From assembly GCA_964409355.1 (NCBI GenBank), contig CAYPDC010000004.1, positions 16,335-48,334 of the forward strand: a stretch of DNA of 32,000 bases, in the 5' to 3' direction. The translations under genes and the position numbers were made by a program. The DNA is from an uncultured Cyanobacterium sp. (GTDB lineage Bacteria > Cyanobacteriota > Cyanobacteriia > Cyanobacteriales > Cyanobacteriaceae). Positions 1 through 32,000 of this stretch are shown piece by piece. Within the stretch, counting starts at the first letter, position 1. Each line of letters opens with the position of its first letter. Below the pieces are notes generated by a model. The model saw nothing but the letters and a program-made list of their open reading frames with translations, was not told where the DNA came from and made no database searches.

Positions 1-1802
<1,802 letters not shown>

Positions 1803-1823
1803 TTTTAGCTTAAATGTCGAAAG

Positions 1824-1880
1824 ATGTCCCGCGCTGAATTTGACAAAAAAAAGAAGCTCCTCAAATCAGCGTGCGGACAT
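1824..1880 (+). terminator. Long imperfect hairpin after psbC, candidate psbDC terminator or 3'-end stabiliser
   Basis: ATGTCCCGCGCTGAATTTGA (1824-1843) is largely complementary to TCAAATCAGCGTGCGGACAT (1861-1880). A second small hairpin, CCCTGC-cac-GCAGGG, follows at 1885-1899. No clean U-tract is present, so its function is inferred from position only. Confidence 0.4.
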
Positions 1881-2183
1881 TCTTCCCTGCCACGCAGGGG
1901 GGAAATTTCTGCGGGGAAGGAAAATTTTAAGTAAATATAGACATATATGCCCTAGATTAGACTATTATCTGTGATAATTAAATCAATAAAGGGCGATCGC
2001 ATCTTAAGTGTTTTCAATAGTTTTATAGTTTTATCCCTTGTTTCTCCTCAAGATGGTGTTTGTATTTCTTCTCTACTAGCTTTGATTGTTTCAATTATAA
2101 ATTCCAAGACATTCCGATTTTGATGCAGTTTGTAAGATGTTGACTATCATCTATCGAAATAGAAAACATTGGAGTTGAGGATC

Positions 2184-3026
2184 ATGAATAATATATTAGC
2201 AATTGGTGAGGCACTGTTTGACTTTTTACCCACAAAAAAAGTATTAGGCGGTGCGCCTGTAAATTTTAGTATTAATTATGTCCAATTAGGAAATAAAGTA
2301 ACTTTATTAACCAAAATCGGTGGGGATATTTTAGGAACAGACATAGCTAAAAATTTGCAAATAAGAGGAGTTAATTGTGATTATTTACAGTGGGATGAAG
2401 AAAAAGAAACAGGAAAAGTAATAGTCAAATTGAATAAAAATGGCGAACCCAACTACGAAATCAAAGAAAATGTTGCTTGGGATTACATTGTTTTAGATAA
2501 AAATTTAATCGATAATTTAGACAATTATCAAGCCTTATATTTCGGTACTTTAGCCCAAAGAAATGGAATTACTAGAGCAACAATTAACGCTTTTATCAAT
2601 AAATTTAAAGGGATAAAATTCTTAGATTTAAACCTGCGTAAACCGATAGTTAATCCAGAAATTATTTTACAAAGTATTCATCATACTAACATCTTAAAAA
2701 TAAACTTATCAGAAGCAGAATATTTAATTAATGAGCTAAATTTTGGTGAGAATATTCAAACTTGGTTGGATGATTTTAACTTAGAATTAGTAATTTTAAC
2801 TCAAGGAGAAAAAGGCACAAAATGGATTGATAAAACAGGGGAATACAGTGGGAAAATAGTTAAAGCTAAACCTAATCAAAATGCTGATTCTGTTGGGGCA
2901 GGAGACGCTGTTTCCGCCGTTATTCTCAACGGATATTTACGAGGTTTAAAGCCCATAGAAATCGTCAATCAAGCCAATGAAATAGGTGCTTATATTGCTA
3001 GTATTGAAGGTGCGATCGCACCGTAA
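2184..3026 (+). CDS. PfkB-family carbohydrate kinase (fructokinase-like)
   Basis: The N-terminus NILAIGEALFDFLP...LGGAPVNF and the C-terminal GAGDAVSA motif are typical of ribokinase/PfkB kinases. I prefer the ATG at 2184, which is preceded by GGAGTTGAGG, over the TTG at 2169 used in the track. Confidence 0.8.
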   Translation: MNNILAIGEALFDFLPTKKVLGGAPVNFSINYVQLGNKVTLLTKIGGDILGTDIAKNLQIRGVNCDYLQWDEEKETGKVIVKLNKNGEPNYEIKENVAWDYIVLDKNLIDNLDNYQALYFGTLAQRNGITRATINAFINKFKGIKFLDLNLRKPIVNPEIILQSIHHTNILKINLSEAEYLINELNFGENIQTWLDDFNLELVILTQGEKGTKWIDKTGEYSGKIVKAKPNQNADSVGAGDAVSAVILNGYLRGLKPIEIVNQANEIGAYIASIEGAIAP

Positions 3027-3086
3027 CTTTAAGTTAATTAAAAGGAATTAGTAATTAATATTGAAAATATTACTGTAAAAGAACCA

Positions 3087-3117
3087 AATTCTTAATTCTT
3101 AATTCTTAATTCTTAAT
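3087..3117. repeat. Tandem heptamer array (AATTCTT)x4 plus a partial unit
   Basis: Read directly: aattctt aattctt aattctt aattctt aat. The array abuts and overlaps the pyk stop codon (3113-3115). Confidence 0.9.
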
Positions 3118-4525
3118 CGATAACATGGATTTTCAAAAAATTAGTCCCCTTACTAATACCAGTGGGAATACCCGCCATAATTAAGATGCGATCGCCTCTT
3201 TGCCCTAAATTATGAGTTTTGATAACGGTTTCCACCTGATGAACTAAATCTTCAAAGTCACGGGGTTCTTGATCAATTAAAATAGGTTTTAAACCCCAAA
3301 TAAGATTAAGACGGTGATAAACTTTTTCTTCTACCGTTAAAGCTAACACAGGAGTTTTAGAACGTTCTCCAGCAGCGATCATCGCACTATAACCACTCTT
3401 AGTATAAGCCACAATAAACTTGAGAGATAAAGTTTTATCAATGGCATTCAACGCCTCACTTAAGGCATGGGTTTCATCGTTTAAAGAGGGAGGATTGTTG
3501 GTAAAATTGATATTCGGTTCAACAGTCATAGCTATTTTCGCCATCATCTGCACCGCCTTCACGGGATATAAACCCACAGCCGATTCCCCTGATAACATAA
3601 CCGCATCCGTGCCATCCATAATCGCATTCGCCACATCACTAGCCTCCGCACGGGTGGGACGAGAGTTGCGTATCATACTATCTAACATTTGCGTTGCGGT
3701 AATAACAGGTTTAACTTGTTTATTACATAAAGAAATAATCCGTTTTTGCAACAAAGGCACTTTTTCAGGACTCATTTCTACCCCTAAATCGCCTCTAGCA
3801 ACCATAATGCCATCACATTGGTCTATAATTTCTTCAAGGTTATCAATGGCTTGAGGTTTTTCAATCTTGGCAATAACAGGAGTATCGGCGGCGTTATGTT
3901 GTGCTAAAAATTGTTTTAAAGCGATAATATCTTCCGCTTTACGCACAAAACTGAGAGAAACCCAATCAACTTCTTGAGATAAACCAAATTCTAAATCTTT
4001 TTTATCTTTTTCCGTCAGAGAAGGTAAGCGGAGATTGAGACTAGGTAAATTAACCCCTTTACGACTTTTGAGAATCCCCCCTTCTACCACTTCACAAATC
4101 ACCGCAGGTTTTTCGATCGCAACTATTTTAAACTCTAATAAACCATCGTCAAGAAGAACTTGTGTACCAATTTCCGCTTCATCCGCTAAATGAGGATAAT
4201 CAATGGTAATAGCATTTTCCTCCATACCTTCAAAATTTTCGGGCATAAGAGTTAATCTATCCCCCGGTTTTAGCTCTATTTCTCCTGAAGATAAATTCCC
4301 CACCCTGATTTTTGGTCCTTGTAAATCTTGCAGTAAAGTAATAGGAGTATCTAATTCTTCCGACACCGTCCTTAATAAAGATACCATGTTCGCATGATCT
4401 TCATAACTGCCATGGGAAAAATTTAACCTAGCCACCGTCATTCCCGCCTTTACCATCTGTTTAATGATGTCAGGAGAATTACTAGCAGGTCCAATGGTTG
4501 CCACAATTTTGGTATGATGTTTCAT
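3113..4525 (-). CDS. pyk: Pyruvate kinase
   Basis: 470 aa. [15 protein letters not shown]...ARLNFSHG...[10 protein letters not shown]...TQMLDSM are canonical pyruvate kinase motifs. Confidence 0.95.
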
Positions 4526-4614
4526 GATTACCTCAATCTAATTTAATTCTGTTTAATATTCTCAGGATAATTATTTTTTCTCAGAATGAGGTTAGGTAGA
4601 GGTTAACTTGAGAT

Positions 4615-4635
4615 GAGTTCGGAGTTCGGAGTTAA
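4615..4635. repeat. Heptamer tandem repeat GAGTTCG GAGTTCG GAGTTAA
   Basis: Read directly. It is identical as a 21-mer to 10425-10445. Confidence 0.9.
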
Positions 4636-4761
4636 GTAATTCAACGGGAAGAATTAAAAAAGATACTGGAAAATCTCCAAATCTTTTTTATTTATTAAAA
4701 AATGCTAAAAAACTTAGAATATAAGTTAAAATAGCCATATTCAAAGATTAAAAAATAATTA

Positions 4762-5091
4762 ATGAGTCTTGTTTTAGAAAGTGAAGCTCCTCCCCTTAAC
4801 AAAGATAAAACCGGAGCGATTCGAGTTGGAAACTCTAGAGTTTTGTTAGAAATTGTAATTCGAGCCTTTATTGATGGTGCATCTCCTGAGTCCATTGTTA
4901 ATCGATATTCAACTCTTTCACTGTCAGATGTTTACACCAGCATTGGTTATTATCTTCGACATCGCACTGCTGTGGAAGCATATTTAAGTGAGCGTGAGCA
5001 ATTAGCGGAATCTGTTCAGAAACGTTTAGGAGATATTCAACCAGATACCAATCTGATTCGTTCTCGTTTGCTATCTCAAAGAAAACCATAG
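4762..5091 (+). CDS. DUF433-like small protein (putative antitoxin / DNA-binding partner)
   Basis: 109 aa. The pattern IRVGNSRVLLEIVIRAFIDGASPESIVNRYSTLSLSDVYTSIGYYLRH resembles the longer DUF433 proteins that precede DUF5615 genes in cyanobacteria. An 8-nt gap separates it from the next gene. Confidence 0.65.
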   Translation: MSLVLESEAPPLNKDKTGAIRVGNSRVLLEIVIRAFIDGASPESIVNRYSTLSLSDVYTSIGYYLRHRTAVEAYLSEREQLAESVQKRLGDIQPDTNLIRSRLLSQRKP

Positions 5092-5099
5092 CAAAAGTC

Positions 5100-5450
5100 A
5101 TGTTGAAATTATTAAGTGATGAAAATTTTAATGGTGATATTGTCAGAGGTTTGTTTCTACAACAACCGAATCTGGATTTAATTAGAGTTCAAGATGTTAA
5201 TCTTCAAGGAGAAAAAGATCCCCTAATCTTAGATTGGGCAACAAATCATGGACGAATTCTCTTAACACATGATCGTGCTACTATGCCTGATTTTGCTTAT
5301 CAAAAATTAATTCGGGGGGAAGAAATGGCAGGATTATTTGTCGTTAATGATCGAATATCAACTCGCCAAGCAATTGATGAACTACTCTTACTGATAGATT
5401 GTAGTGAACAAGCCGAATGGAAAGGAATTGTACTCTATCTACCTCTTTGA
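5100..5450 (+). CDS. DUF5615-like (PIN/Mut7-C-like) protein, putative toxin partner
   Basis: 116 aa. The N-terminus MLKLLSDENFNGDIVRGL...ILLTHD resembles the DUF5615 family. It is tightly coupled to the upstream DUF433-like gene. Confidence 0.6.
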   Translation: MLKLLSDENFNGDIVRGLFLQQPNLDLIRVQDVNLQGEKDPLILDWATNHGRILLTHDRATMPDFAYQKLIRGEEMAGLFVVNDRISTRQAIDELLLLIDCSEQAEWKGIVLYLPL

Positions 5451-5589
5451 AACTCTCTCTTTAGCATACTAACTCATGAAGAACCTTAAAATTTAAAGAT
5501 ACTGAGGTTAATTTGACACTTAACTTAAGCTAAAATAGTGATTTACAGAATATAAGGCAGAATCGATTTTCTGAAAATTAAACAAAATA

Positions 5590-6768
5590 ATGCTTAATCC
5601 GAATTTAGAAGCCATAGAACTGAATAAAGAAGAGTATGAACGGTATGCCCGACATATTATTTTGCCTGAAGTGGGTTTAGAAGGGCAAAAACGTCTGAAA
5701 GCCGCTAGTGTACTCTGTGTTGGTACAGGGGGATTAGGTTCACCCCTAATTCTTTACTTAGCCGCCTCTGGTATTGGTAGAATCGGGATTGTGGATTTCG
5801 ATGTGGTGGACGCTTCCAACCTTCAAAGACAAATTATTCATGGTACTTCATGGATTGGAAAACCCAAGATTGAATCAGCAAAACATCGTATTTTAGAAAT
5901 AAATCCTTCTTGTCAAGTGGATTTATATGAAACTCGTTTGAGTTCAGAAAATGCACTTTCTATCCTAGAACCTTATGACATTGTTATTGATGGGACGGAT
6001 AATTTTCCTACCCGTTATCTCGTTAATGATGCTTGTGTATTATTAAATAAACCCAATGTTTACGGTTCAATTTTCCGTTTTGAAGGACAAGCAACGGTAT
6101 TTAACTATGAAGGAGGACCGAACTATCGTGACTTATATCCCGAACCTCCACCACCAGGGATGGTACCTTCTTGTGCAGAAGGAGGAGTTTTAGGAGTTCT
6201 CCCCGGTATCATTGGTACAATTCAGGCGACAGAAGCCATTAAAATTATTTTAGGGGCGGATAATACCCTTAATGGTCGATTACTGTTGTTTAATGCTTGG
6301 GATATGAAATTTAGGGAGTTGAAATTACGTCCTAATCCCATACGCCCTGTCATTGAAAAATTAGTTGATTATGAGGAGTTTTGTGGTATTCCTCAAGCCC
6401 AAGCCGAGTCACAAAAAGCTCAACAAGAACTCGAAGAAATTACAGTTCAAGAGTTAAAATTCTTATTAGACTCTCATCCCCATGACTATGTTTTAATTGA
6501 TGTTCGCAATCCCAATGAACACGAAATCGCTCGTATTCCGGGATCTGTTTTAATTCCTTTGTCGGACATTGAAAGCGGTGAGGGAGTGCAAAAAATTAGA
6601 GAATTAGTGGATGTTAGTGGTCATCGTCTGATTGCTCATTGTAAGATGGGAGGACGCTCCAGTAAAGCATTACAAATCCTCAAGGAAGCAGGTATCGAGG
6701 GAATTAATGTTAAGGGGGGTATTTTGGCTTGGAGTCAAGAAGTTGATCCTTCTACTCCCACTTATTAG
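5590..6768 (+). CDS. moeB: Molybdopterin-synthase adenylyltransferase / sulfurtransferase (MoeB-ThiF fold with C-terminal rhodanese)
   Basis: It carries the YARHIILPEVGLEGQKRL and GTGGLGSP nucleotide-binding motifs, the NLQRQ motif, the SCAEGGVLG catalytic Cys region, and a C-terminal rhodanese with HCKMGGRS. Confidence 0.88.
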   Translation: MLNPNLEAIELNKEEYERYARHIILPEVGLEGQKRLKAASVLCVGTGGLGSPLILYLAASGIGRIGIVDFDVVDASNLQRQIIHGTSWIGKPKIESAKHRILEINPSCQVDLYETRLSSENALSILEPYDIVIDGTDNFPTRYLVNDACVLLNKPNVYGSIFRFEGQATVFNYEGGPNYRDLYPEPPPPGMVPSCAEGGVLGVLPGIIGTIQATEAIKIILGADNTLNGRLLLFNAWDMKFRELKLRPNPIRPVIEKLVDYEEFCGIPQAQAESQKAQQELEEITVQELKFLLDSHPHDYVLIDVRNPNEHEIARIPGSVLIPLSDIESGEGVQKIRELVDVSGHRLIAHCKMGGRSSKALQILKEAGIEGINVKGGILAWSQEVDPSTPTY

Positions 6769-6811
6769 GAGTTAGCGTCATTAGGAATAAGAGATGTAAT
6801 AAGTAATGTAG

Positions 6812-6832
6812 GGGCTTAATATTATTAAGCCC
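6812..6832 (+). terminator. Perfect hairpin GGGCTTAAT-att-ATTAAGCCC downstream of moeB
   Basis: Read directly: a 9-bp perfect stem with a 3-nt loop, 44 nt after the moeB stop. There is no U-tract, so the terminator role is inferred. Confidence 0.4.
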
Positions 6833-7024
6833 ACTTACCGACTTAACTTATCTAAAATCGAAGTATGAATTTAGACAAATAAAAAACATCCGATAGGATT
6901 GGACTATTAATCAACAAAGAAGGTTATTAATTATGAGTTTGAGAGCAATAGAGTAGTCATGCAAAATTCTGAAGTCTAAATTTTTCTATCTTTTATTCCC
7001 TCACTAAGTATAGTATCAAAGAAA

Positions 7025-9079
7025 ATGCCTAACATCTTAGGTCGTAAATCTCAAACAATTATATCTATATCCATAGGATGGGTAATGACGATTGTTAGTA
7101 TCATTACTTTTCGTGTGTTGGTAGAATATAATCATCAACAGGTGGAAAATTTAGTGCAAACCCAGCTAGTTTCTCTACGGCAAAAAACAGAAACGGAGTT
7201 AAATAACAGAATTTTAGCGTTGGAAAGAATGCAACAACGGTGGGAAATAGAAAAAGGCACACCCCAATTAAAATGGGAAAAAGATGCCCTTCAATATATG
7301 CAAGATTATACTGGTTATCAGTCGATTCAATGGGTTAATTCCGACTATTATATCACTTGGTTAGTGCCAGAAAAAGGGAATGAGGATGTTAAAAATCTCT
7401 ATATCAAGTTTGAGGGTAAACGAAAAAGTGCGATCGAAACTGCTATTATTAAGGGCGAAACTTATATTAGTCCTGTAGTTGATTTAATTCAAGGAGCTAA
7501 AGGCTTTATTGTTTATACTCCCCTTTTGATTGATGAAGGAGAAAATCAACCTCCTCGCTTTAATGGTTTTATCACTACGGTTTTTAAATTAAATAGCTTC
7601 CTCTATCATATTTTTCGTCAAGAGGTATGGAAAGGTTATCAAGTTTTCATTTATCAAGATTCTCAGTTAATTTATAGTAGCACTTATGCACCTCCAAAAG
7701 ACAATCTAAAATGGCTACAATCCACGGATTTACAGTATCGAGGCATTAACTGGCAAATCAAAATTATTCCTAATGCTTCTTTTCTGAGAAAATATCGATC
7801 GATTCTTCCTCAAATCGTGTTAATTATAGGTTTAATCTTATCTGTGTTATTAGCATGGAGTGTTTATCTCTTATTCGAGTTTAAACGACGGAATCAATTA
7901 TTAACGAAAGCAAAACAAGAAGCAGAAACCGCCAATATTGCGAAAAGTCAGTTTCTAGCTATGATTAGTCACGAAATTCGCACTCCCATGAATGGTATTC
8001 TAGGGATGGTTAATTTACTTCAAGATACTCCATTAAATTCTACTCAACAAGAATTTCTCAACACCATTCGACAAGGGGGAGAAAGTTTACTGGCAATTAT
8101 TAATGATATTCTCAATTTCTCTAAAATTGAGTCTGATAAATTACAGCTAGAAATCAAATCTTTTTCCCTCAGAGATTGCCTTCAAGGCATAATCGATTTA
8201 TTGCAATTTCAAGCTAAAGAAAAGAATCTACAATTTACTTATCATGTTGATGATTATATTCCTGATTATTTTTTCGGGGATATTATTCGTTTAAGGCAAA
8301 TTCTCCTGAATCTGACATCTAATGCTTTAAAATTTACCCATGAAGGGGGAGTTAAAATTGTTGTTATGGGGGAAAAAATTTCCCTTGAAAATAAATCCCT
8401 CGCTTATCAGCTTTTATTCCTTGTGGAAGATACTGGTATTGGTATTCCTGAAAAGATGCGATCGCAACTCTTTCAACCATTTTCCCAATTAGATGCCTCT
8501 ATTAGTCGCAAATATGGTGGCACTGGTTTAGGATTAGTCATAAGTAAAGGTTTAGTGGAAATAATGGGAGGAAAAATTTGGTTAGAAAGTAAAGAAAATT
8601 TTGGTTCTCGTTTTTATTTTACCCTAGTTTTAGCTGTGGATAACAACCCAAACACACCCCCTATTTCTTCTCATCTTCCTGTCACTATTTCCCCTTCCCT
8701 TTCTTCTCTCAAAATTCTGATAGTGGAAGATAATCTGGTTAATCAAAAAGTGATGTCACTAACCCTCAAAAAATTAGGCTATCAAGCAGATATTGCCAAT
8801 AATGGTTTAGAGGCGATTAAAATTTTGTCAGAAAAAGATTATCAGTTAATCTTGATGGATATGCAAATGCCAGAAATGGATGGAATTGCTACCACTTCAT
8901 GGATAAGGGAAAATCTCCCCCAAGAAAGACAACCCTATATCATCGCCGTTACTGCCAATGCCCTAGAGGGCGATCGCACTTCGTGTTTAGATGCAGGAAT
9001 GGATGATTATATGAGTAAACCGATTAATTTGCCATTACTTAAAGAAAAATTGCAAAACATTACAAATATCAATCACTAA
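7025..9079 (+). CDS. Hybrid sensor histidine kinase (TM - extracytoplasmic sensor - TM - HisKA - HATPase - receiver)
   Basis: It has the H-box SHEIRTPMNG, the N/G boxes LTSNALKFT and DTGIGI...GGTGLGL, and a C-terminal receiver (ILIVEDN...LILMDMQMPEMDG...K). Two hydrophobic segments flank a roughly 230-aa N-terminal domain that looks CHASE-like, though that domain call is tentative. Confidence 0.85.
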   Translation: MPNILGRKSQTIISISIGWVMTIVSIITFRVLVEYNHQQVENLVQTQLVSLRQKTETELNNRILALERMQQRWEIEKGTPQLKWEKDALQYMQDYTGYQSIQWVNSDYYITWLVPEKGNEDVKNLYIKFEGKRKSAIETAIIKGETYISPVVDLIQGAKGFIVYTPLLIDEGENQPPRFNGFITTVFKLNSFLYHIFRQEVWKGYQVFIYQDSQLIYSSTYAPPKDNLKWLQSTDLQYRGINWQIKIIPNASFLRKYRSILPQIVLIIGLILSVLLAWSVYLLFEFKRRNQLLTKAKQEAETANIAKSQFLAMISHEIRTPMNGILGMVNLLQDTPLNSTQQEFLNTIRQGGESLLAIINDILNFSKIESDKLQLEIKSFSLRDCLQGIIDLLQFQAKEKNLQFTYHVDDYIPDYFFGDIIRLRQILLNLTSNALKFTHEGGVKIVVMGEKISLENKSLAYQLLFLVEDTGIGIPEKMRSQLFQPFSQLDASISRKYGGTGLGLVISKGLVEIMGGKIWLESKENFGSRFYFTLVLAVDNNPNTPPISSHLPVTISPSLSSLKILIVEDNLVNQKVMSLTLKKLGYQADIANNGLEAIKILSEKDYQLILMDMQMPEMDGIATTSWIRENLPQERQPYIIAVTANALEGDRTSCLDAGMDDYMSKPINLPLLKEKLQNITNINH

Positions 9080-9195
9080 TTTCGGCAAGGGTATTATTAA
9101 TCACCGTTGGCTCAACTCCCCGACGTCTCAAACTATCAATTAATCTCAAAATATGAGTTTGACAAAAAAGAGGATATATAGTATTTTAAAGGACT

Positions 9196-10416
9196 GTGTC
9201 AAAAATAAAAGACTCATTAAAAACCGTGAAAATCGTCTGCTCTCAAGTTGATCTCAAAAATAATTTAGCATTAGTTAGTCGGGCTGTACCAAGTCGCCCG
9301 ACTCATCCCATTTTAGCCAATGTGTTATTAGTGGCTAATCAAAGCAAAAATCAAGTCACCCTCACAGGCTTTGATTTAAGTTTAGGGATGCGCAGTTGTT
9401 TCTCTGCTGAAGTAGAAGAAGAAGGAGTTATCACTTTACCAGCAAAATTATTAAATGATATTATCGCTCGTTTACCGGAAGGAGAAGTAACTATTTCCTA
9501 TGAAGAGGATGAAATAGACGAGAATCCCCTTGTTAGTATTAACTCCCTTTCAGGCAAATTCCAATTAAGAGGGGTTAAAGGGGAAGAATATCCCGAATTA
9601 CCAGAAGTAGAGAGAGAAAAAGCCTTTTTATTACCCGTAACCGCCTTAAATGAAGGTTTAAAAGGCTCATTATTTGCCGCCAGTAGTGATGAAAGCAAAC
9701 AGATATTAACAGGGGTACATTTAACCCGTAACCTTGAAAGTCTTGAATTTGCCGCTACTGACGGGCATCGTTTAGCAGTGGTTAAAACCAGTGCGGTGGA
9801 AGAAGATACAGAAGATACAGAGGAGGGAGAAATAACCGAAAAACTCCCCGTAACTGAAGAACAAAATTTCACCATTACCATTCCCGCCCGCGCTTTAAGG
9901 GAATTGGAAAAAATCCTCTCTATGGCAAAAGAAGGGGAATTCATTGCTTTATATGTGGATGAAACGCAAGTCGTATTTGAATTAGGACAACAAAACCTCA
10001 CCAGTCGTAAGTTAGATGGTGCTTATCCTAATTATAATCAGTTGATTCCTAATCATTTTGAGCGTACCATGATTGTCGATCGCAAACGCATGATTGAGAG
10101 TTTAGAGAGGGTATCAGTGTTAAGTGATCAAAAGAATAATCTTGTTAAATTTAACTTAGATTCGGATAATGAAAAAGTAACATTGTCCGTAGAAGCAAAG
10201 GAATTAGGTAACGCTAAAGAATCCATCAACGCCGAAATTAGTGGCGAAAACTTTGAAATAGGCTTCAACATTCGTTATTTAATGGATGGTTTAAAAGCGT
10301 TATCCGCCAATGAAATCAAATTTCAATTAAATGGTGCAACTCAACCAGTTATTGCAACCCCTCTGAGTGGTTTACAGATGACTTATTTAATTATGCCCGT
10401 GCAAATTAGAGACTAG
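9196..10416 (+). CDS. dnaN: DNA polymerase III beta sliding clamp
   Basis: KIVCSQVDLKNNLALVSRAVPSRPTHPILANVLL...ATDGHRLAV...YPNY...MPVQIR is typical DnaN. The track start is GTG 9196. An in-frame GTG at 9226 (VKIVCSQ...) would fit homolog N-termini better. Confidence 0.93.
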   Translation: MSKIKDSLKTVKIVCSQVDLKNNLALVSRAVPSRPTHPILANVLLVANQSKNQVTLTGFDLSLGMRSCFSAEVEEEGVITLPAKLLNDIIARLPEGEVTISYEEDEIDENPLVSINSLSGKFQLRGVKGEEYPELPEVEREKAFLLPVTALNEGLKGSLFAASSDESKQILTGVHLTRNLESLEFAATDGHRLAVVKTSAVEEDTEDTEEGEITEKLPVTEEQNFTITIPARALRELEKILSMAKEGEFIALYVDETQVVFELGQQNLTSRKLDGAYPNYNQLIPNHFERTMIVDRKRMIESLERVSVLSDQKNNLVKFNLDSDNEKVTLSVEAKELGNAKESINAEISGENFEIGFNIRYLMDGLKALSANEIKFQLNGATQPVIATPLSGLQMTYLIMPVQIRD

Positions 10417-10424
10417 AAGGAGTA

Positions 10425-10445
10425 GAGTTCGGAGTTCGGAGTTAA
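10425..10445. repeat. Heptamer tandem repeat GAGTTCG GAGTTCG GAGTTAA
   Basis: Read directly, 8 nt after the dnaN stop. It is identical to 4615-4635. Confidence 0.9.
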
Positions 10446-10478
10446 ACTTGATAGGTATTGAGAAAAAAACTAGATAAA

Positions 10479-10698
10479 TTGATTTTTAATCCTAATTTAT
10501 CAATTTTATAGCGTTTTTCATGATTACGAGGTACAAAATTAAATTAGAGTCGTCCCGATTATAAAGATTTGAGTGTACCTCATAAGGGTAGAAATTGCTA
10601 CAATTAATATTTTCTAGGAAATAATCGACAATTTTGGCGCATTTTCCTCCCCCTCTCCCCTTCTCGTCTAAAAGATTTTTCTTATATCGAACTGAGGT
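10479..10698. mobile_element. MITE-like non-autonomous repeat, copy A (contains a nested insertion)
   Basis: It aligns by eye at roughly 85-90 percent to the reverse complement of 14116-14250. Both flanks align (10479-10508 and 10603-10698). The interruption is 94 nt that are absent from copy B. The element ends at the stop codon of the TerB/Mo-nitro_C gene. Confidence 0.75.
10509..10602. mobile_element. Nested 94-nt hairpin element inserted into MITE copy A
   Basis: It is present in copy A and absent at the matching point of copy B (caatttta|attgatatttt). Its two halves are imperfect inverted repeats: TAGCGTTTTTCA..TGATTACGAGGTACA pairs with TGTACCTCATAAGGGTAGAAATTGCTACA. Confidence 0.65.
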
Positions 10699-11366
10699 TA
10701 AATATAAGGGGTAACATCCTCTTGACATTCATCCGCAAGGTAGGAAAGAGAGCGAAATCTTAAGCCTACCAATTGCTCATACAATGGATTTAACTTACAC
10801 ATGGGGGGAATATGGACAATTTTTTTGCCAAATAAAACAATATCCCGCTCAAAAGGGCATTGAGAAGGCACCATTTTACAGACAAAACGGGCTAATCGAG
10901 GATCTTTTACATCCATATCATCTAACCAGTTTTTCACTGGTTTTAGCAAGTCTGGAGATTGACTTTCTTCTTGATTTGTCTCCCCTTTCTCTGGATTCCA
11001 TAAAGTTGCCTCTAAGGATTTTAACGCCTCAATATCTAAACCCAAAGCCTTTTGAAAACCGTGAACTGCATCCGCTTCCGATTGACTATACACTCCATTG
11101 GCGATCGCCATCATCACAGCAGTACGAAGGAAATTCTCTTTAGTATCAGGATCATCTCCTAAAGCCTGTGCTAAATCTTGGGGAGAAATAGGTTCTAAAT
11201 CTCCCAAATTAGTATTAGGTGCTAACTCATCTTGAGTTAAACTAGCAATAAATTCTTGTTCTTCCACATCAAAATGACCATCAGCATAGGCTACAGTGAG
11301 TAAACCCCTTAACCATGCGGCAATTTGTTCATCGCTATATTTATTGATGTTTTGGTTAGTTGTCAT
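10698..11366 (-). CDS. TerB-like N-terminal domain fused to a Mo-dependent-nitrogenase C-terminal (Mo-nitro_C) type domain
   Basis: 222 aa. The N-terminal AAWLRGLLTVAYADGHFDVEEQEFI...AVMMAIANGVYSQSEADAV looks TerB-like. The C-terminal LARFVCKMVPSQCPFERDIVLFGKKIVHIPPMCKLNPLYEQLVGLRFRSLSYLAD resembles the cyanobacterial Mo-nitro_C family. Both domain names are from memory. Confidence 0.6.
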   Translation of the reverse strand: MTTNQNINKYSDEQIAAWLRGLLTVAYADGHFDVEEQEFIASLTQDELAPNTNLGDLEPISPQDLAQALGDDPDTKENFLRTAVMMAIANGVYSQSEADAVHGFQKALGLDIEALKSLEATLWNPEKGETNQEESQSPDLLKPVKNWLDDMDVKDPRLARFVCKMVPSQCPFERDIVLFGKKIVHIPPMCKLNPLYEQLVGLRFRSLSYLADECQEDVTPYI

Positions 11367-11459
11367 AAGTGAGTTTGTTTCTCTAAGTTATCTGGTAAAA
11401 TTAAGAAATAGGTAACAGGTAACAGTGTATAATGAAGAAGAACTCCGAACTCTGGTAAT

Positions 11460-12710
11460 TTATGGTTCAACCCATTTCCCGTCTGCTTTAATTAAATTGA
11501 TTAACTCCTTTACTCCCTCTGTTTCAGGTACTTTTTTAATTTCCTCCCTGCCACGATACAAGGAAATATAACCCGGTTGTTTGCCCACATAGCCATAATC
11601 CGCATCCGCCATTTCTCCCGGACCATTGACAATACAGCCCATTACAGCTATATCTAATCCTGTTAAATGTTTCGTGGCTTCCCTGACTTGATGCAATACT
11701 TCTTCTAAATTAAATAAAGTACGACCGCAAGAAGGACAGGCTACATACTCCACCATTGTTTTGCGTAAGCCTAAAGCCTGTAAGATACTGTAACAAACGG
11801 GAATTTCTTTTTCTGGTGCTTCAGTCAAAGAAACTCGGATAGTATCGCCGATGCCTTCTGCTAATAAAGTACCAATTCCAGCAGTGGATTTGATTCTACC
11901 ATATTCCCCGTCCCCTGCTTCGGTAACGCCTAAATGTAAGGGGTAATCCATGCCTAAATCATCCATGCGTTTTGCCATGAGACGATAAGCGGCTAACATG
12001 ACTGGCACACGGGAGGCTTTCATGGAGATAATCAAGTTACGGAAATTTAATGACTCACAAATTTTGATAAATTCAAGAGCAGATTCTACCATCCCTTCGG
12101 GAGTGTCTCCATAAGTGAATAACATTCTCTCAGATAAAGAACCATGATTAACGCCAATACGCATAGCTTTTCCTTGATCTCTTAAGGAAATTACTAAAGG
12201 TTCTAAGGTTTCCTTGATTTTTTCGCCAATTTGGGCAAATTCTTCTTCAGAATAGGAGATGCGATCGCTACTTGGTTTTTCAAAGACATACAAACCGGGG
12301 TTAATACGAACTTTATCAACGTGTTTAGCCACTTCTAAGGCGATTTTCATCCCATTATGGTGTACATCTGCCACTAAAGGCACCGGTTGATAAATCTGCT
12401 CTAGTTTCGCCTTAATTTCTCCTACTGCTTTAGCGTGGGCAAGACTTGGCACTGTTACTCGCACAATTTCGCAACCAATCTCATGTAAACGGCGAATAGC
12501 GGCAACGGAAGCATCTACATCGAGGGTATCTTCATTAATCATGGATTGTACCACTACGGGATAATTACCGCCAACGGTGACATTACCAACTTTGACGGGG
12601 CGGGTTTTGCGTCTATGAATAGTCGTATCAAATAAGCTATTCTCTAAATCCCTTTGAGGTTTATCAATAGTTTGCATCGTCTTGCTTTTATGGCTATTTT
12701 TTATGATCAA
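11460..12710 (-). CDS. ispG: 4-hydroxy-3-methylbut-2-en-1-yl diphosphate synthase (ferredoxin)
   Basis: [18 protein letters not shown]...VRVTVP...ACPSCGRT...[10 protein letters not shown] are GcpE/IspG hallmarks. The internal ATG at 12677 (MQTIDKPQ...) is a plausible alternative start. Confidence 0.93.
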
Positions 12711-12722
12711 TCCTATTTTAGA

Positions 12723-12750
12723 TTAAGAATGAATAATTAAGAATTTAGAA
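12723..12750. repeat. Degenerate heptamer array TTAAGAA TGAATAA TTAAGAA TTTAGAA
   Basis: Read directly in the ispG / oxidoreductase divergent intergenic region. It is the reverse-complement relative of the AATTCTT family. Confidence 0.6.
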
Positions 12751-12824
12751 TTCATTATGGCAACTTAAGTGCAAACTAGGTTATCCTGTTTAATTATTTT
12801 CATTAAACTAACATAGATAATACA

Positions 12825-14060
12825 ATGATCAAAAAATCTCAAATAGTAGTCATTGGAGGAGGTGCGGCCGGATTTTTCGGTGCGATAAGTTGCATCTCGG
12901 CTTCCCCTCATCTAACAGTAACTATTCTTGAAGCAGGAAAACAACCCCTAACTAAAGTCAAAATTTCAGGGGGAGGCCGATGTAATGTCACCCATCACTG
13001 TTTTAACTCTTCAGAATTAGTCAGCAATTACCCTCGTGGTGGCAAAGAATTAAGAGGTGCTTTTTCTCGTTTTCAACCCCAAGATACCATTAACTGGTTT
13101 GAGAAACGGGGAGTTAAGTTAAAAACCGAAGCCGATGGGCGTATGTTTCCTGTAACCGATAACTCTCAGACAATTATTGACTGTTTAATAAACACCGCTA
13201 CTCAATTGGGAGTAAAAATTTATACTCAAACTCCTGTTAAGGATATTGATAAATCAGAATTAGGTTTTAATATTACTCTTAAATCAGGGGAAGTTATCGA
13301 AGCCCAAAAAGTTTTAATTGCCACGGGAAGTAATCCTAATGGTCATCAATGGGCGAAAAAATTAGGGCATACCATACAACCTCCCATTCCTTCTTTATTT
13401 ACATTCAAAATAAAAGATCAAAGATTATCAGATTTAGCAGGAATTACTTGTGAAAATGTTAATTTAAAATTACTTTTACAAAAGGGAAAAAAATTAGAAC
13501 AAAGTGGTAATTTATTGGTTACTCATTGGGGCATCAGTGGACCTGTTACCTTAAAATTATCGGCATGGGGGGCAAGGATCTTACATGATCATAAATATAA
13601 TGTACCATTGATTATTAATTGGCTTCCTCAGAGAGATTATAAATCAGTTAAGGAAGAGTTAATTAGTTGTAAAAATACTGTAGCTAAACAAAAAGTTATT
13701 AATTATCATGGCTTTAATTTACCAAAGAGACTATGGCAAAGTTTAGTAAATTATAGTTTAACAAATCGGGATAAAATTTGGGCTGAAATCACAAAAAAAG
13801 AGACTGATAAGTTAATAGAAGAATTAATAAGAGGAGTATATCAAATTCAAGGAAAAGGAGTATTTAAAGAGGAATTTGTTACTTGTGGAGGAGTTACCTT
13901 AAAGGAGATAGATTTTAAAACAATGATGAGTAAAATATGCCCCAATTTATATTTTGCTGGGGAGGTTTTGGATATTGATGGAGTCACAGGAGGATTCAAT
14001 TTTCAAAATGCTTGGACGACAGGATGGTTAGCAGGTTTAGGCTCTACCACTGCTCAATAA
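12825..14060 (+). CDS. NAD(P)/FAD-dependent oxidoreductase, HI0933/BaiN family
   Basis: It shows VVIGGGAAGFFGA, KISGGGRCNVTH, and C-terminal FAGEVLDIDGVTGGFNFQNAW, which is the typical family pattern. Confidence 0.85.
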   Translation: MIKKSQIVVIGGGAAGFFGAISCISASPHLTVTILEAGKQPLTKVKISGGGRCNVTHHCFNSSELVSNYPRGGKELRGAFSRFQPQDTINWFEKRGVKLKTEADGRMFPVTDNSQTIIDCLINTATQLGVKIYTQTPVKDIDKSELGFNITLKSGEVIEAQKVLIATGSNPNGHQWAKKLGHTIQPPIPSLFTFKIKDQRLSDLAGITCENVNLKLLLQKGKKLEQSGNLLVTHWGISGPVTLKLSAWGARILHDHKYNVPLIINWLPQRDYKSVKEELISCKNTVAKQKVINYHGFNLPKRLWQSLVNYSLTNRDKIWAEITKKETDKLIEELIRGVYQIQGKGVFKEEFVTCGGVTLKEIDFKTMMSKICPNLYFAGEVLDIDGVTGGFNFQNAWTTGWLAGLGSTTAQ

Positions 14061-14115
14061 AACTAAACTAGGCTTTGCTGAAAAAGTGCTTTGGTGACAG
14101 GGTTTTTTCAAAGTT

Positions 14116-14250
14116 ACCTGAGTTCGATATAAGAAAAAATGATGAAGACGAGAAGGGGAGAGAGGGAGAGGGGGAGGAAAACACTCCAAAACTGTCGATT
14201 ATTTCCTAGAAAATATCAATTAAAATTGATAAGTTAGGATTAAAAATCAA
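14116..14250. mobile_element. MITE-like non-autonomous repeat, copy B (uninterrupted, inverted relative to copy A)
   Basis: It begins ACCTGAGTTCGATATAAG, contains a polypurine core at 14148-14183, and ends ...GGATTAAAAATCAA. It matches the reverse complement of 10479-10698 minus the nested 94 nt. Confidence 0.75.
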
Positions 14251-14351
14251 TGTGTGGGGCTTCTCACCAATTAAGCTAATATTCCTAATTCCTAATGGAA
14301 CTAATAGCTTATAATATTCACAGACATTAATCAGTAAAAGGTGAAGAAGCG

Positions 14352-15593
14352 ATGTTAGCTTATTTTCTGGCAATTCTTGTGGCAATAACCAGTTTATCCC
14401 TGTATCTTAATGCTTTTATACGTCCTAAAATACATCGGCAAGATGATTTCCTCTGGAGTGGCTTGGGGTTGTTTTATACCCTTGTTTTGTGGATTTGCGC
14501 TGGTAGAATTACTGGGGCTGTATTGTTAGGGCAAACCGCAGGAGTTGCAGTTGCGATCGCATTTATTTGGGAAAATATACAGTTAAGATCGACAATTACC
14601 GCCCAAGCTGAGTCAAATCAAGTTTTGGAAGGGTTTTCGGTATTAAGTTTTATTGCTCAATCTTTGACAAAGTTATCTCAATTAGGGAAGAAAAAAGCTA
14701 CTCCCCCCCTAGAAACAAAAACTCAACAGACGGGTAAGACTGAGAAAAAAGAAGTCACTGTCGAGACTACTGAAAATCAAACAAATATAGAAGAATTTCA
14801 AACTTCTGTCGAAGTCGAGGAAGAAATCGAAGAAAAGTTAGAGGAATCAGAAAAAGAAAAATCTATTGATGAGGATAAGCAACAGGACATTTCCGATAAC
14901 TCAGAGGATAATCTGATAGAAGATACATCAGAAAATGAGTTGCAAGTAGAGATTGAGGAAGAAAAAACGATGCCAACGGTGACAGAATCGACTCCAGAGA
15001 CACTAGAAGATATAAATAAAGAAAATAAGGCAAAAATTAGTTTATGGGAAAGAATTAGGAATATTTTCCGCAAATCTCCTGAAAAAACCCCCATCAATGA
15101 TGAGTTACCAGAATCTCTCTTAGACGAAATTGACGATATAGAGGAAGATGTTGATCCTGAAACTACCGCCGTGGAAGTTGAGGAGGCGATCGCAAAATTA
15201 GATATAACAGAAACTACTAACGAAGAAAAGAAAGAAACCGCAGAAACTAATCCCACTTCTGTTGATACGGAGGAAAAAGAAGAAGTTATCAACAATGAAG
15301 AATCAACCCCTGATTCTAAAGAAGAAACTGATCAACCAGTAGAGGCAATAGAGGAAATGACGGAGGAAGAAAATGAAGTAAATCAAGTCAGTGAGGAGGA
15401 GAATGAAACCATTGAGGAAGACAATAATATTGAATCGGCAATAGAAACACCTCTCACTTCTGAGGAAGAAACTCCCGTTACAGAAGAAAAAGAAACTCCT
15501 GAAATAGAGTCAAACAAGGAAGAAGAAAAAACCATTCCCCCTGAAGATACGATCGCATCTCTGGATGAATTAAAAATGGAAAATGAAGAATGA
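14352..15593 (+). CDS. Ycf66-like membrane protein with a roughly 300-aa highly acidic low-complexity C-terminal extension
   Basis: The N-terminal 80 aa (MLAYFLAILVAITSLSLYLNAFIRPKIHRQDDFLWSGLGLFYTLVLWICAGRITGAVLLGQ) resemble the Ycf66 family. The remainder is E/T/D-rich. An AAGGTGA Shine-Dalgarno (SD) sequence lies upstream of the ATG. Confidence 0.7.
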   Translation: MLAYFLAILVAITSLSLYLNAFIRPKIHRQDDFLWSGLGLFYTLVLWICAGRITGAVLLGQTAGVAVAIAFIWENIQLRSTITAQAESNQVLEGFSVLSFIAQSLTKLSQLGKKKATPPLETKTQQTGKTEKKEVTVETTENQTNIEEFQTSVEVEEEIEEKLEESEKEKSIDEDKQQDISDNSEDNLIEDTSENELQVEIEEEKTMPTVTESTPETLEDINKENKAKISLWERIRNIFRKSPEKTPINDELPESLLDEIDDIEEDVDPETTAVEVEEAIAKLDITETTNEEKKETAETNPTSVDTEEKEEVINNEESTPDSKEETDQPVEAIEEMTEEENEVNQVSEEENETIEEDNNIESAIETPLTSEEETPVTEEKETPEIESNKEEEKTIPPEDTIASLDELKMENEE

Positions 15594-15661
15594 AAAAAGG
15601 AGGTGTCGGGTTTCTGGTAAATTAAGATTAGCATCCAACGAATCGCACTACTCCGGACTCC

Positions 15662-16501
15662 CTACTTCTTCAAATTCTCCCCACCAGAAATAACTTCAGC
15701 CGACTGGATGCGATCACCCTGCTTAATTCCTTCAACCACATCCATACCTTCGGTAACTCTACCAAAAACGGCATAACTACCATCTAGGAAAGGTAAATCT
15801 GCTAAGGTAAAGTAGAATTGAGCGGAAGCAGAATCGGGCATATTCGATCGAGCCATGGCAATTACTCCATATTCATGCTTTAATTGAGGAGAATCGGCGA
15901 TAGTTTTACTGTAAATGATGTCAGGAGGAGTTGTGCCTTCTTTATACTCAGGGCGAATTTCGAGGGGGATATAACGAGCAGTTTTTGTGGTAGGATTGGT
16001 ATAACTGCCAGTCCCTAAACGACTGGCGGGAATACTGGGATTAGTGCTTTGAGGATCGCCTCCTTGTGCTACAAAAGGAGTAGGTTCTGTAACGACACGA
16101 TGGAACATAGAGTTATTATAAACCCCTTGTTGCACTAAATCAACAAAATTTCCTGCGGTAATGGGAGCATTATTGCCATCGAGTTCAATGGTAACAGATT
16201 GCCCGTTAATTTTCATTACTACTGTTGCATTGCCTTCTAAACGAGGTAAATTCATAGAATTATTATTATTTAAACTAATGTTGTCTTGATTGGCCGTTTC
16301 TGCTTGATTGGCATTGGTTTGCGTCGAAGAAAGATTATCCTCAGAATTGTTATTTTCTACCTCAGAGGTAGTTGTTTCTTGAGTATTATTATCCACCTTG
16401 GAAGTAGCATTTAACTGTTGACATCCTGATAAACCTATCATCGTGATTAAACAAAGAACCACGATCAAATTAAGATTTTTATTGAAAGATGAAACTTTCA
16501 T
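15662..16501 (-). CDS. Cyclophilin-type peptidyl-prolyl cis-trans isomerase, predicted lipoprotein
   Basis: It has a signal peptide with lipobox LSGC and an N/T/Q-rich linker. The cyclophilin core follows ([21 protein letters not shown]...FVAQGGDP...SAQFYFTL...[11 protein letters not shown]). Confidence 0.88.
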
Positions 16502-16572
16502 ATAGCTTTATTTTTCCTCAATTATTATAAATCAAAAATAGAGTTAATAATATACTAATATCATTCTCTAAA

Positions 16573-16593
16573 CTATGGTTCTTTGTGCCATAG
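16573..16593 (-). terminator. Hairpin CTATGG-n9-CCATAG just downstream of the diguanylate cyclase gene
   Basis: Read directly. On the minus strand it reads CTATGGcacaaagaaCCATAG followed by TTTAGAG. Confidence 0.35.
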
Positions 16594-16598
16594 AGATT

Positions 16599-18377
16599 TC
16601 AATAAAATATATCTGAGGCGATCGAATAGCCATTTCTCCCATGGCGCTTAGTTTGATACAAGGCTTCATCAGCTTTCTTGAGTAGAGAATCAATGGTTTT
16701 GCCATGATGAGGATAAATTGCCACTCCGATACTGGTAGAAGTGTTAATAGTTATTTCATCAAAGACAAAGGGACTACGGATAGACTTTAAAATTCTTTCG
16801 ATAATTGTAATTAAATGTTCGATCGAGCTTATATTAGAGAGTAAAGCCACAAATTCATCTCCACCCCAACGGGCAAGGCAATCTCTTTTTTTCAAACAAG
16901 ACTTGATTCTTTCACTAAAGTTTTTTAATAACATATCTCCCACATCATGACCATAAGTATCGTTAATTTGTTTAAAATAGTCCACATCAAAAAAAATCAA
17001 GGCTAAATTTTTATTGCTTCTTTGAGACACTAGCAGTTTTTTCCCTGCATATTCTCGAAAATAATTTCTTTTATATAAACCTGTCAAACTATCATGGTAT
17101 GCTTGAAACTTTAATTGTTCTTCTAATAACTTTCTTTGGCTAATATCTCTAAATACAGAGCAAAATACTAATTTATTCTGATAATTAATAATACTCATAC
17201 TTAGTTCCACATATACAGATTTGTTGTCCTTAACTCTAAAAATTAATTCTTCTCTAAAACTAGATTTAGTTTGCATTAAAAGTCTAAGTTTATGAGTAAA
17301 ATCAAAACTATTATTATCTATAAAGTTTTCTATTTTTTGCTCGATTAATTCCTCTAGGGAAAAACCCAGTATTTTAGTTGCTGATTTATTGGCTTCAATT
17401 ACCTGATGATTGTCAGCAGTGAATAAAAAAATTCCTTCAGAAGTTTGCTCAACTACTGCTCGATATTTTGCTTCACTATCTTTTAATTTAACTTCTATTT
17501 GTTTTCTTTTAGTAAAGTCAAAGATATAAATTCTAATAACTTTTAGTTCATGTAAATAATGAATATATTGTTCAAAAATTTTCTGGTGATAGTGAACTTC
17601 TCTAACAAATAGATTCCCATGAATTTTCTGATCTGCTTTAAGTAAATTGACTAAAATAGGATGATTCATTTTTTCATCCTTTAACTCAGGAAATAAAAAT
17701 TCGGCGGCGGGATTATAATAGGTAATTTTTCCTTGTAAATTAATTTCAATAATCGGATAAGGACTCAATTCTGCAAAAGAACCTAATTTGGCGATATAAC
17801 TGTCTATTTCTTCTTGCTCTAAATCTAAATTTTTAAAATTATAAATACTATTATTTAATGTTTTTTTCCCATAACTATCTTCATCATGAATACTCTTACT
17901 GTCAAAGCTAATCATATTCAAAAAATCTTGATTTTGTGAACTTTTGTCAATGACAAAAAATCTCGCTTTTGAGTGATCCCCAAAAATAATTAAATCTCCA
18001 TGTTCTAAATATTTTTCTTCAAATTTATTATGATTAATAATCAAGCCATTTTTACTTTTTTGACCTGATAAATTACCGTCAACTATTTTGTAAAAAAAAA
18101 GGTTATCTTCCTGATTATATTCTTTGATAATCGTGGCATGATTCCGAGACACAGACAAATCTCTGAGAATAATATCCGCATTATGTCGCCTACCAATTTG
18201 ATATGCAGAATCCTCCAAGTAAATGAGATTATGTTCTTTGTTATCTTCTAAAATTAATAGATATAAGTATTGATCATTGGGATTATTCTCGTAATTGCTT
18301 GTATAGTTGCTGACTTGAGGGGTAATTGTACTGGAATCCTCGGAGTTTTGGTTCGGTGAGGAAGATTTTTGTCCCAT
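16599..18377 (-). CDS. FHA - PAS - GGDEF diguanylate cyclase
   Basis: It has an FHA core (YQIGRRHNADIILRDLSVSRNHATI...NGLIINH) and a PAS region (AKYRAVVEQTSEGIFLF...FRDISQRK). The GGDEF domain has an intact RWGGDEFVALL motif. Confidence 0.88.
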   Translation of the reverse strand: MGQKSSSPNQNSEDSSTITPQVSNYTSNYENNPNDQYLYLLILEDNKEHNLIYLEDSAYQIGRRHNADIILRDLSVSRNHATIIKEYNQEDNLFFYKIVDGNLSGQKSKNGLIINHNKFEEKYLEHGDLIIFGDHSKARFFVIDKSSQNQDFLNMISFDSKSIHDEDSYGKKTLNNSIYNFKNLDLEQEEIDSYIAKLGSFAELSPYPIIEINLQGKITYYNPAAEFLFPELKDEKMNHPILVNLLKADQKIHGNLFVREVHYHQKIFEQYIHYLHELKVIRIYIFDFTKRKQIEVKLKDSEAKYRAVVEQTSEGIFLFTADNHQVIEANKSATKILGFSLEELIEQKIENFIDNNSFDFTHKLRLLMQTKSSFREELIFRVKDNKSVYVELSMSIINYQNKLVFCSVFRDISQRKLLEEQLKFQAYHDSLTGLYKRNYFREYAGKKLLVSQRSNKNLALIFFDVDYFKQINDTYGHDVGDMLLKNFSERIKSCLKKRDCLARWGGDEFVALLSNISSIEHLITIIERILKSIRSPFVFDEITINTSTSIGVAIYPHHGKTIDSLLKKADEALYQTKRHGRNGYSIASDIFY

Positions 18378-18696
18378 TTGTTAATTTTCTCTATTGACAT
18401 CGATTTTTTATATATTTGCTATTCTCATTATATATTTTGTTAAATAAATTCTAAAGGTGTTACCGGCAGTCAGTCCTTCAATGGGAGCAATCTTGTCATA
18501 ATAAGTAACGTCAGTCGATTCCGAATCAACAATTCTCGTCCTTCCACCGCAGAAGTTGAATAAAAACCGAATGTCTAAATATATGTAAAGATTATTTAAA
18601 CAGATTGAGAAATAACCCCTAGCATAAACAATAATTTAGAATTGTTAAGAAGCATTTTTATAGTAACCCGATTATTTAATCAAATAGAATTATCCA

Positions 18697-19980
18697 ATGA
18701 ATATTGTAGTATTGGGGCTTTCCCATAAAACCGCCGCCGTAGAAATCAGAGAAAAGTTAAGTATTCCTGAGCCAAAAATAGAGGACTCTATCCGTCATTT
18801 ACTAACTTATCCCCATGTAGAGGAAGTGGCAATTATCAGTACCTGTAACCGTTTAGAAATTTATGCAGTGGTGAAAGAAACGGAACAGGGAGTCAAGGAG
18901 ATTACCCAGTTTTTAGCGGAAATTGGGCATATACCCATACTAGAATTGCGTCGTCATTTATTTATTCTTCTCCATCAAGATACTATTCGTCATTTAATGC
19001 GTGTTGCGGCCGGATTAGAAAGTTTAGTGTTAGGGGAAGGGCAAATTCTGGCACAGGTGAAAACTACCCATAAATTAGGCATGAAGTACAATGGGATGAG
19101 CAGACTACTCGATCGCCTCTTTAAACAAGCCATTAGTGCGGGGAAAAGAGTACGCACAGAAACAAATATCGGTACAGGGGCGGTGTCCATTAGTTCGGCA
19201 GCAGTAGAATTAGTGGATACAAAAATAGAAGATTTATCCTCCCAAAAAATAGCCATTATTGGTGCGGGAAAAATGTCTCGCTTGTTAGTACAACATTTAT
19301 TGGCAAAGGGCGTAAATAATATTGCGATCGTCAATCGCTCTCATCATCGCTCAGAAGAATTGGCAAAACAGTTTCCTCAAGCCCTGTTAAAACTGTACCT
19401 ATTACAAGATATGATGACTATTGTATCGGAGTCTGATATTGTTTTTACAAGCACTGGGGCAACTCAACCGATTCTCGACAAAAACAACCTTTCTCCCCTC
19501 GCAGTCAATCATACCATCATGTTAGTGGATATTTCCGTCCCCAGAAATGTTGCCAGTGATGTCACCGAATTAGACTTTATCGAATCCTATAACGTTGATG
19601 ATTTAAAAGCCGTTGTTGCCCAAAACCATGCTAGTCGTCGAGAAATGGCAAAAGAAGCGGAAAACCTCTTAGAAGAAGAAATTGAGGCATTTGAACTGTG
19701 GTGGCAATCCCTCGAAACAGTGCCGACTATTAGTTGTTTAAGAAGTAAAATTGAGCAGATTCGAGAGCAAGAATTAGAGAAAGCCTTATCGAGATTAGGT
19801 TCAGAATTTGCGGAAAAACATCAAGAAGTGATCGAAGCCTTAACCAGAGGTATTGTCAACAAAATTTTACACGATCCCATGGTACAATTGCGCACTCAGA
19901 AGGATATTGAGGCAAGACGCAAAGCCTTACATACCTTACAAACTTTATTTGATCTCGAAGTGTCAGAACAGTTGATCTGA
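18697..19980 (+). CDS. hemA: Glutamyl-tRNA reductase
   Basis: [22 protein letters not shown]...STCNRLEIY...[10 protein letters not shown]...IGAGKMS are canonical HemA features. Confidence 0.95.
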
Positions 19981-20048
19981 TTGAGTTTGGGGTTTGGAGT
20001 TAAGCTCGAAGATAGAGAAGCACGAAAGATGGATGGGGGAATCTATAA

Positions 20049-20077
20049 ATAGGGGTTGAATCTTATTCAACCCCTAT
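20049..20077. terminator. Bidirectional hairpin between convergent hemA and apcC
   Basis: ATAGGGGTTGAAT-ctt-ATTCAACCCCTAT forms a 13-bp perfect stem. T-rich sequence follows on the plus strand and AT-rich sequence on the minus strand. Confidence 0.6.
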
Positions 20078-20186
20078 AAACCTTTTATTTTATATTTTAA
20101 ATCGTTAGTTTTAGTGCAAAAAAATAAGAGTAGAATAACCTTCCACCCTCATTCATGATTAGATTGAAAAACAACCTTATGTATTC

Positions 20187-20390
20187 TTATTTTAAACCAG
20201 TATTAGTACCGGGACGACCAGTAGCTAATTCAACTTTAACAATAGAGCCACCCATTTTCTGGATTCTTTGTTGTTCTTTGAACCAGTTTTCGTAGGGAAC
20301 TAATTTGGTAAAATAGGTGTTTTGTAATTCTCTTTGAGTTCTGATTCTGGTTTGACTTGGTACACAAGCAGTTACTTTAAACATTCTCAT
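20187..20390 (-). CDS. apcC: Phycobilisome core linker LC7.8
   Basis: 67 aa. MRMFKVTACVPSQTRIRTQRELQNTYFTKLVPYENWFKEQQRIQKMGG is typical ApcC. It lies downstream of apcAB. Confidence 0.93.
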   Translation of the reverse strand: MRMFKVTACVPSQTRIRTQRELQNTYFTKLVPYENWFKEQQRIQKMGGSIVKVELATGRPGTNTGLK

Positions 20391-20613
20391 GGGGCAATGC
20401 TCCTTAAATAGTTATTAAAAACTTTAAACTATATCTAAAAAAAATTATTTGTAAAATCTTATCTATTTATGGCACGGTTAGGAGTCAAGAGTCAATGCTA
20501 AATCAACAAAGCCAAAAAGAGGTTCAATTAAACTAGCACTCACTCTGGACATTCCTAACCTTAATAGTTAAGCCTTAAGCGACAAAATGACTAATGGATA
20601 ATCGATCGTCAAA

Positions 20614-21099
20614 TTAGCTTAAGCCAGAGCAAATGTAGTCGAAGTAAACACCCATTTCTTTACCAGCGTCAGCACCGACTAAACTAGCGGTAACTTCTTT
20701 CATAGCTTGGATAGCTTGAATGGTGGAGCTAATGGGTACACCTAAAGAGTTGTAGGTTTCTTTTAAACCGTTTAATACGCGCTCATCTAAGATAGAAGCA
20801 TCACCAGCTAACATTGCATAAGTAGCATAACGGAGATAGTAGTCTAAGTCACGGATACAAGCAGCGTAACGACGGGTGGTGTACATATTGCCACCGGGAC
20901 GGGTTACGTCGGAGTATAATAAGGATTTAGCTACAGCTTCTTTCACGATCGTAGCAGCGTTTGCACTGATTACACTAGCGGCACGAACACGGAGTTGTCC
21001 TGTTTGGAAGTAGGTTTTGAGTTTGCCTAAAGAACCAGCGTCGAGGTATTTACCTTGTACGTCAGAAGAGTTGATTACAGCAGTAATTGCGTCTTGCAT
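20614..21099 (-). CDS. apcB: Allophycocyanin beta subunit
   Basis: 161 aa. [20 protein letters not shown]...[22 protein letters not shown] matches ApcB. Confidence 0.96.
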
Positions 21100-21207
21100 T
21101 GTTATTTCCTTTGTTTACTTAAATGAACTTTTGCTTACTGTTTGAGCAGTGTAAAATTATGGGTTAAATAGGAGAGAACGAAATTAATTATTAATTAAAT
21201 TCTAATC

Positions 21208-21693
21208 CTATTGCATAGCACCGATAACGTAGTCGAAGTAAGTACCAGCTTCGGAAGCATCTTCAGCAGACATTAAAGCGGTAGCAACTTCTTTCATTTC
21301 ACGCACACTTTGAGATACAGCACCGACGTCAGTACCCAAAGATTTGTACATTTCTTTTACACCCACTAAACCGATTTCTTCGATGGGGGTGACATCACCA
21401 GCCACTACACCATAGGAGATTAAACGTAGGTAGTAGTCCATGTCACGTAAGCAAGTAGCGGTCATTTCTTCGCCGTAAGCGTTTCCGCCGGGAGATACAA
21501 CATCAGGACGTTTTTGGAAGAGGCGATCGCCCGCTTCTTTAACGATACGCTCACGAGCACCAGTTAAGGTTTCAGCGATGCGTAAACGGGTTTCACCGGA
21601 GGTAACGAATGCTTTGATTCTGTCTAACTCACCGGGGCTTAAATAACGTGCTTCTGCGTCAGCATTCACGATGGATTTCGTGACAATACTCAT
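21208..21693 (-). CDS. apcA: Allophycocyanin alpha subunit
   Basis: 161 aa. [29 protein letters not shown]...[22 protein letters not shown] matches ApcA. A GGAGGA SD sequence lies 7 nt upstream. Confidence 0.96.
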
Positions 21694-22062
21694 TTATGGA
21701 TTCCTCCAAATAATTGATTAAATACTATTTTTTTATTAAACCAGAAATTCCGTTAAGCAGGTCTGGCATAAGCAAAAACCTTGACCAATTTCTGGCTAGG
21801 GTTTTCCGCTTCCAATCAGTATAACCTTTTAAGGTTATTTTTACTGACTATTTTTTGTTCAGAGGCTTAACATCTCTTCGCTGATCATTTTGCGATATGA
21901 TGTCACCCTTCGCCTCATTTTCTTAACACTTTTTAACATTTAATTTAATATCTTCTATCGAATCACGTCTTCGGCTCAAGATAGTTGTATCAAACTCAGG
22001 TAAAATTGATCATAAAATAAACTGTCGGAAATATATTTTAATTGCTATTTACCAGAGGTTTC

Positions 22063-22794
22063 ATGAAAAAAATATTTGTGTTCTTGGCTTTGTTGATCTG
22101 TTTAACTGGTTGTGTACGCTATGATGTCGGTATCGAATTTCCTCAAGCCAACAGTGGTACAATGATTCAACACATTAAATTAGGGGAACAATTAACTAAC
22201 TTTAGTGAGAAGGAAGCTAGTAATTGGTTAAACAGTATTGAACGTCGTGCTTTTAAATTACATGGTAAAAGTAAACGCATTTCTCCTGAAGAATTAGTCG
22301 TAAGTATTCCCTTCAATAATGGTCAAGATTTAGTCAAAAAATTTAATCAGTTTTTTATTCCTGAATTAACTAAAAATTCTCAGAAAAGTCAAGTAGATAA
22401 TGATTCTAATAGTCTTTTCGACCTGTCTGCAAAAATGTCTATTAATCAAAATAATTTATTTTTGATCGAGAGAAATATCCTTAATTTTAACGCAGATTTA
22501 ACTCCTTTAGGCGTAGTTTCTAGTGAAGGAAATATTATCATTTCTTCGGGAGACTTAATCGATTTACAGATTCAACTTAACTTTCCTTTTGGGGCAAAAA
22601 TACTCACTAATGAGTTTGCTACATGGGAGAAATTACCCAATCAACAATATCATATTCAGTTATCCGCAGGACAAGTTAATCAGTTAACCGCCATTTTTTG
22701 GCTTCCTAATTATATCGGTTTGGGTACAGGTGCGATCGCGCTTGTCATTCTTCTCGGATTCTATTTAAAATACCAAAAACTACCCTTAACTTAA
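22063..22794 (+). CDS. Conserved cyanobacterial lipoprotein with C-terminal TM anchor (DUF3153-like)
   Basis: MKKIFVFLALLICLTGC is a lipoprotein signal peptide. A C-terminal hydrophobic helix is present (GLGTGAIALVILLGFYL). I prefer the ATG at 22063 over the TTG at 22042. The DUF label is from memory and tentative. Confidence 0.6.
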   Translation: MKKIFVFLALLICLTGCVRYDVGIEFPQANSGTMIQHIKLGEQLTNFSEKEASNWLNSIERRAFKLHGKSKRISPEELVVSIPFNNGQDLVKKFNQFFIPELTKNSQKSQVDNDSNSLFDLSAKMSINQNNLFLIERNILNFNADLTPLGVVSSEGNIIISSGDLIDLQIQLNFPFGAKILTNEFATWEKLPNQQYHIQLSAGQVNQLTAIFWLPNYIGLGTGAIALVILLGFYLKYQKLPLT

Positions 22795-22853
22795 AAATAT
22801 TTTCTATTTGAGGTTGCATTTCTTCAAAAAAAGAGTTATTATAGTATATGCGT

Positions 22854-22927
<74 letters not shown>

Positions 22928-22974
22928 TTTTTTAATCTTAGACATCTCCAGAGATTATTTTCGTTAGCTCGTAA

Positions 22975-22994
22975 GGGCATAATATATTATGCCC
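22975..22994. terminator. Perfect 20-nt palindrome GGGCATAATATATTATGCCC between tRNA-fMet and the dacB 3' end
   Basis: Read directly. Its position between convergent transcription units suggests a bidirectional terminator. Confidence 0.45.
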
Positions 22995-23035
22995 GTATTG
23001 GCTTCAGTCCTTAAAATGTCTATTATTAGGGGTGT

Positions 23036-24586
23036 CTATTGTATTGCTAGGCATTGATTTGAACTTGCCAAAATTTTAACCATATTATCAATAGTATCTC
23101 TTAATTCTCTACTGCTAGATACAGAGTTGTTGGCAATAATGGTAAAAATAAGTTTATTCTTATAATTAGCATATAGATAACCAGATAAAGCAGAAACCCC
23201 CGTTAAAGTCCCCGTTTTTGCCCACAAATTACCATTGAGATCATTTTCATTAACAAACCGATTTTTCAGAGTACCATTAACTCCAGCTAAACTAAGAGAA
23301 TTTCTAAAAATATCACCATAATTGCTATTTTCCATTAACTTTAATAAAGTTATTAAACTTTGAGGAGTAACTAAATTTTGACGGGATAAACCTGATCCAT
23401 CTTTCAATTTATAACCTTCTGAAGATATACCCAATGTGTCCAAGATTTTTTTCTGAGAAGTAAACTTATCCTCAGAGTCCGTTGCTAAATAATTTAATAA
23501 AATTTCTGCATATAAATTATTACTATCCTGATTAGTGACAGTAATTAACTCTTGAGTATTAGGTGATTGAATTTCTAATAATAAATCTGCATCATCTAAA
23601 TTAAAATTTTCCCTTTCATTTACAATATTTATCTCTCTTACTTTAATCTGGTTTTTAGCCAAAATGTCTATCAAAGAATCCTGAAAATATCGACTAGGAT
23701 TAGGAATCGATAACCGCCAATTATCATCTCTATTATCAATAGGTAAATTTCCTTGAATTTTTAACTTTGCTTCCAATCCTGTAGGATTTAAACTAATAGT
23801 ATATTTTTCATTTTCATTAACAGTAATTCCCTCATTAAGAATTAACCATTGTTTTCCTGCTAATTCATCTTCCCACTTTAAAACCACTACTTCATTGACT
23901 TTATTCGGAGTTAAAGTTAAAGTAACAGTATTTTCTTCTAAAATTAAACTATTAACAGGAACAGCATAATAAAAATATAAATCAGAAAATTCCCAACTAT
24001 TATTAAAGGGATATTCCATTAATTTATTTTCGATTAAAGTAATTTTATTGACATAGTTAATATTTAATTCTTTTAGTTTATTAACAATACTTTCTAAGTC
24101 AGATTTTTGGAAACTAGGATCGCCCTTTCCCCAAATAATTAATTCTTCTATTTCTTTCCCATTTTTTATTATATAAACTGGAGTCTTTATCTTAAAATCA
24201 TCCCCTAATTTCAATAAAAAAGCGGCGGTTGTAAACAATTTTGTATTAGAGGCAGGAATAAAATATTTATCCTCATTTAACTTATATAAAATCTGACTAT
24301 TTTCAATATTTTCTACTAAAATTCCCCAATTTTCCTTACTTCTTTCTGGTTGTTTGATAATGTCATCCATGGCAGACACTAAATCTTGAATACAAACTTG
24401 ATTATGATTATCTTCTAATAATTCTTTTGTTTGTGCCTGACTAATTAAATTCTGCGAAAATAAGCTATAAATACTAAAACAAGTAGAAAGTAATATGCTT
24501 TTAAATTCTAATGGATTTTTCATCGATAAAAGTTTTATATATACAACAAAAAAATGTCGAGGAATGAATCTTCGACACTCAATCAT
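23036..24586 (-). CDS. dacB: D-alanyl-D-alanine carboxypeptidase/endopeptidase, PBP4 (peptidase S13)
   Basis: It has the SxxK motif (PASNTKLFT), the SxN motif (DSNNLYAE) and the KTG motif (AKTGTLTGVSALSGY). The internal ATG at 24523 (MKNPLEFKSILLSTCF..., signal-peptide-like) is a plausible true start. Confidence 0.88.
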   Translation of the reverse strand: MIECRRFIPRHFFVVYIKLLSMKNPLEFKSILLSTCFSIYSLFSQNLISQAQTKELLEDNHNQVCIQDLVSAMDDIIKQPERSKENWGILVENIENSQILYKLNEDKYFIPASNTKLFTTAAFLLKLGDDFKIKTPVYIIKNGKEIEELIIWGKGDPSFQKSDLESIVNKLKELNINYVNKITLIENKLMEYPFNNSWEFSDLYFYYAVPVNSLILEENTVTLTLTPNKVNEVVVLKWEDELAGKQWLILNEGITVNENEKYTISLNPTGLEAKLKIQGNLPIDNRDDNWRLSIPNPSRYFQDSLIDILAKNQIKVREINIVNERENFNLDDADLLLEIQSPNTQELITVTNQDSNNLYAEILLNYLATDSEDKFTSQKKILDTLGISSEGYKLKDGSGLSRQNLVTPQSLITLLKLMENSNYGDIFRNSLSLAGVNGTLKNRFVNENDLNGNLWAKTGTLTGVSALSGYLYANYKNKLIFTIIANNSVSSSRELRDTIDNMVKILASSNQCLAIQ

Positions 24587-24668
24587 TATATTATTCTTTT
24601 ATTCACAACCCATATTAGGGATTGAATTATCTTCAAACCGCCTATTTACAGCACTTTTTGAGTAGTGC

Positions 24669-24821
24669 CTATTTAGTATAATAACGTTTTTCTGCTTCTA
24701 GCTGTTGAACTAAGGCATTTTGTCCATTTGCTTTCGCAACTTCTAAACGATGCTCTAAACTTTTGAGTAAGTTTGTTCTGTGAGCTTGACGTGCATTTTC
24801 AAGAGCTTTTTGACTAATCAT
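24669..24821 (-). CDS. 50-aa helical small protein, possibly PirA-like (PII-interacting regulator of arginine synthesis); not in ORF track
   Basis: Hand translation gives MISQKALENARQAHRTNLLKSLEHRLEVAKANGQNALVQQLEAEKRYYTK. An AGGAG SD sequence lies 8 nt upstream of the ATG (24830-24834). The A..AH...L...LEHRLEVA.A.G...L..QLEAE pattern matches my recollection of the PirA (Ssr0692) family, but I cannot verify this here. Confidence 0.6.
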   Translation of the reverse strand: MISQKALENARQAHRTNLLKSLEHRLEVAKANGQNALVQQLEAEKRYYTK

Positions 24822-25029
24822 TTTCTTTTCTCCTATATTATTTAATATTATTTAACAATAGACTTCTCCAAAAATAATAGTTTTTGAACAGTATTTCGGG
24901 CTTCTAGCCCGATTGATGGAGATGTCTAATAATTATGAGAGGAAATGCGAATAAAGTGCGATCGCAAAGGAATTTACTACGCAGCACGCACCTCAGCAAT
25001 CCTCCCATGCAAAAACCCGTTATTATCTA

Positions 25030-25176
25030 CTATTGAAGTCCGACTTGTTCAGACACTCTTTCCAACATAGTAGCCTGACGATGACTTTTCCGTTGACGAC
25101 TATCAACCATTAATAAACGAGCTTGTTGACCGATGGAACTGATATTATTGGTAGTCTGATTTAATTTAGCGTTCAT
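25030..25176 (-). CDS. gifA: Glutamine synthetase inactivating factor, IF7-like (48 aa); not in ORF track
   Basis: Hand translation gives MNAKLNQTTNNISSIGQQARLLMVDSRQRKSHRQATMLERVSEQVGLQ. A strong GGAGG SD sequence lies 6 nt upstream. The QQAR.LM...R....R....ML.R...E.G core aligns with my recollection of Synechocystis IF7, including three spaced Arg residues. A glutamine riboswitch sits in its leader. Confidence 0.75.
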   Translation of the reverse strand: MNAKLNQTTNNISSIGQQARLLMVDSRQRKSHRQATMLERVSEQVGLQ

Positions 25177-25214
25177 GATTCGCCTCCTCTAAGTTTCGAT
25201 GAGTTTAGATTTGA

Positions 25215-25272
25215 GGCGCGTTCCTTCAGAAGGTGTTACTTCTTACTTCCGTCTGACTAATGCAGATGAACG
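25215..25272 (-). promoter_or_regulatory. Glutamine riboswitch (glnA RNA motif) in the gifA leader
   Basis: The minus strand reads CGUUCAUCU-GCAUUAGUCA-GACGGAAGUA-AGAAG-UAACAC-CUUCU-GAAGGAACG-CGCC. It contains the conserved CGUUCA, GACGGAAGUA and GAAGGAACGCGCC blocks. P1 forms as CGUUC/GAACG and the internal hairpin as AGAAG/CUUCU. Confidence 0.8.
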
Positions 25273-25290
25273 ATTTATCCTTACTCTTTT

Positions 25291-25320
25291 AATATAACTA
25301 AAAAGTATCAAATTTGACAA
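25291..25320 (-). promoter_or_regulatory. Sigma70-type promoter of gifA with an overlapping NtcA-like box
   Basis: On the minus strand, TTGTCA (25320-25315) is followed by an 18-nt spacer and TATATT (25296-25291). GTC-N8-TAC (GTCAAATTTGATAC, 25318-25305) overlaps the -35 element and spacer, one mismatch from the GTA-N8-TAC consensus. Confidence 0.5.
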
Positions 25321-25378
25321 CTTTTTTTTCTAACGAATTGTAAAGATTTTAGAAATTAGGGTGTTAGGGGAGTTTCTG

Positions 25379-25399
25379 AATTCTTAATTCTTAATTTCT
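25379..25399. repeat. Heptamer array AATTCTT AATTCTT AATTTCT next to the rpmF stop
   Basis: Read directly. It uses the same unit as 3087-3117. Confidence 0.8.
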
Positions 25400-25404
25400 C
25401 CTTC

Positions 25405-25581
25405 TTATTCCTCGGTTTCTTCTTCTTCTTTCGTGGAATAAACAAAGCTGTTTGCTTTACCCGTTAAAACAGATTTACCCAAAGATAGGGCTTTTTGAGC
25501 TTGTAATTCAGCTTTTTTGATCCAATGGGCGCGACGTTGATTACGTTTAGATTTAGAGGTTTTCTTCTTCGGTACTGCCAT
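25405..25581 (-). CDS. rpmF: 50S ribosomal protein L32 (58 aa); not in ORF track
   Basis: Hand translation gives [74 protein letters not shown] is the L32 signature. Confidence 0.93.
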
Positions 25582-25763
25582 AAGTTTTAATAAAAATAAT
25601 AGTTATTCTGTTTATTTACACAACTTCACTATTTTAACCATAGTTAATGGGTGCTGACAATATTCTTCTAGTTTTCCACAAAAAAAATAAATCAAACAGG
25701 TGTGGGATGAATACTTCTACTACGATCAGCACAAGTTTCTAGCAACAAAATAAACATTCTATC

Positions 25764-25972
25764 ACCTGAGTTCGGTATAAAATTTTAGGTGATGTAAAGG
25801 TATCGGGTGTCAGGTATTAGGTTCAAGAATTTATAAAAAATATATCTAAATCGATTTTATGATGTTCAATTCGGGATATTAAATATTTAATCTTCAGAAA
25901 AAAAACCGCCAAACCTGCTGCCTGATGCCTGAAACCTGCCTTTATACTATATTCTTGCATCGAACTGAGGTT
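25764..25972. mobile_element. MITE-like element C with inverted ACCT(G/C)AGTTCG(G/A)T termini
   Basis: The left end is ACCTGAGTTCGGTAT (25764-25778). The right end is the reverse complement of AACCTCAGTTCGATGC (ending at 25972). The interior carries heptamer-periodic CAGG/AGG arrays on both arms, for example cctgctg cctgatg cctgaaa cctgcc. Confidence 0.7.
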
Positions 25973-26057
25973 CTATCTAGTCACAATTTAGGAAATTGTG
26001 ATCAGTGTTGGTAGTTCACTGTAAAATATAAGGAGAAATAGTAGGTAAAAAATAGTA

Positions 26058-26399
26058 ATGACAGAAGTGAATAATCAAAAAACATTAGAGGCAATGAAAA
26101 ATTTTGCCGAACAATATGCCAAGCGTACGGGAACTTATTTTTGTGCTGAACCCTCTGTAACGGCTGTTGTAATACAAGGGTTGGCTCGTCATAAAGAAGA
26201 ATTGGGATCTCCTCTTTGTCCTTGTCGTCACTACGAAGATAAAGAAGCGGAGGTGAAAGATACCTTTTGGAATTGCCCTTGTGTTCCAATGAGAGAGCGC
26301 AAAGAATGTCACTGTATGTTGTTTATTACCCCAGACAATGAATTTGCGGGGGATAAGCAAGAAATTTCTTGGGAAGACTTAAATAGTGCTACCTATTAG
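26058..26399 (+). CDS. ftrC: Ferredoxin:thioredoxin reductase catalytic subunit
   Basis: 113 aa. The CPCRHY...WNCPCVPMRERKECHCMLF cysteine pattern is diagnostic. Confidence 0.94.
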   Translation: MTEVNNQKTLEAMKNFAEQYAKRTGTYFCAEPSVTAVVIQGLARHKEELGSPLCPCRHYEDKEAEVKDTFWNCPCVPMRERKECHCMLFITPDNEFAGDKQEISWEDLNSATY

Positions 26400-26462
26400 G
26401 TATCTCCAACTTAGGTAGTTAGGTAATTGTTGGTTTCTTGGTCTAAAATCATTTGAATATTA

Positions 26463-27826
26463 TTATAGATGTTTGGTGACTATATCCATTAAGTCATTAG
26501 GTAATAAGCCGTGATAGTTTGGTTTTTGTAGATTATCGGAGGCTATATAGTATTTAGCTTTCTCTTCTGGGCTATAAAATAGTCCATCTTGGTAATTGTA
26601 AGTGCCATTGGTTAAAAATTTTAAGGTCATAAAAGGATGAGTTGTGCCTCCTTTTCTTAGGTTTATTTCAATGGCATATAATTGCCATTGATTATTTTTT
26701 TTGACAGCTAAAAAATCAACTCCAAATCTCTCCATTGCACCTTTTTTAACTAATTCTTCTCCTACTTTTAAGGCTAATTCTTGCAGTTGTAAACGATAGC
26801 TGCTATCCGCAGGAAATGAACATCCTAAGTAAATTTGTTGCTCTTCTCCACCTAAAATTTGATCATGGGTGGATAGTATTTCTACTTTTCCATTAGGGGT
26901 AATATATCCTTGTACACTCGGTGAATATTTCTCTTTTCCCTCGATAAATTCCTCGACTATTACTCCTAATTCAGGGATGCGATCGCAGTATGTTAGCCAT
27001 GTTTCTCCTTCTCCTTGCACCTTGGCTTCATGAATAATTTGGGCAATTAAATTTTCACATTTAACTAATGATAAATCAGAGGAAAAAAGTGCAGATATAC
27101 CACTAAGATCTAAAACGGCATTACCCTCTCCTGAAAAGCCTTCATTGAGTTTAAATACTACTTTCTTTAAATTAGTTTTTCGCATCAATAATTCCGCTGT
27201 TTCTCTGATTAAATCATCAATAGTAAATACTAATTTGCTACCGTCGGGATGAAGTAAATTGCATTGAGCAAAAATTTCTCTACTACCACTTTTCGAGCCC
27301 CAATAGCTTAATTCTGGACTGGATGCCAATAAAGGAATGTCTAATTTGATCGATAATTCTTGTTCTAAGGGAGTAGAATTAAAACAAACCATATAACTTT
27401 TATTTGGACGTAAAGAATTCTTAATTTTTGTTACTAAACGTGGTCTTTCTAGTATTTTTTGTGTCAGTGGTTTTAATGAACAATCATAGGTGGTTAATAA
27501 TAATAATAATCTTTCTCTGGCATGGGAAAAGGGAATGCTGGGAAGAAGTTGTAGGTAATAGTCAACGATAATTGGCGATAGAGGTTGTGCGGTGACGTAA
27601 ATCAGCCGAGTATGGGGATTTCTTAACCGAATTAAGGAAAATAATTGTCTTTCTTCGTAATGTAAAAAACCTGCTACTTTTTGCCCACTCTTTGATCTAT
27701 GCTAAAGGAAGGAATGACTAATATATCCGTGTCGTCTTCGTCCAAAATATCCCTATCTTGCCAACAATGACGCAGTTTTTCTTGTAATTCTGTAAATCTT
27801 TGTTTTTCTAACGGAGTAATTGTCAT
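26463..27826 (-). pseudogene. ATP-grasp carboxylate-amine/peptide ligase (PGM1-like), reading frame broken once
   Basis: A 5' ORF at 27826-27674 (50 aa, MTITPLEKQRF...SFSIDQRVGKK*) has a good AAGGAG SD sequence. The protein continues without stops in the -1 frame from 27677 (VAGFLHYEERQLFSLIRLRNPHTRLIYVTAQPL...) into the track ORF 26463..27392. The break lies at GGC AAA AAG TAG (an A5 run). Confidence 0.75.
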
Positions 27827-27860
27827 TTTCTTTCTCCTTTTACCTTCCTTTCTTTAATAT

Positions 27861-27916
27861 AACCTCAGTTCGATGCAAAAATATCGGATAGGGGCAGGTT
27901 TCAGGTTTGACGGTGT
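27861..27916. mobile_element. Partial copy (about 55 nt) of the element C end
   Basis: AACCTCAGTTCGATGCAAAAATATCGGATAGGGGCAGGTTTCAGGTTTGACGGTG aligns to the reverse complement of the right arm of element C (AACCTCAGTTCGATGCAAGAATATAGTATAAAGGCAGGTTTCAGG...TTTGGCGGT). No second terminus is recognisable. Confidence 0.55.
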
Positions 27917-28020
27917 GATTTTCGGAAAATTATATTATTCAATCTATGATCCCTGAAAGTGGTACTGCTCGATCGCATTTTTCTTTCTTTTTATTTACAA
28001 ATATTTATTAATGAAATCCT

Positions 28021-28785
28021 GTGACTATTCTGACAACATTTCAACTATTTTTTTTAGTCCTTATTTTCCTCTTCACCAGCATTATTGGGGTGGTGACGGG
28101 TAGCAATTCTTTAATTACTGTGCCAGTAATGTTAGAATTTGGCATATCTCCCCAAGATGCGATCGCAACTAATATGTTAGCACTAATATTTATGAGTATT
28201 GGGGGGACAATTCCTTTTTTAAAAGGTGATATTTTAAAACAAAGACAAGATATACCCTTACTGTCAATTTTAACAGTTATGGGTTCAATTATAGGAGCAT
28301 TATTAGTATTAGTAATTCCTAGCGAGACTATGCCTTTACTGATTTCTATTTTCATGATAGCCGTTTTAATTTTCTCAATAATTAACCGAAATAAAGGGGT
28401 AGAAAAACAGGAAGAATCATCGCCTTTAGAGAAAAAAATTGGTTATCTTCTTACTTTTTTACTAGGTATTTATGGCGGATTTTTTAGCGGAGGATATGTC
28501 ACGACTTTAACAGCCATTTTTATTGGCTGTTTAAACATGACATTTTTAGAAGCGGTAGCAATTACGAAAGTTTTAAATATTTTTTCTTCTCTAATTGCAA
28601 CGGCTATTTTTATGAGTCAAGGATTAGTGGATTATCCCTTGGGAATTATTTTGGGAATAACGATGTTTTTTGGAGCAATATTAGGGGCAAAATTTGCGAT
28701 TAAAATCAGCAATTTATGGTTAAGAAGAATCTTTATCGTGACGGTAATTATTTTAGCCATTAGAAATATATTGAGCTTATTTTAG
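28021..28785 (+). CDS. TauE/SafE-family sulfite/anion exporter (multi-pass membrane protein)
   Basis: 254 aa with about 7-8 hydrophobic helices. GVVTGSNSLITVPVML and the GIYGGFFSGG motif are typical of TSUP/TauE proteins. The start is a GTG. Confidence 0.75.
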   Translation: MTILTTFQLFFLVLIFLFTSIIGVVTGSNSLITVPVMLEFGISPQDAIATNMLALIFMSIGGTIPFLKGDILKQRQDIPLLSILTVMGSIIGALLVLVIPSETMPLLISIFMIAVLIFSIINRNKGVEKQEESSPLEKKIGYLLTFLLGIYGGFFSGGYVTTLTAIFIGCLNMTFLEAVAITKVLNIFSSLIATAIFMSQGLVDYPLGIILGITMFFGAILGAKFAIKISNLWLRRIFIVTVIILAIRNILSLF

Positions 28786-28834
28786 TTGTGAGATGATCAT
28801 GAAAATTAAGAATTAATAACTATCAATTATCAAA

Positions 28835-28856
28835 TATAGCAGTCCTGATTGCTATA
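28835..28856. repeat. 22-nt hairpin TATAGCA-gtcctgat-TGCTATA built from the TATAGCAAT-type terminal motif
   Basis: Read directly between the convergent TauE and pseudouridine synthase genes. Its arms match the termini of element E (30972-31135). Confidence 0.5.
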
Positions 28857-28874
28857 TTAAGTATAAACTATGAA

Positions 28875-29474
28875 TTAAATACCGTTTAAAATTTGGATTT
28901 CTAAAGAAGTTAATTCTCTCCATTCACCGACATTTAAACCCTCTAAAGTTAAAGATAATTTTTGATTAATACCAATTTTTACTCTGATTAATCGTAGAGT
29001 GGGATAACCAACGGCGGCAGTCATCCTTCTTACTTGACGGTTTCTCCCCTCGGTTAAGGTTAACTCTAGCCAAGCGGTGGGAATGTTTTTGCGATAACGA
29101 ATGGGAGGATTGCGAGGGGGTAATTCTGGTTCAGATTTTAACAAAGATGCGATCGCCTCTTTGGTTTTTTTGCCTTGAATCACCACTCCTTGGGCTAATT
29201 TTTTGATAGCTTCAGGAGTAGGGATATTTTCCACCTGCACCCAATAAGTGCGAGGATGGGCAAAACTAGGCTCACAAAGACGATGTTTAACGCTGGGATT
29301 ATCCGTTAATAATAGCAATCCTTCGCTGTCTAAATCAAGTCTGCCCACAGAATAAATATTAGGTATATTAATATAGTCTTTTAAAGTTTGTCTAGTGTCT
29401 TTATGGGGGCTATCATCGGTAAATTGACACAAAACATTATAGGGTTTATAAAATAAAATATATTGATAACTCAT
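28875..29474 (-). CDS. RsuA/RluE-family rRNA pseudouridine synthase (no S4 domain, RluE-like)
   Basis: 199 aa. It shows [14 protein letters not shown], the catalytic [16 protein letters not shown] motif, and [10 protein letters not shown]. Confidence 0.88.
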
Positions 29475-29516
29475 TGCTTATTTTTTCATACTTAAATTAT
29501 ATTTTTAAATTAAATA

Positions 29517-30917
29517 ATGAAGACTTTAATCAATAAATATAACAACATAATAACATATACTATCATTAGTTTTTTAGTTTTTTTTCTCGCTAGTAGTGTA
29601 CGTCATATTTTATTTAATTCCCATGCCTTTGATTTAGGTATTTTTGACAATGGTATTTACCTTATTTCTCAAGGAAAAACGCCTTATATTTCTTTTCGAG
29701 AATTACATATTTTAGGAGATCATGCTGCTTGGATTCTCTATTTTATTGCCCCTCTCTATTATATTTTTCCCTCTGTTTATTGGCTATTTTTTCTTCAATC
29801 CTTAGTAAGTGCGATCACAATTTTTCCTATTTGGAAATTAAGTAAATTAAGCGATTTAAGTGACTCAAAAGCAAAGACTGTTTGTCTGATTTATCTTTTA
29901 TATCCCCTAATCTTTAACGTCAATTTATTTGACTTTCACCCTGAAGTGATTGCCTTACCTTTATTTTTTACTGCCCTTTTAGCCGTGAGATTAGATAAAC
30001 TTATTTGGTTTATTGTTTCTATCATGTTCATCTTAGGATGTAAAGCAGTTTTAGCCCTAAATATAATAATGATGGGAATGTGGCTAATGATATTTTATGG
30101 TAAAAAAACTTACGGTTTAATTGCTATTTTTAGCGGAGTGTTTTGGTTTATTATTGCCACTCAATTAATTATCCCGACTTTCAGTGGAGAAGAAGCCGCC
30201 GCCGTCAGTCGTTATGGATTTTTAGGTGATTCTGTCACAAAAATTGCCTTAAATTTAATCTTTAAGCCACGAATTATTTTATCTCACCTTTTTACCCTAG
30301 CTAATGCGGAATATTTAGTCTTACTATTTTTACCGGTAATTCCCGTGTTAGCATGGCAACAAATGTATAATTTAATTCCTGCTATCCCCACTCTTTTTCT
30401 TAATTTAATAACCGAATATCAACCCCAAAAAGATTTAGTTCATCAATATTCATTACCAATAATTCCTTTTTTAATTTTTACCATTATAGCAAGTTTAGCC
30501 CATGGTAAAACATGGCTTTATCACAGTGTCAAAATCAGAATTTGGTCATTAATACTCTTTTTTGCCTTGGCTAAATATGTTTATTTTTTCCCCAATGGTT
30601 TATATTTAAAAAATTTCCATACATGGAAGGCAAGTAATGAAGCTATCAAAATAATTGACACGAAAGAAAGTGTTTTTACCGCCCCTCAATTTGCCCCTCA
30701 TTTAACCCATCGTTTAACCATTGATTTAGCTATAGATACTATCAATTATGAGCAAGTTAGTAAATTTAATTATGTACTTTTAAATCTTGATAATCCCACA
30801 GGATATAGTTCGGCAGAAGACATTAAAAATCTTATTAATTTTCTTGAAAAAAACTCCCTATTTATATTAGAGTATCATCAGAATGATATTTATTTATTTA
30901 AACAAAATAAAGCCTGA
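29517..30917 (+). CDS. DUF2079-like polytopic membrane protein (GT-C-like fold suspected)
   Basis: 466 aa with more than 10 hydrophobic helices followed by a soluble C-terminal domain. FDLGIFDN and GDHAAWILYFIAPLY near the N-terminus resemble DUF2079. The family label is from memory. Confidence 0.6.
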   Translation: MKTLINKYNNIITYTIISFLVFFLASSVRHILFNSHAFDLGIFDNGIYLISQGKTPYISFRELHILGDHAAWILYFIAPLYYIFPSVYWLFFLQSLVSAITIFPIWKLSKLSDLSDSKAKTVCLIYLLYPLIFNVNLFDFHPEVIALPLFFTALLAVRLDKLIWFIVSIMFILGCKAVLALNIIMMGMWLMIFYGKKTYGLIAIFSGVFWFIIATQLIIPTFSGEEAAAVSRYGFLGDSVTKIALNLIFKPRIILSHLFTLANAEYLVLLFLPVIPVLAWQQMYNLIPAIPTLFLNLITEYQPQKDLVHQYSLPIIPFLIFTIIASLAHGKTWLYHSVKIRIWSLILFFALAKYVYFFPNGLYLKNFHTWKASNEAIKIIDTKESVFTAPQFAPHLTHRLTIDLAIDTINYEQVSKFNYVLLNLDNPTGYSSAEDIKNLINFLEKNSLFILEYHQNDIYLFKQNKA

Positions 30918-30971
30918 AGTTATACCATAATACCTTCAATAAAATCTTGAAATATTAACATGATTTTAATA

Positions 30972-31135
30972 TATAGCAATCAGTTATGAGTTGTGAGAAT
31001 ACTATCCTCCCTAACCCCCCTTAAATAAAGCAGGACTGTTTCATTTTCGAGAAACAAAAAAGAGAGGGAGATAGGGAGAAAGGGGGATGGGGGAATTTAG
31101 TTGAAATTTCTTATAAATAATTCCTGATTGCTATA
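30972..31135. mobile_element. MITE-like element E with perfect 12-bp terminal inverted repeats (TIRs) TATAGCAATCAG / CTGATTGCTATA
   Basis: The TIRs lie at 30972-30983 and 31124-31135. The interior has a pyrimidine tract (TCCTCCCTAACCCCCC) and a polypurine tract (GAGAGGGAGATAGGGAGAAAGGGGGATGGGGGAA). The polypurine tract resembles the core of copies A and B. Confidence 0.7.
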
Positions 31136-31190
31136 ATCATTGGACTAAACACCTTTTCACTTTTGGCATATAACAAAAGAAGCCTAAACC

Positions 31191-32000
31191 TCATTGAATT
31201 AACATCGCATCCCCAAAAGAATAGAAACGATATTTTTCCCTAATTGCCTCCTCATAAACCTTCATCAATCTTTCTCTCCCAATTAAAGCACTAACCAACA
31301 TTAATAAACTCGATTTCGGTAAATGAAAATTAGTAATTAATCCATCAATCACTTGAAACTGATACCCCGGATAGATAAATAAATTGGTTTTTCCCTCAAA
31401 TGCCTGTAAACTACCACATTCTTTGCACACCCCTTCTAATGTTCTTACAACCGTAGTACCAACTGCTATCACTTTATTTCCCCTCTCTTTTGTTTCCTTG
31501 ATTAAATTAACGGTTTCTTCCTCAATTTCAATCCATTCTTGGTGCATATCATGGTTAACAATATTTTCTACCTCCACCGGGCGAAATGTGCCAATGCCGA
31601 CATGGAGAGTCACTTCCGTTTTATTGATTCCCTTTGCCTTTAATTGCTCAAATAATCGCTCTGTAAAGTGTAATCCAGCCGTAGGAGATGCGATCGCACC
31701 TTGTTTTTGAGCATAAACTGTTTGATACTGTTGAGGATTAGCCTCAGATTCAGTGACATAGGGAGGAAAAGGAATCTCCCCCACCTTCTCCAACAAGTGC
31801 CAAAAAGAATCTCCCTGCCAAGAAAATTGTAAATATCTTCCCCCCGTTGCCTCATCCTTATCAACTACCGTTGCCTTTAATAAACCATCACCAAAATAAA
31901 TTTCACTACCCAAAGAAAAACGCTTCCCCGGTTTCACCAACGCCAACCAACAATTATCTTCTGTTTCTTCCACCAACAAAACTTCTACTAGCGCCCCAGT
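31191..32000 (-). CDS. queA: S-adenosylmethionine:tRNA ribosyltransferase-isomerase (N-terminus outside window)
   Basis: [10 protein letters not shown]...PFPPYV...YQTVYA...[13 protein letters not shown]...[13 protein letters not shown]...GTTVVRTLE...[12 protein letters not shown] are QueA hallmarks. The frame stays open to base 32000 ([12 protein letters not shown]...). Confidence 0.93.

Follow-up and report, generated by a model that had tools for sequence, protein, structure and literature searches.

The DNA analysed here, referred to as the window, is a stretch of 32,000 nucleotides from an uncultured Cyanobacterium sp. Its minus strand carries a short open reading frame, mini-gif, at 25030..25176, which encodes a protein of 48 amino acids (5.5 kDa, pI 11.4) with the sequence MNAKLNQTTNNISSIGQQARLLMVDSRQRKSHRQATMLERVSEQVGLQ, recognized by alignment as a homologue of the N-terminal, glutamine synthetase (GS)-binding half of the inactivating factor IF7. 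The ATG start codon occupies 25176..25174 and the TAG stop codon 25032..25030, with a second in-frame TAG immediately after. The first-pass annotation had described a minus-strand reading frame preceded by a GGAGG Shine-Dalgarno (SD) sequence; the translation was confirmed exactly, and GGAGG is located at 25183..25187, 6 nt 5' of the ATG. Because an in-frame stop codon lies five codons 5' of the ATG and the upstream DNA holds a riboswitch, a longer N-terminus is ruled out. A putative promoter and the riboswitch aptamer are located upstream of mini-gif and a pirA gene downstream, all on the minus strand. The first-pass annotation had overlooked the riboswitch and pirA as well as a putative NtcA operator. 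Elsewhere in the window no further Gif-, PirA- or DUF4278-like frame was found. The frame had been called unlisted, which is correct for the first-stage ORF track, but close relatives are annotated in public genomes, as 'hypothetical protein' only.

Relatives of mini-Gif were collected by several routes. Four proteins of 48 residues with 83–94% identity came from a word-indexed search, among them a 'hypothetical protein' of Cyanobacterium aponinum. When 1.8 billion representative proteins were scanned exhaustively with HMMER, ~ 15 more clusters of 44–51 residues and a few mis-started or duplicated forms were added, and a profile search identified 102 clusters at E ≤ 0.001, almost all 41–56 residues long, with every named cluster annotated 'hypothetical protein'. 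Proteins of this family of ~ 100 clusters end just past the ..E.IG.. motif, which supports the earlier suggestion that the protein represents a minimal factor.

Genomic loci were obtained by searching one genome per species with the degenerate codon pattern Q-A-R-L-L-M-x3-R-x5-R-x3-M-L-x-R, which excludes canonical IF7 and ignores the flanking DNA. The search yielded 20 loci, essentially all cyanobacterial, in Geminocystis, Hydrococcus, Pleurocapsales, Gloeocapsopsis, Chroococcidiopsis, Chlorogloeopsis, Fischerella, Aphanothece and a metagenome-assembled genome of Leptolyngbyaceae. Intact reading frames of 44–52 codons are present in 19 of the 20, the exception (L016) being an 18-codon fragment. 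Codon-level comparison of 19 orthologous loci resulted in a median pairwise dN/dS of ~ 0.25; for the window gene and its Geminocystis relatives dN is 0.14 and dS 0.74–0.85, the upper value with locus L008. Stop codons abound in the remaining two frames of the coding strand. Taken together, the dN/dS values, the size of the family and the stop codons in the other frames establish that mini-gif is a conserved protein-coding gene under purifying selection and not a chance frame.

For comparison with IF7, 557 relatives were retrieved with the IF7 sequence quoted in the first-pass annotation. The best of them is 94% identical, and UniRef lists one under the name 'Glutamine synthetase inactivating factor IF7'. 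All of 16 diverse IF7 relatives scanned passed the NCBIfam IF7A equivalog model NF052599, the first of them with 121.7 bits. The 65-residue canonical IF7 used as reference (P0026) is 92% identical to the quoted sequence. BLASTP aligns mini-Gif residues 14–48 with residues 2–36 of this protein without gaps, with 14 of 35 residues identical (40%) and an E value of 9e-7. The match of mini-Gif to NF052599 extends over profile positions 2–35 of 66 with 25.4 bits (E 1.2e-5), compared with a curated cutoff of 70 bits and the ~ 120 bits of canonical IF7. The same model gave a weak match to each of 16 tested members of the mini-Gif family, the best with E 8.4e-10. Profile–profile comparison of the family with IF7 resulted in 98.1% and E 9e-14 with 16 members, and in 98.8% and E 9e-17 (hhalign) with 95. 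The claim that the core of the protein aligns with the N-terminal region of IF7 thus proved correct and, judged from these alignments, mini-Gif is homologous to the GS-binding half of IF7. The exhaustive search of the 1.8 billion representatives did not reach canonical IF7 from the mini-Gif family at E ≤ 0.001; compared with that search, the link is visible only with the curated-model and profile–profile methods.

This last result, together with the very short length of the frame, would suit the notion that the frame is open by chance and that its resemblance to IF7 is a composition effect of a Q- and R-rich, low-complexity peptide, as would the finding that the peptide matches no Pfam family at E ≤ 10 and no sequence in the Protein Data Bank (PDB). 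However, a chance frame is not expected to recur in ~ 100 clusters of conserved length, to be under purifying selection in a strand whose other two frames are riddled with stop codons, to align with IF7 at an hhalign E value of 9e-17, or to retain its SD sequence, riboswitch and synteny. The family size, the purifying selection and the profile–profile match effectively refute the chance-frame reading, which we regard as hardly tenable.

Each of three conserved arginines is essential for the interaction of IF7 with GS, and the review that reports this also names 'R110' of IF17 (PMC6316151), which fits R28 of IF7 with an offset of 82. The invariant arginines of canonical IF7 are R8, R13, R21, R28 and R59, and R20, R33 and R40 of mini-Gif align with R8, R21 and R28. 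We take the latter to be the three essential arginines, as Saelices et al. reportedly found in 2011. R40 occurs in every one of the 95 aligned members of the mini-Gif family, and R20 and R33 each occur in at least 90%; together with R27 these are the most conserved polar positions. The earlier observation that three spaced arginines are retained was therefore borne out. Invariant IF7 arginines R13 and R59 have no counterpart in mini-Gif. The first-pass annotation had also noted conservation of the QQAR-LM and ML-R-E-G segments. Both motifs are indeed shared, but the E/G register is one residue off for E43 of the window protein, while it fits most of its relatives.

The resemblance to IF7/GifA (Synechocystis Ssl1911, Anabaena IF7A) thus comprises the QQAR-LM, NRQ..ML.R and E.IG motifs and the three aligned arginines in a small basic protein, as well as a putative NtcA-type operator in a repressor position, described below. 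Mini-Gif differs in that it has 48 residues compared with 65, begins with an additional 12-residue segment rich in N, S, T and Q, and stops at the residue opposite IF7 position 36, so that the strongly conserved 29-residue tail of IF7 is missing, including the invariant residues W42, Q46, G47, Y57, D58, R59 and S60. This tail may matter for inhibition. The designation as a GifA/IF7-like protein consequently stands for the N-terminal homology but not for membership of the GifA equivalog, in view of the score of 25.4 bits against the cutoff of 70 and the missing W42, QGKP and YDRS elements.

AlphaFold2 modelling with a 95-sequence alignment predicts that mini-Gif forms a single continuous helix spanning residues 3–45 (pLDDT 85 overall, 95 over residues 21–40). 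PDB searches revealed no structure of IF7 or of a complex between GS and an inactivating factor. Because the PDB search with the peptide was empty and that with the IF7 profile returned noise only (YbgC thioesterases at E ~ 0.9), a structural template for mini-Gif is absent.

The DNA upstream of mini-gif contains a type 1 glutamine riboswitch aptamer (RF01739, 'glnA RNA') at 25215..25274 on the minus strand, which scores 55.2 bits (E 1e-9; gathering score 35) over the full Rfam model, positions 1–53, and ends 38 nt before the ATG. One P2 pair of the window aptamer is non-canonical. RF01739 is present in all 18 genome loci that have both an intact reading frame and upstream DNA, with 53.8–63.4 bits and 32–39 nt before the ATG; locus L001 lies outside this count, as its sequence ends ~ 90 nt 5' of the start codon. 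In the alignment of these 18 aptamers P1 is invariant and compensatory changes occur in 6 of the 13 predicted pairs, in P2 and P3.

The segment CGCCUC (25213..25218, minus strand), made up of the final four nucleotides of the Rfam match plus the next two, pairs with GAGGCG (25181..25186) in both the minimum-free-energy and the centroid folds. GAGGCG is part of the SD sequence GGAGG and its conserved CG extension (25181..25187, minus strand), and it is invariant 5' of all mini-gif start codons. The CG extension completes the pairing with the aptamer tail and is dispensable for ribosome binding. Across loci the tail CGCGCCUC and GAGGCG are invariant apart from L013 and L006, where C is replaced by U and a G-U pair maintains the pairing. 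The anti-SD:SD helix is present in 23 of 23 mini-gif leaders, listed metagenome matches included. The helix is 6 bp long and, locus by locus, only weakly better than in shuffled sequences, with about 48–487 of 2000 shuffles reaching it; the fold of the whole mini-gif leader has a z-score of only − 0.87. In the minimum-free-energy fold the 5' strand of P1 (CGUUCAU) also pairs with AUGAACG around the start codon, forming a possible second sequestering helix. The full 7-nt AUGAACG is found in six loci of the window clade (the window, L008, L009, L013, L018 and metagenome locus L043), while L006 and the other clade keep at most AUGAA.

In Synechocystis, glutamine binding to a type 1 riboswitch turns the synthesis of IF17 ON, and a helix adjoining P1 that sequesters the ribosome-binding site has been proposed for gifB (Klahn et al. 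2018; PMC6212724). By analogy, the mini-gif switch would also operate in the ON direction. As to regulation, the attribution to GifA does not hold: the context is gifB-like, with a type 1 riboswitch and an anti-SD platform as found upstream of DUF4278/IF17-type genes, and the literature ties the glutamine riboswitch to gifB, whereas it describes gifA as controlled by the sRNA NsiR4.

A sigma-70-like promoter is predicted at 25291..25320 on the minus strand, with TTGTCA (25315..25320) and TATATT (25291..25296) separated by an 18-nt spacer. It matches the consensus at 10 of 12 positions and is conserved in the loci of the Geminocystis clade. Transcription of mini-gif would accordingly begin at about 25284–25286, roughly 10 nt 5' of the aptamer. 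Pattern matching also revealed a putative NtcA-type palindrome of the form GTN-N8-TAC, GTCAAATTTGATAC, at 25305..25318 on the minus strand, which in the window reads GTC-N8-TAC. The motif lies exactly 45 nt 5' of the aptamer in all five clade members (the window, L008, L009, L013 and L018), is a perfect GTA-N8-TAC in L013, and varies within the clade at position 3 and in the spacer only. In the non-window clade another GTA-N8-TAC-like box is conserved farther upstream. GTN10AC is a frequent motif. Because its centre falls at about − 27 from the predicted transcription start and it overlaps the − 35 hexamer, the candidate NtcA site appears to occupy a repressor-type position. The pirA NtcA site at − 33.5 and the gifA and gifB sites have comparable positions, − 41.5 being typical of activation, and gifA, gifB and pirA are all NtcA-repressed and ammonium-induced (PMC8092223).

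Downstream of mini-gif, the minus strand encodes a 50-residue protein at 24669..24821 that belongs to the PirA equivalog NF050139 (71.9 bits, E 3e-20; cutoff 50 bits) and covers positions 4–48 of the 48-position profile; it is thus the counterpart of Synechocystis PirA (Ssr0692), a small protein that regulates arginine synthesis. The ribosome-binding site AGGAG (24830..24834, minus strand) precedes its ATG by 8 nt. In Synechocystis, pirA is transcribed from a promoter of its own that contains two NtcA sites; in the window it follows a gif-like gene under riboswitch control, and the spacer between the two genes is free of NtcA-like motifs. We know of no gif gene adjacent to pirA in Synechocystis. 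Of 19 genome loci, 16 have pirA as the next gene downstream, in the same orientation. The three without an intact pirA are L020, which has a truncated remnant, and L007 and L019, which have a hairpin after gif instead.

The spacer between gif and pirA differs between the two clades. In the non-Geminocystis clade only 19–41 nt separate the gif stop codon from the pirA ATG, so there is no room for a pirA promoter. In the window clade the spacer is 99–208 nt long and contains a strong hairpin without a U tract. In the window, where the spacer is 208 nt long, RNAfold predicts a strong imperfect hairpin at approximately 24934..25009 on the minus strand, which includes a GCGATCGC HIP1 palindrome; similar hairpins, also lacking a U tract, are found in the 99–149-nt spacers of L008, L009 and L013. 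An intrinsic terminator between gif and pirA was considered but discarded, as a scan of the minus strand found no terminator-like site and the spacer hairpins have no U tracts. The GTN10AC motif is absent from the gif–pirA spacers, L006 excepted. We infer that gif and pirA are co-transcribed in the window genome, and mini-Gif and PirA are probably co-expressed. Nonetheless, given the 208-nt spacer and its strong hairpin, a separate pirA transcript or attenuation may occur in the window.

Metagenome contigs were scanned for the aptamer core alone, which gave at least 120 loci with at least 137 aptamers. Among the matches listed, the reading frames 3' of the aptamers include those of Amt transporters, GOGAT and GS and many tiny marine frames. 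At least four of the aptamers (L043, L082, L026 and L117) precede a mini-gif gene, with pirA immediately downstream in all four. With the listed metagenome matches included, all 22 testable loci have the riboswitch and 20 of 23 loci an intact pirA.

The metagenome loci also inform on the DUF4278 proteins. Among the matches listed, the DUF4278-type leaders L055, L059 and L076 show the same anti-SD/SD platform. In L036, which also has a DUF4278 gene, the tail is CGCUUCUC and the SD sequence GAGAAGCG, such that both sides of the helix are changed and up to 9 bp can form. The DUF4278 protein of L057 has a C-terminal Gif module without the tail (IF7A model, E 3e-4), and the DUF4278 proteins of L036 and L054 have instead a C-terminal PirA module (PirA model, E 4e-11 and 3e-13) and are encoded directly behind type 1 aptamers. 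These three loci and the arrangement in the window show that type 1 glutamine riboswitches naturally have Gif as well as PirA modules as their cargo. The cargo is either fused to DUF4278 or, as in the window, encoded by two separate adjacent genes without DUF4278.

A pirA gene that so regularly follows mini-gif invites the explanation that the short frame is mainly a riboswitch-gated leader that controls the expression or stability of pirA, the real cargo, with the sequence of its peptide of minor importance. Spacers as short as 19 nt and the presence of pirA as the next gene in 20 of the 23 loci, listed metagenome matches included, are in keeping with such a role, and the fusions of L036 and L054 indicate that PirA modules can be riboswitch cargo. 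However, the peptide sequence is conserved over several cyanobacterial orders with a dN/dS of 0.25 and has significant homology to IF7, mini-gif persists without an intact pirA in L007, L019 and L020, and pirA carries its own AGGAG ribosome-binding site. On balance, a mere leader function is very improbable.

The regulatory region of mini-gif resembles that of the gene for IF17/GifB (Synechocystis Sll1515), with an RF01739 aptamer, a CGCCUC tail opposite a GAGGCG SD sequence and the ATG 32–39 nt after the aptamer; NtcA control is expected to be the same, and the Gif GS-binding module is common to both proteins. Mini-Gif differs from IF17 in lacking the N-terminal DUF4278 domain (PF14105; 0 Pfam hits) and the C-terminal tail common to IF7 and IF17, in being about one-third of the 149-residue size, and in that pirA follows its gene. 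A search of the window for frames with at least two YRG-type DUF4278 motifs was negative. Mini-Gif contains the Gif module with the tail absent, and on the IF17 side it was compared only with the tail-less L057 and truncated L055 proteins. The 96-residue metagenome protein of L057 is similar in that its Gif module ends right past ..EEVGVA, without an IF7 tail, and in being preceded by a type 1 riboswitch, but it keeps DUF4278 (63 bits), which the window protein lacks. Mini-Gif therefore fits neither named subfamily: it misses the IF7 cutoff and the IF7 tail, and it lacks the DUF4278 domain of IF17.

The DUF4278 proteins of Prochlorococcus and marine Synechococcus that resemble IF17 are likewise shortened, riboswitch-controlled relatives of the GS-inactivating factors. 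Their truncation is the opposite one, in that DUF4278 is kept and the C-terminal GS-interaction region lost, whereas the window protein has lost the former and kept the latter. The aptamer class also differs, being RF01704 (type 2, downstream-peptide) in Prochlorococcus and marine Synechococcus and RF01739 here. According to Klahn et al. 2018, the type 1 aptamer is tied to DUF4278/gifB in 25 of 28 aptamer-carrying genomes, and the other three are given as 'no Pfam hit' (PMC6212724).

The truncation raises the question of whether mini-Gif inhibits GS. A true Gif homologue could bind GS without inactivating it, for example in competition with IF7 or IF17, or could have a different target, perhaps the PII network, jointly with PirA. 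Such a role would agree with the missing IF7 tail and the IF7A score below the cutoff, with the tight linkage to pirA, and with the likewise unproven function of the truncated Prochlorococcus IF17-like proteins (PMC6212724). At least two genomes, moreover, encode both canonical IF7 and mini-Gif, namely Crocosphaera sp. UHCC 0190 (P0031 and P0205, respectively) and Pleurocapsales LEGE 06147 (P0139 with P0162/P0177), which leaves room for functional divergence. Nevertheless, the segment retained in mini-Gif is exactly the one that bears the reportedly GS-essential arginines, which are the most conserved residues of the family, and an NtcA-type operator combined with a glutamine ON switch is as expected of a GS inhibitor (PMC6212724). 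Nothing in the analysis suggests an alternative target. A Gif homologue that does not inhibit GS is therefore considered unlikely, though clearly less so than a leader peptide for pirA.

The reading that we prefer is that mini-Gif is most likely a glutamine-induced, minimal GS-inactivating factor, with GS inhibition predicted from its homology to IF7. As a whole, the locus is probably a glutamine- and NtcA-controlled module in which a minimal member of the Gif family is very probably co-expressed with PirA. When nitrogen is limiting, NtcA activated by 2-oxoglutarate would bind GTC-N8-TAC and, because the site overlaps the − 35 box, block transcription of mini-gif. With plentiful nitrogen the promoter would fire and produce a leader that begins ~ 10 nt 5' of the type 1 glutamine aptamer. 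As long as glutamine is missing, the CGCCUC tail would pair with GAGGCG and hide the ribosome-binding site; binding of glutamine would free the site and turn the translation of mini-gif ON, as proposed for Synechocystis gifB. The basic 48-residue protein, a predicted helix, would then bind GS type I through R20, R33 and R40 and inactivate it, so that glutamine would feed back on GS. PirA would be translated from the same transcript, the spacer having no NtcA-like site of its own, and a rise in glutamine would jointly trigger the shutdown of GS and the restraint of PII-NAGK-driven arginine synthesis.

A broader proposal can be offered more tentatively, and we hold it to be plausible but somewhat short of an even chance. 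The riboswitch, mini-gif and pirA would form a single glutamine-sensing operon across cyanobacterial orders, whose one RNA sensor simultaneously triggers the inhibitors of both GS, where nitrogen enters, and PII-NAGK, on the side of arginine and nitrogen storage. Mini-Gif proteins of 41–56 residues would represent the minimal GS-inactivating helix, and DUF4278 would be a portable module, joined to the N-terminus of Gif, as in IF17, or of PirA, as in L036 and L054. If this is true, some of the riboswitch-linked 'IF17 homologues' of the literature are PirA-type proteins.

Published work on PirA describes control by NtcA and NsiR4 only. The searchable PirA papers and recent reviews contain no mention of a gif–pirA operon, of riboswitch control of pirA or of DUF4278–PirA fusions, and among searchable papers there is no description of the riboswitch/mini-gif/pirA arrangement that is conserved across many cyanobacteria. 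On the sequence evidence mini-gif is not categorically new, but appears to represent a third, minimal architecture of GS-inactivating factors within a conserved riboswitch/gif/pirA module.

Inactivation of GS by small proteins is a hallmark of cyanobacterial nitrogen control. Two archetypes have been described so far, IF7, which is under sRNA control, and IF17, which carries DUF4278 and is under riboswitch control. Mini-gif would add the arginine-bearing helix alone, placed behind a riboswitch, and this architecture recurs in ~ 100 protein clusters from both unicellular and filamentous cyanobacteria. Counts of 'gifB homologues' that are based on DUF4278 overlook the mini-Gif family and yet take in the PirA-type fusions. 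Should mini-Gif inhibit GS, it would delimit the minimal inhibitory module, which would be useful for structural work, and might be employed in metabolic engineering as a compact tool inducible by glutamine. The conserved linkage to pirA suggests that control of the arginine pathway is wired to the same glutamine sensor.

The gif-like ORF (window 25030..25176, minus strand) is followed on the same strand, 208 nt downstream of its 3' end, by a gene encoding a 50-residue PirA equivalog (window 24669..24821), which scores 71.9 bits against the 50-bit cutoff of the model. The order gif-like ORF then pirA is kept in 20 of 23 related loci, where the spacer can be as short as 19 nt. No mention of this tandem was found in the literature searched. 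Within the Geminocystis clade the spacer is enlarged to 99–208 nt (the window and loci L008, L009 and L013). The window's spacer contains a long, strong hairpin that lacks a U tract (about 24934..25009, minus strand) and holds the HIP1 palindrome GCGATCGC; the spacers of L008, L009 and L013 each contain a similarly long, strong hairpin, also without a U tract. The hairpin could serve as a processing or stability element, or as an attenuator.

In the leader of the gif-like ORF, stem P1 of the aptamer has a 5' strand (CGUUCAU, 25266..25272, minus strand) that matches the start-codon region (AUGAACG, 25174..25180) as an exact complement, and the two segments pair in the minimum-free-energy fold. 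Six members of the window's clade have the complete 7 nt (the window, L008, L009, L013, L018 and L043); in L006 and in the non-Geminocystis clade no part beyond AUGAA is kept. The pairing may be coincidental, or it may provide another helix that sequesters the translation start, in addition to the anti-SD helix.

Upstream of the riboswitch promoter lies rpmF (25405..25581), flanked by the catalytic chain of ferredoxin-thioredoxin reductase (26058..26399, plus strand) and an ATP-grasp ligase-like ORF (26463..27392, minus strand; PF24923/PF02655) with a weak BesA-like match. A tRNA gene (22854..22927, plus strand; RF00005, 62.5 bits) overlaps the 66-residue ORF listed on the minus strand at 22745..22945, which is spurious. 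IsrR is an antisense RNA that regulates isiA. Its full-length match at 831..1017 on the minus strand (Rfam RF01419, 185 bits) implies that an isiA gene occupies the plus strand there.

A Chroococcidiopsidaceae MAG contains an 18-codon fragment ending in AQARFLMRERR and a stop codon (locus L016, 5336..5390, plus strand). The fragment fits the mini-gif signature and is probably a decayed copy; no riboswitch was found within the locus. The representative search returned acidic relatives, four of 72–84 residues (P0018, P0020, P0021 and P0024) and one of 233 residues (P0023), all comprising two Gif-like repeats in tandem with the pattern EQARxLM..ERQ....Q..MLER..E. The arginine that matches IF7 R21 is gone from these repeats, and in P0023 they are preceded by an extended N-terminal region.

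The metagenome aptamer census covers loci L021–L140. Among the matches listed, type 1 aptamers occur singly or in tandem on many marine contigs; a cyanobacterial origin is unlikely for these, and some may come from phage. Their cargo comprises Amt transporters, GOGAT and GS, as well as tiny conserved ORFs of unassigned function that end in DNPFYP or FFPYYL, or contain NGNGTSGY.

Two census loci, L036 and L054, encode 135-residue proteins immediately 3' of type 1 glutamine riboswitches; the distance from aptamer to ORF start is 46 nt in L036 and 55 nt in L054. Both proteins combine an N-terminal DUF4278 with a C-terminal PirA module (E values for the PirA model of 4e-11 and 2.6e-13, respectively). 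A third metagenome ORF, L057 (96 residues), joins DUF4278 to a Gif module and stops directly after AEEVGVA without the IF7/IF17 tail, as does the window's peptide; in architecture L057 seems to stand midway from IF17 to mini-Gif. The DUF4278–PirA fusions suggest that some of the 'IF17 homologues' counted through DUF4278 are in reality PirA-type proteins.

Follow-up and report, generated by a model that had tools for sequence, protein, structure and literature searches.

We found that a 32,000-nt stretch of DNA from an uncultured Cyanobacterium sp. (hereafter the window, meaning this whole stretch) very probably contains a functional type 1 glutamine riboswitch, which resides in the 5' leader of a small mRNA and most likely acts as a translational ON switch. 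The first product of this mRNA is a 48-amino-acid protein with an IF7 core, a presumed inhibitor of glutamine synthetase (GS). Sensor and gene are located on the minus strand in a 583-nt spacer, which a preliminary description of this DNA had called 'empty'. The term was a fair one, since the neighboring proteins are on record at NCBI and no gene with the 48-aa product is. The spacer can now be annotated with a sensor for a metabolite and with a regulator gene of 48 codons that had not been called. The same strand carries rpmF (25581-25405) upstream of it; downstream, the small gene is followed by pirA and then by a gene for a PBP4-type carboxypeptidase.

The whole window was scanned with cmscan against Rfam 15 using gathering thresholds, which yielded three matches in all. 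One of them, at 25274-25215 on the minus strand, is to RF01739 (glutamine riboswitch aptamer, glnA leader), with 55.2 bits against a gathering score of 35 and E=1e-9; it is an untruncated match that spans the entire model (positions 1-53 of 53). This full-length match directly supports the identity of the aptamer. It confirms the proposal of the preliminary description that the spacer harbors a glnA RNA (glutamine-I) motif, and the accession given there, RF01739, is that of the correct family. The outcome that the preliminary description had named as refuting, a score under the gathering threshold, did not occur. RF01704, the type 2 glutamine riboswitch (Downstream-peptide motif) of marine picocyanobacteria, was not found in the window at gathering thresholds. 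Type 2 has the ligand, the ON response and short IF-like cargo genes in common with type 1, but it has a different fold, belongs to a different Rfam family and has DUF4278-only cargo proteins. The two other Rfam matches are located elsewhere in the window:

831-1017, minus strand: IsrR antisense RNA (RF01419, full-length match, 185 bits), which implies isiA on the opposite strand and confirms that the DNA is of cyanobacterial origin
22854-22927, plus strand: tRNA gene (RF00005, 62.5 bits) with anticodon loop CUCAUAA and anticodon CAU

The elements of the aptamer are listed here from 5' to 3':

25215-25274, minus strand: type 1 glutamine riboswitch aptamer (glnA RNA, RF01739), found by cmscan
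25268-25272, minus strand: 5' strand of P1, CGUUC, from the Rfam alignment
25252-25266, minus strand: first hairpin, UCUG/CAGA, whose stem has one C-U mismatch at its top, from the Rfam alignment
25244-25252, minus strand: conserved junction ACGGAAGUA, invariant in alignment A6 (see below)
25228-25243, minus strand: second (variable) hairpin, AGAAG/CUUCU with loop UAACAC, from the sequence and the Rfam alignment
25219-25227, minus strand: GAAGGAACG, from the sequence
25220-25227, minus strand: GAAGGAAC, conserved ligand-pocket nucleotides, from the sequence and the Rfam alignment
25219-25223, minus strand: 3' strand of P1, GAACG, from the Rfam alignment

The minus-strand sequence that had been quoted for 25272-25215 agrees exactly with the window. 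P1, which pairs CGUUC (25272-25268) with GAACG (25223-25219), and the variable hairpin AGAAG/CUUCU (25243-25228) are as described before; the first hairpin UCUG/CAGA is an additional element. The ligand-pocket nucleotides of RF01739 are all present, namely ACGGAAGUA at 25252-25244, GAAGGAAC at 25227-25220 and a C at 25218 directly 3' of P1. The aptamer of Synechococcus elongatus, for which a crystal structure is available (Ren et al., 2015, via PMC11477058 and PMC6212724), has the same three-helix architecture, the same ACGGAAGUA junction with two guanines and a C directly after P1, but differs in the stem and loop sequences of P2 and P3. In this structure the junction nucleotides G22 and G23 have a role in the ligand pocket, and glutamine binding causes G23 to insert at the P1 base and to pair with C60 as the linchpin (PMC11477058). 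We infer from position, by alignment only, that the junction GG at 25250-25249 corresponds to the ligand-contacting G22/G23, and C25218 is likely to be the linchpin C, the counterpart of C60.

Folded alone, the aptamer is not thermodynamically unusual (z=+0.47); it was identified by means of the covariance model and of comparative data. Such a value is in keeping with an aptamer of low affinity that relies on Mg2+ and ligand. Since the closest relatives are too similar to each other, covariation was taken from other genera. Alignment A6 comprises 19 aptamers that precede IF7-core genes. P1 is invariant and paired in 19/19 of them, and of 14 predicted pairs, six are changed on both sides, all of them in the two hairpins. 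The variable hairpin covaries across relatives between AU/GC and GC/AU, and the first hairpin shows compensatory changes within this IF7-core group.

The leader opens into a short reading frame:

25030-25176, minus strand: 48-codon ORF encoding a short IF7-core (gifA-like) protein, from ORF listing, NCBIfam match and conservation

The ORF starts with ATG at 25176-25174 and ends with TAG TAG at 25030. Between the end of the aptamer and this gif-type start codon there are exactly 38 nt (25214-25177), the distance that had been given for it. The homology of the ORF to the IF7 core is directly supported by a match to the NCBIfam model GS_inact_IF7A (NF052599), in which residues 14-47 align with profile positions 2-35 of 66 (E=1.2e-5, 25.4 bits). 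The C-terminal half of the model is left unmatched and the equivalog cutoff of 70 bits is not reached, so we call the product an IF7-core relative and not an IF7A equivalog. 'gifA-like', the label used in the preliminary description, is more suitable than gifB-like, since the ORF matches the IF7 core only and is devoid of DUF4278. A Pfam search with the ORF gave no match at E<=0.1, including DUF4278 (PF14105), and DUF4278 was not detected at E<=1 in 19 aligned family members; control DUF4278 proteins from other riboswitch loci scored 41-67 bits. The IF7/IF7A (gifA) proteins of Synechocystis and Anabaena share the core motif QQARxLM...R...NRQxxML.R...G with the window protein, which is shorter (48 vs ~65 aa) and does not have the C-terminal half of the IF7A model.

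A word-indexed homology search with the 48-aa product returned four close relatives; the closest named relatives are from Cyanobacterium aponinum (83%) and Geminocystis (65-71%). The length of 48 aa is kept in relatives, for example in a 'hypothetical protein' of Cyanobacterium aponinum. A full HMMER scan combined with a profile search revealed a family of ~100 clusters with lengths of 41-56 aa, distributed over Cyanobacterium, Geminocystis, Crocosphaera, Hydrococcus, Pleurocapsales, Gloeocapsopsis, Gomphosphaeria and others. All family members that carry a source name are called 'hypothetical protein', a Pfam domain is on record in only one of them (P0110, 105 aa, DUF4278), and no curated model naming the short IF7-core family was found. 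The IF7A model is matched by 19/19 aligned family members (best E 8.4e-10), and a PDB sequence search with the family profile yielded nothing meaningful. The family alignment displays the motif QQARLLM...R.R..NRQ..MLER...E.G, and the arginines R20, R27, R33 and R40 are invariant or nearly invariant (alignment A2). Residue by residue, the arginines of the ORF would correspond to those of IF7. Three conserved arginines are essential in GS-inactivating factors (PMC6316151). By homology, the 48-aa protein is presumed to be a GS inhibitor.

More distant IF7-core relatives (P0018, P0020, P0021, P0024 and P0023) include tandem duplications, with two QARxLM...MLxR repeats in 72-84 aa; one protein, with 233 aa, has two such repeats at its C-terminus, behind a further region.

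The arrangement of sensor and gene is conserved. In Cyanobacterium aponinum the gene order rpmF, 48-aa ORF, pirA, PBP4 is kept, and an RF01739 match of 53-55 bits was found directly upstream of the 48-aa ORF in 6/6 homologous loci tested. Promoter, leader and start codon have a mean column identity of 91% in relatives, with aptamer and expression platform almost invariant, and the ORF is 84-90% identical, with nucleotide differences concentrated at third codon positions. Judged by these values, constraint is stronger on the leader than on the coding sequence, and the ORF changes in the manner of a gene. The 48-codon ORF is short and has not been called as a gene on its contig, and it could be argued that the aptamer is a chance match or a decayed, functionless remnant and that the ORF is no gene at all. 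Given the E-value of the RF01739 match, the conservation of aptamer, platform and ORF across genera, the bias of substitutions to third codon positions and the many protein clusters in the same family, we consider this almost inconceivable.

How the aptamer could control the gene is suggested by the sequence between P1 and the start codon, which contains the following elements:

25213-25218, minus strand: anti-Shine-Dalgarno tail CGCCUC, directly 3' of P1, from the minimum free energy (MFE) hairpin and covariation
25188-25209, minus strand: upper stem of the predicted fold, UCUAA (25209-25205) with UUAGA (25192-25188)
25181-25190, minus strand: Shine-Dalgarno region AGAGGAGGCG, in which GAGGCG (25186-25181) is the partner of the anti-Shine-Dalgarno tail, from the sequence and covariation

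The start codon (ATG, 25176-25174) is preceded by the strong Shine-Dalgarno (SD) sequence AGAGGAGG. The tail CGCCUC (25218-25213) is complementary to GAGGCG (25186-25181) inside the ribosome-binding site, and the UCUAA/UUAGA stem lengthens the helix. The resulting sequestering hairpin is the MFE structure, with -12.4 kcal/mol and z=-2.8; 3/200 shuffles fold as well. For comparison, 67 cyanobacterial platforms were aligned from GAAGGAACG to the start codon (alignment A4, helix columns 10-15 with 53-58). In this alignment 96.2% of the cells of the anti-SD/SD helix are paired and 5/6 pairs are changed on both sides, a degree of pairing and covariation that was reached by 0/500 shuffles. When the partner strand was slid by 1-3 columns as a control, pairing fell to 35-55%. 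Matched variants are CACCUC/GAGGUG in 4/4 loci, CGCUUCUC/GAGAAGCG in 3/3 loci, CGUUCC/GGAACG, and CGUCUC/GAGGCG via a G-U pair. Covariation of the two strands is thus directly supported. Most of the 67 sequences have the same pairs, tail and SD being highly conserved, and the conservation of GAGGCG could partly stem from ribosome binding alone. As read from these alignments, the covariation supports the published translational ON model, and it adds comparative support for SD sequestration, which in the 2018 paper was no more than a postulate, made for Synechocystis.

The MFE fold of the whole leader pairs the 5' strand of P1, CGUUCAU, with AUGAACG at the start codon. We rejected this pairing as a conserved alternative: C. 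aponinum has AUGAAAG at this position, and in other genera the second codon is unrelated.

Many riboswitch classes use terminators, and the 38-nt platform does form a hairpin, which is what premature termination or antitermination of transcription would call for. No terminator-like site (intrinsic terminator) was found in 24700-25700, which fits translational control. The platform hairpin is followed by AAUCAUG and not by a U-run, its 3' arm is the Shine-Dalgarno sequence itself, and the covarying helix always includes the SD, 5-9 nt before the start codon. We regard an action of the aptamer on transcription instead of translation as extremely unlikely.

For a translational switch, the following course of events is proposed. 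At low glutamine, the CGCCUC tail 3' of P1 would pair with GAGGCG in the ribosome-binding site, and a hairpin of -12 kcal/mol would hide the SD. Upon glutamine binding, a junction guanine would insert at the base of P1 and pair with the first C of the tail; this would reorganize the base of P1, destabilize the sequestering helix and free the ribosome-binding site. The inhibitor would be made only at high glutamine, which would result in negative feedback on GS. Ligand binding, the ON direction and the competition for the linchpin C would be expected here from the work on Synechocystis gifB and from the S. elongatus crystal structure. Klahn et al. described that in Synechocystis the linchpin C and the nucleotides following it can pair with the ribosome-binding site, melting on binding being a postulate (PMC6212724).

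Switch direction is not readable from sequence with certainty, and repression of the gene by glutamine binding, that is an OFF switch, might be envisaged. Since C25218, the linchpin C by position, is the first base of the anti-SD, binding would compete with sequestration and translational ON is the most likely direction. Both types of glutamine riboswitch have been found experimentally to switch expression on (PMC6212724), and it would be counter-productive to produce a GS inhibitor when glutamine is low. An OFF switch is, in our judgment, very unlikely.

A second layer of control might act on the promoter, for which two candidate elements were found:

25291-25320, minus strand: predicted sigma-70-like promoter, TTGTCA (25320-25315), 18 nt, TATATT (25296-25291), 10/12 consensus positions
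25305-25318, minus strand: possible NtcA operator GTC-N8-TAC over the -35 hexamer, a pattern match

The promoter, a consensus match only, would place the transcription start 11-13 nt ahead of P1, in line with the ~12 nt predicted previously; all testable elements of that earlier interpretation held. The promoter match is invariant in relatives of the C. aponinum clade, and L067, a distant locus, has GTC-N8-TAC over the -35 hexamer as well. With 79 occurrences in the window, where 66 would be expected, the loose motif GTN10AC is not enriched, so that pattern statistics are weak for the NtcA site. In most DUF4278-type leaders a perfect GTA-N8-TAC, followed by ACAGAA, precedes the aptamer by 23-36 nt and overlaps the -10 region, the layout expected for NtcA repression. 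In comparison to these, the site in the window is degenerate and located over the -35 and not the -10 region. Many IF7-core leaders have no NtcA-like site. By homology to the known systems, NtcA control of the window promoter is plausible, and NtcA may also repress transcription under nitrogen limitation via GTC-N8-TAC. When about 75 nt upstream of each aptamer were compared among loci L010-L129, two leader/promoter styles became apparent; many IF7-core leaders, including that of the window, share AGGAUAAAU directly before P1.

The gifB leader of Synechocystis sp. PCC 6803 (Klahn et al., 2018; PMC6212724) is the closest known system for comparison. It has the aptamer family and the conserved cores in common with the window, is likewise the 5' UTR of a gene of the GS-inactivating-factor type, and its P1 is followed by a 3' tail complementary to the ribosome-binding site. 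Translational ON is expected in both systems, and an additional NtcA-repressed promoter is plausible in both. The cargo differs: Synechocystis gifB encodes the 149-aa IF17 with an N-terminal DUF4278, whereas the cargo in the window is a 48-aa IF7 core without DUF4278 and the next gene is pirA. In Synechocystis, control of gifA is exerted by the sRNA NsiR4 instead of a riboswitch. Anabaena-type strains with gifA only have been reported to have no aptamer (PMC6212724).

To determine which genes follow this aptamer in other genomes, we scanned one genome per GTDB species for the exact motif CGTTCA...ACGGAAGTA...GAAGGAACG, which gave at least 120 loci. Only aptamers with the exact core motifs are seen in this census, which is a sample and not a total. 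Among the matches listed, the first ORF after each of 79 cyanobacterial aptamers was assigned to a class, and the classes were confirmed by Pfam and NCBIfam spot checks:

DUF4278 only: 24/79
DUF4278 and IF7 core (IF17/gifB type): 16/79
IF7 core only, as in the window: 17/79, about a fifth
DUF4278 fused to a PirA domain: 9/79
DUF4278 followed by pirA: 1/79
Other small ORFs, or choice of ORF ambiguous: 11/79
No ORF recoverable, the aptamer being at the edge of the locus: 1/79

The arrangement of the window is a common and recurring one, found for example in Crocosphaera watsonii WH 8501, Hydrococcus rivularis and Microseira wollei. Klahn et al. (2018) reported DUF4278 proteins downstream of the aptamer in 25/28 genomes and, from its absence in Anabaena-type strains with gifA only, argued for a functional tie of the aptamer to gifB (PMC6212724), and a 2024 paper identified gifB homologues simply as DUF4278 hits. 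The census departs from this generalization, as the aptamer is not tied to DUF4278/gifB. The preliminary description had seen in the locus a match to the published finding that cyanobacterial glutamine riboswitches sit in gif leaders; this is correct insofar as the aptamer lies in a gif-type leader, but the published tie is to gifB/DUF4278, for which the cargo in the window is atypical.

In the same scan, 43/120 of the matches listed came from marine SAR86, SAR116, Pelagibacteraceae and other proteobacterial MAGs or single-cell genomes (L014, L015, L020, L024, L030, L036, L053, L063, L066, L087, L099 and L111 are examples). Some of these loci have two aptamers in tandem, and by appearance the N-termini of the downstream ORFs resemble those of ammonium-transporter, glutamine-synthetase and glutamate-synthase genes. 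In the 2018 paper the aptamer was reported from cyanobacterial genomes only, on the basis of RefSeq 80 (PMC6212724).

The second gene that recurs with the aptamer is pirA, which in the window lies next after the 48-codon ORF:

24669-24821, minus strand: pirA, 50 codons, from NCBIfam NF050139

Its product scores 71.9 bits in NF050139, above the PirA equivalog cutoff of 50 (E=3e-20). Among the matches listed, pirA is the next gene after the IF7-core gene in 11/17 IF7-core loci from other genera or MAGs (L012, L022, L029, L056, L059, L067, L075, L081, L083, L112 and L120), with gaps of 13-142 nt; the short ones are 13 nt in two Crocosphaera loci (L029 and L083), 22 nt in L056 and L059, and 27-42 nt in L022, L075 and L081. 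This recurrence suggests that IF7-core gene and pirA are a conserved two-gene module for nitrogen excess. In nine further loci among the matches listed (L021, L027, L035, L040, L047, L068, L069, L082 and L089), the aptamer is directly followed by a continuous ORF of 120-158 aa in which DUF4278 is fused to PirA. Four of these fusions were spot-checked; the N-terminal DUF4278 scored 41-67 bits (gathering score 25.3) and the C-terminal PirA domain 39-55 bits, with 2/4 above the cutoff of 50. Taken as next gene or fusion, about a quarter of the sampled cyanobacterial aptamers are linked to PirA among the matches listed. Some of the homologues called 'gifB (DUF4278)' would therefore be PirA fusions and not IF17.

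The riboswitch in the window may govern both genes, provided that they are co-transcribed; this would extend the main explanation and not replace it. Both genes are on the same strand, and neither a terminator-like site nor a GTN10AC site was found between them. The tandem is kept in the C. aponinum clade as well as in the loci named above, and in the nine other genomes the aptamer directly precedes the fusion ORF. In the window, however, the gap between the two genes amounts to 208 nt, ~80 nt of which are an insertion absent from relatives, and a weak promoter-like match (9/12) is present at 25051-25022. Moreover, a translational switch on the first cistron would not by itself control a distant second one, and the pirA of Synechocystis stands apart as a gene that has an NtcA-repressed promoter of its own (PMC8092223). 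We consider joint control of the two genes in the window possible but rather doubtful, and it leaves the translational ON switch ahead of the IF7-core gene as described.

The insertion is located at about 24847-24926 on the minus strand in the spacer between the gif-like gene and pirA, and four relatives do not have it. It contains a small hairpin, CGGGCU-AGA-AGCCCG (about 24911-24897), which is not followed by a U-run. The spacers between gif-like genes and pirA contain the cyanobacterial HIP1 palindrome GCGATCGC.

The searchable PirA papers and reviews contained no mention of a riboswitch link, of gifA-pirA synteny or of the DUF4278 fusion. The covariation of the platform, the frequency of IF7-core-only cargo and the recurrent association of aptamer and PirA go beyond the searchable literature. 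In the annotated spacer, sensor and regulator gene belong to the well-studied feedback loop by which glutamine synthetase is restrained under nitrogen excess. The regulon of this riboswitch may be wider than gifB, with IF7 core, DUF4278, IF17 and DUF4278-PirA as interchangeable cargoes and, in many lineages and probably here, the IF7-core/pirA pair; glutamine would then gate both GS and the control of arginine synthesis via PII/NAGK, a reading for which we see not quite even chances. Provided that the PirA link is a functional one, ammonium assimilation and the control of arginine and of the ornithine-ammonia cycle would be coordinated through glutamine sensing.
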